The translations under genes and the position numbers were made by a program. DNA of 64,000 nucleotides, from assembly GCA_963664115.2 (NCBI GenBank), contig CAXWPJ010000012.1, positions 224,001 through 288,000 of the forward strand, read 5' to 3'. The notes under the pieces were generated by a model, which saw only the letters and a program-made list of their open reading frames with translations, made no database searches and was not told where the DNA came from. This document shows, piece after piece, positions 1-64,000 of the stretch. Every line of letters begins with the position of its first letter. The stretch's first letter is position 1. The stretch comes from Terriglobia bacterium. Its GTDB lineage: Bacteria; Acidobacteriota; Terriglobia; 20CM-2-55-15.

Positions 1-932
1 TGATGGTTTCCGATACCACCAACACCTCCACCTACGGGACCGCATTCTGTGTTTCGGTCGAAGCCAAGCGTAATGTCTCGACGGGGATCTCGGCGCCGGA
101 CAGGGCTCAGACGATACTGACAGCTATCGACCCAACGACAGAAGCCAGCGATCTGGCACGGCCCGGTCATATCTTCCCATTGCGGGCCCGGGACGGGGGC
201 GTACTGGTCCGTGCCGGCCAAACGGAAGCCTCGGTCGATCTTGCCCGAATTTCGGGGCTCGATCCCAGCGCCGTCATCTGCGAAATCATGCGGAAGGACG
301 GCACCATGGCCCGAACACCCGATCTCATGGAATTCGCCCAACGGCACGGCCTGCTCATCGTCACCGTTGCCGACGTCATCCAGTACCGGCTCCGTACCGA
401 GCGCTTTGTCCAAAAAGTTTCGGAAACTGTTCTGCCTACGGAATACGGCGATTTTCGGATGATTGCCTTCGAAAGTACCATCGACGGCGAAACCCACGTC
501 GCCCTGGTTCGGGGCGATATCGAAAACGGGGAGAACGTTCTGGTGCGCGTCCACTCCCACTGCCTTACCGGCGATGTTTTCGGGTCTTCCCAATGCCACT
601 GCCGCAAGCAGATAGAACGGGCGCTGGAGATGATTGCCGCCGAAGATCGGGGAGTCCTGCTTTACCTCCATCAGACGGGTCGCGGTTTCAACATCGTGAA
701 TACAATTGACGGCCGCCAACTCGAATATCACGGCAAGCACGACATCGATGTGAACGAAACGATAGGACTCAAGGGCGAACAGAGGGAATATGGGATCGGA
801 ATTCAGATTCTGGCGGCACTGAATATTCGTTCACTGCGAATTTTGACGAACCACCCGAGAAAGTTGGTGGCGCTGAAGGGCCACGGCTTGAAAGTGGTGG
901 ATCAGGTGCCTTTGGGCGACCCAAGTAATTGA
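1..932 (+). CDS. ribBA: Bifunctional DHBP synthase / GTP cyclohydrolase II-like protein, 5' truncated by window edge
   Basis: TAFCVSV, GISAPDRA, RPGHIFPL, RAGQTEAS (RibB); VRVHSHCLTGDVFGS..C.C (RibA-like, divergent). Confidence 0.9.
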   Translation, partial: MVSDTTNTSTYGTAFCVSVEAKRNVSTGISAPDRAQTILTAIDPTTEASDLARPGHIFPLRARDGGVLVRAGQTEASVDLARISGLDPSAVICEIMRKDGTMARTPDLMEFAQRHGLLIVTVADVIQYRLRTERFVQKVSETVLPTEYGDFRMIAFESTIDGETHVALVRGDIENGENVLVRVHSHCLTGDVFGSSQCHCRKQIERALEMIAAEDRGVLLYLHQTGRGFNIVNTIDGRQLEYHGKHDIDVNETIGLKGEQREYGIGIQILAALNIRSLRILTNHPRKLVALKGHGLKVVDQVPLGDPSN

Positions 933-1092
933 ATTATAAGTAGATCCATCTTCCCGTCCAAAGCCGACATGAGGTATGGTAGGGTTGCGCGGGATTTATA
1001 CGGATTCCAGAGATTCCACGGTTTCGACAGAAATGGCGTTCATCGTGTGGATTCAAAGAATAATACGCGACAGGAAGGCATATTAGCTGTAG

Positions 1093-2766
1093 ATGTCGGA
1101 CCGGGAAATCATAATTGAGAGCCTCGCCAAGGCCGGATCCCGCATTCGGACGAACCGCCTGATCGGACGATTCGCTCGAGCCCTGTCCATCTTTATCGCC
1201 ATCGCCGTATTCGTAACAGCTGTTAATATTTTCATTCCGCTGGGTCGGACGGTTCTTGGGGCGTTCTGGGTTCTTTGGTTGCTTGCGCTCGCCGCCGACG
1301 TCGTAAGGAACCTGGGACCACGGACTGGGCTATCTGAAGCAGCCGCCGACGTCGATCGAGAGGCACGCTTAAAGGATGAAGTGGTCAGTGCGTATTGGTT
1401 CCTGAACCAGAACGCCAACAATCCATGGATTGACCTTCAGATCCGTCGTGCCGCCGCCACTGTCCGCGGCTTGGACATCCGGGGACTGTATCCCAGAATT
1501 TTTCCACCGGCCTCCTATATCGCTGCGGGAGGGCTCGTTCTTTTGGTTGCGCTCAATTTTGCTCCGATCGAACCCGGAGCGATCGATCTTTTTCCGAGCG
1601 CCCCGCCCGAGATTGATGCTCCACTCGAAACCGAGGAACTCTTCGACGAAATAGAAGAACTGCTCGACCGAGCCGAAGAACTACAACCGTCTCAGAGTAT
1701 CGAGGAGTTTCAGGCACTGCTGGAGTCGCTTGAGAACTCCGAGGTCGCGCTCGAAGAGGCGGAACAACAAATGGAGGATGTCGAGTCGCTGATTGACGAA
1801 GGGAACCTCACCGTCGCCGGTATTCTGGAAGGCCTGGAAGAAGTGGGTGAGGACCTCCAGCAGTCGGAGGACACTCAAATGGCCGGACAGGGACTCATTG
1901 AGGGCAACCTTGGTGAAGCGGCGTCGGAACTCGAGGAGCTTGCAGAAGAGATCAGTGCTGGCCGTGAACCTGCGTCGGACCTGGATGATGCCCTGCGGGA
2001 AGCCGCAGGGAACAGAAGGCCCGGCCTGGAAGAGTTGGCTAGTCAGCTGGAGGCAGGGGCAGCGGGACTGGATAGCGAGAACCTGGAAGCGGTCGAACAG
2101 GCCTTGGTCGGATCCGCCGAATCACTGAACCAGCTGGCAAACATCATTGAAAGCCAACGATTGCAGAACGAGGCGGCGGCTCGGATGGACGCGCTTCAAG
2201 ACGCTCTGAGAGAAGCCCAGGCAGAGACCGAGATCTCCGAAATCGATCTTCCGGACGATTTGATCACACCGAACGACGAGGTGCAGACGCCCTTTTCAAC
2301 CGGAGAAGGCGCCCCGCAACCAGGTGAGGGGGATGGCACCGGAAACGAAGAGACGACGGGGCAGGATATGTCGGAACTGGACCTGCCATCGGAATCGGGT
2401 GGTGAGGGCGGCGCACAAGCCGGCGAGGCTCCGGGGCAGAACCCTGAGAACCTCAACGCCGATGCCAATGGTCTGATACCGATGGGATACGGTTATTCGC
2501 CGGAGATCAATGAGGGAGCGGCAACAAGTCTGGAAGTTCAGCTCCAGGAAGAGCTCGTCGAAGTGATGCTGGACGAGATCGCCAGTGAAACCGAGGAAGA
2601 ACCGCAGGAATTGTCTTCACGCAGGGAGGCGTCGGCTCTGGACTACAGGAACGCACCGTCCGATTTGACTCCGGCACAGCAGGGCCTGCTGAATCCCGAC
2701 CGGATTCCGCGCGAATACCAGAACCTCATCAAGGAGTATTTCGAGGCCATTCGGACCGAACAATGA
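1093..2766 (+). CDS. Membrane-anchored acidic coiled-coil protein, first gene of MoxR/vWA operon
   Basis: N-terminal TM helices, Glu-rich coiled coil, C-terminal IPREYQNLIKEYF motif typical of MoxR-associated proteins; ATGA overlap with next gene. Confidence 0.75.
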   Translation: MSDREIIIESLAKAGSRIRTNRLIGRFARALSIFIAIAVFVTAVNIFIPLGRTVLGAFWVLWLLALAADVVRNLGPRTGLSEAAADVDREARLKDEVVSAYWFLNQNANNPWIDLQIRRAAATVRGLDIRGLYPRIFPPASYIAAGGLVLLVALNFAPIEPGAIDLFPSAPPEIDAPLETEELFDEIEELLDRAEELQPSQSIEEFQALLESLENSEVALEEAEQQMEDVESLIDEGNLTVAGILEGLEEVGEDLQQSEDTQMAGQGLIEGNLGEAASELEELAEEISAGREPASDLDDALREAAGNRRPGLEELASQLEAGAAGLDSENLEAVEQALVGSAESLNQLANIIESQRLQNEAAARMDALQDALREAQAETEISEIDLPDDLITPNDEVQTPFSTGEGAPQPGEGDGTGNEETTGQDMSELDLPSESGGEGGAQAGEAPGQNPENLNADANGLIPMGYGYSPEINEGAATSLEVQLQEELVEVMLDEIASETEEEPQELSSRREASALDYRNAPSDLTPAQQGLLNPDRIPREYQNLIKEYFEAIRTEQ

Positions 2767-3752
2767 TCGTAGAACTGGACCAACAGATCGAACTGTTCCA
2801 ACGGCGGTTCAATTTAGTCAAAACAGAAGTCTCCAAGGTCATCGTCGGTTACGACGAGATTATCGACGGCATTCTGATGGGACTGCTCGCCAGAGGTCAC
2901 GTCCTCCTGGAAGGCGTACCCGGACTCGGAAAAACGAAGCTCGTGCAGACGCTCAGCGGAGCTCTGCAGCTTCGTTTTTCCCGTATACAGTTCACGCCCG
3001 ACCTCATGCCCGCCGACATCACGGGAACGAACGTCATCCAGCAAAACGACGCCGGTGAAAAGCTTCTCCAGTTTCAACCGGGACCGCTGTTTGGAAACAT
3101 CATCCTGGCAGACGAAATCAACAGGGCGACGCCCAAAACACAGTCGGCCCTGCTGGAAGCCATGCAGGAGAAGACGGTGACGGTAGGCAAGGAAAGCTAT
3201 CAGCTGGAGTTGCCGTTCTTTGTTCTGGCGACTCAGAATCCCCTCGAAATGGAAGGCACCTATCCGCTGCCGGAAGCTCAATTGGACCGTTTCTTCATGA
3301 AATTGAGGGTGGACTATCCCAGCATTCAAAGCATGCACATCATCCTGAACCGGACGACCAGGACGGGTGAGCCGATGCCGGAACGTGTGCTGGCGGGCCC
3401 GCAGATTCTTGAAATGAGGGAAACAGTTCTGGCCGTTCCGATCGCGCGCCCTGTGCAGGAGTACGCCGTACGACTGGTTCTGGCGACACACCCGGACACA
3501 CCGGAAGCTCACGCGATGACGAACCAGTATGTTCGCTATGGCGCGAGTCCGCGCGGCGCCCAAGCGCTTGTGCTGGGGGGCAAGATTCGCGCCCTGTTGC
3601 ACAATCGAGTGCACGTTTCCGCCGAGGATATCCGCGCGATAACGCTTTCCGTTCTCCGGCATCGTGTGCTGCTGAACTTCGAAGGTGAAGCCGAACAGAT
3701 CGAGACCGACGCCATCCTGGAAGCCATCCTGAGAGACACACCCGAACCATAG
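2763..3752 (+). CDS. MoxR-family AAA+ ATPase
   Basis: LEGVPGLGKT, RIQFTPDLMPAD, LADEINRA, ATQNP.E.EGTYPLPEAQLDRF. Confidence 0.95.
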   Translation: MIVELDQQIELFQRRFNLVKTEVSKVIVGYDEIIDGILMGLLARGHVLLEGVPGLGKTKLVQTLSGALQLRFSRIQFTPDLMPADITGTNVIQQNDAGEKLLQFQPGPLFGNIILADEINRATPKTQSALLEAMQEKTVTVGKESYQLELPFFVLATQNPLEMEGTYPLPEAQLDRFFMKLRVDYPSIQSMHIILNRTTRTGEPMPERVLAGPQILEMRETVLAVPIARPVQEYAVRLVLATHPDTPEAHAMTNQYVRYGASPRGAQALVLGGKIRALLHNRVHVSAEDIRAITLSVLRHRVLLNFEGEAEQIETDAILEAILRDTPEP

Positions 3753-3766
3753 CCATACCCCAACCA

Positions 3767-4654
3767 ATGCCGACGACAGCCATCGCGGGATTCGATGAAC
3801 ACTTCATGCGAAAGCTGGAGTACCTGGCGTTGGTTTCCAAGCGCTTCTCAGGTCAATTCAAAGCGGAAAGACGGGCCAAGAAACTCGGGTCGGGACTCGA
3901 GTTCGCCGATTATCGCGGTTACGTACCCGGAGATGACTTCCGGTATCTGGACTGGAAGACCTATCTTCGGCTGGGTAAGCTCCTGCTGCGGCTCTACGAA
4001 GAGGAACAGGACCTGCCCATATATGTCTTCGTCGACTGCAGCCAATCGATGAACTACGGATCGCCCTCGAAACTGGAGTATGCTCGCAAGGTAGCAGCCG
4101 CCCTGTGCTATATCGGCCTTGCAAATCTGGACCGTGTCACCGTGGTCGCCTACGCCGAGGGAATCCAGCGTGAGTTATCCCCGCAACGGGGCAAAGGCCA
4201 GGTTTTTCGCGTGTTCGAGTTCCTGTCCGAGATGGAAGCGGGTGGAGAAACCCATGCCAAGGAAGCCTTCAAACTTTTCTGCGCCGGCAATCGACGCCGC
4301 GGCCTGGCGGTGGTCATCTCCGATTTCTTCGATCCAAATGGATTTGAGCGCGGATTGAATATGCTTCACTACTTCAAGCACGACGTTTTCGTTGTTCAGG
4401 TGGCTGCACACGAAGACGTGGATCCGGGTATCAGTGGTCAACTGCAGCTGGTCGACTCGGAAAGCCGTATCAGCCGGGACGTGGCAGTAACGCCGGAACT
4501 GCTCAAGGCATACAAGAAGGAGATGACTCGTTTCTCGGATGAACTGGGACATCATTGTGTTAAGTACCGGTTGGGTTACGTGCGGACCGTTACTGATTTC
4601 CCATTCGAAGACCTGATACTCCAGGTATTTCGTCAGGGTCGATTCCTCAAATGA
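3767..4654 (+). CDS. DUF58 (vWA-like) protein
   Basis: GSGLEFADYRGYVPGDDFRYLDWK, D.S.SM, VISDF. Confidence 0.92.
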   Translation: MPTTAIAGFDEHFMRKLEYLALVSKRFSGQFKAERRAKKLGSGLEFADYRGYVPGDDFRYLDWKTYLRLGKLLLRLYEEEQDLPIYVFVDCSQSMNYGSPSKLEYARKVAAALCYIGLANLDRVTVVAYAEGIQRELSPQRGKGQVFRVFEFLSEMEAGGETHAKEAFKLFCAGNRRRGLAVVISDFFDPNGFERGLNMLHYFKHDVFVVQVAAHEDVDPGISGQLQLVDSESRISRDVAVTPELLKAYKKEMTRFSDELGHHCVKYRLGYVRTVTDFPFEDLILQVFRQGRFLK

Positions 4655-6435
4655 GCTTTGTCGCATTGTCCATGACCCAGGCTCTGCTGCTTGCGGCGTT
4701 GACCGCAGGTGCGGTGTTGGTGCTGTTTTTCCTCAAGCTCCGTCATCGCCGTGTCGTCGTGGGTTCCTCGCTTCTCTGGCAGCGAATACTCGACCACAGG
4801 GATTCCGTATCCCTGTGGGAGAAATTGCGGCGATGGATATCGTTGGCCGTCGCTCTGACGATCGCGCTGCTGATCGCGCTCGCCCTCGGACGGCCGTATT
4901 TCATCGGAACCTTTGAAGGCCCCATCGGCCCCGTGATCGTTGTACTCGATACGTCTCCTTCGATGGAAACCCGGACCGCTTCGGGGCAGACGCGTTGGGA
5001 CCTGGCCGTGGACGAGACGGAACTGATTCTCAGTAGCCATTCTGGTTCGGGCTTCATGGTCGCCGACACGTCCGGACGGGTCCTGACGCTTTTGACCGAG
5101 GATCGAAACGAAATTTCGAGCGCTATACGACGGATGCGTCCTTTTGGCGGAACCCGAAAGTTTCCAACGATTCCAGAGGAAAGTGCCCGTGTCTATTTCA
5201 TTACCGATGGTGTCGATCCCGTTGAGGTGCCTGAATCGGTGACTCGGGTATCGGTGTTTGAGTCCGCCGACAATGTCGGTATTACGGCGTTCGATGTCCA
5301 GGTCGATCCCACGAGCCAGTCCGGTTACATGGCGTATCTGGAAGTGGTGAACTATTCGGATGAAGCCAAGGACGCGCGAGTCCTGCTCAGCGGAGTGGGA
5401 GGACAACGACTCACGCAGGATCTCATCCTCAATCCGGAAGAACCCTGGAGCATTTCCTTGGATCTCGCCGACTTCCAGGGGGGAGGCATGCGCGTTAGCG
5501 TACAAGCGCCCGGTGACGCATTCACTCTGGACGATGTAGCGTTCAGCTACCTTCCTACCCCCACGAACAACCAGGTAACGCTGGTCACCGACTCAGTAAA
5601 CGGCTACCTGGAGACCTTGCTGGAGCTCTCTCCGAGAGTAGAATTGAGCGTTGTCCGACCTGCGGACTTCGAGAACGATCCCAGCACCGACGCCTATGTG
5701 TTCGAAAGCTTCGTCCCCGATGAATCCCCGACCCGACCCAGTCTGGTGTTCGGCTCCGGAGGGGTCGATTGGCTGCCGAATCAAATCGGAAATCAGGTTG
5801 AACCCGTCATTACCACATGGAACGAAGACCACCCGGTCATGCAATCGGTGCCTGTTTACGATCTGAAGATCGATGAGTCTCAGATTTTGGACTTGAGCAA
5901 CGATTCGGAGGGCCGCACGGTCGTCGCGGCATCGGAGGAAACACCTCTGATTGTGGTTCAATCTGGCATGACCGGACCCAGAACTGTGTTCGTGGCTTTT
6001 GATCTCGCGGCTTCCGATTTCGCGTTTCACCTCGGTTTCCCGATCTTCGTCGAAAATGTCATGGCCTGGTTCTCCGGAGAAGGACTCGCCGAACGACACA
6101 GTCTGGGCGCAATCGAACTGCCGCCCGACACGACCTCCGTGACGCGTTTGGACGGGACAGAGGTAAGCACTGAAATTCGATTCGGACGGCAAGTCATCGA
6201 GGCCACCGAAGCTGACCTCTATACGGCTATTTCCGAGGGACGTCGTATTCGCGTGACTGCAAACCTCACGGACTCCAGACTGTCGAATGTCAATCAGACA
6301 TCGATCACATCGGATTCGGGATTGGGGCTGGACATGATTCTCGCAGGCAACGAACTCTGGTCGTTCATGCTGTTTGCCGCTCTACTGCTGGTCGGTCTCG
6401 AATGGTGGACCTACAACCGACGAATTACTCTTTGA
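4651..6435 (+). CDS. BatA-like N-terminal plus vWA domain membrane protein
   Basis: N-terminal double TM, VLDTSPSM MIDAS, ITDG, C-terminal TM ending EWW. Confidence 0.85.
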   Translation: MSFVALSMTQALLLAALTAGAVLVLFFLKLRHRRVVVGSSLLWQRILDHRDSVSLWEKLRRWISLAVALTIALLIALALGRPYFIGTFEGPIGPVIVVLDTSPSMETRTASGQTRWDLAVDETELILSSHSGSGFMVADTSGRVLTLLTEDRNEISSAIRRMRPFGGTRKFPTIPEESARVYFITDGVDPVEVPESVTRVSVFESADNVGITAFDVQVDPTSQSGYMAYLEVVNYSDEAKDARVLLSGVGGQRLTQDLILNPEEPWSISLDLADFQGGGMRVSVQAPGDAFTLDDVAFSYLPTPTNNQVTLVTDSVNGYLETLLELSPRVELSVVRPADFENDPSTDAYVFESFVPDESPTRPSLVFGSGGVDWLPNQIGNQVEPVITTWNEDHPVMQSVPVYDLKIDESQILDLSNDSEGRTVVAASEETPLIVVQSGMTGPRTVFVAFDLAASDFAFHLGFPIFVENVMAWFSGEGLAERHSLGAIELPPDTTSVTRLDGTEVSTEIRFGRQVIEATEADLYTAISEGRRIRVTANLTDSRLSNVNQTSITSDSGLGLDMILAGNELWSFMLFAALLLVGLEWWTYNRRITL

Positions 6436-6478
6436 GGAGACTTCCTGCGCAGTCTGATGAGAAGATAAGAAAACTCTT

Positions 6479-9058
6479 ATGATCACGTTCCAGACATATT
6501 GGCCAATGTTATTGCTCGCGGTGATTCCTTTCTTCTGGTGGGTGAGCCGGAAGACGCTGATGGATCTGAGTCCGGGGCATCTGAAGCTCGGAACACTTAT
6601 ACGCTCGGCAATTGTTCTGTGCCTCGCGTTGGCCCTGATGCAACCGGTCTGGAACCGTTCCGGCAGCTGGGTCTCGGTAGTCTACATGCTCGACGTTTCC
6701 AAGAGTGTCTCGCCGCAGGCCATTTCAGAAGCGATCGATTGGATCGAGGAGACCGATGCGGCCGGCGGCCCGGACCACTCCCGGTTCATACCGTTCGCCG
6801 CAAACTCACTGGTATTCGAAGAACTGGACGAGCTGAGAACGGTTCAGGTAACCAACATTCCGACCGAAGGAGCAATTGACCAAAGTGCCACTGACCTTGA
6901 AGGCGCGTTGACCCAGGCATCTCGAAGTTTTGCGCCAAATCATCTCAAGCGTCTGGTTCTCATCTCGGACGGTAATGAAAACGTGGGCGCAGTGAAGGAC
7001 TCGATCCTTCGGATGAATCAGGAAAACGTCGAGGTATTCACACGACCTATTGCAGCTCGAACGGGCTCTGACGCCTGGGTGGAAGATGTTATGGCTCCGG
7101 CAACGGTCACCGAGGAAGAGTTGTTTCCGCTCGAGGTTCTCATCCAGAGCCAAGTCGCCACGACGGGAGAAGTGGAAGTTCGCTTCGGCACCGACGACCC
7201 TGAAACTCGTGAGGTCGAACTGGCGCCGGGAATCAATCGCATTGCTTTCGAAATCCGGCCGACCGACACGGGGCCAACGATGATCGAAGCGGAAGTGAGG
7301 ATAGGGGGGGACCGATTCCCGGACAACAACGTCTTTCGACAATCCGTACTCGTCGACGGACCCCCGCGCATTCTCTATATCGAAGGGCGATCCGAGAGCG
7401 CCGATTACCTCCGGAACGTGCTTGAAGGCGAGGGTATCGAAGTTCGCCTCGCCACACCGGGAGAGGTCCCCTTGTTGTTGGAGGAGCTGGATACTTACGC
7501 GGCAATCATATTGAGCGATGTCCGGGCAGACACGATGACACCGGTCGAAATGGAAGCGCTGGCCGTCTACGTCCGGGAACTGGGCGGCGGTTTTCTAATG
7601 ATCGGCGGCGAATCCGTATACGGCGAAGAGGGCTATTCAGAAACGGCGGTTGAAGAGATTCTGCCGGTAAAGTTCGATCTGGAAAGGCCGTCCGTCGCTC
7701 TGATCATCGTGCTCGACAAGTCCGGCAGCATGGGCGGAGAAAAACTCGAACTCGCCAAGGAAGCATCCAAGGCTGCCGTGGATGTACTCCAGGACGATCA
7801 CATGATCGGCATCGTCGCCTTCGACTATGACCACTACTGGCCTGTCGATCTGCGTGAGGCGGATGATCGCGAAGAGATCAATCGGAGGATCAGCAGAATT
7901 ATTGCCGGCGGAGAAACCAATATTTATCCCGCATTGGAGGAAGCCTACGCCGCCCTGATCGACGTTGAAGCGGAGGTCAAGCACATCATTTTACTGTCGG
8001 ACGGCCGGTCGCTCCCTGAAGATTTTGAAAGTCTTGTCCTGGGAATGGACGAGGAAACGATTACGGTTTCTACGGTAGCGGTCGGCAATGGAGCGGACCG
8101 CGAACTCCTGGCCAACATCTCGACCTGGGGTGGCGGCCGCACCTACTTCATGGAAGACGCCAACCGTGTGCCGCAGGTTTTCACAGACGAAGCGGAACTC
8201 GCGACACAAGGAACACTACGGGAGGAACCCTTCCAGGCGGTTGTTCTAAAGGAAGTCGAAGCTTTCAAGGGGATCGATTTCTCAACCAGCCCGCCTTTGC
8301 TCGGCTACGTATCCACTCTCGGAAAGGAAACGGCGGAAATTCTGTTGGAATCCGATGTTGAAAAACCGATATTGGCGCGTTGGCAGTACGGCTTAGGAAA
8401 GACCGTGGCCTTTACCTCCGACGTGAAAGACCGCTGGGCCGCAGAGTGGCTCGATTGGGACGGATACAGCAAGCTCTGGCCTCAGCTGGTACGTGAAACA
8501 ATGAGGCGAAAGGACGATGGCCAACTCGATTTGAAGATCGACAAAGTGGGTGAGTTGGCCCGGATCTCGATCACGGCCCTTGAAGAGGATGGCAGCTTCC
8601 GGGAGCAGTTGACTTCTCAGCTCAGCGTGGTCGATCCACAGCAAAATGTATCGATCGTCAACCTGCGCCATTCCGGACCCGGCTCTTACGAAGGTGAGTT
8701 CCCCGTGGACCAGCGCGGCCCTTACCTGTTTCGAATGACCGGGGATGAAACTGGAGCGTCGCGCATTCTGCCCTACTCCTACCCTGAGGAATATCACTTC
8801 TATCCGCCCGATACGGACCTCTTGAGAGAACTGAGTGCTGTGACCAACGGAACCTTCAGTGCCGATGCGAGCGACATTTTCCGCTCGAGTGCGGAAAACA
8901 TAGTGAGACCCACACCCTTGTGGCCGTATATGGCCGTTGTCGCTCTGTTGCTCTATCTGGGAGATATTTTCCTTCGCCGGATTCGTCTGTTCGAAAAACC
9001 CAGCCCGTCGAAGCCGGCCGCAGCCGGCCCATCAGCCAGCCCCTTAAGCATCTCGTAA
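6479..9058 (+). CDS. Double vWA plus glutamine-amidotransferase-like membrane protein
   Basis: LDVSKSV, ISDGNEN, GGGFLMIGG, VLDKSGSM, ARWQYGLG, C-terminal TM. Confidence 0.88.
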   Translation: MITFQTYWPMLLLAVIPFFWWVSRKTLMDLSPGHLKLGTLIRSAIVLCLALALMQPVWNRSGSWVSVVYMLDVSKSVSPQAISEAIDWIEETDAAGGPDHSRFIPFAANSLVFEELDELRTVQVTNIPTEGAIDQSATDLEGALTQASRSFAPNHLKRLVLISDGNENVGAVKDSILRMNQENVEVFTRPIAARTGSDAWVEDVMAPATVTEEELFPLEVLIQSQVATTGEVEVRFGTDDPETREVELAPGINRIAFEIRPTDTGPTMIEAEVRIGGDRFPDNNVFRQSVLVDGPPRILYIEGRSESADYLRNVLEGEGIEVRLATPGEVPLLLEELDTYAAIILSDVRADTMTPVEMEALAVYVRELGGGFLMIGGESVYGEEGYSETAVEEILPVKFDLERPSVALIIVLDKSGSMGGEKLELAKEASKAAVDVLQDDHMIGIVAFDYDHYWPVDLREADDREEINRRISRIIAGGETNIYPALEEAYAALIDVEAEVKHIILLSDGRSLPEDFESLVLGMDEETITVSTVAVGNGADRELLANISTWGGGRTYFMEDANRVPQVFTDEAELATQGTLREEPFQAVVLKEVEAFKGIDFSTSPPLLGYVSTLGKETAEILLESDVEKPILARWQYGLGKTVAFTSDVKDRWAAEWLDWDGYSKLWPQLVRETMRRKDDGQLDLKIDKVGELARISITALEEDGSFREQLTSQLSVVDPQQNVSIVNLRHSGPGSYEGEFPVDQRGPYLFRMTGDETGASRILPYSYPEEYHFYPPDTDLLRELSAVTNGTFSADASDIFRSSAENIVRPTPLWPYMAVVALLLYLGDIFLRRIRLFEKPSPSKPAAAGPSASPLSIS

Positions 9059-9060
9059 AA

Positions 9061-9690
9061 CTAAAAGGTGAGCGTACCGGCTAGCGCGATCCGAAGCATG
9101 GCGTAGACCACCCACCCCCCGATTATCATGGCGGGACCCAGTCGAGGTGAGGCGTCCGGTCCGAGGAATCGATAGCCCACGACCAACAAAACGATCACCC
9201 ATATCGAAATCACGTCGATCATGCTGGCAGCCACGAAGAACTCCACTGACACCAACTCGGGGTCGAGCATGCGGGCCATACTGAGTCGCCCGGCTTGAAG
9301 GGAAGGTATTTCCTGTGGACTGGAGCTTACAAGAACCACGCTCTGTGCCAGGTGATAGAGAGCTGAAGGAACAAAAGCCAGAGCCGTGACGGATAAATAA
9401 CTCCTGTAACTACGAAAGCGCCCGAAGAAAGAACAAATCCCGAAGAACAGACTCGAGACCAAGAGCACAACCACCGCAGGTCCAAAAATGGCGACCACCA
9501 GCCCGATCTGCCAGATACCTCGCAGCGAAGGATCAGCAGGTGGAAATTTGAAGTAGACGATCAGGCTTGTCAGGGCGGCAAACAGGGTAGGTATGAAGAC
9601 CGGTGCGATTACGACGGGTCGATCCAGAGCTTCTGACAGCGTCGCCGTGGGCCTCCAGAACACCCTGATCGCTCGGTACAAGTCATCCAT
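9061..9690 (-). CDS. Yip1-like membrane protein
   Basis: F..P..T start motif, about 5 TM helices. Confidence 0.7.
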   Translation of the reverse strand: MDDLYRAIRVFWRPTATLSEALDRPVVIAPVFIPTLFAALTSLIVYFKFPPADPSLRGIWQIGLVVAIFGPAVVVLLVSSLFFGICSFFGRFRSYRSYLSVTALAFVPSALYHLAQSVVLVSSSPQEIPSLQAGRLSMARMLDPELVSVEFFVAASMIDVISIWVIVLLVVGYRFLGPDASPRLGPAMIIGGWVVYAMLRIALAGTLTF

Positions 9691-9700
9691 AGGGTTCTAA

Positions 9701-9772
9701 GAAGGGGACGGACACTTCCAGTCGAAATACACTCTCCAAGCCACAATTGCACATGAAGTGTCCGTCCCCTTC
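9701..9772. repeat. Perfect 18-bp inverted repeat, REP-like doublet
   Basis: GAAGGGGACGGACACTTC (9701-9718) / GAAGTGTCCGTCCCCTTC (9755-9772), 36-nt spacer, intergenic. Confidence 0.85.
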
Positions 9773-9775
9773 CCG

Positions 9776-10657
9776 TCACTGTTCTGGAACTTCACGCAGG
9801 ACGTCCACGGTGACGTCGACGATACCGATCTCGACACGGCGATTGCTGGCGCGTGCTTCAGCGCTGGTTCCCTCGACGCGGGGGCTCGACTGACCGTAAC
9901 CGCGGGTCGTAATGATGTCGGCACTGATGCCAGACTCGACGATGTAGTCGCGGACCGATTCGGCCCGCCTCTCAGACAGCAGCTGATTGTATGCTTCCGT
10001 ACCCACGTCGTCGGAATGTCCGTAGACATAAACGGAATAACCGGCCGAAGTCAGGAGAACCCCGGATATTCGGCTCAATAGTTCGCGTTCTTCAAAACCT
10101 AGATCGGCCCGGTCGAACGCGAATTCGATCGCGTCGGTTCCGAGGTTCATGACCAATCCCAAAGCAGTCCGCCGTGTCTCCACGATCGCGCTGAGGGCTC
10201 GTTCCAGCCGGTCCAGTTCTGCCTGGCGTTCCCGTCGGATTTGTTCCGCTTCCTGACGGGCCGTTGCAGCATCTGCTGCAGCCGATGCTGCCAGTGCCTC
10301 AGCCTCCGCGCGTCCCGATTCCGCATTCCGTCTCGCTTCTTCCGCAACCACACGCGTACGCGCGGCTTCCTGTGCATTTTCCTCGGCACCGACAGCACGC
10401 GTCATCGCTTCTTCTGCGGAAATTGCTGCATTCTGTGCAACATCGAGGGCTTCGGAAACCTGCACACCCGTCTCGGTCACGCGCGTGCCGAGAGCTCCAA
10501 CGCGATCTTCAATGTTCGACATCTGTTCCAGGATCAAATAACCCATGACCCCAATCCCTGTCAGAACGACAAGAGTTGCTATCACCAGTCCGATCCCGGA
10601 CGCACCATGCCCGGAGTTCGGCTCACCCGATTCAGACGCATGTTTCGAAGAGTTCAT
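9776..10657 (-). CDS. OmpA-family peptidoglycan-binding protein with TM anchor and Ala-rich coiled coil
   Basis: GHSDDVG..AYNQLLSERRA, RGYG, NRRVEI. Confidence 0.92.
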   Translation of the reverse strand: MNSSKHASESGEPNSGHGASGIGLVIATLVVLTGIGVMGYLILEQMSNIEDRVGALGTRVTETGVQVSEALDVAQNAAISAEEAMTRAVGAEENAQEAARTRVVAEEARRNAESGRAEAEALAASAAADAATARQEAEQIRRERQAELDRLERALSAIVETRRTALGLVMNLGTDAIEFAFDRADLGFEERELLSRISGVLLTSAGYSVYVYGHSDDVGTEAYNQLLSERRAESVRDYIVESGISADIITTRGYGQSSPRVEGTSAEARASNRRVEIGIVDVTVDVLREVPEQ

Positions 10658-10773
10658 CTATCTGCAGTCACCTGCATTAGGGGACGGTCGCTTCATTCTC
10701 CGGATTGCTCCGTATCGAACACGATCACAACGTGAGAGACCTGCCGCACGAAATTTCCGTCCCTGCAAGATGC

Positions 10774-11457
10774 TTACGACCCCTTGGGACGACCCAGGTC
10801 TCCATTTCCGCGAGCCTTCTCAGCGGTCCGCTTCTGGTGGAGTTGCTGTCGCAGATTTTCGTTGGCACTCTTAAGGTTGTCAATCAAGGCACCCAACCTG
10901 TCCTCGGCTGAAGTCATTTCCAACAGCCTCTGCTTGTCGCTAAACTCCATGTCGAGCACATACGCGACCATGAATGAGAGTTCAGAGGCGGTATCAGGCA
11001 GTTCCAACTCAGCCGGTCTTTCACCGGTGAGTTCGACGCCCTTTTTGTAGGCATCGATATAAAGTTCTCCAACTTCAGCCTGCAATTCTTCCAGCGCCGG
11101 CCCCGATTCGTCCAGATCATCAACCGTTTCGATAACGGCTCTCCAGAAAGGCTGCGGTTCCTTGAGTTCCAAAATCCGGAATCGTTCCTCGCCCTCGGTC
11201 ACTATGTTCAGGCGTCCATCATCGAGCCGCTCCACCCGAACAACACGTGCAAGCACACCGACTTTCTCGATGTTCGAAGCTCTTTCCGGTTCACCGCTCA
11301 CCAAAACGACGCCGAAGGGACTTTCACTGTCGATACACGTCTCGATCATTGTCTTGTAACGCTCTTCGAATATATGTAGCGGCAATCGGACGCTCGGAAA
11401 GAGAACGACATTGGGAAGTGGAAAAAGCGGAATCTCAATGTAGTCGGAGTGCGGCAT
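10774..11457 (-). CDS. Lon protease N-terminal substrate-binding domain protein
   Basis: IPLFPLPNVVLFP...LPLHIFEERY, KQRLLE. Confidence 0.9.
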   Translation of the reverse strand: MPHSDYIEIPLFPLPNVVLFPSVRLPLHIFEERYKTMIETCIDSESPFGVVLVSGEPERASNIEKVGVLARVVRVERLDDGRLNIVTEGEERFRILELKEPQPFWRAVIETVDDLDESGPALEELQAEVGELYIDAYKKGVELTGERPAELELPDTASELSFMVAYVLDMEFSDKQRLLEMTSAEDRLGALIDNLKSANENLRQQLHQKRTAEKARGNGDLGRPKGS

Positions 11458-11606
11458 CAGCCTTCAGAATACAAGCGATGCCACCGATGGATTAGGGAAT
11501 TGTCTCCGAGTATTTGCAGACCGGAGGACGAACGGCGGTTCCGCTCAGATTGCTTGTAACGTGTACACCCCGCCTCGGGGTCAGCGCCGACCCGTCGTAC
11601 AGGGCA

Positions 11607-12089
11607 CTAAATGAAGAGTTCTTCGTCGTGCCTGGTTTCGTCAGAGGAGTCGCGGCCCTTCCGGTTTAAGAGGAATTCGAAACCCTTGCTGACACCTCGC
11701 GCCAACGCTCCAACTTCCCGAACCGGACGAATGATGGATTCCTGAACCACGTCAACGGTTTCGTTTACACGTTCGCTGACGTCACGGCTCATGCGATCGA
11801 CCCTCTCGAGTTGATCCTGCAGTGTTCGGCCTGTCTCCCCGATCATTTCTTCGACGTTGTGCACCTGCTCTCGAGCGGCACGGCCAACCTCAACGACATC
11901 TTCGGAAACGGTTTTCAAGTTGTCGGTAACCGTCTTCAGCGACGGCATCAACTCGCGAAGCTGGCCAAGCGTGAGTTCGATCTGCCCTACAACCCGCTTC
12001 GAGAGCAAGTATAGACTCAGCAATATACCGGCCTGCAGCATCACGGCGGCGGCGGTCAGCGCGACAAAAAGAGTCAACAAACCTTCCAA
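11607..12089 (-). CDS. DUF948-like membrane-anchored coiled-coil protein
   Basis: N-terminal TM, heptads, EELFI C-terminus; GGAGG RBS before TTG. Confidence 0.7.
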   Translation of the reverse strand: MEGLLTLFVALTAAAVMLQAGILLSLYLLSKRVVGQIELTLGQLRELMPSLKTVTDNLKTVSEDVVEVGRAAREQVHNVEEMIGETGRTLQDQLERVDRMSRDVSERVNETVDVVQESIIRPVREVGALARGVSKGFEFLLNRKGRDSSDETRHDEELFI

Positions 12090-12101
12090 GGCATCCTCCG
12101 A

Positions 12102-12461
12102 TCAGTCCGTGGCGTCCTTCTCCTGAAGGTAGGCCTCTTTGCCTGCTTCAAAAGCAGCACTGAATTGCCCTTTCTGTTTCTCGAGGGCCTCTCTGCCCTT
12201 GTCCACAAGATCATTGACTTCGCCCTTGCCACGGTCGACCAAAGACGTCACTTCCTTGCCGACGCGGCGGCCGCCGTCTTCCACAACTTTTCGGCTCTCT
12301 TCAACCTTGCTATCCAGGAATTCACGTCCCTCCAGCGTTCGTCTGGAGATGTCGTCACGCGTTTCCCGGCCGGATTGGGGTGCAAACAGCAACGCAATCG
12401 CGCCACCCACTCCCGCGCCGGCAAGAAAATAAAGAAACTTGTCTCCGAAGCTACTACTCAT
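12102..12461 (-). CDS. YtxH-domain protein
   Basis: FLAGAGVGGAIALLFAPQSGRETR. Confidence 0.9.
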   Translation of the reverse strand: MSSSFGDKFLYFLAGAGVGGAIALLFAPQSGRETRDDISRRTLEGREFLDSKVEESRKVVEDGGRRVGKEVTSLVDRGKGEVNDLVDKGREALEKQKGQFSAAFEAGKEAYLQEKDATD

Positions 12462-12558
12462 ATCGACCTCCCATTGACCTAAATCGATAGTAACACAGGA
12501 GCGTTGGGGAATAGAGGAGCACGCACTCGACTCACCCGTGGTGGAATTCTAGCGTCTG

Positions 12559-14370
12559 CTAAGCTGGGTCGAAGTGACGGCGAATCGATTCCACCTGGCG
12601 CCGGTTTGCCACCTTCAAAAGGTCTTCAATGGATGCCTGGCTCACTTTCTTTACCGAGCCGAAGTGATCAAGCAGCTTACGTGCCGTCCGCCCTCCGATG
12701 CCCACGATCTCCGTGAGTTCGGTCGCGCGCCCCCGGCGCGCTCGGCGCTGACGGTGAAAGGTGACGGCAAAGCGGTGACTTTCGTCACGGATCTGCTGAA
12801 TCAGGCGCAGGACCGGGGAACGTGGATCGAGCATGACCGGCTCATCTTCGCGACCCGCGATAAAAATAATTTCCTCACGCTTGGCGATACTCGCCAATGG
12901 TTGATCGACAATGTTCAGGTCGTCGAGAGCAGCCTGGGCAGCGTGGAGCTGGCCGAGCCCGCCATCGATGAGGATCAGGTCGGGCATTCTCTGCTTCTCT
13001 TCCATCACACGGCGGTAGCGGCGGGCGACAACCTCGCGCATGCTCTTGAAATCATCCGGTTGACCGGAAACGGACCGGACCACGAAGCGGCGATATTCAG
13101 ACTTCCTCATGCCACCCTCACGCCAGACGACCATCGAAGCGACGATGTCACTTGCCTGGAGGTTGGATATGTCAAAAGCCTCCACCCTCTTGGGCGTCTT
13201 CTCCAATTCGAGTGTCTCTCGAACATCGCGGGCAATCGTTGAAGCCGAGGGCGTTGCCGTGCGGAATCGTTGATCGAATGACAACTTGGCATTACGGCGT
13301 ACCAGTTCCATCATCTCCCGCTTGGATCCCCGCACGGGCGTTCGAAATTCGACCTTCCGCCCCTTTTTCTCAGTCAATCGGTCGGACAGAACCTCCTGGT
13401 CCTCGAAAGCAATCGGCACGTGGATCTCAATAGGAATAAACGGCGCATCCAGGTAGTACTGCTTCAACAGTGCGCCCAGGAACTGGGCGGGATCGAAACT
13501 TTCCTGGTCCTCCCAAAAGAGTTCTTTCTTGTTGACGACTCTGCCGCCACGCATGTGGAACGCGGAAACGGCGACCTGAGGTCCATCCCGGTGCAAACCA
13601 AATATGTCGATGTCATCGGACCCGGCCGAGGCCATTTTCTGCCGTTCACCCACCTGTTGAATCGTCCGAATAGCATCACGGTGATGCCCCGCGGCTTCGT
13701 ACTGCTGGCTGTCTGCGGCAGCGGCCATCTTGCCCTCCAACCGGGCAACGAGATCCCGTGTCCTCCCTTCCAGGAATAGACGCACGTCCTGAACCGCTTC
13801 CATATACGCTTCACGGCTCGAAAGTTCCTCCACGCACGGCGCCATACATCGATGGATGTGGTACTGCAGGCATGGGCGCCCCCGCCTGCCGTCAATCCGA
13901 ATGTTGCAGTTGCGAACCAGAAAATGCCGTTCGATCAGTCGGAGGGTTTTTCGAGCGAGACCGCCCGGGAAGAAAGGACCAAAGTAGAGGGCGCCATCTT
14001 TGCGGACTCGCCGAGTGATCAACGCTTTGGGATAGGGTTCGTTGAGCGTGAGTTTGATATAGGGGTAGGTCTTGTCGTCCCGAAGCAGCACGTTGTATCT
14101 GGGTTTGTTCGCCTTGATGAGGTTATTTTCGAGCGCCAGGGCCTCGCCCTCGGTATCGGTAACGATAAACTCCACGTCTCGAATCTGCTCTATCATCCGA
14201 TCCCGCAGGGGATCGTGCGTCCGGGATTCCTGAAAGTAACTGCGGACGCGGTTCCGCAAAGATTTAGCCTTCCCGACATAGAGAACCACGCTTCCGGCGT
14301 CCCGATATAGATACACACCGGGGCCCGTTGGAATTGTCTTCAACTTAGCGTCGAGCTTTGGATTCGACAA
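12559..14370 (-). CDS. uvrC: Excinuclease ABC subunit C (start uncertain; TTG 14370 preferred, ORF open to 14460)
   Basis: PGVY, YVGKAKSLRNRVRSYF, DDKTYPY, FDISN, LIDGGLGQ, RDESHRFA, HhH. Confidence 0.96.
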   Translation of the reverse strand: MSNPKLDAKLKTIPTGPGVYLYRDAGSVVLYVGKAKSLRNRVRSYFQESRTHDPLRDRMIEQIRDVEFIVTDTEGEALALENNLIKANKPRYNVLLRDDKTYPYIKLTLNEPYPKALITRRVRKDGALYFGPFFPGGLARKTLRLIERHFLVRNCNIRIDGRRGRPCLQYHIHRCMAPCVEELSSREAYMEAVQDVRLFLEGRTRDLVARLEGKMAAAADSQQYEAAGHHRDAIRTIQQVGERQKMASAGSDDIDIFGLHRDGPQVAVSAFHMRGGRVVNKKELFWEDQESFDPAQFLGALLKQYYLDAPFIPIEIHVPIAFEDQEVLSDRLTEKKGRKVEFRTPVRGSKREMMELVRRNAKLSFDQRFRTATPSASTIARDVRETLELEKTPKRVEAFDISNLQASDIVASMVVWREGGMRKSEYRRFVVRSVSGQPDDFKSMREVVARRYRRVMEEKQRMPDLILIDGGLGQLHAAQAALDDLNIVDQPLASIAKREEIIFIAGREDEPVMLDPRSPVLRLIQQIRDESHRFAVTFHRQRRARRGRATELTEIVGIGGRTARKLLDHFGSVKKVSQASIEDLLKVANRRQVESIRRHFDPA

Positions 14371-14559
14371 AGTACTTAATATCGCGGAAGCCCCTCGCTC
14401 GAAACATGGAGACAGAGGCTGCCGAGTCCTAGAGCAGCAAGGGTTTACGGACGATCTCAAATTATAACAAGCCTTGACCGCATCATGCCTTTAACGTAGA
14501 GTGCCGCCTTAGAAACTCCCTAACAGATGCAGCCGAGCCAGCTGCCGGGGCCAATCAGC

Positions 14560-16857
14560 ATGAAACGCCGCATCCCAACCATTCTGGGTGTCTTCTTCAC
14601 GCTTCTGTTCACCCTCCTGGCGGCTAACCGCTTGGACTGGACGGCGGAAAGCTTCCTGACGAGCCTGGACATGCAGTGGCTGGACGCCAAGTTCAGAATG
14701 CGCGGGGAAAGAGCGCCCGGAAACGACCTGGTCCTGGTGGCGCTCGACGACAGGTCCCTGGAAGCGCTGGGTTCGGCCCGCCTTTTCGAGCGTCATCACG
14801 CGGCCCGGCTTGTGGATCAGCTCCACCAGGCAGGGGCCCGGGTCATCGGCTTCGACATCACGTACAGCGAAGTCGACCCCACCAATCCTGAAAACGACCG
14901 CCTTTTCGCTGAAGCGATTGAAAACGCGGGCAACGTTGTGTTGGGCGCGTATTTTGAGCTGGAGGCTACGACCGGAGTAAGCGGCGAACGGGGCGAGTTG
15001 AGTCCCGAGTTCCAGGAAATCGTTATCGAAAAACAGGTGTACCCTTCACTCCGAACCAGCGGCGCTGAAGGCGGGGAAACGCTTATTCAGGGCAAGACTC
15101 TGGTAATGAATCTGCCTTCACTGACCCGGGCGGCAGCGTCTTTCGGATCCGTCAACGTCCACACCGATTCCGACGGTTCTCCCAGATATCAGCCACAGTT
15201 CATCGAGTGGGGCGGGCGATTGTATCCGTCGCTGGACCTGCAACTGCTGAAGCGCTACCTGGACGTACCGTCGGTGGGCGTAACGATGCAAGACGGCCGC
15301 ATGGAACAGGTACAGGTCGGCGATTACATCATTCCGACAGACCGATACGGGCGTTACATGGTCAATTTTAACGGGCCAGCCAACACCTATCCGACGGTGT
15401 CCTGGATCGACGTCGAAGAAGGACGCGTGGATCCCGCTGCACTCAATGACAAGATCGTGCTCGTCGGTCCCACGGCTATCGGTCTCGGAGATGTGCTCCC
15501 CACCCCTTTCGACCCCGTCCTTCCCGGGGTCGAACTGCACGCGAACATCATCGACAACGTTCTCCAGCAAAACTACCTGGTACGCGGCACGATCGCTTCC
15601 ATGACCGACCTGCTCCTGATCCTGGGCGGGGGCATCCTCGTGTCCTTATATCTGCCGAAATTGGGAGCGACGCGCAGCATCATCTACACAGTGGTGGGCT
15701 TGCTCGGGTTTACGGGCCTGAACGTCTGGGTCTTTCTGCAATTCAACTGGGTGCTGAGCTACGTTTACCCCGGACTGTCCCTGGTTGTCACCAGCGGTTC
15801 CCTGATCTCCTACAAGTACCTCACCGAAGAACGGGAAAAGAAACGGACCAAGCAAGTCTTCTCGCACTATCTCGATCAGGCGGTTATCGACCAGGTCATC
15901 GATCAACCCGACAAGCTCAAGTTGGGTGGCGAAAAGCACAGCCTGACCGTCCTCTTTTCCGACATCCGGGGTTTCAGCACATTCTCAGAGCAGATGACGC
16001 CTCAGGAACTGGTCGGTTTCCTCAACACCTACTTCGACGAAATGACCGAGATTATCTTTAAGAACCAGGGAACGCTGGACAAATTGATCGGGGATGCAGT
16101 CATGTGTTTCTGGGGACACCCTGTCGAAACTGAGGAACATCCCCTCCGCGCAACCATCGCCGCACTGGAAATGATGCAAGCTGTCCGGCGGATTCAGGAA
16201 ACAGTCGATCTGCCCGGAGGACATCTCTTCGACATCCGCATCGGAGTCAATACCGGGGATATGGTTGTCGGCAACATGGGTTCACAACATCGATTCAGCT
16301 ACACGGTAATGGGCGACGATGTGAACCTGGGAGCACGTCTTGAGCCGCTTAACAACTACTACGGCACAAGCATCATGATTAGCGACAGCACCTATGAATG
16401 TGTCAAGGACCGCATCCTCTGCCGGGAATTGGACCGCGTCACGGTGAAGGGTAAGAAGCACGCCGTAACGATCTATGAACCCCTTGGGTTGCGGGAAGCG
16501 GAAAACGAACAACGCACGTCAGATCGACGTGGCGACCCGACCCTCTGGAAGCGAATCAAGGGCGCCTACGTCAGAGGACGACACGGGGAACGGCGACACA
16601 ATGAGCGGCGACAGGGATCGGCAGGCCTGATCGCCGATAGGAAGTGGGACGAAATCCTGAAACACTACGCGCACGCGCTGGATCTTTACCGGAAGGCCGA
16701 TTTCGACGCTTCCGATCAGGCGTTCGATCATGTATTGAAACTTGCGCCTGGAGATGGCCCTTCGAGTATTATGAAGGCCCGAATCGAAAAGTACCGTTTG
16801 GAATTCGCTGGCGCCGAGTCGGACTTTGACCCGGTTCATAAATTTGATGCGAAATAA
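14560..16857 (+). CDS. CHASE2-domain class III adenylate/guanylate cyclase with C-terminal TPR-like tail
   Basis: CHASE2 (VIGFDI, PGVELHA), 3 TM, LFSDIRGFS, DKLIGDAVM, YTVMGDDVNLGARLE; alternative start 14527. Confidence 0.93.
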   Translation: MKRRIPTILGVFFTLLFTLLAANRLDWTAESFLTSLDMQWLDAKFRMRGERAPGNDLVLVALDDRSLEALGSARLFERHHAARLVDQLHQAGARVIGFDITYSEVDPTNPENDRLFAEAIENAGNVVLGAYFELEATTGVSGERGELSPEFQEIVIEKQVYPSLRTSGAEGGETLIQGKTLVMNLPSLTRAAASFGSVNVHTDSDGSPRYQPQFIEWGGRLYPSLDLQLLKRYLDVPSVGVTMQDGRMEQVQVGDYIIPTDRYGRYMVNFNGPANTYPTVSWIDVEEGRVDPAALNDKIVLVGPTAIGLGDVLPTPFDPVLPGVELHANIIDNVLQQNYLVRGTIASMTDLLLILGGGILVSLYLPKLGATRSIIYTVVGLLGFTGLNVWVFLQFNWVLSYVYPGLSLVVTSGSLISYKYLTEEREKKRTKQVFSHYLDQAVIDQVIDQPDKLKLGGEKHSLTVLFSDIRGFSTFSEQMTPQELVGFLNTYFDEMTEIIFKNQGTLDKLIGDAVMCFWGHPVETEEHPLRATIAALEMMQAVRRIQETVDLPGGHLFDIRIGVNTGDMVVGNMGSQHRFSYTVMGDDVNLGARLEPLNNYYGTSIMISDSTYECVKDRILCRELDRVTVKGKKHAVTIYEPLGLREAENEQRTSDRRGDPTLWKRIKGAYVRGRHGERRHNERRQGSAGLIADRKWDEILKHYAHALDLYRKADFDASDQAFDHVLKLAPGDGPSSIMKARIEKYRLEFAGAESDFDPVHKFDAK

Positions 16858-16861
16858 CACG

Positions 16862-18414
16862 ATGAGTAGCGTTGCCTCACGTTTCGGTCTCCGAGCAATC
16901 GCCCTCGGAACCGCCACCCTCATGCTCTTGGCCGGTTATCCGGTCCGGCTGTCAGCGGAACCCGCCTCCGTCGTCGGTGACATTATTCTCCTGGGTACGG
17001 TCGAAAGATCTGGCCGGCGTCTCACCAACGACGCCACCCTGTTTGAAGGAGACACGATAAGAACGGCATCATCAAGTGGCGGCGTACTGCGCCTTGGGAG
17101 CGCCCGTATGGAAATCGGGCAGTCGACCTACCTGGAAATAGTCCGTGCCCAACCGCTGACCATCGTTCTCAGCTCCGGTTCTCTGGCGTTTAATTTCCCC
17201 GACGATTTTGATTTCCAGATTACTACGCCGCAGCTCGAAGTCCGGCCCGATCCATCGTTTGGCGCGGTCTCGGGTGAAATCCTGGCCATCCCTGAAGACG
17301 AAGACCGTGTTGAGAGCCGTGCCGGCACCCTGAGCATTCTCGAACGACAGGAGTATGGTGCGATCCGCAGTGTTGGCGGTGGAGAAATACTGATTGCGTC
17401 GTTAGTGCCGACGGTCTCGATACCGGTTGCCAGCCCGACTTTCGGCTTACTGCAGGCGCCCAGTCCCATTGCGCAATTCCAGGCTGTCGAGGGAGATGTC
17501 CGGCTGCAGAGGGTTAACACGACGCTCACAACACGCGTTGACAATCCAGGCATCGCCCTGTTCAACGGAGATACTGTAAGCACGCTTCAAGGGCGTGCCG
17601 ACATACTCTTTACCGACCAGAGCCTGATCAGTCTGGACGTCGGCACCACGGTCACCATCGAGGAACAACCCCAACCCACCGGTATCTTCCGCCGGATCAG
17701 CCAGGGATTGGGCAACCTGTTCTTCGACATCCAGCAGATCGTCGGTACGGAAACGACTTTGGAAACACCGACTGCGGTCGCCGCAATAAGAGGAACGGAA
17801 GGAACACAGATTGTCCCCAACGAAACACAGAGCACCCACGCGCTGAATGAAGGCCTCGAAGACATTACCGAACGCATCACGCAGCAGACCGTCACAATTA
17901 CTGACGGTCAGCAGGTGACGGCCATTCGGGGTGTCGGTTTCACTCCAATCGTTGCCCTGTTGGCTCTGATCCCAAGACCGGGTATTGGGGGGGGTGGCGG
18001 GGGGGGGGTGCGGCCGGCGGCGGAGCGGGCGCCGGAGCGGGTGCCGGCGGTGCAGCCGGTGGCGCGGCAGGCGCTGCCGCAGGAGCAGCCACGTCCACAG
18101 TAACTTCAGTCGCTTCTGTCGCTGCAGCAACTGCAGCCACAGCCGCAGGCGTGACGGCCGCAGTCGTCATCCCGACAACGGCCGACGAGCCCGCACCCGA
18201 AGACACGGCAACTGTACCCTTGAGCCGCCCGGGTGGTGAGCTCACCACAGGCAGTCAACTCACGGCGGCACTTTCCGTACCGCTCGCCAGTCGAAACGGC
18301 CCTCCGCCAGCAAGTGCGTCGGTGCCCGAACATCCTCTGGGTCAACCGCCAGTGACTCCGCCCACAATTGAACCGCCTCGCCGCCCAGCAGGCAGGCCTC
18401 CCACGAGACCATAG
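16862..18414 (+). CDS. Secreted tandem FecR-domain protein with Gly/Ala-rich tail; frameshifted in a poly-G tract
   Basis: Signal peptide, L..GDTI.T and TPTAVAAIRGT motifs; after G8-TGGC-G10 (17987-18008) GAAGGGAGAG...VTAAVVIP continues in another frame to TAG 18414. Confidence 0.75.
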
Positions 18415-18574
18415 AAGACGGGTCTGGATTATTATATTCACCTCGTCTGGATCAGCGTTGTTGTACGAATTTATGTAACTCGCGGTTAAACCAACTGTCC
18501 AGTTGGCTTCAACCTCCTGGTCCACCCTATAGCTTCATCGTCAGCAATCCGCGGTAGTATCAGTAGCTCAAGTT

Positions 18575-19075
18575 ATGTTCAAAGAACACTCCGATACGCT
18601 CGGTCGAGGGGATCGCGCCCCCGAATTCGAGCTTCAGACGGCGACTGGCGAGACCATCTCTGATCGAGATCTGCGGGGTAGGATGTCCCTCGTCTTTTTC
18701 CTGCGGGGAACCTGGTGACCCAATTCACGGAAGCAACTGGCTCAGTTGGAGTCAGCTTGGGATGAATTAAATCGGAAAGAGGTAGGATTAATTTGCATCG
18801 CCGCTCAGAAAATCGACGGTGTCGGGGGCGCGAAACGATTCGCAGAGAAGCACAATTACAAATTCCCGTTCCTGTTCGACGAAACGCGGGAGACGACCAA
18901 AGCCTATGGTGTCTATCACCGGATTGGCTTCGATGCGTATCGAATCGCCCGCCCTGGGGCCTTCCTTCTCGATGACGCGCAGAAAATTTTATGGATTGCC
19001 GTCAGCCCGAATCAGTCGGAGCTCCCCACGAACGCACAAATCCTCGAAGCTATCGCAGCCGCCGGTAAATATTGA
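18575..19075 (+). CDS. Peroxiredoxin-like (AhpC/TSA/redoxin) selenoprotein, Sec at codon 48, UxxS motif
   Basis: ATG 18575, GDRAPEFEL..., FFLRGTW-TGA(18716-18718)-PNSRKQL in frame with track ORF 18746-19075; hairpin 18734-18748. Confidence 0.88.
18734..18748 (+). promoter_or_regulatory. Candidate bacterial SECIS hairpin
   Basis: CAACTG-GCT-CAGTTG at +16..+30 after UGA. Confidence 0.7.
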
Positions 19076-20258
19076 AACCCACTTTGAACGAATCGCTACC
19101 GTTCACGGTGTACTGGGCCGTCGTCAGCGGACGGGCAGTGGATAGAACGAACTCGAAGGTATGCCTGAACGTCGCTTTTTGAATACCGACTGAAACCGCC
19201 GGACGATCAAATATTTCTCCGGTAAATCCCTTGACCCGAGGCACGTACTCTCCCACCACGGATACGGACGGAGTAAGACCGATCCCGGCACCGATGCCGA
19301 TGGCCGCTGTGTAGTCAAACTCCTCTCCGAAAAGGAACTGCGGAGGAAGGAACGAGTCATCGTTCCGCGTGTTGAAGGCAATGCTCGGCGCGAGGGAAAG
19401 CGAAAAACGATTTCCGAAACTTCGCGTGGCAACAAATTGAACAAACGGCGCAAACCTCTCCTTAAAGTTATTTCGTCCTTCAATTCCAATACGAAACTGG
19501 GTCGAGAGCGGAGCTTCGGAACTCTGCCTGGAGAGTTGGAACTGAGAACTGAGTTCTATGGTCCGATCCAGGTTGCTGCGCATCGCCGAAACGCTCATCC
19601 AATCCGTTAAACCGACCTGGACGCCGAAGGTCACCGACGCGGGACTATCAAAACCGAATAATTGTTTCGGCGAATCCCGGTCGAAAACCGGAAACGTGAA
19701 GCGATGTCCGATCAAGAATTCCACGCCCCCGCGCTCCATCCCCTTGCCATTGGGCAGATTCACGATCCGCGGGCCAAGAAACGCGCCTTCCGAAGTGAAA
19801 GCATCGACCGGGCTGACGGATATCGCGGCAGCGACTGGCACCTCAGCCCCGCCCTGCACCTCTACGGCGGACCCCAGCCCCGACACCACGCCGCTTGATG
19901 GAAGATCCGCCAGATACCGCAGGCCTTCGACCTCCACAACCAATGCGGCGTTGTCAGGATCTGAGAAATGCAGAATCGTCGTGCTCCCCAGCGGCACGCG
20001 GCTGTAAGCAAATCGATCGGAAAATTGCGATCGCAGCAAGGGCGTTATTGTCATTTCGTTATCGGCAAAAGCCAGACCGAACTCGTTTCTGGGTCCTCCA
20101 CCATCCGGATTGACGTGGCACACGACACAACCGTCGACGGTGGGATTGCGGAGGGGATCCCCCTGAAATATTTGGAGGAAAGCGGGAAAAGCCGCCGCGG
20201 GCACTGCCCCCGCAGCCAGCAATGTCAAAAATAAAATGCTCCGGCCGATTTGCATCAT
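19050..20258 (-). CDS. Outer-membrane beta-barrel (DUF5777-like) with N-terminal CxxCH heme c motif
   Basis: Signal peptide ending AAA, GCVVCHVNPDGGG, IGHRF, C-terminal VGFNIYR. Confidence 0.8.
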   Translation of the reverse strand: MMQIGRSILFLTLLAAGAVPAAAFPAFLQIFQGDPLRNPTVDGCVVCHVNPDGGGPRNEFGLAFADNEMTITPLLRSQFSDRFAYSRVPLGSTTILHFSDPDNAALVVEVEGLRYLADLPSSGVVSGLGSAVEVQGGAEVPVAAAISVSPVDAFTSEGAFLGPRIVNLPNGKGMERGGVEFLIGHRFTFPVFDRDSPKQLFGFDSPASVTFGVQVGLTDWMSVSAMRSNLDRTIELSSQFQLSRQSSEAPLSTQFRIGIEGRNNFKERFAPFVQFVATRSFGNRFSLSLAPSIAFNTRNDDSFLPPQFLFGEEFDYTAAIGIGAGIGLTPSVSVVGEYVPRVKGFTGEIFDRPAVSVGIQKATFRHTFEFVLSTARPLTTAQYTVNGSDSFKVGFNIYRRLR

Positions 20259-20281
20259 AATTTTCCTCAACAGTTTATGAA

Positions 20282-20917
20282 TCAATATTTTCCAGTGGAA
20301 CCGTGTGCTAACGCCGCCGACGATTTATTGAAACGGTGTGGGGACACGTGTGGACTTTTAGCAGCGAAAAACCTCCACAGCTTGTCGCGATACGCTCCGG
20401 CGTAATCCACTCCGATACGTGGGCTGGCTACAATTTTCCCGGGGTTCAGGCCGCGGTCTTCAATCCACAGCGAATCCTCCTCCAGGCTCACCCCGTTCAG
20501 GCTCCTGTCGACAGCCATGGCCTGACACAGTTTCGCCGGCCCGCTGCCAATGTCCCTATCACGCGCAACGCGCAGACGATTTTTTCGCATTAACTCCAAA
20601 CCCTCTAAGGGATCGATAGCCCGGATCAAAACAGCGGCGGGGTAGCCTTCAGGTTCGGTCACGGCGTTCAAACAACAATGGAAACCGTAAACCATGAAGA
20701 CATACGCATAACCGGGCCCTCCGAACATCACCTCTGTGCGATCCGTTCTACCCTTGGACGCATGGCAGGCCAAATCGTCCTCCCCAATGTAGGCCTCGGT
20801 TTCGACGATCATTCCTGCAGCTCGGCCTCTGCCCAGAGGGCGGACCACAACCTTGCCGATCAGATCCACAGCAACGTCGATCGTTGGACGGGAATAAAAA
20901 CTACTGGGAAGCTTCAC
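20282..20917 (-). CDS. mpg: DNA-3-methyladenine glycosylase (MPG/AAG family)
   Basis: IVETEAY, D.ACH, YGFHCCLN, AVLIRA, GPAKLCQA, RIGV. Confidence 0.95.
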   Translation of the reverse strand: MKLPSSFYSRPTIDVAVDLIGKVVVRPLGRGRAAGMIVETEAYIGEDDLACHASKGRTDRTEVMFGGPGYAYVFMVYGFHCCLNAVTEPEGYPAAVLIRAIDPLEGLELMRKNRLRVARDRDIGSGPAKLCQAMAVDRSLNGVSLEEDSLWIEDRGLNPGKIVASPRIGVDYAGAYRDKLWRFFAAKSPHVSPHRFNKSSAALAHGSTGKY

Positions 20918-22428
20918 TATCTTGCGGTCTTGGTGAGTCCTGCCGAAGGCATCAGAGCAACCGAGAGCAGGCCAAGAATGCTCACAACGGTGCCTACTAT
21001 GAATACCCAGTGGAGTGAATTCGCCAGCATGGACTGGAATGCGATTACGAGTTCCGGAGATGCCGTGTCACGAATCGCGGGCTGCAAGAACGCGTTTGGA
21101 TCTTCAACCAGTTGTTGGAAACCCTGATCCACGCCAGATCCGACTCTGGATCCGATCGCTGCGATTTGGGTCGTCATGCCCCGTGCCATGACGGCACCCA
21201 TTATGGCCACACCGACTGCGCCTCCGATGCTTCGGAAGAACTGCGCCGTCGAGGTTGCAATTCCTAGCCGCTCACGGGACACAGAGGACTGAACGGCAAT
21301 GAGTTGCGTGATCATGACCAGGCCCATTCCCGACCCGACCAAGCCCACATTCCACAATACGTTGCGGATCTCAGTCTGGCTCGTCATCATGTCGAGCAAT
21401 ACGAATCCAGCGACCATGAGTAGCATGCCGGCCAACATGACCCACCGGAATTGAAACCACAGCAACAGCCGGCCACCGACAATCGAGAAGACCACCCACC
21501 CCATCAGAAGCGGCGTCAGGACGGAACCGGCACGCGTGGGGCCAGTCCCCATAACGCCCTGAACAAAAAGCGGGATGAACGAAATCAATCCGAATATTGC
21601 CATTCCGGAGAAAAATCCGTTGATAACCGAACAATAAACTACACGGTGGCGCAGAAGATCGACCGGTATCAGAGGCTCGTGGGCCCGCCTTTCCGCTCTG
21701 ACGAAAAAAGTCATAGCGATGATGGACGCCGCCGCGAGCGTGAGATTGGTTGACGAAAGCAACTGGAAGTTTTCTCCGCTACGGACCAGCAATAGCATCA
21801 GCAATGTCACCGATACTGTAAAGGAAAGCATGCCGAATATATCGATCTCCCTGCGCTTCCCTTCTGAGCGCTCTTCCACAAACTGCGTCCCGATGATGAT
21901 GGCCGCAGCGAGGCCAAAGGGAATATTCAGATAGAAAACCCACCTCCAGCTGATCTGTTCAGTGATGATGCCTCCCAACAAGGGGCCGACAATTGAGGCC
22001 AGGCCCCAAACTCCGCTAAAGTAGCCCTGGATTTTGGCTCGTTCGACAGGCGTATACAGCTCAGCGGCGATGGTCATGGCAAGCGGCAGGAGGCCACCCG
22101 CGCCCAGGCCTTGAATCGCACGAAAGGCGATGAGTTGAGTCATGGACTGGGCCTGTCCAGAGAGAACGGAGCCCAGGAGAAAAATAGTAATCGCCCACAG
22201 GTAGAGGGGTCGGCGGCCGTATAAATCGGAAAGCTTCCCCCAGGCAGGAACCGTCACGGTCGAGGCCAACAGGTAGGCTGAAAATACCCAACTATAGAGC
22301 TCAAGGCCACCAAGGGCGGAAATCACGGTCGGCATCGCAGTGCCGACAACCGTGGCCTCCATCGCCGCCAGAAACATTCCGATCAGTATGCCGATCGTAA
22401 CAGTGAGTCGCTTCGTGGAGGTTTGCAC
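20917..22428 (-). CDS. MFS drug-efflux transporter (14-TM DHA2/EmrB-like)
   Basis: WGKLSDLYGRR, RAIQGLGAGG, WRWVFYLNIP. Confidence 0.93.
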   Translation of the reverse strand: MQTSTKRLTVTIGILIGMFLAAMEATVVGTAMPTVISALGGLELYSWVFSAYLLASTVTVPAWGKLSDLYGRRPLYLWAITIFLLGSVLSGQAQSMTQLIAFRAIQGLGAGGLLPLAMTIAAELYTPVERAKIQGYFSGVWGLASIVGPLLGGIITEQISWRWVFYLNIPFGLAAAIIIGTQFVEERSEGKRREIDIFGMLSFTVSVTLLMLLLVRSGENFQLLSSTNLTLAAASIIAMTFFVRAERRAHEPLIPVDLLRHRVVYCSVINGFFSGMAIFGLISFIPLFVQGVMGTGPTRAGSVLTPLLMGWVVFSIVGGRLLLWFQFRWVMLAGMLLMVAGFVLLDMMTSQTEIRNVLWNVGLVGSGMGLVMITQLIAVQSSVSRERLGIATSTAQFFRSIGGAVGVAIMGAVMARGMTTQIAAIGSRVGSGVDQGFQQLVEDPNAFLQPAIRDTASPELVIAFQSMLANSLHWVFIVGTVVSILGLLSVALMPSAGLTKTAR

Positions 22429-22602
22429 AACTTCGATTCTTACGGAGGCAGATCGGGAAATTTACCGGAAAATCCGCGCGGCAAGAGATGTAAACGAAGT
22501 CGGAAACGGAGCCACCCCGCCTGCCGGATTCGACCGGCCGCGGGGTTTTCGGATACCTGGGAGGGCGGTGGTTCACGCGATGGACCACCGAATTCGAAAG
22601 CC

Positions 22603-22803
22603 TTACGCGGCCCTGTTCTTACCTTTAGTTCGCTTCTTTATTTTCCAGTGTGCAAAAGGATATTTGTGTCCACAGTTCGGACATTCCCAAGAACCCTGGC
22701 GGGCATCGGCGTCCGAACTGTGGAACATGCTGACGACGAGATGGCACTGTAGGCACATCGTCGGCTGGCTATCAATCCGTTTGCTTTCAATAACTTTGGC
22801 CAT
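22603..22803 (-). CDS. Small zinc-ribbon protein (66 aa)
   Basis: CLQC...CPNC, basic tail; internal ATG 22803; GC hairpin downstream near 22515-22545. Confidence 0.6.
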   Translation of the reverse strand: MAKVIESKRIDSQPTMCLQCHLVVSMFHSSDADARQGSWECPNCGHKYPFAHWKIKKRTKGKNRAA

Positions 22804-22992
22804 TTCTCTAAAGCCCTCGGTTAATGCCGGGCAAATCCCGATGAGTCGATCTATACCTGGCGTCAGGGTTTTAGACGGTTGAAATCCGAAAACCGCACCA
22901 TCCGCAGAAGATTTCGAACAAGAATAGCCGATCATTAGCACTTAAGCTACTGAAAAATCGACAGTTTCTCGCCCTTCAGACCAGAACAAACC

Positions 22993-24591
22993 ATGCTATC
23001 ATCCCGCTTTATGCGTCTCCCTGTAATCCCGATCGCGGTAGTCACGGTGTTGATGGCTGTCGTCGCAGGTCTTATTACGCTGGTCCCACCCGCCGAACGG
23101 TTCCTGGCAGCGCCCGTAGTCAGTGCCCTGATCGACATCGACGGTGTGGAAACCGACGTAGCCATTGCCCCCGACGGCATTCGGTATGCAGTCATCTCTT
23201 CAGGCAACCTCTGGTTCACCAATTCCGACAACGACACCCAGTTGCAACTGACCGATACGACGGCAATTGAGTCATCCCCGGCCTGGACTCCGGACGGGAG
23301 CCGGATCACGTTCACCCGCGATCAGGACACGTTCGTCGTTGAGCCAGAAAGTCGCGAAGAGACGCTATTCATGGCTGACGCAGCAGACCTCTCCTGGTCC
23401 GCAAGCGGCCAGACTACCTTCGTACGTGGAGGCGGACTCTGGGTCGCTAATCGGACCGGTACCGAGGCAATCGAAATTGTTCCTGCCAACTCCAATCCCG
23501 ACGTAATGATCCGAGTGCCCCGTTTTTCCCCGAGTGGAAGCCAGATCGTGTTCATCCTTACGATGCTCAATCTCCGCGGTGAAATCTGGATCGCCGACAC
23601 ATCGACCGGGGACGCGATTCCGATAATCGCGGACCGTAGCGCTGAAAATCCGACTGCGGCAGAATGGATCATCGACAATCGACACATCGCGTACATGACG
23701 GACCGGGCCGGGGGACTCGCGGTTTGGTATGCGGACCTCGACGAATCAACGATCGTTCCCTTGACCAAGCCCATGATGGGCCGCTCGCTGGCCCCCATAC
23801 GGATTGGCGTTCACGGTGGACGAATCATCTTGCCACGACACTTCATCGACTCCGATATCCGGACTTCTGAGGGCCAATCGTTGGTGGCAACAGGGCTTCT
23901 GGAGTTCGACCCAACAGTTTCACAGGACGGGGAGCTGATTGCCTACACGGTAGAAAACGAAAGCCGCTTCGAGATATGGGTCGCGCGTCGCGATGGGGGA
24001 GATCCCCGTTATGTAGCACTTGGAAGACATCCTCGCTTCTCGCCGAGCGGCAACCAAATTGTCTATTCGAGAATCGATTTGGACGGCAACAAAGACATTT
24101 GGAAAGTCGATGTTCGGACGGGAGTTCCGGAACAGCTCACTGATGCCGCCGAAATCGACGACGTGCCCGACTGGTCCCCAGACGGCCGCTCTATAGTTTT
24201 CTCTTCCGAGCGTGACGGCCAGCTGGCGCTCTGGACTGTTCCCGCGTCCGGCGGACAACGGCTCAAACTAAACGAGGGCGGGTACGCGCCCCGGTTCTCG
24301 CCTGACGGTACTCGCATTACTTATTGGTACGGAGCCGCTCTGTGGACTGCCGACTCGGATGGCAGCAATCCCGATCGGATCGCAGAAATTGACACGCCTG
24401 TTTTCGGCGTCTGGAGTCCTACCGGGCCGGTCTATTCAGAAAGAGGCCGGGTTCCGAGCAACAACAACGAAGAACTCCCCTTGGAAATCTGGCCATCGTT
24501 TGATCGCCTTCCAGGTGGCGGTTGGGTGGTTGCCGCGCTCGAAGTCGAAAAGACCGAACTCTGGGCCTTGGATCTCGTCTTTACGGAATAG
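22993..24591 (+). CDS. TolB-like PD40 beta-propeller protein
   Basis: Repeated P.WSPDG/FSPSG motifs, N-terminal TM. Confidence 0.88.
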   Translation: MLSSRFMRLPVIPIAVVTVLMAVVAGLITLVPPAERFLAAPVVSALIDIDGVETDVAIAPDGIRYAVISSGNLWFTNSDNDTQLQLTDTTAIESSPAWTPDGSRITFTRDQDTFVVEPESREETLFMADAADLSWSASGQTTFVRGGGLWVANRTGTEAIEIVPANSNPDVMIRVPRFSPSGSQIVFILTMLNLRGEIWIADTSTGDAIPIIADRSAENPTAAEWIIDNRHIAYMTDRAGGLAVWYADLDESTIVPLTKPMMGRSLAPIRIGVHGGRIILPRHFIDSDIRTSEGQSLVATGLLEFDPTVSQDGELIAYTVENESRFEIWVARRDGGDPRYVALGRHPRFSPSGNQIVYSRIDLDGNKDIWKVDVRTGVPEQLTDAAEIDDVPDWSPDGRSIVFSSERDGQLALWTVPASGGQRLKLNEGGYAPRFSPDGTRITYWYGAALWTADSDGSNPDRIAEIDTPVFGVWSPTGPVYSERGRVPSNNNEELPLEIWPSFDRLPGGGWVVAALEVEKTELWALDLVFTE

Positions 24592-24595
24592 CACG

Positions 24596-25345
24596 TTGGA
24601 TTTCGAAAGCAAGGTCGTTGTCGTGACCGGTGCCACCAGCGGCATCGGACACGCCGCAGCTCTGGGCTTCGCCAGAGTGGGCGCGACTGTGGCAGGCATC
24701 GGAAGAGATTCCTCCACCCTGGACGACTTGTCCAGCAAGGGCATACGGAGTTATCGAGCCGATCTGACTTTGGAAAACGAAACGTCTGAAGTCGTGAAAG
24801 CCGTGGTGGGAGACCTCGGCGGCATTGACGTGCTCGTGAACGCTGCGGGCATTATCGCAACCGGAACCATCGAAAACACATCGTTGCCAGACTACGACAC
24901 GATGATGGGTATCAACGTCCGTTCTATTTTCCATCTCATGCAACTATGCCTGCCATCAATCACTGAGAGAACAGGGAACATCGTCAATGTATCGAGCGTC
25001 ACGGGCCTGCGTGCTTTCCCCGGAGTTCTGGCTTACTGTGTCAGCAAGGCGGCGCTGGATCAACTGACGCGTTGCGCTGCCTTAGAATTGGCTTCCATAG
25101 GGGTACGGGTCAACGCGGTCAATCCTGGCGTCGTACGGACAAACCTGCATGTGCGCTCGGGTATGGGATCGGAAGCCTATGACGCTTTCGTTGAGCACGG
25201 TAAGACCACACATCCGATCGGGCGCATCGGAAAGCCTGAGGAGGTCGCTGAACTGATCATGTACCTGGCCTCGGATCTCGCCGGATGGATCACCGGTACC
25301 ACCTACTCGATTGACGGCGGCCGCGCCGAAACCTGCGCAAGATAA
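24596..25345 (+). CDS. Short-chain dehydrogenase/reductase
   Basis: TGATSGIG, NAAG, YCVSK, VNPG; probable TTG start 24596. Confidence 0.93.
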   Translation: MDFESKVVVVTGATSGIGHAAALGFARVGATVAGIGRDSSTLDDLSSKGIRSYRADLTLENETSEVVKAVVGDLGGIDVLVNAAGIIATGTIENTSLPDYDTMMGINVRSIFHLMQLCLPSITERTGNIVNVSSVTGLRAFPGVLAYCVSKAALDQLTRCAALELASIGVRVNAVNPGVVRTNLHVRSGMGSEAYDAFVEHGKTTHPIGRIGKPEEVAELIMYLASDLAGWITGTTYSIDGGRAETCAR

Positions 25346-25354
25346 GAGGGATCA

Positions 25355-25508
25355 ACCGCAAAGGCGCAAAGACGCAAAGCAAGATAGGCTGCGTAAAATT
25401 CTGAGGGAGGAACCCTCTGTGGGTTCCCAACCCAATTGCCCTAGGTCGAACGAGACATAAGCAACCTGTCCTGTCTTTTCCTCCTTTGCGTCTTTGCGAC
25501 TTTGCGGT
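25355..25508. repeat. Element with 25-bp inverted repeats built of CGCAAAG units
   Basis: ACCGCAAAGGCGCAAAGACGCAAAG (25355-25379) vs reverse complement of 25484-25508, 24/25 identical. Confidence 0.85.
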
Positions 25509-25579
25509 GAATATCCGATGCTTCTATCCGCAGACGGGAACGATAATGACGCGTGTATTCAGTTCGTGGATAGTTCCGG

Positions 25580-25650
25580 AGCACTCTCACGTCGACGGGC
25601 AACACTCCCTACAGTAAATCGAGATCGTCAGTAATTTCAGTCCTCGGCAT
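25580..25650 (-). pseudogene. 5' remnant resembling a Ycf45/SpoIIIAA-like AAA-R3H gene
   Basis: MPRTEITDDLDLL*GVLPVDVR; resemblance from memory, in-frame TAG. Confidence 0.4.
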
Positions 25651-25799
25651 GATTTCTCGTCGCCGCCACTCGGCCACTCGGGCTGCCTGCCTCTGCTATA
25701 GTAAGAACCAGGGAGAGTGATTTAAAAAAGGCAATGGCAGTGTTTCGATAGTCGCAAGCATGGCTCAGCGGAAACGGGTCTCGCGAGGAAGAGAAAGAG

Positions 25800-26141
25800 G
25801 TGGGTTTCCGGCTGCGGAGTCTTGAGGATTGGTCTCGCATGCTCGGGTCGTCCAAAACCCGGACTGTCCTCGTATTCAAGCACAGCACGATCTGCGGCAT
25901 CAGTTCCAGCGTCCTTGCCGAAGTCGAGGGGTTTCTGTCGCAACATCGGAACGTTCCATTCGGCATCGTAAATGTTGTCGAGGATCGAGACCTATCCGAT
26001 GTAATCGCAGATCGCACCCGAATACGCCACGAATCACCCCAGATGATAGCCATCGTTAACGAACGACCGATCTGGCACGCCGCCCACTGGTCAATCGACC
26101 TCAACGAACTCGAACGGTTCCTCGCCAACACGGCGGAGTGA
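25800..26141 (+). CDS. YtxJ/BrxC-like monothiol thioredoxin-fold protein
   Basis: FKHSTICGIS, IRHESPQ, WHAAH. Confidence 0.88.
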   Translation: MGFRLRSLEDWSRMLGSSKTRTVLVFKHSTICGISSSVLAEVEGFLSQHRNVPFGIVNVVEDRDLSDVIADRTRIRHESPQMIAIVNERPIWHAAHWSIDLNELERFLANTAE

Positions 26142-26221
26142 CGCACCCGGTAGGCAAGTCCTGAATCTCCTGGCCAAAACGCGGTGAGCACTGTGGAAGA
26201 AATAACTGAAGGGTCTCGATA

Positions 26222-28252
26222 ATGGCCGGTCCCCGTTTTACAAATCACCTCGCCGCCGAATCCAGCCCCTACCTCTTGCAGCACGCCCATAATCCCGTGA
26301 ACTGGTTCCCGTGGGGCGAGGCTGCGCTGCGAAAAGCAAAAGAAGAAGACAAACCAATTCTCCTCAGCATCGGATATTCGGCCTGTCACTGGTGTCACGT
26401 GATGGAACACGAATCGTTCGAAGAAACCTCCATTGCCGAGCAGATGAATAATAATTTCATCAATATCAAGGTCGACCGGGAAGAGCGGCCCGATCTGGAT
26501 CAGATTTACATGAGCGCCGTCCAGTTGATGACCGGGAGCGGTGGCTGGCCACTCACGATCTTCCTGACGCCCGATGCCAAGCCCTTCTATGGAGGCACCT
26601 ATTTCCCCCCTGACGACCACTACAACAGACCCGGATTCCGGCGAGTTCTCGCCACGATCTCAGAGGCCTACCGGGAGCGGCGAAACGAGGTCGTCAAGAA
26701 CGCGCAGACACTCATTGAACAGATAAACTCACAGTCCGCCCGCGCCGACACCAACGGCCAGATCGACCTGGAACTTATTGAGCAGGCCCAGAGGGGAATC
26801 GCTTCGAACTTCGACACAAACCATGGGGGCTTCGGCTCCGCACCAAAGTTCCCGCCGGGTATGACAATCGATTTCCTCCTGCGTCATCATCACAGAACGG
26901 ATAACGAGACCTCTCTTCGTATGGCCAACCTCACTCTCCACAAAATGGCTTTTGGTGGGATCTACGATCAACTGGCCGGCGGATTCCACCGATACTCTAC
27001 CGACGAACGATGGCTCGCCCCGCACTTTGAAAAGATGCTCTATGACAACGCACTATTGGGCCGCGTTTACATCGATGCCTTTCAGGTCACCGGCTTGCCT
27101 CTTTATCAAAGGATAGTCGAAGGAACTCTCGATTTCGTGGTACGCGAGATGCGGGCGCCTGAAGGCGGCTTCTACTCAACTCTTGACGCGGACAGTGAGG
27201 GTGTTGAAGGAAAGTTCTACGTGTGGGATCAAGACGAATTCGAGGACGTTGTGGGCCCGAACGCGGACATCCTCGCCCGATATCTCGATGTCACCGAACA
27301 CGGCAACTTCGAAGGGCACAATATCCTGAACGTTCCACTCTTCCCCGATGCTTTTGCAAAAGCTGAAGGTATCTCTTCCGAGCGGCTGGGGGAATGGATG
27401 AACGACGCCCGCCTAGGCCTGCTGGAACGTCGCGAAACACGTGTGCGGCCCGGTCGGGACGAAAAGATTCTGACCGACTGGAACGGGTTGATGCTGCGAA
27501 CCTACGCAGATGCGGCAGCGTGTTTTGCCCGCGCCGACTATCAGCAGGTCGCGGAATCGAACGCTGAATTCATGCTTTCAGTAATGTGGGACGGCAAGGG
27601 ACTCCTGCATTCGTTCAAGGACGGTGAAGCTCGATTCAACGCTTACCTCGACGACTATGCCAATTTGGCCCACGGCCTGCTCGGACTCTATGAACTGACC
27701 TTCGAACAACGGTGGCTCCAGGAATGCGTTCAGCTGATGGAACATACGATTGACAATTTCTGGGATGAACAACACGGAGGTTTCTTCTTTACCAGCAACG
27801 ATCATGAGGCCCTGGTGGCCCGTACGAAAGAATACTTCGACAACGCGACACCCTCTGGAAATTCGGTAGCCGCTGATCTGCTGGCACGCCTCGGCAAACT
27901 TCTGGACCGACCCGATTTCACGGACAAATCGGAACGAATTTGCCAGAGCGTCAGCGATTATATTCGCCGGTTTCCTTCCGGATTCGGGAGAATGCTCGCC
28001 GCAGGCGACTTCCTGACGGGCCCGTCGCAGGAAGTGGCTCTCATTGGACAACCCGATGCTTTCTTACCGGCACTGAGAAGGCTCTACCTTCCTCGAACCG
28101 TCGTCGCTGCAGGCGATTCGGACAACATCGCGCTGCTCAAGAACCGGGAGGCTGTCGATGGCAAGCCTACGGCGTATGTGTGTAAAAACTACGTGTGCAA
28201 CGAACCGACCACGGAAGCATCGGTTTTTGAAAACCTTCTCAAAAAGCCGTGA
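26222..28252 (+). CDS. YyaL/SSP411 thioredoxin plus (alpha/alpha)6 domain protein
   Basis: [43 protein letters not shown]. Confidence 0.95.
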
Positions 28253-28581
28253 CGTGGAACGATTTCATGGACCGAATGCGTCGCGCGGGCCTCAACCCGT
28301 ATGAAGAAGACTTCATGGACGACTACGGCACACTGGCAAGTCGCAAGTACGCCGTGCTCGAAGGGCGCTATTTTCGATGCATGTTTGCGGCGACGCGAGT
28401 CGAGGGATTCCGTTTCGAGACCTACGTCTTTCCGTCCGCGACGGACGCAAACGAATTTAAAGAATTGATGGCAGAAAATACACAATGGCGGCGGCGTGGC
28501 AATCTAGTCTTGCACGGAGCACCGGAACATCTGGACCAGCTCGACAAGGTTCTTCCACAGACCTTCAGCAGCGAATATTGA
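28249..28581 (+). CDS. Hypothetical protein
   Basis: GTGA overlap with YyaL stop; coding-like composition. Confidence 0.7.
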
Positions 28582-28643
28582 CCTCTATCAACAAAGTCGG
28601 ACTGATTCGTGTGGCACGGGCCATCAAAACAGATGCTCGGATT

Positions 28644-29867
28644 TTATTCGGCGAATTCGATACGATTTTCAGTGACCTGTCCCAAGGTCTCAAGACGGAA
28701 CTGGGGGCCCCGGATAAAGCGTGAAAAATCGTCCCGTAGGTCTGCGGCGATGGGTTTCGGCGGGTCCGCACGTACGGTCCTGGGATCGATTACACGACTG
28801 TTAACGGTCATCCGGTAATCGAGGTGTGGGCCAGTCGCCGTGCCGGTCATTCCGACACGTCCGATCGTATCTTTCTGTACCACCCGCTCCCCCACGCTTA
28901 CCGCAATCGAAGACAGATGGGCGTATGAGGTCGTCATCCCGTTTGGATGACGGAGCGTTACCATGCGACCGAAACCACCATTCGTCCCGGCAAAAATTAC
29001 GGTACCGGTCGACACCGCCCACACGGGTGTTCCTGTGGGTGCAGCGTAGTCGACCCCAAGATGAGGCCGGACGGTGTTGTAAATCGGGTGGAGCCGGTTA
29101 TAGCTGAATCCCGAGCTAATACGGGTAAATTGCAATGGCGACGGAAGCAGAGAGCGTCGAGCGCTCATACCATTCTCGTCGTAATACTCCTCGCGGAACC
29201 GGTAAGCCTGCATGGGCTTTCCCTTGTTCACGAATTCCGCTGCAACCACGGGACCGTATTTCACAAATTGACCGTCGTGATATTTCGCATCGACAATCAA
29301 GCGGATGGCATCACCGGAACGAAGGTCTTTGTAGAAGTCGACCTGTGCCTCGAAGATGCTAGCCAGCTCCATAACCAGCCAGTCTCCCTTAGGAAAGCCT
29401 TCCAGAGCGCCCCAAAGAGAACTGACAACCGTCGCGGATATCGTGTCAGTCCGGGTTTCGAGCGGCAATGCCTCAACTCTGGCAATGAACCCATCGTCGT
29501 TTCGCACAACCTTGAGTACGCTCTCGTCGTCAACGGAATACTCGAACGTCAGGAGGTCGCCATCGGGTTCCACCAGCAAGCGGTATGAACGTCCCGGCCG
29601 AAAACTCCGAACGTTGAAGACGGAACCTACGGCCTCACCGATGGCGTAAGACACCGCGTGTGATACATCGTGTCCGACAAGAGTGGTCGAAAGAGTCTCG
29701 TTACGCTCGAACATTCCCTCGACGAATACGGGAGGTGGAGGGATCGCTTCTCTCACCGACGCTGCCTCGGCCAGCAGCTCGACTTCCAGGTTGCGTGGCA
29801 CCGCAACCACGACGACGGCTAAGAAAAGGACCCAAACGCAGCCCACGTGACACTTGTAAACACCCAT
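28644..29867 (-). CDS. M23 family peptidoglycan endopeptidase (MepM-like)
   Basis: RPHLGVDYAAPTGTP, YAHLS, ATGPHLDY; GGAG RBS before ATG 29867. Confidence 0.93.
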   Translation of the reverse strand: MGVYKCHVGCVWVLFLAVVVVAVPRNLEVELLAEAASVREAIPPPPVFVEGMFERNETLSTTLVGHDVSHAVSYAIGEAVGSVFNVRSFRPGRSYRLLVEPDGDLLTFEYSVDDESVLKVVRNDDGFIARVEALPLETRTDTISATVVSSLWGALEGFPKGDWLVMELASIFEAQVDFYKDLRSGDAIRLIVDAKYHDGQFVKYGPVVAAEFVNKGKPMQAYRFREEYYDENGMSARRSLLPSPLQFTRISSGFSYNRLHPIYNTVRPHLGVDYAAPTGTPVWAVSTGTVIFAGTNGGFGRMVTLRHPNGMTTSYAHLSSIAVSVGERVVQKDTIGRVGMTGTATGPHLDYRMTVNSRVIDPRTVRADPPKPIAADLRDDFSRFIRGPQFRLETLGQVTENRIEFAE

Positions 29868-29892
29868 CCGTTCTCCAGGCGAAAGGTCTTTC

Positions 29893-29939
29893 AAAAAAAA
29901 AGCCTGATCTCGAAACCCTCAGGGTTCCCAGTGTCAGGC
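29893..29939 (-). terminator. Intrinsic terminator-like hairpin in the 5' leader of the M23 gene
   Basis: GCCTGA...GGAACCC-TGA-GGGTTTC...TCAGGC followed by T9 on minus strand. Confidence 0.7.
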
Positions 29940-29940
29940 G

Positions 29941-29973
29941 CTACCAAATCGTCACAAAAAGACGACGACGCAT
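29941..29973 (-). CDS. Candidate leader peptide MRRRLFVTIW
   Basis: ATG CGT CGT CGT CTT TTT GTG ACG ATT TGG TAG, SD-like AAGGTG upstream, 1 nt before the terminator stem. Confidence 0.35.
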   Translation of the reverse strand: MRRRLFVTIW

Positions 29974-30270
29974 ATTTTACACCTTTCCACAAAAATGTGA
30001 ACACTTATAAGTCGTGTCCTTGAGGGGGGATACTCCGTTTTCAGATATCGGAAGTCGTAGTCAGTTGAAAGAGATGGGGCGACAACTAACCTGTATCACG
30101 CGAAAGTTAAGACGCTTGGAAGCCTTTCTGAATCAATTAACGACCGCGGGCCCGCGACGTCCAACACATCGTCAGCCCGATGTGTACGCCACAGAAGTAA
30201 GGAATTTTTCCTTGCAATTGTGCCCCCAACGGTTATTCAATCTTACATATCGATTTGGAGGGATGATCAA

Positions 30271-30567
30271 TTGAGGAACGGCATTGTCTCCGCACTGATG
30301 CTCGCGACCGCTTGCGGTTTGATTTGTACGCCTGCGATCCTCGCCGGGATGCAGGAGACCGAACAGGCCGAACAAGCAGAGCCGGCCAACGAACGCGCGA
30401 TCGATCCGGTTTGCAACATCGCCGTACGGCGAGACCCCGATTTATCGGCTGAATACCAAGGGAAGACCTACTACTTCTGCATGAAGGCCGACATGGAAGC
30501 TTTCAAGAAAGATCCGGATAAATACCTCGAGGGCAGTGACCACACCCATCCCGACCCTTCGGGATAA
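30271..30567 (+). CDS. Secreted YHS-domain protein
   Basis: GGAGG RBS plus TTG, signal peptide, DPVC...YQGKTYYFC...F..DP.KY. Confidence 0.85.
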   Translation: MRNGIVSALMLATACGLICTPAILAGMQETEQAEQAEPANERAIDPVCNIAVRRDPDLSAEYQGKTYYFCMKADMEAFKKDPDKYLEGSDHTHPDPSG

Positions 30568-30570
30568 TCC

Positions 30571-31845
30571 TTATATTCCCCGCCGCGTACCCGTCTCTTC
30601 CGAGCCCATCTCTGCCGGACCTGTCTTGATCGATGTGCCCGGGTAGTAGTGCTCGAGAATCTCTTCATAAGAAAAGCCACCAAGGGCCATCACTCCAGCG
30701 CCAATTTGACACAGTCCCACTCCGTGCCCCCATCCGGCACCGATGAGGGTTATCCCTCCCGGGTTTCGGTCCACGACGAAAGCAGAACTGTACAGGTGTG
30801 AGGGTGATAACACGCGACGGATTTCGAGCTCCTTTCCGATATTCAGCGCACCGGCGCTGCCTTCGATCCTGAGCCGGACAATCCGTCCGGACGCACCCCT
30901 CTCCAGAGCCGTCAGTTTGAGCTTCCCTCCCACATCAACACCGGTACGGGTGTGCACGAGTTCGGCCAGTTCGCTGAAAGAATAGTCGACCCGCCAACGA
31001 TAGAAATCGATGGTCTCCTGATCGAATCCGGGAAGAATCCGAGCAAGCAAATCGGGATCCCGGGTGTTGCAGTACGCATCCGGTCGCGCACGAATCCAGT
31101 CGGGGTCGACATCGGGAATGCTTCCCAGCCCGTCAAATACTGGTGTCAGGTACGGCACCGCACGATCGTCCCACGCCGACCTATAATCTTCGCTTACACC
31201 CCCACAGCATTTTGAAAAGCGTGCGTCACACACGTCTCCGTCAAAGAACAAAAACCGTCCCGCTGTTTCGCGAACCGCCCGATGTGTGGCTTCAGATTTG
31301 TCAGAATCAAACCCCTGGTAACGTTGGCAGTGGTCGTCCCCGCAGACGTCGAATCGGTCGTGTGACTCCTTGCCGTACCAGCATAAGATTTCCCACTCGG
31401 CGGGACCGGTCCGTTTTTGGGAACGAAACGCCTGACCGCGATCGCTATAACGAATCTGAGATAGGAGCCAGCTTCTCGAAATCACCGCATGCGCCTTCAG
31501 CAGCTCCGGAGGACTGTTCGCGCTCATCTCGGACGCAATCACGCTCTCAACGTATGCATCGAGTTCCACATCATTGATAAGCGTCAGGCCATCGGCGGTC
31601 TCCACAATGCGTAATCCTCCCCGAAACCCCTGACGCTGCTGACGCTGCCAATGAAAGCCGACTCCGATGGTCACGTCGTCAACCGTAAAGGAATCAGTTT
31701 CCGGATCCGACGGGTTCAGATCGATCGCCGTATTGAAATCGTATGCGCCCGGGGCGTAGGTTTGACCGGACGCACTCTTGAATGCGCCGCTGAGCGCAAC
31801 GCGATATGCGGAACGTCCTTCAACGAGTCCAACCGCTATGTTCAC
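30571..31845 (-). CDS. SpoIID/LytB-domain protein
   Basis: VIASEM, KAHAVISRS, DDHCQRYQG, GWGHGVGLCQIGA; GTG start overlaps upstream TGA. Confidence 0.92.
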   Translation of the reverse strand: MNIAVGLVEGRSAYRVALSGAFKSASGQTYAPGAYDFNTAIDLNPSDPETDSFTVDDVTIGVGFHWQRQQRQGFRGGLRIVETADGLTLINDVELDAYVESVIASEMSANSPPELLKAHAVISRSWLLSQIRYSDRGQAFRSQKRTGPAEWEILCWYGKESHDRFDVCGDDHCQRYQGFDSDKSEATHRAVRETAGRFLFFDGDVCDARFSKCCGGVSEDYRSAWDDRAVPYLTPVFDGLGSIPDVDPDWIRARPDAYCNTRDPDLLARILPGFDQETIDFYRWRVDYSFSELAELVHTRTGVDVGGKLKLTALERGASGRIVRLRIEGSAGALNIGKELEIRRVLSPSHLYSSAFVVDRNPGGITLIGAGWGHGVGLCQIGAGVMALGGFSYEEILEHYYPGTSIKTGPAEMGSEETGTRRGI

Positions 31846-32777
31846 ACCAGCCTCAATGTGTGAGCAATGCCTTCCACGGTTTGCGCTTCCAGTGATACTT
31901 CCCCAAAAACCTCCTGAATGTCCGCGGCTGTGATCTTTTCGAGATCGGACTCCACGGGAAGCACGACCACACCGCACATGTCGATCGCACCAGGAGTCCA
32001 GGTCAATTCTCCCGTATGAAAGACCTCGGGACGATGCTTGGATCGCGGAAAGACAACGACGACCCACGCCCCGTCACGATGGAGGGCTACAAGATTGATC
32101 ATGGGTTCGACACGGTTTTCGTTGTGCACCCGAAGAGCAGCGAACAATTCAGAAAACCGCCGGTCCAACCGTGCCCGGTCCGAGTCTCTTAGAACAAAAG
32201 CACTCCGGGAATACTCCGCGATAACCCCGTCGGACGCGGAGTCCAGATCCTTGATCAAAGGCATGTCATCGAAACGGCATGCTTGAAAGTGCATGTGATC
32301 AGGGGCGGAGGCACCGCACTCCGGGCCGTTGTACAGAATCATGTAGCCCGGCAATTGGGCTGAGAGTTCGAGCATCGTCGGAAAGTGGCCTTCGATTCGC
32401 TGGGGCGTATGTTCCCGCGAGACGATGGACAGATGATTGTCGAGGATTGGAAACGGATTGCAGGCAATCACGAACTTCTGGTCGAAAACCAGTCCCTTCT
32501 CCGGATCGGGCAGGTTCTCAGCGCACAAGAAGCATGCCCTGTTTCGGATCGAATCCGGATCAACACGTGCTGTCGTGCTCTCAATTCGATGCGGGATATG
32601 GCGAACGACAACGGGGAAGCCATTGACGACGAACTCCCGGGATTGCGCTCGTGTCAAACCCTCCACGCCGTGCCTCAGCTGGGGCCATGCCTCTATCTGA
32701 GACTCGAACAGGCGATCGATCCCGGCAAGGACAGATTCCGGCTCCACTGGAACCAGTAATCGTTCATTCCAGTTCAC
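31842..32777 (-). CDS. DUF4922 family (HIT-like nucleotide-sugar phosphorylase fold) protein
   Basis: R.CFLC..NLP, NPFPI, H.PQ, YNGPECGASAPDHMHFQ. Confidence 0.9.
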   Translation of the reverse strand: MNWNERLLVPVEPESVLAGIDRLFESQIEAWPQLRHGVEGLTRAQSREFVVNGFPVVVRHIPHRIESTTARVDPDSIRNRACFLCAENLPDPEKGLVFDQKFVIACNPFPILDNHLSIVSREHTPQRIEGHFPTMLELSAQLPGYMILYNGPECGASAPDHMHFQACRFDDMPLIKDLDSASDGVIAEYSRSAFVLRDSDRARLDRRFSELFAALRVHNENRVEPMINLVALHRDGAWVVVVFPRSKHRPEVFHTGELTWTPGAIDMCGVVVLPVESDLEKITAADIQEVFGEVSLEAQTVEGIAHTLRLV

Positions 32778-34111
32778 AGCACATCCTGCATTCCGCCGTG
32801 CACGCCCTCACCCCCACGACGCTCTTGAATCCGGGCCTGGAGTTCAAGCGTCCGCAGCCAATCTTTGTAACTATTGCGAAGATTGGATAGCTCCGGAGAG
32901 TGATCGGCGTCCGTGTTTTCTGCCCATCGGCGGCACAGATACAGGGAATCATAGATCCGACCGATCTCATACTCACGGGACATTCGGAGACCCACGGCAT
33001 AGTCTTCGCCATAGCTGACGTTGGGGAATCCAAATCGGCGAAGCACGCTTACGTCGTATGCGCGCGGTGCGCCCAGCCCGTTCACACGCAACAGATTATT
33101 GTGCCCGTTATCGGCCGTCCACTCTTTATGCGCCACCAGTCCCGGAACTATCTCGTTCAAGTCGAAATCCACCGTCGTGTAAGAGCCGGCCAACATCGCG
33201 TAACGATTCGACTCCATTGCCTCAACGACCCGGGAAAGGACGCCGGAATTCAGGAAGAGATCATCGGAATCCAGTTGCAGCGCGAATCGCCCACATGCCG
33301 GAGCAAAAATGGCTTCGTTCCAACAACCGCCGATTTCAAGGTCACGGGTCTCTGGAACCTTGGGGATCAACCGGGGATCCGCATGCGAAGCGATCACGCT
33401 GGAGGTCGAATCCGTCGAATGGTTGTCGACGACGATGACGTTGAATCCGAAATCGGCTTCCTGGCCTAGCGCGCTTTTGAGGGCATCGCCGATTGTGCCT
33501 TCGCGATTGCGGACCGGGATTACTATTGTCGCCTTGACGGGAAACACGGCCTCAGACGGTGGAATATGGCCGTTGGGCCGGGGCAGAAATGCGCCAATTC
33601 GTTTGAGATGGTTCGTCACGACTAACTCCATTTCGCCCTGATAGTCCAGCTGTGAAGAATCCAAATAATCGAAATGGCGTTCGCCTCCCAAGCTCGTATC
33701 CGGATCTTTCGCACTGTAAAGCGGTTCTGGTATGCGGACGATTGGATGATCGATGGATAATTTGAGGCGCAAGTCGTACATCGCACCCCATCGAAGCTTC
33801 CCATCGAGACCTCCATGACGGGTGAGGGCTTCCCGTGCCCGGGGGACAGAAACAACGACCAGGGGACCAAAATCAAAGTCGTCACGCAGGCTGCCGCTCT
33901 GGTAGTCGATCCAGGATCGGTCCGTCGAGTCGGCATATACAAGTCCCGCACCGCGCGCGCCCAAAACCTCGATCATCCTGTCAAGCGTCATGGCCTGTAA
34001 CTCAAGTTTGTATCGGGGATCGGCAACGAATAGGACTTCTTCAGTTGCGTCTGAGAGGAGTCGCCCAAGGGCCGCGGCGGAGCCTTCCGGCAGGTAATTA
34101 ACTGAGATCAT
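32774..34111 (-). CDS. Glycosyltransferase family 2
   Basis: IVIPVRNRE, VVDNHSTD, QLDSDD, SYGEDY. Confidence 0.92.
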   Translation of the reverse strand: MISVNYLPEGSAAALGRLLSDATEEVLFVADPRYKLELQAMTLDRMIEVLGARGAGLVYADSTDRSWIDYQSGSLRDDFDFGPLVVVSVPRAREALTRHGGLDGKLRWGAMYDLRLKLSIDHPIVRIPEPLYSAKDPDTSLGGERHFDYLDSSQLDYQGEMELVVTNHLKRIGAFLPRPNGHIPPSEAVFPVKATIVIPVRNREGTIGDALKSALGQEADFGFNVIVVDNHSTDSTSSVIASHADPRLIPKVPETRDLEIGGCWNEAIFAPACGRFALQLDSDDLFLNSGVLSRVVEAMESNRYAMLAGSYTTVDFDLNEIVPGLVAHKEWTADNGHNNLLRVNGLGAPRAYDVSVLRRFGFPNVSYGEDYAVGLRMSREYEIGRIYDSLYLCRRWAENTDADHSPELSNLRNSYKDWLRTLELQARIQERRGGEGVHGGMQDVL

Positions 34112-34818
34112 TGTCGGGCGCGATCAAGCTCCCGGGGGCGAACCACGATTACACCGCTCATTCGACTGGCGCTCAGAAACTCGGCCAGATCCTGGTCCAC
34201 GACCTGTCCCCGGCTCAGGGGAGCGTGACGCATCCGAACCCTATCATCACGAATGAGAACCCCGCAGTGAAACACATCCCGATCGTGGCGCGTTGAGGCA
34301 AAGAAAATTAGATCCCCTGACTGAACGTCCTGTTGACGTCTCATAAAATTGCGCTTGGGAATCGAACGCACGCGGACAGTTCTCTCTGGCAGTCCATCCA
34401 GCACACGGAGACATCGACGGCGCTCAACGACTCCGGGGCCCCGAGTCCGGTCGCGGACAACTCCGCTATGCTTGTTGTTCCGTATCCACGTCGTCATGTA
34501 GTGGTTCCGCTGCTTCCAATCGACGACACCGCCAGCGTAGCGAATGTGGCGGAGATTCTCGATAAACTCGTCCGGGGTGGATGCGCGCGCAAGCGAGAGA
34601 ACGGTTTCGATATAAGTGACACAATCGAATCCATCGAGCGACGCCGTAAACACTTCCTTCTCATCCGCAGCACCGATGAGCATGTTTTTCTTATAGGGGC
34701 AATCGAGAAACTGTTCGCTGACGGCAGCGATACGGGCGCCGATTTCAGAGACCGACTTCACCCGTTCTAATGACTGCCGGACACGCTTTCGATTCAGGCC
34801 CCTGGGAATCTTTGACAT
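34108..34818 (-). CDS. DUF1460 / AmiA-like NlpC/P60-fold N-acetylmuramoyl-L-alanine amidase
   Basis: FDCVTYIETVL, IRY..G, RNHY, HCG, HA. Confidence 0.88.
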   Translation of the reverse strand: MSKIPRGLNRKRVRQSLERVKSVSEIGARIAAVSEQFLDCPYKKNMLIGAADEKEVFTASLDGFDCVTYIETVLSLARASTPDEFIENLRHIRYAGGVVDWKQRNHYMTTWIRNNKHSGVVRDRTRGPGVVERRRCLRVLDGLPERTVRVRSIPKRNFMRRQQDVQSGDLIFFASTRHDRDVFHCGVLIRDDRVRMRHAPLSRGQVVDQDLAEFLSASRMSGVIVVRPRELDRARQ

Positions 34819-34883
34819 CCAAACAATTTTAGCAGAGTCGCGGAAACAGATTCCCAGCTGCGGACACACGAAAACAACGGCGA

Positions 34884-34928
34884 CACTTGTGGAGTCGTCG
34901 ACTTCGCACTTGTGGAGCCGTAGACTTC
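34884..34928. repeat. Tandem 22-bp direct repeat, 23-bp period
   Basis: CACTTGTGGAGTCGTCGACTTC / CACTTGTGGAGCCGTAGACTTC, 20/22 identical. Confidence 0.75.
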
Positions 34929-34988
34929 ACATGGCCAGTCAAAAGTTGAGAGACAACGGTGACACGCACGCGCTCATGACTTTTGACC

Positions 34989-35017
34989 AAAAAAAGGCGC
35001 AGCCGTCAGGATGCGCC
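34989..35017 (-). terminator. Intrinsic terminator of the small acidic gene
   Basis: GGCGCA..TGCGCC stem followed by T7 on minus strand. Confidence 0.8.
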
Positions 35018-35045
35018 AATCAGAGGACACAGGATAGTGGAAGAA

Positions 35046-35273
35046 TCAGGAATCTTCGTCGATCAAAGAGATGTCGTCGAATGCGTCAGTTACGAGGTTG
35101 AAGTCTTCGGCTGCAATATCGATACTGGGGTCTTCGGTGAGAAGGTAGTAATCTTCACCTTCTTCAAATTCACCGTCTTCGAATTCACCGTCTCCAAACA
35201 TGTAACCATCGGGGTACTCCTCTAGCTTGATCTGTTGATACCGTGCATCGAACTTGATTCGAATCGGAATCAT
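35046..35273 (-). CDS. Small very acidic hypothetical protein (75 aa)
   Basis: G-rich RBS, ATG 35273, own terminator, DGEFE-DGEFE-EGE repeat. Confidence 0.7.
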   Translation of the reverse strand: MIPIRIKFDARYQQIKLEEYPDGYMFGDGEFEDGEFEEGEDYYLLTEDPSIDIAAEDFNLVTDAFDDISLIDEDS

Positions 35274-35657
35274 AGCGCCACCCCCTTGGTCGTCCGCTTG
35301 TTCAAAAAGCAATTCTCGGGCCAAAATTGAGCGACCTCGGGAGAGCCTTTAGAAAGAATAGTTTCCGCATTCCGGCAAGAAACAGACCTGCGGTGACAGC
35401 TGTCCCGATTCCTGACGGGGCGTCAAAATAGTGCCCCCGTACGATTTGAAACGATTTGTTTGAGGAAGATGCTCCCAGCCTACCGGCCCGACTCATGAAA
35501 AGAGTGACCGTCTGTTCCTCCCAGAGTTTGATTGCTTATGATTCCCGCCTTTTGTAAACTTCCTCCTGTTTCGACAGATCCGGGACGGGAGGCCTCAACC
35601 CTCCCCCATCCATTAAACGATTTGTTTCTTCGGAGATAGCGTTCGAAGGAGTCACTT

Positions 35658-36605
35658 ATGAATTTGGCACATATACATATTGTTCTAAATCACTTTCCGA
35701 CGATCGGTACCGTCATCGGGCTCGCTCTATTCGTCATTGCTCTTGTAAGGAAAAATGATGAATTGAAACGATTTGCCCTGGGACTCTTCTTGATGATGGG
35801 GATTCTGGTGATTCCGACGTATTTGAGCGGCAGTGCGGCTTCGGAGATCATTGCAGACCGCGCTGGCACCTCGGAGGCGCTGATCCAGGCACATCAGGAC
35901 GATGCCCTGATTGCCTTCCTGTTCGCAGGAATCACCGCCGCGTTCGCCTGGCTGGGGCTCTGGGAATTTCGGCGCTTCGGTGCGGAGAAACCGTGGAACT
36001 CAACAGTCGTCCTGCTGCTCGGCATCGTGACGGTGCTGCTGATGATAAACACCGGAACGGCCGGCGGTGAAATCACTCATCCTGAAATCCGGCCAATCGA
36101 TGCTGCAACCGGGTTACCCGTGGAAGCCACGCTCAACGAGGGGTCCATCACAGCAGCGATTGAAACTTTCATAATCGTCAGACCATGGGTATGGCCAGCA
36201 TCTGAAATTCTTCATTTTATCGGGATGGCGCTTTTGTTCGGTATCGTGCTCCTCATCAATCTTCGGATGCTGGGGGTCGTGAAGGGAATCTCGTATGCAT
36301 CATTGCACGCGCTCCTGCCATGGGGAATGGCGGCATTTGCCCTCAATCTGACAACGGGAATGCTCTTCTTCATCGGGGCTTCGTCTCAGTACACGAGTAA
36401 CATATCGTTCATGTCCAAAATTGTGCTGGTGCTGCTGGCTGGAACGAACATTATTTACTTTACTGTGTTCGATGACGCCTGGGCCGTCAAAGCCGATGAT
36501 GTGCCACCGATAACAGCAAAAATCATGGCCGCATCGACGATCGTTCTATGGTTCGGGGTCATCTATTTTGGCCGCATGATGCCCTACATCGGTAATTCGT
36601 TCTAA
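35658..36605 (+). CDS. Membrane protein, DUF2231-like plus DUF6644-like fusion
   Basis: AAGGAG RBS; H...NHFP, AHQDDA, GGEITH; WP.SEILHFIG...NLRMLG. Confidence 0.75.
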   Translation: MNLAHIHIVLNHFPTIGTVIGLALFVIALVRKNDELKRFALGLFLMMGILVIPTYLSGSAASEIIADRAGTSEALIQAHQDDALIAFLFAGITAAFAWLGLWEFRRFGAEKPWNSTVVLLLGIVTVLLMINTGTAGGEITHPEIRPIDAATGLPVEATLNEGSITAAIETFIIVRPWVWPASEILHFIGMALLFGIVLLINLRMLGVVKGISYASLHALLPWGMAAFALNLTTGMLFFIGASSQYTSNISFMSKIVLVLLAGTNIIYFTVFDDAWAVKADDVPPITAKIMAASTIVLWFGVIYFGRMMPYIGNSF

Positions 36606-36648
36606 ATTCGACGCTGGCGGAGCAGTCTGTCCCCCGTCGGGCCAGAAT

Positions 36649-36738
36649 CCCCTGCACCGCCTTAATCGAGCGGTGATAGCGCTCGATCCTGCCTTGAGTC
36701 ATCGAGTGGTGCGTGACCCCACGCGTGTGCCCTAGGCC
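36649..36738 (-). mobile_element. Remnant of IS3/IS481-type DDE transposase
   Basis: GLGHTRGVTHHSMTQGRIERYHRSIK matches the H.RG..YHP.TQGKIER.H..K integrase-core motif. Confidence 0.75.
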
Positions 36739-36861
36739 TGATGTCGGGAGTCGTTCAGTCCTTCCATAAAATTCAATGTGCTTTCCTCATGTGAGGGTGA
36801 AGTTCGTCATTATCCAGGCGGATAATAGCGGCTCGCAGCCCGTGCTAGACTTGCTGTCTGG

Positions 36862-38043
36862 ATGACTTCAGCTCTCACCCATCTCGAGTGTTCCCGTCCA
36901 GACTGCAGGGAAGCGATGACCCATTCTGCTCTGCAGAACCTTTGTACCGTTTGTAATTCACCACTACTTGCCAGGTACGATCTTTCCCTTGCGAAACAGA
37001 CGCTCTCGCTCGAATCACTGCGCGCGCGCCCACAAACCCTTTGGCGATACCAGGAGGTTCTTCCGGGCGCGGGGACGGTCTCACTCGGGGAGGGTATGAC
37101 GCCGTTGATCCACGCCAAAAACCTGGGCCGGGATATGGGGCTCAATCGGCTTTACATCAAGGATGAAGGACTCAACCCGACGGGTTCGTTTAAAGCTCGG
37201 GGGCTTTCGGCGGCCATCAGCATGGCTGCGGCTCTTGGCGCAAGAACCATCGCCCTTCCGACTGCCGGGAACGCCGGCGGTGCCGCAGCGGCCTATGCGG
37301 CGAAGGCAAATCTCCCCTGCGTTATCGCAATGCCAGTCGATACGCCGGCGGCTAACATCTTAGAATCTCGCGCCTTCGGTGCGGACGTCCGTCTGATCGA
37401 TGGTCTCATATCGGATTGTGGAAAATTCATTGCGGACAACAAGACCGAACAGCACTGGTTCGAAGTTTCCACCTTGAAGGAACCCTACCGTATCGAAGGG
37501 AAGAAGACGATGGGCTATGAATTATGGGAGGGATTCGAAGGCCACCTGCCCGACGTGATCGTGTATCCGACCGGCGGTGGCGTTGGACTGATCGGGATGT
37601 GGAAAGCGTTCGAGGAAATGGAAACCATGGGATGGATCGGTAAGGAGCGTCCGCGCATGGTTGTCGCACAGGCGGCAGGCTGTGCGCCCGTCGTGAAAGC
37701 CTTCGAGGATCACAGTGATCACACGGAGTTTTGGAAAGACGCCAGGACTATTGCCTCGGGCCTGCGCGTCCCGAAGGCTTTAGGAGACTTTCTGATCCTT
37801 AAGAGTGTTTATGACAGTCACGGTGAAGCTGTGGCCGCAACCGACGATGAAATGATGACCGCCTGCCGCGACATGGCCGCGTTGGAAGGCATCTTCGCAG
37901 CGCCCGAAGGCGGGGCGGGGCTTGTCGCCGTGAAAAAGCTTGTCGACGGGGGAAAGATTCAGGCCGACGAAACGGTCGTGGTTTTCAACACAGGGAGCGG
38001 ATACAAGTACACCGAGGCCTGGCAGGCTGCTCTTGGAACGTGA
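36862..38043 (+). CDS. thrC: Threonine synthase (PLP fold type II)
   Basis: LGEGMTPL, KDEGLNPTGSFKARG, AGNAG, EGKKTMGYE, YPTGGGVG. Confidence 0.9.
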   Translation: MTSALTHLECSRPDCREAMTHSALQNLCTVCNSPLLARYDLSLAKQTLSLESLRARPQTLWRYQEVLPGAGTVSLGEGMTPLIHAKNLGRDMGLNRLYIKDEGLNPTGSFKARGLSAAISMAAALGARTIALPTAGNAGGAAAAYAAKANLPCVIAMPVDTPAANILESRAFGADVRLIDGLISDCGKFIADNKTEQHWFEVSTLKEPYRIEGKKTMGYELWEGFEGHLPDVIVYPTGGGVGLIGMWKAFEEMETMGWIGKERPRMVVAQAAGCAPVVKAFEDHSDHTEFWKDARTIASGLRVPKALGDFLILKSVYDSHGEAVAATDDEMMTACRDMAALEGIFAAPEGGAGLVAVKKLVDGGKIQADETVVVFNTGSGYKYTEAWQAALGT

Positions 38044-39470
38044 CCTCCGGACGATATTTGAAAGCGTTCCACGTTCTGGGCGGACCCCTGGTCTTTCTGT
38101 TGTTCCTTCTGCTTCCCATTGCGTCGATGAGCTTTCCGGTGCGCGGCAGTCTCGGCCTGCTCCTCTGGATGTCATGGTGGTGGATATTCGGAACCGTCCA
38201 TCTCGCAGTCACCGGGTTTCTGCCTCTCGTAGTCCTGGCTCTCTTCGATTTTCTTCCTGTCGGCAACATCCTTCCCGCATACGCGCAAGAGCTCGTCATT
38301 CTACTGATTGCGGCCAACATTCTGGCGACCCTGTGGAGCCGCTGGGGATTGGATCGCCGCATTGCACTGGTCTCCCTCATCGGAGTGGGAGTCAGCACGC
38401 GAAAACAGATCATGGTCTGGTTTGGTGTTGCGACGGTGTTGAGCACGTTTCTGCCAAACACTGTCGTGGCAGCGTCCATGATACCCATCGTCCTGGCCAT
38501 GCTGCGTTTCATCGGAATCGAGAACGTTGGCAAAAGCGCGTTCGGATCGGCGCTGCTGATTGCGGTCGCCTGGGGAACGAGCGTCGGCGGATTGGGGACG
38601 CCGCTCGGTGGTGCTCCAAATCTGCTCACCGTTCGGTTCGTGGAACAGGAAGTGATCGCGCACGAGTTCTTGTTCACAACGTGGGTGACGCGGATGCTGC
38701 CCTTGACCGTCCTCATTGCAGCGGTTTCGCTCGTCTTTATGAGGTTCGCATTCAAGCCCGAACTGGATCGGGTCGAAGGGACGCGGGAGTATTTCTCTCG
38801 GGAGCTCGGTGCACTCGGAAAGCTGACGCTGCCCGAAAAGTGGGGCCTGGGCCTGTTTCTTGCAGCCATACTGTTGGCGTTTTCACGCCAGTTTTATGCG
38901 TCGCTTCTACCTGGACTGACTCCCGCATTTGCGTTTTTGACCTGCGCCGTACTGTGCTTTGTGATTCGGCACAAGGGTGAGCCCATTCTGGAATGGGAGT
39001 ATGCCCAGAGTCACATGGTGTGGGGTTTGATCTATCTGTTTGCCGGGGGCTCGGCCCTTGGACAGGTCCTCACCGAGACCGGCACAGCACAATTTGTGGC
39101 CGAGCGGCTGGTTCCGCTGGCCGGCGGCGGAACCTTTCCCGCCGTCCTGGTTTTCTCATTCATGACGGTCGTGATCACGCAGATTACCAGCAACACCGCG
39201 GCCGTCGCCATCATCGTACCGATCACGATCAGTACGTTTCAGAGTCTGGGATTAAATCCGATTCCCTTCGTCTATATCGTCGCTGCGGCGGGCAATTGCG
39301 GCTTCATGCTACCGTCCTCCGCGGGCGGCTCCGCCATTGCTGCCGGTTACGGTGCGAATTTGAAAAGCATGTTCTCCTGGGGCCTGTGGCTGACCGTTCT
39401 GGTTTTCCTGGCGATTGTTGTTGCGGGATATCTGCTCGCTTCTTACTGGCCCGGCTTCGGAATCGCATGA
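38040..39470 (+). CDS. SLC13/DASS anion transporter
   Basis: GGLGTPLGGAPN, TSNTA, FMLP; GTGA-coupled to thrC. Confidence 0.92.
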   Translation: MTSGRYLKAFHVLGGPLVFLLFLLLPIASMSFPVRGSLGLLLWMSWWWIFGTVHLAVTGFLPLVVLALFDFLPVGNILPAYAQELVILLIAANILATLWSRWGLDRRIALVSLIGVGVSTRKQIMVWFGVATVLSTFLPNTVVAASMIPIVLAMLRFIGIENVGKSAFGSALLIAVAWGTSVGGLGTPLGGAPNLLTVRFVEQEVIAHEFLFTTWVTRMLPLTVLIAAVSLVFMRFAFKPELDRVEGTREYFSRELGALGKLTLPEKWGLGLFLAAILLAFSRQFYASLLPGLTPAFAFLTCAVLCFVIRHKGEPILEWEYAQSHMVWGLIYLFAGGSALGQVLTETGTAQFVAERLVPLAGGGTFPAVLVFSFMTVVITQITSNTAAVAIIVPITISTFQSLGLNPIPFVYIVAAAGNCGFMLPSSAGGSAIAAGYGANLKSMFSWGLWLTVLVFLAIVVAGYLLASYWPGFGIA

Positions 39471-39605
39471 TTCTCCTTTTGATCTGAGCCCTGGGTCCTG
39501 AGTTCAGTGTCGATTTGATAGCGCCCGTCGCTTAGTTATCCGCCCCCGTTGACGATACTGGATGCACACTGGAAGAGCGCCGTGATGCTGTAAGATACTC
39601 AGGAA

Positions 39606-40308
39606 ATGAGCCAGCCCGATATTGATCTATATGAAGTCATCCGGGAGTTGGATTCCGGCCGCACGCATTTCGATCGACTGTCCGGGCCTGTGACCCAAGC
39701 TCTGTCCCACAGACTCGGCCTGGATTCGGAAGCGATACGAGCTCTGTTTGACAACCGTGCCGAGAGGGAGCGCAATGCGCCGAGGACGGGCGGCCCGGCA
39801 CCCGATTTCAACCTTGAGCTGCTGGACCCTCAGGACTCTGGAGCCAGCCAGAGGTGCAGGCTGTTCGACCATCTGGACAAGCCGGTTGCATTGATTTTTG
39901 GTTCCTAGCACCTGACCGCCGTTTCGTGCCGAGGCCGGGCGTCTCAATCATGTCTACGAGCGATTCAAGGGCGCGACCCACTTCTTCTGCGTATACATAC
40001 AGGAGGCGCATCCCGAAGACGGATGGCAGCGTCCGGCCAATCTTGCCGACTCGGTCGTGTTCGACCAACCCAAGACGATGGAAGAAAGGGTCAGCGTCGC
40101 CCAGGTGTGCATTGGCCATCTCCAATTGGCAATGCCCATGCTGCTGGACGACATGCGAAACTCCACCGATCTGGCATACGCCGCGCTGCCTGAGCGTCTG
40201 TATGTCGTCGGCACGGATGGGACCGTTGTTTACAAGTCGGCTCCCGGTCCCTTTGGATTCGACGTCGGTGGCTGGGAGCAGGCGATTTCGGATCTGCCAG
40301 GCCGGTAG
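39606..40308 (+). CDS. Iodothyronine-deiodinase-like selenoprotein, interrupted by a 1-nt insertion (G39908); pseudogene or sequence error
   Basis: APDFNL...KPVALIFGS-TA(g)C-ACC-TGA(39913-39915)-PPF...YIQEAHPEDGW...AYAALPERLYVV...GPFGF. Confidence 0.85.
39931..39945 (+). promoter_or_regulatory. Candidate SECIS hairpin
   Basis: GAGGC-CGGGC-GTCTC (one G-U pair) at +16..+30 after UGA. Confidence 0.6.
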
Positions 40309-40576
40309 GGTCTTTCGACCTCAACGGCGATGGCCGGGTGCCGGCAAATCCCTTGGGCTCAAAGTTACGATCCAGACCCCGCCCGAAAAATTCACGAAGG
40401 TTGCAGCCCCCTCGACCTGCTCTGAAAATCAGGCTAAACTGCTGGCCTCTGTCAAGCGACTTAACATCACAGCGAGGTAGGGATTGCGAAAACCGCGGAG
40501 CCAATCAAGGAATTAATAGACCAGCCTGACATAATAGAAACGTCGTGGGTCACTGCGCCCATCATGGAGGTGTGCT

Positions 40577-41884
40577 ATGGCAGACAAACCGAAGAAACCG
40601 GAATTCATTCCCGTCAACGAAGATGATCTCCAACCCGGTCATCGCTGGCACCGGCCGCTTCAGGCACCGGGCACGACACAGGTCGATTTCGAGGAGCGCG
40701 TCGATTTTCGACGCTTGCACCGGTATCGCCTGGCACGCACACGCCAGCAACTCGCAAATTCGGGGCTGGGCGCGGTGCTCTGCTTCGAGCAGGCCAACAT
40801 CCGCTACGTTTCAAGCACGGTCATCGGTGAGTGGGCGCGTGACAAGTTGCTCCGGTATTGCCTGCTCACGGGCACCGGTGACCCCTGGGTCTGGGACATG
40901 GGTTCGGCGGTACTCCACCACAAACTCAACTGCCCGTGGCTCCGGGAAGATCACATGCTTCCCGGCAATCCGGGAATGCGCGGCGCAATCGAGCCCGAGG
41001 TCGGTTTGTTCAAGCTCGCGGCAAAGGAGATCAAGGAGATTCTTCGGAAGGAAGGCGTTGCCGACATGCCGCTGGGCGTCGATCTGGCCGAGCTCCCGAT
41101 GGTATTCGCCTTGCAGGAAGAAGGCATCGATGTGCGTGACGGCCAGCAGACGATGCTCAACGCACGCGTGATCAAGAGCCACGACGAGATCACACTTCTC
41201 AACATCGCAGCGAGCATGGTTGACGGCGTGTACACGGACATCGCTGAAGCTCTCAAGCCGGGAGTCAAGGAAAGCCAGATCGTATCGCTCGCGGCAGGGC
41301 GCTTGTACGAAATGGGATCGGACTGCGTTGAAGCGATCAACGCTATTTCCGGAGAGCGCTGCAGCCCGCATCCGCATAATTTCACCGATAGGCTGATCCG
41401 TCCGGGCGATCAGGCTTACTTCGACATCATCCACTCCTTTATGGGCTACCGTACCTGTTATTACCGCACCTTCACCGTCGGCAGCTCGACGCCCGCGCAG
41501 CGAGACGCGTACAAGCGCGCGCGGGAGTGGATCGACGGTACCATTTCCATGCTCCGGCCCGGTGTCGGCACCGACGAGGCGGCCAAGATGCTTCCCGAGG
41601 CCTCCGAGATCGGTTTCGAGAGCGAGATGTCAGCCTACGGTCTCAACTTCGCCCACGGCCTGGGACTGTCGTTACACGAGCGCCCGCTGATTTCGAGAGT
41701 GAACTCGCTCATCAAGCCCAATGAGTTGCAGGCGGGCATGGTGTTCGCGGTCGAGACTTTCTGTCCGGCCACAGACGGAGTTTCCGCAGCGCGAATCGAG
41801 GAAGAGGTTGTGTTGACGCCCGAAGGAGCCAAGATCATCACGCTGTTCCCGGCACAGGAATTGCCCGTCGCAAATCCCAATTGA
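40577..41884 (+). CDS. Xaa-Pro aminopeptidase-like (M24) protein
   Basis: GGAGG RBS; IKS..EI, HGLGLSLHERP, MVFAVE, ARIEEEV. Confidence 0.9.
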   Translation: MADKPKKPEFIPVNEDDLQPGHRWHRPLQAPGTTQVDFEERVDFRRLHRYRLARTRQQLANSGLGAVLCFEQANIRYVSSTVIGEWARDKLLRYCLLTGTGDPWVWDMGSAVLHHKLNCPWLREDHMLPGNPGMRGAIEPEVGLFKLAAKEIKEILRKEGVADMPLGVDLAELPMVFALQEEGIDVRDGQQTMLNARVIKSHDEITLLNIAASMVDGVYTDIAEALKPGVKESQIVSLAAGRLYEMGSDCVEAINAISGERCSPHPHNFTDRLIRPGDQAYFDIIHSFMGYRTCYYRTFTVGSSTPAQRDAYKRAREWIDGTISMLRPGVGTDEAAKMLPEASEIGFESEMSAYGLNFAHGLGLSLHERPLISRVNSLIKPNELQAGMVFAVETFCPATDGVSAARIEEEVVLTPEGAKIITLFPAQELPVANPN

Positions 41885-41912
41885 TCGGCCCGGGTTCGCA
41901 GGCATTGCGGAT

Positions 41913-42080
41913 GACGGAAGGCTGCTTTATATATCAAGCCTTGGATTCACAGTCTGTCTGAGACTGACGGTCAGTCAAACCTTCGTCAAAGAGCTGAAGA
42001 ACGGGGAAGTTTTTCTCCAGAAGCCGGTCTCGATGGACGACCTGAGGGAAACGGTCCAAACAATTCTGGAGCGTGGCTGA
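41913..42080 (+). pseudogene. C-terminal remnant of a response-regulator receiver domain
   Basis: RLLYISS...FLQKPVSMDDLRETVQTILERG*, no start codon. Confidence 0.5.
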
Positions 42081-42286
42081 GGCCAATGCGTTGCTCACCG
42101 CCCCCAACAAGCCGTTTGCGGATTCTGACGTTCGGACGCTGAAGGACATCTTGACGCGTGCAGATGAGGATGCACCCTCACCTCAAAACATCAGGGTCCT
42201 GAACGGGTTTCAGAACCGGCCGCAGGGGGGCCATCGCCACAGTCAATGGTAATTGTTACACTCCAGGAGACGCTGGAGATCTCCCA

Positions 42287-42658
42287 ATGCTAGTCGCGGT
42301 CCTGCTCTTCGGGGCAGCAATCACATTGTTGGCGATTCTGGGCTTGGCGAGCCCGGGAAAGCTCAGAAACTTCGTCAGTGGGTTTGGGCGTTCACGGAAT
42401 GGGTTCTACTTCGCTATCGGAATCAGACTGGTCTTTGGAATCATGCTGATCGGGGCCGCGTCCGAATCCCGATTTCCTTTAGGTTTTCAAGTTCTTGGCT
42501 TCGTTTCGTTAGTGGGCGCAGCCGCCGTAGCCATTATCGGGCAAGTCCGAGTGCAACGAATGGTCGAATGGGCGAACGCCCGATCCGATGTCGTCATTCG
42601 TGCATGGGCCCTATGCGCCGCCGCTTTCGGCGCGTTCCTCGTCTATGGAGCTATGTAG
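42287..42658 (+). CDS. Small 4-TM membrane protein
   Basis: GGAG RBS, four hydrophobic helices. Confidence 0.75.
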   Translation: MLVAVLLFGAAITLLAILGLASPGKLRNFVSGFGRSRNGFYFAIGIRLVFGIMLIGAASESRFPLGFQVLGFVSLVGAAAVAIIGQVRVQRMVEWANARSDVVIRAWALCAAAFGAFLVYGAM

Positions 42659-42728
42659 GCCAGGTTTGGGAAATGTGCCGATGCCATCCATCAAGCGGTC
42701 CGGACCCTCATAACGGCAGGAGGTTGAG

Positions 42729-43793
42729 ATGTTCACTGCTCGGTATTTCACAGCCCGAATGACATTCGTGATCGGGATTGCTGCGATTCTTTCGATGGGG
42801 AGTCTGTCCGTCGCTCTCGCGCAGACCGAACCGCCTTCGGAGCCTCCCCCCGACTGGGGACCGACGGCCATCGACTATAGCAACGTTCCCTACCCGCATC
42901 CGGTGAGCTATCTCGATGTGAGCCTCAAGGGTGAAGACTATCGCATGGCCTACATGGATGTGGCGCCGCTTGGGCAAGCGAACGGCCAGACTGTGATCCT
43001 CTTCCACGGCATGAACTTCTTCGCGGCAGCGTTCGAAGTGACTATCGATGCCTTACGCAACGAGGGCTTTCGCGTCATCGCTGTGGACCGCCTTGGCTTC
43101 GGACGCTCGTCGAAGCCGGACATCCACTACAACCTCCACATGCCCGCCCGGCATACGAAACAGCTGCTGGACTATCTCGGAATCGAACGCACAGCGATCC
43201 TGGGACACTCGATGGGCGGCATGGTGGCGACGCGATTTGCGTCGACCTATCCGGAAACGACTTCACACCTCGTTCTGGTGAACCAGATCGGCTTGACCGA
43301 CACCCGCCCCGGACGCGAGTGGATCGACCCGCAAGAGGCGTACCAGACGGCGTTGGCCACCACCTATCAGTCGGTGCTCCAAGGACATCGCCGATATTAC
43401 CCGAGAGGCTGGAAGCCCGAGTATCTACATTGGGTGTGGGTTCAATACGGTCTCACCTTGAGCGGTGATTGGCCCCGCATGGCGCGGGTCCGGGCGGCGC
43501 AAAGGATGATCATTTACGAGGACCCCGTCGTCCACGAGTGGCCCTACATCCCCACGAAAGCCCTGGTCATCGGGGGGGCAGAGGACAGGCTCGTGGAGAA
43601 CTACCCGGCGCGTGCGCGTAACGTCGCCCGGCAGCTCCAGAACGCCGAGCTCGTCATCTTCCCCGAGGTCGGACATGCCCCTGCGTTTGACAATCCTGAC
43701 GAGTATCACGCGGAAGTAATCCGCTTCCTGCAGTCTGACCCGGACGCAGCCGCAGATCAGTCCTGGACAGACTCGGACGTCGGCGTGCGCTAG
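42729..43793 (+). CDS. Secreted alpha/beta hydrolase
   Basis: Signal peptide, FHG, D..GFGRSSKP, GHSMGG, GHAP. Confidence 0.92.
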   Translation: MFTARYFTARMTFVIGIAAILSMGSLSVALAQTEPPSEPPPDWGPTAIDYSNVPYPHPVSYLDVSLKGEDYRMAYMDVAPLGQANGQTVILFHGMNFFAAAFEVTIDALRNEGFRVIAVDRLGFGRSSKPDIHYNLHMPARHTKQLLDYLGIERTAILGHSMGGMVATRFASTYPETTSHLVLVNQIGLTDTRPGREWIDPQEAYQTALATTYQSVLQGHRRYYPRGWKPEYLHWVWVQYGLTLSGDWPRMARVRAAQRMIIYEDPVVHEWPYIPTKALVIGGAEDRLVENYPARARNVARQLQNAELVIFPEVGHAPAFDNPDEYHAEVIRFLQSDPDAAADQSWTDSDVGVR

Positions 43794-43898
43794 TGTGTTG
43801 TGAACTCTTTGTGCAGTTAGAGACGATCCCGCCCCAGGTGAACGTCGTCGAGAACGGGATTGAGGAACTGTAGCAAACGGCGCCGGTGGGGCAGCAGC

Positions 43899-45095
43899 TC
43901 AGGGTCGTTGGCCTCGCCCGCTGCGCATCTCGTCGAAGGTCAGAAAGCCGTCGCCATTCGCGTCCAGCATCCGGAACATCGCCTCGGGGCCCGTCCACTC
44001 ATCTGAAGAAACCTGTCCGTCACCGTTGGCATCGATGCTCTGGAAGCGAGCCCCGGGATCACCGCCACGCGCTCCCCGTAGCGGTCGACCTCCGCGGGCC
44101 AGACCGGCACCGGCCCTTAGTTCTTCCTCTGCCAAGACGCCGTCACCGTTCTCGTCGAGCAACTCGAACATCGGATCGGGACCGGGGAACTCCTCGGGTG
44201 AGATCCGACCATCGCTGTTGGTGTCCATGCTCTCAAATCGCGCCTGAGGGTTTCCGCCCCGGCCTCGACCACCGAAAGCGCCGCCCTGGATTTCGTCTCG
44301 GGTGAGATAGCCGTCGTCGTTCGTGTCAAAACGGTCGAATGCGTCTCGGTCGCCTTGCCATTCGTCGGCCGAAATCTGGCCGTCCTCATCCGTATCCATG
44401 ACGCCCATTCCCTGGCCGTCGGCCCTCGGTCCCTGGAATCGTCCGCCCCCACCCTGCCGTCCCCGTCCGAACGACCTCTGCACGGGTTGCTGGCCATAGG
44501 GTGTGATGCCGCCCTCCATGGCCACTTCAAGTGCTGCCATGGCTTCGGGAACATTGAAGCCCGCAGGACCGGGAAGCCCCTTGTAGGAAACCCGGCCATC
44601 GCTGCCGATAATGTAGATGCGGTCCGGGAATGCCGCGTAAGCGTTGGCCACGCGGTCGTCGATCTTGTCGAGGATGGTTGGCAGGGTCACCTGTAACGCA
44701 ATCGTACAGAGTTCGGCTGCCTCTCTGCGTTCCGCATCGGTGGTCGGTTGTTCGATCAACACACCTTCGAGGACGTTTCCAACTCCGAGATTCCCGTCGA
44801 CGGGATGGGCTTCGCGGATATAAACAAAGAAGAAGTTGACCCGGTCCTTGTTGTCCTGGTACCAGTTTTCGATGTCGCCGACATCGCGCCTGAACGGACC
44901 TCAGGTATAGCTGGCGAACACCAGTGCGGTGGGTCTTCCCTGAAATTCGGAAAGAGTGATGGCCTGACTGCCGTCTTTAGTATTGAGCGTGAAGTCGGGT
45001 GCCTCATCCCCCGGCATGGGGCCCTGCCCCTGTCTCTGGCCCATTCCCGTCGCCGAGACAGCAAGCAGAAAAACTAAGATTTGCAGAACTCTCAT
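43899..45095 (-). CDS. Secreted deiodinase-like selenoprotein (Sec65) fused to six EF-hands, 398 aa
   Basis: Signal peptide; APDFTL...RPTALVFASYT-TGA(44903-44901)-GPF...YIREAHPVDG...AYAAFPDRIY...GPAGF, in frame with track ORF 43899-44762; six DxxxDG EF loops. Confidence 0.92.
44870..44886 (-). promoter_or_regulatory. Candidate SECIS hairpin
   Basis: CGATGTC-GGC-GACATCG at +15..+31 after UGA. Confidence 0.72.
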
Positions 45096-45194
45096 CGCTG
45101 GACCCCCGAACCTCTCAAGTCGATGCGACCTTGCCTGACCGAACTATATTGACAGTGTAACCGCGCTGTTGGGCCTCAGTACGCGGGCTGAATT

Positions 45195-46055
45195 TCAATC
45201 TCCGCCGTACCGGTTGGAGGGACTCCCCTCCCCATTCATCGGCGCACAGAGCAGGTCGTTGATTCCCGAGAACAATCCGTACCAGCCAAAATTGTTGACC
45301 GGACGAGCGTCGCGCGCCTCTCTTTTCCATGTCTTTATGTCGGAAATCCAGGGCTCGGTGTAATACGCCGGGTCGTCCATGATTAGTTCAAGCTCGATCG
45401 TGTTTTCTTCAGTCAGCGTGTACCGCTCCCTAAACCGAACCGCGTCACTCTTTGGATAACCTGAGGCAGAGAGCCAGGCTCGGCCATCGAGACCGACTGT
45501 CTCAACGACAAGCGTGTTTCCTTCCCAGTGACCGACCGACATTCCCATCCACCCCACCCCGATGTTCGCCAGATTGTCTCCCGAAGGCAGTTCCCGCCCG
45601 TCCATCCAGATCTCGCGTAGCATGCGTTCCTCTTGCCAGATCTGCAGAATTCGGTCCGGAAGCACGATCACTTCGTGATGATCATGGTTGCGGTCGACGA
45701 TGATCCCCGGAAAACCTTTTGGATTACACGTCAGGGCAGGATAGTTGGAATCGGCGGGGTCAGGGGTAATACGAGTCGGAAGATACGTCTCCATCCGCGC
45801 CACGCCTTCCGGCGTCAGGGGAGGGTTCGAGCCATCCGGGCCGTGCCCCCCACTGCCGCCAACCCGGAACCAGATGCCAGAGAAATCGCGCGCATCATAA
45901 GAGGAGTTGTAGGGTGATTCTACAAAGTATTCTCGCGGCAGGTTCCCTGAAGCGTCGAGAATCAGACGTTGAGCCGCCGCGACTCCGGTGACGGCTATGG
46001 AGCCGAAACACAGCACTGCCAAAGGCAACACAAAACTCACGTGACGAATTTTCAT
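45195..46055 (-). CDS. Secreted hypothetical protein sharing a domain with 47758-48768
   Basis: AGGAG RBS, signal peptide, DFSGIW, C.P.G, MG.SVGHWEGNTLVVET. Confidence 0.8.
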   Translation of the reverse strand: MKIRHVSFVLPLAVLCFGSIAVTGVAAAQRLILDASGNLPREYFVESPYNSSYDARDFSGIWFRVGGSGGHGPDGSNPPLTPEGVARMETYLPTRITPDPADSNYPALTCNPKGFPGIIVDRNHDHHEVIVLPDRILQIWQEERMLREIWMDGRELPSGDNLANIGVGWMGMSVGHWEGNTLVVETVGLDGRAWLSASGYPKSDAVRFRERYTLTEENTIELELIMDDPAYYTEPWISDIKTWKREARDARPVNNFGWYGLFSGINDLLCAPMNGEGSPSNRYGGD

Positions 46056-46393
46056 TTGGGACTCCTAATCCGCACTCCTATTTTGGCTCGGTTTTCGTGC
46101 TCTTGAGGTTACCCGACTCGTCGATGTCGATCAACGGTTTCCCCTCGAGGCGGCCGACACCGAGACCAACATCGGCCTGAACCGCTTTGCAGAACCCAAG
46201 GAACGGGTGCCACTGCTTTGATTTTGAGTTCAAGGTAACGACGAATCGTTCTTCGCGGACATTGAGCCGATAGTTTCCCAGAAGGCGACTTCTGGGGACC
46301 CGAACCATGGCTCTTTAGAAGGGCCATCACGGAGGTCAGGCGAATCTCCGAAGTTCACGCGCCATCGCCAAATGGTATGCACGTTCGGGCGGG

Positions 46394-47452
46394 TCAGTCT
46401 TGTCGGGAGCCTCCGAAATACTCCTCTCGATGCCGAACGCGGTAGGCTGGGTCTCTCGTGACGACCTCGATCCTATGCCACTGACCGTCGGCGAGGGAAT
46501 GTCCAGGATAGTATCCGATGCTGTACTGATTCCTGAGTTCGTCGGCGAGTTCGTCGAGGGCTTCCGAGATCTGATTTCGTCGACTGTTGTCCGAGAATCC
46601 CGAAACCAGCCAGGTCCGGCCGCCGCTTATTCTGCCGAATAGTTCTAAAACATCCATGTTCAGTATGTCTCGGGGAACCGTCGTACCGGTCGTTCTCGGA
46701 CCGGTAGGCACGCCGCCAGGAAACGTTGGCGGTGAGCCCCCTGGGAACGGAATTCCTATGGTCGTCCTCGGACCGGTGGCCCCTCCGGTGGGAAACGTCG
46801 GCGGGGTAGCCCCCACTCGCCCGCGGACAACGTTCTCCTGCTCGGGCGCGATGCCCAAGGCGTAGACCATCACTTCTGACTCGCGAACATAACGCTGTGC
46901 CCGCTCGAATGACGTGGTGCTCGCGGTGTCTTCACCGTCGCTGATCAGGAGGATCGCTTTCTTGTCGTGTTTCCCATCCCGAATGTGGTCGACACCCAGA
47001 GCGAGAGCGTCGTAGAGCGCGGTGCCGCCACCCACCCGCACTCTCCGAAGGCCGTTCGCCAAACGGCCCCGGTCGTCAGTGAAATCTTGAATGAGCCGAG
47101 CTCGGTCGTTGAAAGTGATCAGGAAGATCTCGTCATCCGGGTGGATCTGCCTCAAAAACCGCTCGACAGCTTCGGTGGCCGTGTCGATCTTCCGCTCCAT
47201 GCTCCCGCTGGTGTCCAGAAGGACGCCAACGCTCACTGGAAGATCATCCGACTGCGCGAAATGGTCGATGAACTGCACCTCTCCATCTTCGTAGAGGATG
47301 AAATCCTCCGGGATGAGGTCCGCGACATAGCGGCCCCGGTCGTCGAGCACAGTGGCGACCACGTTCACAAGCCCCACATCGACGGTGAGCTGCGCTGCAG
47401 ACAAGACTCCTGCAACAGCCGCCAAGAGAACGATTGGAAGTATCCGGCTCAT
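46394..47452 (-). CDS. Secreted VWFA-related protein (Acidobacterial type)
   Basis: LV.V.ATV.D..G, EDG, LDTSGSM, GGTALYDA, ISDGED, LRNQYSIGY. Confidence 0.9.
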   Translation of the reverse strand: MSRILPIVLLAAVAGVLSAAQLTVDVGLVNVVATVLDDRGRYVADLIPEDFILYEDGEVQFIDHFAQSDDLPVSVGVLLDTSGSMERKIDTATEAVERFLRQIHPDDEIFLITFNDRARLIQDFTDDRGRLANGLRRVRVGGGTALYDALALGVDHIRDGKHDKKAILLISDGEDTASTTSFERAQRYVRESEVMVYALGIAPEQENVVRGRVGATPPTFPTGGATGPRTTIGIPFPGGSPPTFPGGVPTGPRTTGTTVPRDILNMDVLELFGRISGGRTWLVSGFSDNSRRNQISEALDELADELRNQYSIGYYPGHSLADGQWHRIEVVTRDPAYRVRHREEYFGGSRQD

Positions 47453-47757
47453 GAGTGCCTCCCGGTATCCGTTGGGCCTTTAGACCTCGGGAGTGGCCAT
47501 TGGTTTAGTCATTTGTGCGACTAACGTGATGTTTCCCAAGGCGATTTTTGAGGTCAAGTCCCGCGAAATCATCTCGTGGTACGTTGAGCATTACAAAAAA
47601 TGTGGAACTTGAGCCTTTTCTTGCCAATAACCCTTCGACCTCGATAGACTTACCGGAATTTCTCTGTTCTATTTGGCTGCATACAACCGGTCGTTGGAGG
47701 GGAACTGATTTGGCGTCCGTTTCACTGGAACGTTCACGAAATCCTTGGGGGAAAGAC

Positions 47758-48768
47758 ATGCGTCATCCGCGGTTTCTTTGTGCAAGCATCGCCTTACTAT
47801 TGGCTATCGGGCCGATAGCCGCCGCTGCTCATCACTCCGTTGCTGCGCTCTTTGATAGGGATGCGATCATCGAAGCTGAGGGGGAGCTTACTCGTGTGTT
47901 CTGGAGGAATCCGCATGTCCGAATCTGGATGACGGATGCCAACGGAAAAGACTGGCAAATCGAATCGGGCTCTGTTGCTACATTGGAGCGATATGGGATA
48001 ACACGTAATCTATTTGTTGAAGGTCAGATAATCAGAACCGCGGGCAATCCCTCCAGGCGATCGGACGACTCCTTGTACGCAACAAATGTTTTGTTGTCGG
48101 ATGGTAGAGAAGTGCTCATGGGCTTGAACGCAACGGCCCGCTGGTCAAACGAGACCATTGATTTCGAGGAGCGCGATCCGTTAGCAGTGGCCAGCGTGAT
48201 AGCGGCCGAAGAAAGCGCCGATGGGATCTTTCGAGTCTGGAGTACCTCCGAGCCTCAGCGATGGACCGTAAATTTCACCGAGGCGGCAGAGGCCGATAGA
48301 GCCGCGTGGGACGCGATCCGGGATGATCCAAGGTTGCGGTGTATAGCGCCTGGCATGGTGGATGCCATGGTGTCCCCTTATCCGATAGAGCTCGCACTAG
48401 AGAGTGACGACACAATCGTCATCCGGATGGAAGAGTGGGACGGAGTGCGACGGGTTCACATGAACACGCCGAGCCCCGCTGACAACCCTCCGGCAACCGC
48501 GATGGGATACTCGGTGGGTCACTGGGAGAGTAACACCCTAGTTGTGTCGACAAATCGCATCAACTGGCCTTATTTTGACAACGAGGGGACCCCCCAGAGC
48601 GAAGACGTCGAGATCACTGAGCGTTTCACGCTGAGCGAAGACGAGCAGAGTATGAGTTGGGAGGCGATCATAATCGACCCGGCAAACCTGTCTGAGCCTG
48701 CTGTTGTCCGGTTGGGCTACACTTGGGTACCCGGGGAGGAGATTAAGGAATTTAACTGCGCTCTTTGA
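47758..48768 (+). CDS. DUF6152-like secreted protein with C-terminal domain
   Basis: AHHSVAALFD after signal peptide, WRNPH, MGYSVGHWE.NTLVV, terminal C. Confidence 0.82.
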   Translation: MRHPRFLCASIALLLAIGPIAAAAHHSVAALFDRDAIIEAEGELTRVFWRNPHVRIWMTDANGKDWQIESGSVATLERYGITRNLFVEGQIIRTAGNPSRRSDDSLYATNVLLSDGREVLMGLNATARWSNETIDFEERDPLAVASVIAAEESADGIFRVWSTSEPQRWTVNFTEAAEADRAAWDAIRDDPRLRCIAPGMVDAMVSPYPIELALESDDTIVIRMEEWDGVRRVHMNTPSPADNPPATAMGYSVGHWESNTLVVSTNRINWPYFDNEGTPQSEDVEITERFTLSEDEQSMSWEAIIIDPANLSEPAVVRLGYTWVPGEEIKEFNCAL

Positions 48769-49097
48769 ATGAAGAGTAGCGAACCGTAGCTGATCAACCG
48801 CAAGGTGTTGTCCCTACCGTTCCTGATTCCTTGAAATCAACATCGCTTTGAACTGATTTGAAGAACTGAAAGAACGAATGCCAGTCCGCCGTTTTCGAGT
48901 TCAAGGTAGCTAACAATTATCTTTTCGGAAGTTGACAAACCCGAAACGCTAAGTTTCTGAGTTCCCGACGGACCAGTTTCCCATGGCTGGAGAGTTTTCT
49001 TGCCTACACCTCCAGCCTGTAGTTAACTTTGACGCTGATTCATCGTTGCACGGCTAGATCAGCCGGCTTTGTTTCGCTGCTTGTCAAGGAGGCTCCT

Positions 49098-50042
49098 ATG
49101 AGACGAATCGCATGCATCATTGTCCTGGGATCGCTTTCGATCCTCTCCATCGGAGCCCAGCCTCAAGTGGGCCAGGGCCCGGATTGGGCATTCCAGCGCA
49201 CCGAACCTGACGGGCCCACGAGTCCTGAGGAGACTGGACCGGTCAGCACACCCGGTAGCGCGATAACCTACACGCGTGAACAGATCGGAGATCTGTCCAA
49301 TCCGCCCGACTGGTTCCCCGAGGAGAACGCGCCCAAGCCGGACATCATTCTCCGGGGACATGGAGCGGCATTCGCCTGCGGCTCCTGCCATCTGATGAGT
49401 GGACTCGGCCATCCTGAATCCGCCGATCTCGCAGGTCTTCCAAGTTCATATATCGTTCGACAGCTCGAGGACTTCAGGAGCGGTGTGCGCTTGGACTTTT
49501 CCCGGATGAACACCATCGCGGCGGCAATGACGGATGAGGAGATGCGGCAAGCGGCCGACTGGTTCTCAAGTTTGAGGCCCACCCCCTGGAACAGAGTCGT
49601 CGAAACCGATACCGTGCCGAGGACCTATGTCGGCGAAGGCCGCATGCGCTTCGCTCAACCGGATGGAACGACGGAGCCGATCGGCAACCGCATCATCACG
49701 TTGCCCGAAGACCCTGCCCGGGCCAGGAACCGCGACCCGAAGTCGGGCTTCATCGCCTACGTGCCTCCCGGAACGCTCGCCCGGGGAGAAGATCTGGTGA
49801 GGAATGGGGCCGGGGGCAGGACGATCGCGTGCACCATCTGTCACGGCGACGACCTCCGGGGTCTGGCCGACGTGCCGCGGCTCGCCGGCCTCCATTCGAT
49901 CTACCTCGCCCGCCAGCTTCATCTCTATCAGAACGGCGAGAGAGACGGTCTCGGCGCCGAGCTGATGGACCAGCCCATGGAGCAGCTGGACGACGAAGAC
50001 ATCGTGGCGATTTCGGCGTATCTCGGTTCCTTGGCTCCCTGA
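49098..50042 (+). CDS. Periplasmic di-heme cytochrome c (c4/c553-like)
   Basis: AGGAGG RBS, signal peptide, CGSCH and CTICH, LAGL...Y..RQL. Confidence 0.9.
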   Translation: MRRIACIIVLGSLSILSIGAQPQVGQGPDWAFQRTEPDGPTSPEETGPVSTPGSAITYTREQIGDLSNPPDWFPEENAPKPDIILRGHGAAFACGSCHLMSGLGHPESADLAGLPSSYIVRQLEDFRSGVRLDFSRMNTIAAAMTDEEMRQAADWFSSLRPTPWNRVVETDTVPRTYVGEGRMRFAQPDGTTEPIGNRIITLPEDPARARNRDPKSGFIAYVPPGTLARGEDLVRNGAGGRTIACTICHGDDLRGLADVPRLAGLHSIYLARQLHLYQNGERDGLGAELMDQPMEQLDDEDIVAISAYLGSLAP

Positions 50043-50084
50043 GGTCATCCAACCTGGCGGAGAGTTCATAGTAAGGGTAGGGTG

Positions 50085-50287
50085 GGCGGCAGCGAAGACG
50101 GCTCCGTTTCGCCGTAGCCCTCTGCACGCAGGGGTCTTCGGGTTGCAGGCGCGAAGTGAGGAGCGGCCACCGAGGTTTGAAACCGAGGCCGCGGGCGGCG
50201 TCTTATCATCGTGACCGACGAGGGACAAAGCCTGTGGCCCGAAACCCCCAGCGCGCGGCCCTCGACACTTCTGCGACGGGCTGTTAG
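50085..50287. mobile_element. MITE-like remnant A (middle plus right end)
   Basis: 50254-50287 is 31/34 inverted-identical to 54005-54038; 50085-50121 is 33/37 directly identical to 54130-54166. Confidence 0.7.
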
Positions 50288-50733
50288 GTCGCTTTCGTTT
50301 TACGATTGTCCAGAGCCAGCCAGTTGTATCGGCGAAACGCCAACAAAATCCAGCAGTACACCCCGTAGTGCATCATGAGATGCGCGCCTTCCCAGTTCTG
50401 TCGCACAGTATGTCCATACATCAGGACGGTAAAGAGCAAGAGGCTTCCCAGTACCGCCCGCTGGGTCAATAAACCGAGGAGGAGACACGTACCGATGATA
50501 AATTCGACGAATGGGATCAGATAAAGGGCAAAATGAACCATTGGCATCGGCAAATAAGTATTAACGAAGGTCTCTGCCAACGGCTGTTCCCATGCGGTGA
50601 TGCCGGTGAGAAATCGCATCAGCCCATGATTAAACAAATTCATCCCCAAAAAGATGCGCAGGAACAAGTAACCGAGTTCCATGTTCCTGGGAGATCCTGG
50701 ACCCGCAAATCGATCCTCTAAAATACTCGTCAT
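50284..50733 (-). CDS. DoxX-family membrane protein
   Basis: LRIFLG....HG, E...G..LLLGL; AAGG RBS. Confidence 0.85.
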   Translation of the reverse strand: MTSILEDRFAGPGSPRNMELGYLFLRIFLGMNLFNHGLMRFLTGITAWEQPLAETFVNTYLPMPMVHFALYLIPFVEFIIGTCLLLGLLTQRAVLGSLLLFTVLMYGHTVRQNWEGAHLMMHYGVYCWILLAFRRYNWLALDNRKTKAT

Positions 50734-51197
50734 TGTTTTCCCTTTCCTTTCTATGCTGCCGCCGAACAACGGCGCTCGGCGTGTTTAGCGTCTCGCTGCG
50801 GAACAGCGGCCGAGTTTGCACTCGGATTCCATGGTCAAGAGTCTGTCAAACTAAGACTTAGATAGTGGGACGCAGTTTACTAGGACAAGTAGACCGAGGC
50901 GAAACGAAATTTCATATTGCCCACCAAATTGCCAGAAGGGAGCTTGCAGCCAGCCACGGTGGACGCGATTGTGACGCGCCTCGGAACCATCTGCGGTGAC
51001 ATCGTGCCCATCGTCGGCGACCCGATCTCTGACCCTTAGTCGCAGTGCACATCTCTCACAAATCGCTAAGGAAGGCGGTAAAAGTTCACAAAGACCGACG
51101 CGACCGATATACTGCGATCGATGCGTTCGTGAGACCGGAAGGTTTCGGGCGAATGAACTGGAGGCACAAATTTCTGGGCGCAGGAAGGGACCATATC

Positions 51198-52493
51198 ATG
51201 AGGTGGAATTCGACAATCCGGGCCATGGTGACCCTGATCGCCGCTACGGCCTTCACAGTTTCGTGTGCGAGCAGTGAAGCCCCGGCGCAAACCGCGCCCA
51301 GCTACCTTTTCGATCCCACCTGGCCGCAACCGCTTCCCGACAACTGGAAGATGGGTGGGGTCACCGGCCTGGCCGTGGACAGTAACGGCGACGTCTGGGC
51401 GCTGACTCGCCCGAACGATCTGACGGCCATCGAACTGCACGCCGAACTCACGCCTCCGCTGGCGGCGTGCTGCGTGCGGTCTCCGACGATGATTCACTTC
51501 GACAAGGCGGGTCGCGTTATCGGTTCCTTCAATGCGCCGCAGGGTCACGGAATGGACGTGGACGATGAGGGATTCGTCTACATCGGGCAGGACACGGTCC
51601 GCAAATACGACCCGCAGACCGGCCAGGTTGTCGCCGAAGTCGCGCGGGCACCGGAACGGGAGAACGGCGCAGCTGTCGGACTTCGACCTCTCCCCCAGCC
51701 TGTGCCCGGCCAAGGCAGTGCCGGCGCCGTCTATAGGTTCCTGCCACCGCCGGCGAGACCTGCGGGTGCCCCCGACCCGGAAGCGGATCTAAGGGCCGAG
51801 GCCGCTCGTGTCGCGTATCGCGAAATGTATCCGCCCGAAACTCCGATGATCGTGGGCGGTCTCGAAGAAATCAGAATCATCGAAGCCGACAACGAAATGT
51901 ATGTCGCTGACAATTATCTCGGCGGACGCGTGCTCGTCTTCGCTCTGGATACATTCGAGTTCAAGCGCGGATGGGGCGCCTATGGTAAACCGCTAGCCCA
52001 GATCAGCACCGATGACGCCGATCACGCCTACACGCCCAACGGCCCGATGCCCGAAGACTTCGCGGGCCATCTGACCCTGAATGTTTCCAATGACGGCCTT
52101 GTGTACGCGGCAGACCGGAACGCGAACCGCATCCACGTCACAACCAAGGACGGCGAATTCCTCAAGGAATTCATCATCGCACCCGGCACGGGTATTGGCG
52201 GCGCCACGGGCGGTGTGGCCTTCTCGCCCGACCCCGGGCAGCAGTTCCTCTACATCTCAGATCTCACGAACAACAAGATCTGGTTCTTGAACCGCGAGGA
52301 CGGCACGGTCATGGGAGAGATGGGCGGCATGGGCGAGAACGGCGGCCAGTTCTTCGGTCTGCACATGATCGCTGTCGACAGCGACGGCAACATCTACACC
52401 GGTGAAGTTTTCGCCGGCGAACGGGTGCAGCGCTTCGTGCCAGCCGACAGCCCGAAGGGAGCCCTGCTCCAGCAATTGGCCGAGACGCAGTAG
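51198..52493 (+). CDS. NHL-repeat beta-propeller lipoprotein
   Basis: Lipobox-like TVSC, DP.WP.PLP, YAADR, H.IAVDSDGNIY.GE. Confidence 0.85.
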   Translation: MRWNSTIRAMVTLIAATAFTVSCASSEAPAQTAPSYLFDPTWPQPLPDNWKMGGVTGLAVDSNGDVWALTRPNDLTAIELHAELTPPLAACCVRSPTMIHFDKAGRVIGSFNAPQGHGMDVDDEGFVYIGQDTVRKYDPQTGQVVAEVARAPERENGAAVGLRPLPQPVPGQGSAGAVYRFLPPPARPAGAPDPEADLRAEAARVAYREMYPPETPMIVGGLEEIRIIEADNEMYVADNYLGGRVLVFALDTFEFKRGWGAYGKPLAQISTDDADHAYTPNGPMPEDFAGHLTLNVSNDGLVYAADRNANRIHVTTKDGEFLKEFIIAPGTGIGGATGGVAFSPDPGQQFLYISDLTNNKIWFLNREDGTVMGEMGGMGENGGQFFGLHMIAVDSDGNIYTGEVFAGERVQRFVPADSPKGALLQQLAETQ

Positions 52494-52531
52494 CGCCTCA
52501 CCTGGCTTCGTCCCGGGCGACCTGGGGTTCT

Positions 52532-53803
52532 CTACCAGACGCCCGTCCACGGTTTACCCACCAGGAAGTCCGGATTGGCGCCTTCCCGGGGTCGGAACTT
52601 CTGGATCCGGCCGTTGTTCACCGAGGCCGTGTAGAAATTGCCCTCCTGGTCCGTGGACATTCCGTGCACGCCCCACATACCGCCGGGATATTCGCCCCAG
52701 CTGCCCCAGGAATAAAGGAAGTTCCCCTCCAGGTCATAGCCCAGGATCTTGTGCGTACCCTGGTCGGCCGCCCACAGCTTCTGGTCGCTGGTGACGATGA
52801 AGCTGTGAATGTCCATGGGCGGCCGCGGGCCGAAGTTCCACTCGTCCAGGTAATTGCCGTCCTCGTCGAAGACCTGTACCCGGCTGTTGGCGCGATCGTT
52901 AACGTACACCCGCCGGGTCGTGGGGTCGACGGCAATGCCATGCACGTTGTTCCAGTAACCGGGACGGGTCTCGTTCGGCGGGTTGCCTCGTTCGCCCCAC
53001 TGCCCCAGGATGTTGCCGTCCATGTCGTACTTGATGACCCGCGTGTTGTCGTAGCCGTCGGCGAGGTACATTGTGTTTTCGTCCATGAATGCGAGAAACG
53101 TCGGGCGGCGAAGATGGTTGTCGTCCTCACCCGGCTCACCCGGCGTGCCCAGCGTCAGGACCAATTCCGTTCCATCGTTAGTGAACTTGTAGACCGTATG
53201 TCCGTCCGCGTCCACGATCCACACGTGCTTTTCCGGATCGTAGGGGCTGATCTCCACGTCATGCGGCCGGTACCAGAGATCGTCCCATTGGGTCCACTCC
53301 TCGACGATGTTGCCTTCGGAATCCACGACGAGGACGCAGTGCTCCCACCGCCAGTCGATGCCCGGCCGACCCACACCTTCCGCCTCCAGTTGGTCCCCAT
53401 TCGGGATGGAGTTGCCGGCCTGCCGCAGCGGCAAGCGAAAGTTGGGGAATTGCAGACCGGGTCCGAGCTCGGGCAGCCAGACGCTGGGCGGCCTCTCCTC
53501 GATGAGCGGCAGTTCGCCTTTTTGCACCAGGAACACCCGGTCCGGGCTCTCGGCAAAGACGTCCATGGTGATCGAATACGTCCAACCCTCGTGTCCGGGA
53601 AGGCTCTCCGACATCGGTTTCGGCCAGTTTTCGACAACCTCGTACGGCCCGAAGATATCCTGCCCGCCCTTCAGTCCGGGAACCGCTGCGAAACCAGCAC
53701 CCGCTGGCTGTTGCTCCTCCATACCGCCCGTTCGGCCCCCCAGCACGACGATCACCAGGAGAGCTCCGAAGATTACCGCAATCGTCAGAATACCTTTGTT
53801 CAT
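52532..53803 (-). CDS. NHL-repeat protein resembling peptidyl-alpha-hydroxyglycine lyase (PAL)
   Basis: RPHDV, GTPGEPG, RPT, ADGY.NTRV, VHGIA, DR.N.RVQVF. Confidence 0.85.
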   Translation of the reverse strand: MNKGILTIAVIFGALLVIVVLGGRTGGMEEQQPAGAGFAAVPGLKGGQDIFGPYEVVENWPKPMSESLPGHEGWTYSITMDVFAESPDRVFLVQKGELPLIEERPPSVWLPELGPGLQFPNFRLPLRQAGNSIPNGDQLEAEGVGRPGIDWRWEHCVLVVDSEGNIVEEWTQWDDLWYRPHDVEISPYDPEKHVWIVDADGHTVYKFTNDGTELVLTLGTPGEPGEDDNHLRRPTFLAFMDENTMYLADGYDNTRVIKYDMDGNILGQWGERGNPPNETRPGYWNNVHGIAVDPTTRRVYVNDRANSRVQVFDEDGNYLDEWNFGPRPPMDIHSFIVTSDQKLWAADQGTHKILGYDLEGNFLYSWGSWGEYPGGMWGVHGMSTDQEGNFYTASVNNGRIQKFRPREGANPDFLVGKPWTGVW

Positions 53804-53898
53804 AATTTGCCTCCGCGAAGCGACGTGCGCCTCAGCGAGATCGGTCCGAACCGCGAACTCCGAGTCGCTTGATATGGCTCCCAGTCTCAGTGGCTCAG

Positions 53899-53928
53899 AC
53901 CATACCCGCCAATATCCTCTACGGTCAA
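53899..53928 (-). promoter_or_regulatory. Possible sigma70 promoter for the NHL gene
   Basis: TTGACC-N18-TATGGT on minus strand. Confidence 0.4.
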
Positions 53929-54004
53929 TCTAATCACGAGAAATACGATTCCCGTAAGATCGCGCACCTTAGCCAAAATCTGAATTGATACGTGCACTGA
54001 CACT

Positions 54005-54196
54005 CTAACAGCCCGTGGCAGAAGTCTCGAGGGTCGCGTTACGGCCAAAAGGGGCTGGATTCCAGGAGACGCCTTGGCGTCGACGCGACGTCACGGCGAC
54101 GCAACAATGCTCATTCATTGGAAGGAGTCGGCGGCAACGAATACGGCCCCGTTTCGCCGTAACCCTTCGGGCGCAGGGGGGGTCGGGCCGCAGGCG
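54005..54196. mobile_element. MITE-like remnant B (left end plus middle)
   Basis: CTAACAGCCCG end, internal long hairpin, homologous to 50085-50287. Confidence 0.7.
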
Positions 54197-54273
54197 TTGC
54201 CCGAAGAGTTTGCAAAGAACGCAGGTCGCTTCCACGCCGGAATAGCAGGATGTCAACCTAATTTAGAGGGATC

Positions 54274-56541
54274 TTAGAAACGATGCGTATAGACCAGCTT
54301 AGACGCCAGCTGACGGTCTTCAGTACTGAAACCGGTTGCTGGATCGCTCAACCAGTTGTGGTTGTACACCAGAAAGAGATCGTTGCCGGGATTCAGTATC
54401 CAGCGAAACCGGGCCTGCCAGCCGAGATTCCGGCTATCGTTATCGTATTGAAAGTTATTGGCCAGTGACATCCATGGGCTGAACTGGACGCTGGATTCCG
54501 CTTCGAATACACTGACCGAAAAGCTGCCTTCGGGCAGTTCGATACGTGTCCACTCGTTTTCCATGCTGATGACCAGACCGTTTCGCGGACGGAGGGTCAG
54601 ACGCGGTTGGAAATCGCGGCGCGTCCCGCTGAAGTAGTCACCCCAGCGGAACTGACCGGAGAGAGAGACCGGACGTTGGCCACTCATATTCCAGTTAAAC
54701 TCGTAGCTGTGGTATCGGTACTGGTTTCCCGCCGCCAGTAAAACTGAATCATCCGGACCCATGCTGAAATCTCTTTCGAGTCTTTCGAATTCCCGGTTGA
54801 TGTTGAAGCTGAAGCGCTCTCCGGAATGAAAGGTCATCTGAAACAAGCCGAAGCGGATGCGCTGCGACAACATAACGTTTCGACTGTCGCTCGTCTGGCT
54901 GAAGCCTGTCCACCATTGGAACTGGCGGATCAAGGGATGGTTTCGCGGGCGGGGAGCGAACCGAACAAACGAGTCGTATTCTTTGATACCCGTCCTGTTG
55001 ACGAAACCCACTGCGGGATCGAAGTTTTGTTGGGTTTCGGTGAAGCCGATTCTGCCCCCCCAGAGATCGTTGAAGTAATCCATATCCGCCCCGAAGCGCG
55101 CGTTGTCCCCGGTATCATCGGGATTTGTGGCGGCTACGTAGTGCGAAGTAAATGAGAGGTTCCGGTCGCCCATGAAGCGCCGTGTGCTGAGTCGAAGATC
55201 GAAACCAATGGTCTGGAGCGCGGGTCCGGCGCTTACCGTCGGATCCGTCACCTGGCCCTCGCGTATGCTCCGCCGCGTGTAAAGCATGCCGAAGTGGGAT
55301 TCGCTCAAGAAGCGGCGCGCCCCCCTGAAGACCGTGAAGTCCTCCCCGAGACGGTCACCCTCCTGTCCTGTACGCACCTGCAGGACACCAATATCCTGCG
55401 CTCCGGCCTGCCCGGTCAATTTGACGCCGTAATCGATCCGTTGCGGCTGGCCCTCGTTCAGGCCGATGCGGCGGCTGAAGAACGCGTCACCGAAGCCAGA
55501 GAGGCCGAAGAAGTTACTACCCTCAAGGAAGAAGTCCCGCTTTTCGGGGAATCGGAGTGAAAACCGCGTCAGGTTCACCTGCCGGTCGTCCACCTCCGTT
55601 TCCGCAAAGTCCGTGTTGACTGTGAAGTTGGCTCTGAGGCCTGGAGTCACGTTGTATATGAAATCGACCCCCGTGTCCCCTGTGTAGGATGCGTTGGTGC
55701 CGCTTCCCGGCGACGATCTGGCTCGTCCAGTAGCATACGGTCTGACATCCAGGCCAACCCCCTGGCTGATTTCCGACAAGCCGACAAGCAAGCCTGCATT
55801 GGCCATCGTTCGGAGCCCGCCGCTCGTACGTTGGTAACCATTCCAGATGGTTGATTCATTCTTCCGGCGTATCGTCCGCTGGAAATTGATACCCCACGCC
55901 TGGCCGTTAGGATCGAAGTTCAATGTCCGGAACGGCATCTCGATTTCAATAACCCATCCGATTTCGCTCCGTCGCACCTGGGCATTCCAGATGCCGTCCC
56001 ATTCCCGGCCGCCACCGCCGAACCCACCTCGGTCGCCACCACCACCGCCGAATCCGCCGAATCCGCCGCCGCTGATCAACTGGTCGCCCATGGCCCCAGA
56101 AGGATTCATCTCAAAGAAATAACCGGTCCGTTCGTCCAGATAAGTATCGAACACCCAGTGGAACGAATCGTCAGCACCCAGCCACTCATCGCGTTGCATC
56201 GTGTTGCCTCTGAGCTGATCCGGTTCCGAGTCATAGGCAACGACGCCCATGTACATGCTGTTTTCGCTAAAGAGGATGTATACCTCGGTGGGCTCGGTTG
56301 CCTGCGCTCCGTTGTCCGGGTCGACCTGGATGAATCCGGTCGCAGGCTCGGCACGGCCCCAGGCAGCTTCGTCCATAAGGCCGTCGAGCGCTATACTCTC
56401 GCCGGGTTGCAGGCGGGAGGCGGCCATGACGCGGCGCTCTTCGAAGCCGGCGAGGCCTTCTTGCGCGGTGGCCTGCGGCGTCGGTTGTCCGAGAAAGATA
56501 AGCAATAGTGCGGGAACGGTGATCGAACGGGATCTTTTCAT
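54274..56541 (-). CDS. Outer-membrane protein with CBM9-like N-terminus and DUF5916-like barrel
   Basis: LDG...E..W, DFAETEVD..QVNLTRF...FPEKR.FFLEG, FFSRRIG, terminal F. Confidence 0.88.
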   Translation of the reverse strand: MKRSRSITVPALLLIFLGQPTPQATAQEGLAGFEERRVMAASRLQPGESIALDGLMDEAAWGRAEPATGFIQVDPDNGAQATEPTEVYILFSENSMYMGVVAYDSEPDQLRGNTMQRDEWLGADDSFHWVFDTYLDERTGYFFEMNPSGAMGDQLISGGGFGGFGGGGGDRGGFGGGGREWDGIWNAQVRRSEIGWVIEIEMPFRTLNFDPNGQAWGINFQRTIRRKNESTIWNGYQRTSGGLRTMANAGLLVGLSEISQGVGLDVRPYATGRARSSPGSGTNASYTGDTGVDFIYNVTPGLRANFTVNTDFAETEVDDRQVNLTRFSLRFPEKRDFFLEGSNFFGLSGFGDAFFSRRIGLNEGQPQRIDYGVKLTGQAGAQDIGVLQVRTGQEGDRLGEDFTVFRGARRFLSESHFGMLYTRRSIREGQVTDPTVSAGPALQTIGFDLRLSTRRFMGDRNLSFTSHYVAATNPDDTGDNARFGADMDYFNDLWGGRIGFTETQQNFDPAVGFVNRTGIKEYDSFVRFAPRPRNHPLIRQFQWWTGFSQTSDSRNVMLSQRIRFGLFQMTFHSGERFSFNINREFERLERDFSMGPDDSVLLAAGNQYRYHSYEFNWNMSGQRPVSLSGQFRWGDYFSGTRRDFQPRLTLRPRNGLVISMENEWTRIELPEGSFSVSVFEAESSVQFSPWMSLANNFQYDNDSRNLGWQARFRWILNPGNDLFLVYNHNWLSDPATGFSTEDRQLASKLVYTHRF

Positions 56542-56915
56542 ATCGAGGTCAGTTGTTCCTGTTGTGTTATATGAAGCGACGACAAACCTATTATTAGATT
56601 CGAACTGAGCGGGCCGTGGCGATCAAAATCCACTCTTATCTCTTGGAAATCAATACTTTACGTTTACGGATCCCATCCCAGGGAAGAGAGGCCTCAAGCG
56701 AACGAGCCCCAAACTGTTGAATACGCTTGAAAGAGGGCAAAAGTTACCGAAGACGCGACCATCCCCTGAGATTTGACGCCGCCCGACGACATGGGTGAGA
56801 AACGGTTTCGCCCGAAGTCGGGCGAACCTACGACTGGAGTGGCCTAAGTTAAAAACGGTCTCTTAGAAAGACAGCCCTTCTGTCCGAATTACTCTGACGA
56901 CGCACACGCACTCAC

Positions 56916-56953
56916 AAAAAATAATGGCCCTGCAACCTATTGATTACAGGGCC
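56916..56953 (-). terminator. Terminator after tRNA-Leu
   Basis: GGCCCTG..CAGGGCC stem followed by ATTATTTTTT on minus strand. Confidence 0.7.
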
Positions 56954-56963
56954 GCTTAAAATA

Positions 56964-57045
56964 TGCCGAAGGCGGGATTCGAACCCGCACACCCGAAGGC
57001 ACCACCCCCTCAAGATGGCGTGTCTGCCAGTTCCACCACTTCGGC
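56964..57045 (-). tRNA. tRNA-Leu(GAG), CCA not encoded
   Basis: GCCGAAG acceptor stem, CCATC-TTGAGGG-GGTGG anticodon arm, long variable arm, GGTTCGAATCC; follows secG. Confidence 0.96.
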
Positions 57046-57048
57046 TGG

Positions 57049-57408
57049 TTAATTTTCCGTATCTGCCTCGGGCTCAGCTGTCTCCTCTGTCGGCTCGGCC
57101 GCGTCCGTAACAGGCTCGACGTCGATAGGTTCGACGTTGACCGGCTGAATATCATCGCTGAGGACGGAGCCCGTACCCGGCTGCGAAATCAGAACGGTGA
57201 GCGACAGGGATGTCACCATGAACATCACCGCGGCTACGGTGGTTAAGCGATGCAGGACGGTCGTGGAACTCCTGGCTCCAAAGGAAGTCTGCGTTCCGCC
57301 TCCCCCGAACGTACCTGCAAAATCCTGTCCTTTGCCCTGCTGCAACAGCACGACGAGGATGAGAAACACCGAAACGACAACATGGATGACGGTCAGAAGT
57401 GTAATCAT
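57049..57408 (-). CDS. secG: Preprotein translocase subunit SecG
   Basis: VLLQQGKG....FGGGG, L.RLT. Confidence 0.95.
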   Translation of the reverse strand: MITLLTVIHVVVSVFLILVVLLQQGKGQDFAGTFGGGGTQTSFGARSSTTVLHRLTTVAAVMFMVTSLSLTVLISQPGTGSVLSDDIQPVNVEPIDVEPVTDAAEPTEETAEPEADTEN

Positions 57409-57421
57409 GACAAAATAATGA

Positions 57422-58180
57422 TCAAGATTCTCCGTAACGGATTATTGCCGCAAACGACCCCACATCGAGACTCGCGCCACCGACGAGGGCTCCATCGATA
57501 TCGGGTTGCGCCATCAGATCGGCAATGCTGCCGGGCTTGACACTCCCACCGTAGAGTACCCTCAGCGACTCCGCGGCGTGCTGCCCGTAAATCTCTGAAA
57601 TCACCCCTCGAATCGCGGCATGCATCTGCCCGGCGGTCTCGGGTGTTGCCGTCCGGCCGGTCCCGATGGCCCAGACAGGTTCATACGCGACAATGATATT
57701 GGAAAGCTCAGGTGCAGTCAATTGAGCCAGCCCATCCCTAAGTTGGCTCTCCACCAGCTTTTCCGCCCGCCCCCCTTCTCTCTCTTCTAGTGTCTCGCCT
57801 ACGCATACAATTGCTTTCATCTGCTGCGCCAACACGGCCGTAATTTTCCGGGATACGGTTTCATCCGTCTCGCCGAACAGCTGCCGCCGCTCGGAATGTC
57901 CAATGATCGTGTAATCACATCCCGCATCGCGCAGCATTGGCGCGGACACCTCCCCGGTATAGGCCCCGTCCGCTTCCCAATACACATCCTGCGCCGATAT
58001 CGCCACCGCACTTCCACGTACCGCATCGGCGGCGGCCGACAGAACAGTAAACGGGGGTGCAACGATCACGTCACAGTGGTCCACACCGGCGATGTCCGGG
58101 AGCAGCGCATCAAAAAATTCGCGAGTCTCGGCCAACGTTTTGAACAATTTCCAATTTCCAGCTATGATCTCTCGACGCAT
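57422..58180 (-). CDS. tpiA: Triosephosphate isomerase
   Basis: AGNWK, GHSERR, AYEPVWAIGTG, YGGSV. Confidence 0.98.
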   Translation of the reverse strand: MRREIIAGNWKLFKTLAETREFFDALLPDIAGVDHCDVIVAPPFTVLSAAADAVRGSAVAISAQDVYWEADGAYTGEVSAPMLRDAGCDYTIIGHSERRQLFGETDETVSRKITAVLAQQMKAIVCVGETLEEREGGRAEKLVESQLRDGLAQLTAPELSNIIVAYEPVWAIGTGRTATPETAGQMHAAIRGVISEIYGQHAAESLRVLYGGSVKPGSIADLMAQPDIDGALVGGASLDVGSFAAIIRYGES

Positions 58181-58207
58181 CTTTACTTTCCCATCTCCTA
58201 TTCCGTT

Positions 58208-59389
58208 TTAGCGATCGGTCAAAGCCTCCACACCCGGCAACTGCCGTCCTGAAAGAAACTCCAAAGCCGCACCGCCCCCGGTAGAAACGTGACTGATGGC
58301 GGCCGCCAGACCGGAAGCGTGGACTGCAGCGGCCGAATCGCCACCGCCCACGATGGAAAACGCATTCGAATGTGCGACGGCCCGGCCAACCGCAAACGTC
58401 CCTTCGGCGAATTTCGAATTTTCGAAAACTCCCATCGGTCCGTTCCACACAACCGTCTTGGCAAGGCCGATCACTTCACTGTAACGTTCAACGGTTCGGG
58501 GGCCAATGTCGAGTCCCATCTCGTCGGGCGCCGTATCCGCTACTGAAACCGTGTGGATGCCCTCACCGTCCAAGCCCCGGGCAACGACATGGTCTTCAGG
58601 CAACCGTATCCTCCGGCCTTTCGCCCGGGCTGACTCCAGAAGACCCCGCGCCAGGTCCACCCTGTCTTCTTCCACAAGCGATTTTCCCGTCGTCACACCC
58701 TGCGCCCTCAGAAACGTATACGCCATGGCGCCACCGATCAGGATGTCATCGGCGACAGGAAGAAAGTTCTCGATCAGTTCGATTTTGCCGGAAATCTTCG
58801 CGCCACCGATGATGGATACGTAGGGATGCGCGGGCTCGTCGAGCGCGCGTCTCAGGGCTTCCACTTCCCTTCCCATCAGGAAGCCAGCCCCTGCCTGTCC
58901 AAGGTGCGCAATGATGCCGACGGTCGATGCATGCGCACGGTGAGCCGCTCCGAAGGCATCATTTACATACACGTCGCATAGAGCGGCGAGGTCGGCAGCG
59001 AATGCAGGCTCGTTGGCCTCTTCTTCAGGGTGAAAACGTAAGTTCTCCAGAAGCAAGGTGGTCCCGGCTTCCAGCCCTTCTACCATGGCTTCGACTTCGG
59101 TTCCAACGCAGTCGGGAGCGAATCTGACCGGACGCCCCAACAGTTCGCCCAGCCTCACAGAGACTGGACCCAGACTCAGTGCGGGGCTGGATTGGCCGCG
59201 CGGCCTCCCCAGGTGCGAGGCAAGAATGAGACGGCTACCCTGTTCGAGTACGTATTCGATCGAGGGCAGAGCTTGGCGGATGCGGGAATCGTCTGAAATT
59301 TTGCCACCGGACATGGGGACGTTGAAGTCGACGCGCATGAAGACGCGCCGGCCGGAGAGATCCAGATCAGTGATGGATAACTTGGACAA
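58208..59389 (-). CDS. pgk: Phosphoglycerate kinase
   Basis: RVDFNVP, SHLGRP, NDAFGAAHRAHAS, WNGPMGVFE. Confidence 0.98.
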   Translation of the reverse strand: MSKLSITDLDLSGRRVFMRVDFNVPMSGGKISDDSRIRQALPSIEYVLEQGSRLILASHLGRPRGQSSPALSLGPVSVRLGELLGRPVRFAPDCVGTEVEAMVEGLEAGTTLLLENLRFHPEEEANEPAFAADLAALCDVYVNDAFGAAHRAHASTVGIIAHLGQAGAGFLMGREVEALRRALDEPAHPYVSIIGGAKISGKIELIENFLPVADDILIGGAMAYTFLRAQGVTTGKSLVEEDRVDLARGLLESARAKGRRIRLPEDHVVARGLDGEGIHTVSVADTAPDEMGLDIGPRTVERYSEVIGLAKTVVWNGPMGVFENSKFAEGTFAVGRAVAHSNAFSIVGGGDSAAAVHASGLAAAISHVSTGGGAALEFLSGRQLPGVEALTDR

Positions 59390-59467
59390 TGAGTTCGGTC
59401 GGATGTGCGGCCAGAGACCACGCCTGCAGCCAGACGCAACTGCAGGGGCGGTCTATCACCGCCCGTC

Positions 59468-60466
59468 CTACTTCATTACGATCTTGATCAAGTCACGCAG
59501 GCGGCAACTGAAACCCCACTCATTGTCGTACCAGGCAAAGACTTTGAGTAAGTTGTCTCCGAGTGACTTCGTCAAAGGAGCGTCGAGAATCGATGAATGA
59601 GGGTTGCGCAGGAAATCGACCGACACCAACTGTTTTTCCGAGTACTCGAGTACGCCTTTCATTGGCCCATTGGCTGCTTCCTGAAGCGCATTGTTTGCGG
59701 CTTCGGCGGTGACCGGCCTGGAAGTCTTAACCGTCAGATCCACTATCGACACGTTCGGTGTCGGGACACGAATCGCGATGCCGTCCAGTTTCCCCTTCAG
59801 CTCCGGCAGAACCAGGCCGACGGCCGTTGCGGCGCCCGTCGAGGTTGGAATCATCGACAATCCAGCGGCGCGTGCACGGCGCAGATCGGGGTGCGGCAAA
59901 TCCAGGAGTTTCTGGTCGTTCGTGTAGGAGTGGACGGTCGTCATCAGGCCACTCTCGATTTGAAACGTATCATGAAGAACCTTGGCCACAGGGGACAGGC
60001 AGTTCGTCGTGCAGGAGGCATTGGAAATAATGTGATGCTTAGCCTTGTCGTATTTTTCGTCGTTCACTCCAACGCAGATGGTTATGTCTTCGCCCTTTGC
60101 GGGTGCTGAAATGATGACTTTTTGTACCGACCCCCGCATGTGCTTCGCTGCCGCTTCTCCGCTCGCAAAGAAACCGGTCGACTCCACAACAAGGTCGACA
60201 CCGTAACCCGGCCAATCGATCTGGGCCGGATCTCTTTCGCTCGAAACCCGGAGCGTTTTCCCGTCAACCGACAACCCGCCTTCCACGGCCGCTACATCGG
60301 AATCGAGGTTTCCAAGAACCGAATCGTACTTGAGCAAGTGCGCCAGCGTCGGCGAATCAGTAATGTCGTTGAGCGCCACGATGTCGATATCCGCGTCACC
60401 GCGAACCGCACGGTAAAAATTCCTGCCGATCCGACCGAAACCATTAATCCCAACCTTTATCGCCAT
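59468..60466 (-). CDS. gap: Glyceraldehyde-3-phosphate dehydrogenase type I
   Basis: GINGFGRIGR, SNASCTTNC, WYDNEWG. Confidence 0.98.
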   Translation of the reverse strand: MAIKVGINGFGRIGRNFYRAVRGDADIDIVALNDITDSPTLAHLLKYDSVLGNLDSDVAAVEGGLSVDGKTLRVSSERDPAQIDWPGYGVDLVVESTGFFASGEAAAKHMRGSVQKVIISAPAKGEDITICVGVNDEKYDKAKHHIISNASCTTNCLSPVAKVLHDTFQIESGLMTTVHSYTNDQKLLDLPHPDLRRARAAGLSMIPTSTGAATAVGLVLPELKGKLDGIAIRVPTPNVSIVDLTVKTSRPVTAEAANNALQEAANGPMKGVLEYSEKQLVSVDFLRNPHSSILDAPLTKSLGDNLLKVFAWYDNEWGFSCRLRDLIKIVMK

Positions 60467-60595
60467 GAATCCTCTCCAACTTACGATTTACTGCAACAAT
60501 CCACCGACACCACTGTGCGGAACCGGGAACAAGAAGACGGAAGAAACTATGCATGATAACCGATCTATCGAACTTTCAGAATATACTGACCACAC

Positions 60596-61867
60596 ATGTA
60601 CGTGCTGTACACGTCCGTTCTGGGTCTGGGTCTGGTTCTGACCCTTCCCTACTACCTGCTTCGCTTTCGAAAATACCTGCCGTCCATCAGAGAAAGACTC
60701 GGCTTTGTCGACTCTGAAAAAGACGGTCCAACGGTCTGGGTCCACGCGGTATCGGTGGGCGAAGTGAAAGCCGTGGACTCCCTCCTCGACGGACTTCGCA
60801 GACAGTTCCCCAGGAAACGGATCGTCATTTCCACCACGACTGCAACGGGCCGCGCTCTAGCTCTGAAACGTTCGGACCTCGATCGTGTGATCTACTTCCC
60901 CCTGGATTTTCCCGGTGTCGTCCGGCGGTGTCTGGATCGGATAAGGCCCGACTTGATCGTCGTTGCGGAAACCGAGATATGGCCCAACTTCATGCGGGAG
61001 TGCGACCGCCGGAAGATTCCTGTGTTCATGGTCAACGGACGCATTTCGGATCGGTCGTATAAACAGTACCGCCTCACACGGCGATGGCTGGGGAGGATAC
61101 TTGAGAAATACCACATCCTGGGAATGCAGTCGGACATGGACGCGGATAGAATCCGCTCGATCGGAGCGCCCCGGGACAAAGTCGTCGTATTTGGAAATCT
61201 AAAGTACGACCAGAGGGCTTCAGCACGTGAACTGGACTCTGTGTTCGAGACCACACTCAATCGGTCACAGCCTCTGATCGTGGCCGCCAGTACGGCAGCC
61301 GAAGAAGAACCCCTGGTGCTCGAAGCCTACCGTCAATTGCGGGAGACACGAGCCGGACTGAAGTTACTGATCGCACCCAGGCTTCCAGAACGGTTCGCTG
61401 AAGTTGAACGGATGCTGCAGTCAAGCGGGTTGAGCTACGTCCGACGATCCGCGCTCACCCCGGAGACAGAGCCGCCGGACATCCTTTTGCTCGACACAAT
61501 CGGTGAACTGACTGCGGTGTTCGAATATGCCACGCTGGTTTTCATGGGAGGCACTCTGGTACCGCGCGGGGGTCACAACGTACTGGAGCCGGCTCTATTT
61601 TCGAAACCCGTAATCTTTGGACCGCACATGGAAAACTTCCGGGACATGGCCCGTACTTTTCTCGACCGACGCGCAGCAATACAAGTTGCAGATGTTGACG
61701 CGCTGGTACGCCACATCCGCACGCTGCTGGACTCACCGGCGGCGGCAGCCGAGATGGGTCGAAACGCCCACCAACTGGTGGAGAAGAACAGAGGCGCCAC
61801 GGCGCGATTTCTGGAGACCGTTCGTCTGTCTCTCGAATCCGGTGGCCAGAGGGAGATCGGCCGATGA
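60596..61867 (+). CDS. waaA: Kdo transferase
   Basis: WVHAVSVGE, ETEIWPN, GNLKYD, GGHNVLEPA. Confidence 0.95.
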   Translation: MYVLYTSVLGLGLVLTLPYYLLRFRKYLPSIRERLGFVDSEKDGPTVWVHAVSVGEVKAVDSLLDGLRRQFPRKRIVISTTTATGRALALKRSDLDRVIYFPLDFPGVVRRCLDRIRPDLIVVAETEIWPNFMRECDRRKIPVFMVNGRISDRSYKQYRLTRRWLGRILEKYHILGMQSDMDADRIRSIGAPRDKVVVFGNLKYDQRASARELDSVFETTLNRSQPLIVAASTAAEEEPLVLEAYRQLRETRAGLKLLIAPRLPERFAEVERMLQSSGLSYVRRSALTPETEPPDILLLDTIGELTAVFEYATLVFMGGTLVPRGGHNVLEPALFSKPVIFGPHMENFRDMARTFLDRRAAIQVADVDALVRHIRTLLDSPAAAAEMGRNAHQLVEKNRGATARFLETVRLSLESGGQREIGR

Positions 61868-62805
61868 GCCGCGTATTCGGAACTTTTGTGAAGACGCGGG
61901 CCCGTCTCTACGACACCGGATGGCTCCCCACCCGGCGGCTCAATCATCCCGTCATCAGCGTCGGCAACCTCACACTCGGGGGAACCGGGAAAACCCCGCT
62001 CGTGATCGAATTGGCAACTCAATTCCGGAACCTCGGTTATCGACCTGTGGTGCTGTCGCGCGGCTATCGACGGCGCAGCCGTGGCATCGTTGTCGTCAGC
62101 CGGGGTGAGGGACCGGAAGTGGACTGGCCCGAAGCCGGGGACGAACCATCCCTCATGGCGATCCGGCTTCCGGGGGTTGCGGTTGTCGTCGGTGCAGACC
62201 GCTACCGGGCGGGTCTCTTTGCTGAATCAGCCAGGCTGGGTGATCTGTTTATACTCGACGACGGTTTTCAACATCGACGTCTGCATCGCGATGTGGATCT
62301 CGTGACGATCGACCCTGTCGACTGGGCGGAGGAAGACCGTCTGCTCCCACAAGGGCGCTGGCGTGAACCCCGAACCGCACTTAAAAGAGCACATGCCGCC
62401 CTGGTTCACGAGTCAGATTCCGCTCCCGTTCCACATCTTTCTGTTCCGCGATTCGGAGTCGAAACACTCGTGGACGGTATCGTAAAAGATGGGAGCCTCA
62501 TCCCTTCCGACTCTCTCGCGGGGACACCTCTATCTGCCTTCGCCGGGATCGCTAAGCCGGAACGCTTCTTCCACACACTCGACGCTATGGGATTGCGGAC
62601 GCATCGAAAGAAAATATTTCCCGACCACCACAAGTACGGCCCCCGGGACCTCGTCGACCTTGGCCCGGGAGCTTGCATAACAACGGAAAAAGACGCCGTC
62701 CGACTGCCTGGGAACGATTTTTACTTCCTTCGCATTTCTGCTAAGATACGGCGCTTCGAAGCGCTTCGAGACCTCATTCTCGAACGGATCAATGGAACCC
62801 CGTAG
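61864..62805 (+). CDS. lpxK: Tetraacyldisaccharide 4'-kinase
   Basis: SVGNLTLGGTGKTP, SRGY, GDEP, LDDGFQH, TTEKDAVR. Confidence 0.96.
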   Translation: MSRVFGTFVKTRARLYDTGWLPTRRLNHPVISVGNLTLGGTGKTPLVIELATQFRNLGYRPVVLSRGYRRRSRGIVVVSRGEGPEVDWPEAGDEPSLMAIRLPGVAVVVGADRYRAGLFAESARLGDLFILDDGFQHRRLHRDVDLVTIDPVDWAEEDRLLPQGRWREPRTALKRAHAALVHESDSAPVPHLSVPRFGVETLVDGIVKDGSLIPSDSLAGTPLSAFAGIAKPERFFHTLDAMGLRTHRKKIFPDHHKYGPRDLVDLGPGACITTEKDAVRLPGNDFYFLRISAKIRRFEALRDLILERINGTP

Positions 62806-63826
62806 CATAGTGATTCGCGGACCCAACTGGGTCGGAGATGCCGTCTTGAGCGTGCCTGCGATCAAGGCCGTCCGCGCGCGGTTTCCCGATAGCAGTATCA
62901 CGCTCCTGGTCCGACCTTGGGTGGGGGGACTGTTCCGCTCTGCTCCATTCATCGATGAAGTCTGGACGCGACCGGGGACGGGGCTTCGCGGGTGGTATGG
63001 CACCACACGTGAAATCCGTCGCAGAGGATTTGACCTGGCTCTGCTGCTTCCGAACTCATTCGAATCCGCCCTCACGGTATTCGCGGCCGGGATTCCGGAA
63101 CGGGCCGGATACGCAACCGACGGCCGGGGCGTTCTGCTCACTCAGCGCGTCGCCCGCCCCATCGAGAAACGGCATCAGGTGGCTTACTACCTGGACCTGA
63201 TACGATCTGTATTTGGAGCTGTGGAGGAACCGACCACGGAGATCGTGGCCAGCGAGGAAGAACGGAGCGGGGCGCGGCGATTGCTCAAATCCGAAGGCCT
63301 GGATCCGCAGGGCGGCTTGCTCGTTCTGAATCCGGGAGCAGCCTTTGGTTCCGCCAAGCGCTGGCACGAGGACCGCTTTGCACGGGTGGCCGATCAGATT
63401 GTCGAAGAGTTCCAGCTTCAAACCGTGGTGGTGGGTTCGGCTGCAGAAACCCCTATCGCTGACCGTATTCGCACACGCATGCAACACCCGGCCGTGACGC
63501 TTACGGGTCGAACGGATCTGGAAACGCTCCTCGGAGTATTGTCGTTTGCATCGATGATGATCACGAACGATTCCGGGCCGATGCACATGGCGGCAGCACT
63601 GGGAATTCCCACAGTCGCGGTCTTTGGCCCTACAGACGCGGAAGTTACCCGGCCGGTTGGGCCATGGACTCGCGTCGTGCGGCACGAAGTTGCATGCAGC
63701 CCGTGCCTGCTCAGAGAATGTCCGATCGATCACCGATGCATGGAAGCCGTCACTGTGGACGATGTATTCGAAACCGCGAAAGCGATGCGCCGTCTCATGG
63801 ATTCTTCGGAGACTCTTCCGAACTGA
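62792..63826 (+). CDS. waaF: LPS heptosyltransferase II (GT9)
   Basis: PNWVGDAV, PGAAFGSAKRW, NDSGPMH, FGPT. Confidence 0.93.
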   Translation: MEPRSIVIRGPNWVGDAVLSVPAIKAVRARFPDSSITLLVRPWVGGLFRSAPFIDEVWTRPGTGLRGWYGTTREIRRRGFDLALLLPNSFESALTVFAAGIPERAGYATDGRGVLLTQRVARPIEKRHQVAYYLDLIRSVFGAVEEPTTEIVASEEERSGARRLLKSEGLDPQGGLLVLNPGAAFGSAKRWHEDRFARVADQIVEEFQLQTVVVGSAAETPIADRIRTRMQHPAVTLTGRTDLETLLGVLSFASMMITNDSGPMHMAAALGIPTVAVFGPTDAEVTRPVGPWTRVVRHEVACSPCLLRECPIDHRCMEAVTVDDVFETAKAMRRLMDSSETLPN

Positions 63827-63830
63827 ACGC

Positions 63831-64000
63831 ATGAGTACACGGAACGGAAGTCAGAGGGCGGTTTTTCTGGACCGGGATGGAACGGTTTCCAAAGAGATCG
63901 GCTACATGTACGACGTTTCCCTCTATCAGGTCTTTCCGTGGACCGGCGCGGCCATACGCAAGATCAACGAAACCGGGATGCGTGTGATTCTGGCGACGAA
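63831..64000 (+). CDS. gmhB: Heptose-1,7-bisphosphate phosphatase (HAD), 3' truncated by window edge
   Basis: RAVFLDRDGTV after waaF; not in ORF track. Confidence 0.85.
   Translation, partial: MSTRNGSQRAVFLDRDGTVSKEIGYMYDVSLYQVFPWTGAAIRKINETGMRVILAT

Follow-up and report, generated by a model that had tools for sequence, protein, structure and literature searches.

The deiodinase-like gene at positions 39606..40308 (+ strand) of the window, i.e. the whole stretch of 64,000 nucleotides of Terriglobia bacterium DNA that was analysed, is very probably a recently pseudogenised, dispensable member of a known bacterial deiodinase-like selenoprotein family. The reading is supported because the insertion that breaks the gene is real and derived, the sister allele L034 shows parallel decay, dN/dS is raised, the SECIS-like stem is weakened, the gene is dispensable and the selenocysteine (Sec) machinery is intact. 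Both a real lesion (4/4 assemblies) and an intact positional orthologue (in the genome G002) were found, and the gene is classed as a broken allele within the family rather than as a functioning member. It would be a clear example of one selenoprotein gene having been lost on two occasions in a single marine bacterial species, with the Sec machinery and three paralogues intact. The genome to which the window belongs comprises 4.89 Mb in 12 contigs and is 97% complete, and a VWA domain gene of the acidobacterial type (TIGR03436) in the window suggests Acidobacteriota; the sequencing runs with the window DNA are labelled as seawater or sponge metagenome, or bear coded organism labels.

The sequence at 39897-39924 reads TTT GGT TCC TAG C ACC TGA CCG CCG TTT. 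As presently read, the frame-0 ORF (39606..39908, + strand) starts at the ATG at 39606, encodes 100 residues with the C-terminal FGS, the last of these codons being TCC (39903-05), and stops at TAG (39906-08). The inserted G at 39908 (+) converts the ancestral TAC (Tyr101) into TAG-C, an in-frame stop together with a +1 shift, and is followed by C at 39909 and ACC at 39910-12. The ancestral Sec codon TGA (39913..39915, +) presently lies in the +1 frame, and the reading frame is not continuous from the start codon to the Sec codon. After the break, the +1 frame reads T-U-PPF and stays open to the gene end, the 130 downstream codons (39916..40308, +) being open and conserved up to the final TAG (40306-08). 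With X for TAGC and U (Sec) for TGA, a protein of 233 residues with YIQEAHPEDGW and AYAALPERLY and with no further stop is obtained, as the first-pass annotation had described, and the window allele carries no second lesion. Its observation that the extra base is not in a homopolymer also holds, the closest run being T5, 9 nt upstream. The first 40 residues have no signal-like hydrophobic stretch (the most hydrophobic 11-mer scores 0.39, that of the paralogue 3.04), in agreement with the claimed lack of a signal peptide; the cytoplasmic location is borne out as a prediction from N-terminal hydropathy.

A split-gene model was ruled out, as no start codon occurs between TGA and the EAH motif; the earliest candidate internal starts (GTG 40057 and ATG 40078) are both 3' of this motif. 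Transcriptional slippage was rejected as well, since the nearest run is the T5, in which the loss of one T would turn FG into LV. A search for a sigma-70-like promoter gave 0 against 0.4 expected, and an atlas search with the N-terminal 60 residues returned no score reaching 0.9. Databases cut deiodinase-like proteins at the Sec codon, and many short C-terminal database proteins may be gene-caller products that begin after a Sec TGA.

The 233-residue reading matches Pfam T4_deiodinase PF00837 with an E value of 2.9e-32 and 112.3 bits (cut-off 27). Against NCBIfam NF038285 (deiodinase_rel) it scores 183.7 bits, below the cut-off of 250, since only positions 160-340 of 347 are covered, and the intact orthologue, with 185.8 bits, is likewise below 250. 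The best sequence matches, obtained via the intact orthologue, are mouse Dio3 (E 1.5e-24) and Dio2 (E 5.5e-18), and the model of the G002 orthologue (pLDDT 86.6) has Dio3 (4TR3, rmsd 2.6 Å) and Dio2 (9H48, rmsd 2.9 Å) as its top two Foldseek hits. The TGA aligns with the Sec of Dio3 and Dio2 in a column that is invariant in 27 aligned sequences chosen from 58, in which Ser100, Thr102, Sec103, Tyr130, Glu133, His135 and Cys168 are invariant. The prokaryotic deiodinase-like family has been known since 2005, when a redox role was suggested for it (Zhang, Fomenko and Gladyshev 2005, PMC1088965), and it is included in reviews (PMC9312934, PMC13188914), where a UxxC motif is given for it. The gene resembles the prokaryotic deiodinase-like proteins (PF00837) in its thioredoxin-type fold, the TGA at the catalytic position, a putative downstream hairpin and the EAH motif. 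It differs from them in a soluble helical N-terminal extension devoid of signal peptide or membrane anchor, in the frameshift of the window allele, through which Sec insertion alone cannot read, and in that its subfamily has UPPF and a Cys 65 residues downstream instead of the UxxC motif.

The extra G is present in 4/4 run assemblies (X1, X4, X6 and X7), which come from four studies with four organism labels and span 39500-40400 with 0 gaps, with 0, 0, 0 and 1 substitutions and at depths of 5.5-22.8; this evidence consists of assemblies, not raw reads, and one run may be the source of the window. The 100-residue product is the same protein on four contigs (NCBI, Logan and ENA), the longest of 1.33 Mb. 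A short fifth piece (X18) carries the G without a gap, with only 9 letters on the 5' side; under the bridging rule of 31 letters this piece and the assembly X13 (23 letters on the 3' side) fall short and serve as corroboration only. The assembly X12, examined over 57% of the run, gave unrelated pieces that do not include the site. Privacy of TAGC to this strain had been named as an argument for a pseudogene; the allele is found in samples under four organism labels and hence is not confined to one strain, yet within the species it is restricted to a single allele lineage.

Sequence comparison indicates that the extra G is recent, derived and not conserved, because the positional orthologue in G002 (84% nucleotide and 81% amino acid identity, with the same thrC-transporter-gene order) and the orthologue in G003 (61% amino acid identity) both read TAC ACC TGA, the 95%-identical assembly X19, in which the gene is spanned with 44 differences over the stretch, lacks the G, and of 13 proteins that the N-terminal ORF retrieved, 11 have FGSYT as their C-terminus. 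Of the other two, one is the present ORF itself and one diverges earlier. X13, which bridges the site by 23 letters only, is also without the G. The comparison of TAGC with TAC among orthologues, proposed in the first-pass annotation, therefore gave TAC in G002 and G003, and no extra G in L034 and X19.

The threonine synthase and DASS-family transporter genes at 36862..39470 (+) precede the G002 orthologue in the same order. In G001 and G004 they occur with no deiodinase-like gene behind them, and a protein search of these two genomes did not find the orthologue either. The gene is therefore accessory or dispensable, since the conserved upstream genes of G001 and G004 persist in its absence and three intact paralogues, with TGA and good hairpins, exist in the window's genome. 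As selA, selB, a Sec-containing selD and tRNA-Sec(UCA) are intact in the same genome, the breakage is specific to the gene.

Further evidence of decay is provided by L034 (metagenome contig Ga0310121_10203380), one of four loci returned by the search, which is 98.6% identical to the window over 1,205 nt. Its Sec site reads TAC ACC TAA; the extra G is absent and the TGA has become TAA by a change that matches window position 39914. L034 also carries E160G, G232S, a change of the stop TAG to CAG (matching window 40306), which lengthens its C-terminal ORF to 115 residues (P0019), and two silent changes. All six substitutions are derived, as G002 agrees with the window at each. The alignment indicates that the two lesions arose independently, 6 nt apart, at the Sec site. 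In the next gene, an M24 peptidase gene (40577..41884, +) used as a control, 6/6 differences between the window and L034 are synonymous; the contrast between gene and control gives a two-sided Fisher p of 0.06 when Sec loss and stop loss are counted as non-silent, and p 0.13 for missense changes alone. The difference counts of the X13 pieces (2, 0 and 3) fit L034, and the stored proteins P0015 and P0019 have matching changes. X13 thus likely carries the L034 allele, and the records are possibly non-independent. When the window allele was compared with L034, no derived change was found in its 3' half, which has been counted against the pseudogene reading; the absence of a second lesion fits a recent origin and is no proof of decay.

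Selection on the gene was assessed against G002, where dN/dS is 0.31 (0.35 for the 5' half and 0.27 for the 3' half), as compared to a median of 0.143 for 105 orthologue pairs, 4/105 of which are as high as the gene; the reference pairs derive from a 400-kb sample from which pairs above 0.6 were filtered out as shadow frames. The tree branch of the window's protein is 0.16 against 0.023 for that of G002, but a relative-rate test, counted against the pseudogene reading, yielded a non-significant 11 vs 3 (p 0.057). For an intact paralogue the corresponding counts were 16 vs 6 with one outgroup and 9 vs 11 with another, and relatives whose ORFs end in FGSYT share the excess of N-terminal changes.

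The SECIS-like stem-loop GAGGC-CGGGC-GTCTC (39931..39945, +) begins 16 nt after the TGA, has five pairs and a G-rich loop, and occupies the same position as in orthologues and paralogues. The hairpin had been described as intact. This is correct inasmuch as all five pairs can form, but at T39942 the G-C pair of G002 and G003 is replaced by G.U, with −3.9 as compared to −6.6 kcal/mol, and the stem is weakened in both alleles. Its pair probability is 0.35 in the window, 0.83 in G002 and 0.34 in the intact G003, the last of these being counted against the pseudogene reading. The 63 nt after the TGA fold no better than shuffles (z +1.35), and the hairpin is not the lowest-energy fold.

Mid-gene frameshifts elsewhere in the genome affect 7 of ~600 loci shared with G002 (~1%) over 2.0 Mb of G002, about a third; of 23 flagged rows, 11 with in-frame stops were set aside on inspection because they are probably antisense shadow ORFs, and the other 12, all frameshifts, correspond to the seven loci. 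Such frameshifts in shared genes are uncommon, a point counted against the pseudogene reading, but ordinary here. Five non-transposase genes appear to be frameshifted in mid-gene relative to G002 (G000:C2:115425-113991, C9:393173-391796, C10:460297-458978, C5:137604-138660 and C7:83191-84579); one of them is GAF-domain-like and has CCT TGA C two codons past the junction.

In the class scan, 136/401 genomes have a deiodinase-like match. Among the matches listed (150 of 155), 146 belong to other genomes, and by hand count 130 of these have one TGA, 15 no stop and one three stops. Seven partial-cover rows were inspected, two of which are intact. Broken genes include one with extra stops and a late shift (G281, L209), two with late frameshifts away from the Sec codon (G225, L213; G181, L214) and one match that ends early (G357). 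A distant deiodinase-like gene (L208, G206:C717, near position 980) has a candidate +1 insertion in the FGSY motif, ~10 nt before the TGA, in an assembly of 810 contigs that is 84% complete; this insertion in the same motif is counted against the pseudogene reading; it affects a different base from that of the window and makes no stop at the junction. The occurrence of mid-gene frameshifts at other loci and of broken deiodinase-like genes scattered in the class supports the pseudogene reading. As selA occurs in 314/401 genomes of the class, TGA in the family is compatible with Sec rather than with a natural split. Deiodinase-like genes in the class nearly all have TGA, and their architectures include a signal peptide with EF-hands, long N-terminal domains and membrane-anchored forms; the Cys 65 residues after Sec is nearly invariant class-wide.

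In a pseudogene of this kind, RF1 would terminate at the UAG two codons before the Sec codon, and the product would be a fragment of 100 residues that is likely inactive. Judging from the structural model, the fragment would contain only one core strand of the thioredoxin fold, the first, and would end after it, without the catalytic residues from Thr102 on. Selection on the dispensable enzyme is likely relaxed in the species. Traces of full-length protein might arise by incidental +1 slippage, which would leave the pseudogene reading unchanged. Disrupted Salmonella genes are reported to yield peptides from beyond the break, on average at ~10% of the level of their intact homologues, and UAG and a flanking C to be over-represented among read-through stops (Feng et al. 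2022, PMC9122581). The window gene is like these 'pseudo-pseudogenes' in that a single lesion lies in an otherwise intact gene and is defined against a positional orthologue. It is unlike them in that stop and frameshift coincide and Sec insertion is needed two codons later; by analogy, any leak would be lower than at ordinary leaky stops, given these two features.

The alternative that survives best, though an improbable one, is selected loss or truncation, in which the alleles were favoured because Sec insertion ceased, which would save selenium or abolish a harmful activity, or because the N-terminal part of 100-102 residues is useful on its own. The two independent lesions lie within 6 nt at the Sec site, which also counts against the pseudogene reading; each turns a leaky Sec site into a hard stop, and there is no upstream frame break. 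In addition, samples under four organism labels carry a near-clonal G allele, and every allele of the species with a readable site is broken, either in the window type or in the L034 type. The clustering, however, has a chance of 0.06-0.14 for the second lesion, the Sec codon receiving 9/66 of inactivating single-base changes overall and 1/16 of those by G>A/C>T, and the first lesion was noticed for its location; it is thus suggestive, not significant. Selected loss or truncation is further opposed by the 5' half, which is no more constrained than the 3' half (dN/dS 0.35 vs 0.27), by the model of the G002 orthologue, in which the fragment would end inside the fold, and by the other selenoprotein genes of the genome, which retain TGA. 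Parallel loss at the Sec site is the one detail worth keeping, the importance of the gene being otherwise modest.

Unlikely, and more so than selected loss, is a recoding in which Sec insertion is combined with a programmed +1 frameshift at UCC UAG C. The ribosome would pause at UAG, shift by +1 and read AGC ACC UGA, giving FGS-S-T-U-PPF at a regulated low level. In its boldest form, no more credible, the TAGC allele would be a young working double-recoding site that throttles the selenoenzyme to a low selected level, with the SelB-SECIS complex as the pause and the sister lineage switched off. The site has the geometry of the shifty stops of prfB and antizyme, i.e. a stop followed by C at the frame 0/+1 junction. 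UCC in the P site followed by a stop is described as the customary +1 site of antizyme, and a C behind the stop in RF2 genes as reducing termination (PMC5009743). Downstream, the frame is open throughout, and animal Dio2 is reported to tolerate a small non-Cys residue at the position equivalent to Tyr101 (PMC9141512). However, the break is not conserved, being absent from L034, X19, G002 and G003. In bacterial RF2 genes the shift is described as taking place at CUU UGA C, behind a conserved Shine-Dalgarno element, and of 32 variants tested before UAG none came close to CUU_U; antizyme shifting is described as eukaryotic and polyamine-driven (PMC5009743). The gene has neither the CUU_U or UUU_U site nor the upstream Shine-Dalgarno-like stimulator of the prfB type; its site is UCC_U, preceded by GCATTGATTTTTGGT, with no G-rich Shine-Dalgarno-like element, whereas such elements do precede two CTT TGA C sites in the same genome. 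Moreover, the re-pairing of tRNA-Ser(GGA) to CCU would entail a mismatch at the first position. The genome uses TAG as an ordinary stop (459/1,535 long ORFs, 127 of them as TAGC), TAG occurs at the junction in 0/7 of the other frameshifted loci, and the G206 insertion, at its different base, creates no stop.

Pattern searches also argue against a recoded site. When all of GTDB was scanned for one additional base between the Ser and Thr codons, 15 hits were obtained, 0 of them deiodinase-like; the pattern permitted the extra base solely between these codons, so that insertions of the G206 type were outside its reach. In the phylum sample (401 genomes), 40 matches were obtained with a pattern in which the shift could be −1, 0 or +1, comprising this window, 33 in-frame S-x-T-TGA motifs and six unrelated-looking ones, and the reversed control pattern gave 5. 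Among the other published genomes of this sample (G423 excluded) there were 0 shifted against 32 in-frame motifs. No other TAG-creating insertion was found in the class, phylum or GTDB scans. In the literature searched, no description was found of frameshifting and Sec insertion combined over a span of three codons, as double recoding would be if true. The case provides a caution that a real and widely shared frameshift beside a Sec codon is no evidence for recoding.

Still more doubtful is an altered decoding, in which a quadruplet or amber tRNA reads TAGC, or a variant tRNA-Sec reads TAA in the sister allele. tRNA-Sec with non-UCA anticodons are reported to exist in nature (PMC7609411), and the window's genome has two odd tRNA genes; however, these have UAC and GCU anticodons, none of the 52 tRNA genes listed for this genome has a CUA or extra-base anticodon, the single tRNA-Sec has the anticodon UCA, and the TAA allele additionally has a lost stop codon and missense changes. 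One of the odd genes (L207, G000:C9:543440-543527, − strand) is an extra tRNA with a UAC (Val) anticodon, a long variable arm, a 6-pair anticodon stem, a G discriminator and a Ser-like body, and from these features could be a missense or allo-tRNA-like gene. The canonical Val(UAC) tRNA is also present, at C7:70931, and a search of five relatives, run with no positive control, did not find the L207 tRNA. The other (G000:C9:320103-320177) is a 75-nt tRNA called as Ser(GCU) with a short variable arm and an A discriminator, a normal long Ser(GCU) being located elsewhere. Least probable of all, to the point of being negligible, is an assembly or sequencing error: the evidence at the site comes from assemblies and one run is possibly the window's own source, but the same G occurs in 4/4 run contigs from four studies over the whole gene, in the X18 piece and in the 100-residue product on four contigs. 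Of the three origins offered in the first-pass annotation, an assembly error is therefore largely refuted, recent inactivation is supported, and recoding, which it had itself rated least likely, is without support.

The intact ancestor of the pseudogene is predicted to be a soluble, cytoplasmic selenoenzyme of thioredoxin fold. The Sec103 selenolate, with a network of Ser100, Thr102, Tyr130, Glu133 and His135, would reduce a small substrate, putatively a halogenated aromatic or a peroxide, and the oxidised Sec might be resolved or recycled through the invariant Cys168. By residue conservation, the intact enzyme may thus be a thiol-dependent reductase whose selenolate attacks halogen or peroxide. 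The Ser/Thr/Tyr/Glu/His group corresponds to a proton relay proposed for animal deiodinases (PMC11592359), of which the Ser, Thr, Tyr, Glu and first His are kept as in Dio3 and Dio2. The protein is unlike these enzymes in that the proximal Cys, described as required for the glutathione recycling of DIO1 (PMC9141512), is replaced by Tyr101, Pro155 occupies the aligned position of the second relay His, the register of the distal Cys differs (Cys168 at Sec+65 vs +69 to +76), and a membrane anchor is lacking. No paper linking sponges, Acidobacteriota and deiodinase was found in the literature searched, and titles and abstract openings of the literature found mention no substrate assay for bacterial deiodinase-like proteins. 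The intact G002 orthologue, as a soluble bacterial deiodinase-like protein, would be a convenient candidate for probing the function of the family.

The intact paralogue on the − strand (43899..45095) has a signal-peptide-like N-terminus, a deiodinase-like domain, a TGA at 44903-44901, a 7-pair hairpin and C-terminal EF-hands. Its Sec site reads AGC TAT ACC TGA (45095-43899, 3,590 nt away), as reported in the first-pass annotation. The further proposal there, that the gene is a cytoplasmic counterpart of this secreted enzyme, is not supported as a linkage: the two proteins belong to different well-supported subfamilies, are 39% identical and are not neighbours in the G002 and G003 stretches examined. 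The paralogue looks like a member of an old, unlinked subfamily and no partner, its proximity being incidental. The C-terminal part of the paralogue (43899-44500, −) consists of Gly/Arg-rich EF-hand repeats, with Pfam EF-hand hits and a weak lanmodulin match below cut-off; this sequence suggests metal binding fused to a secreted selenoenzyme.
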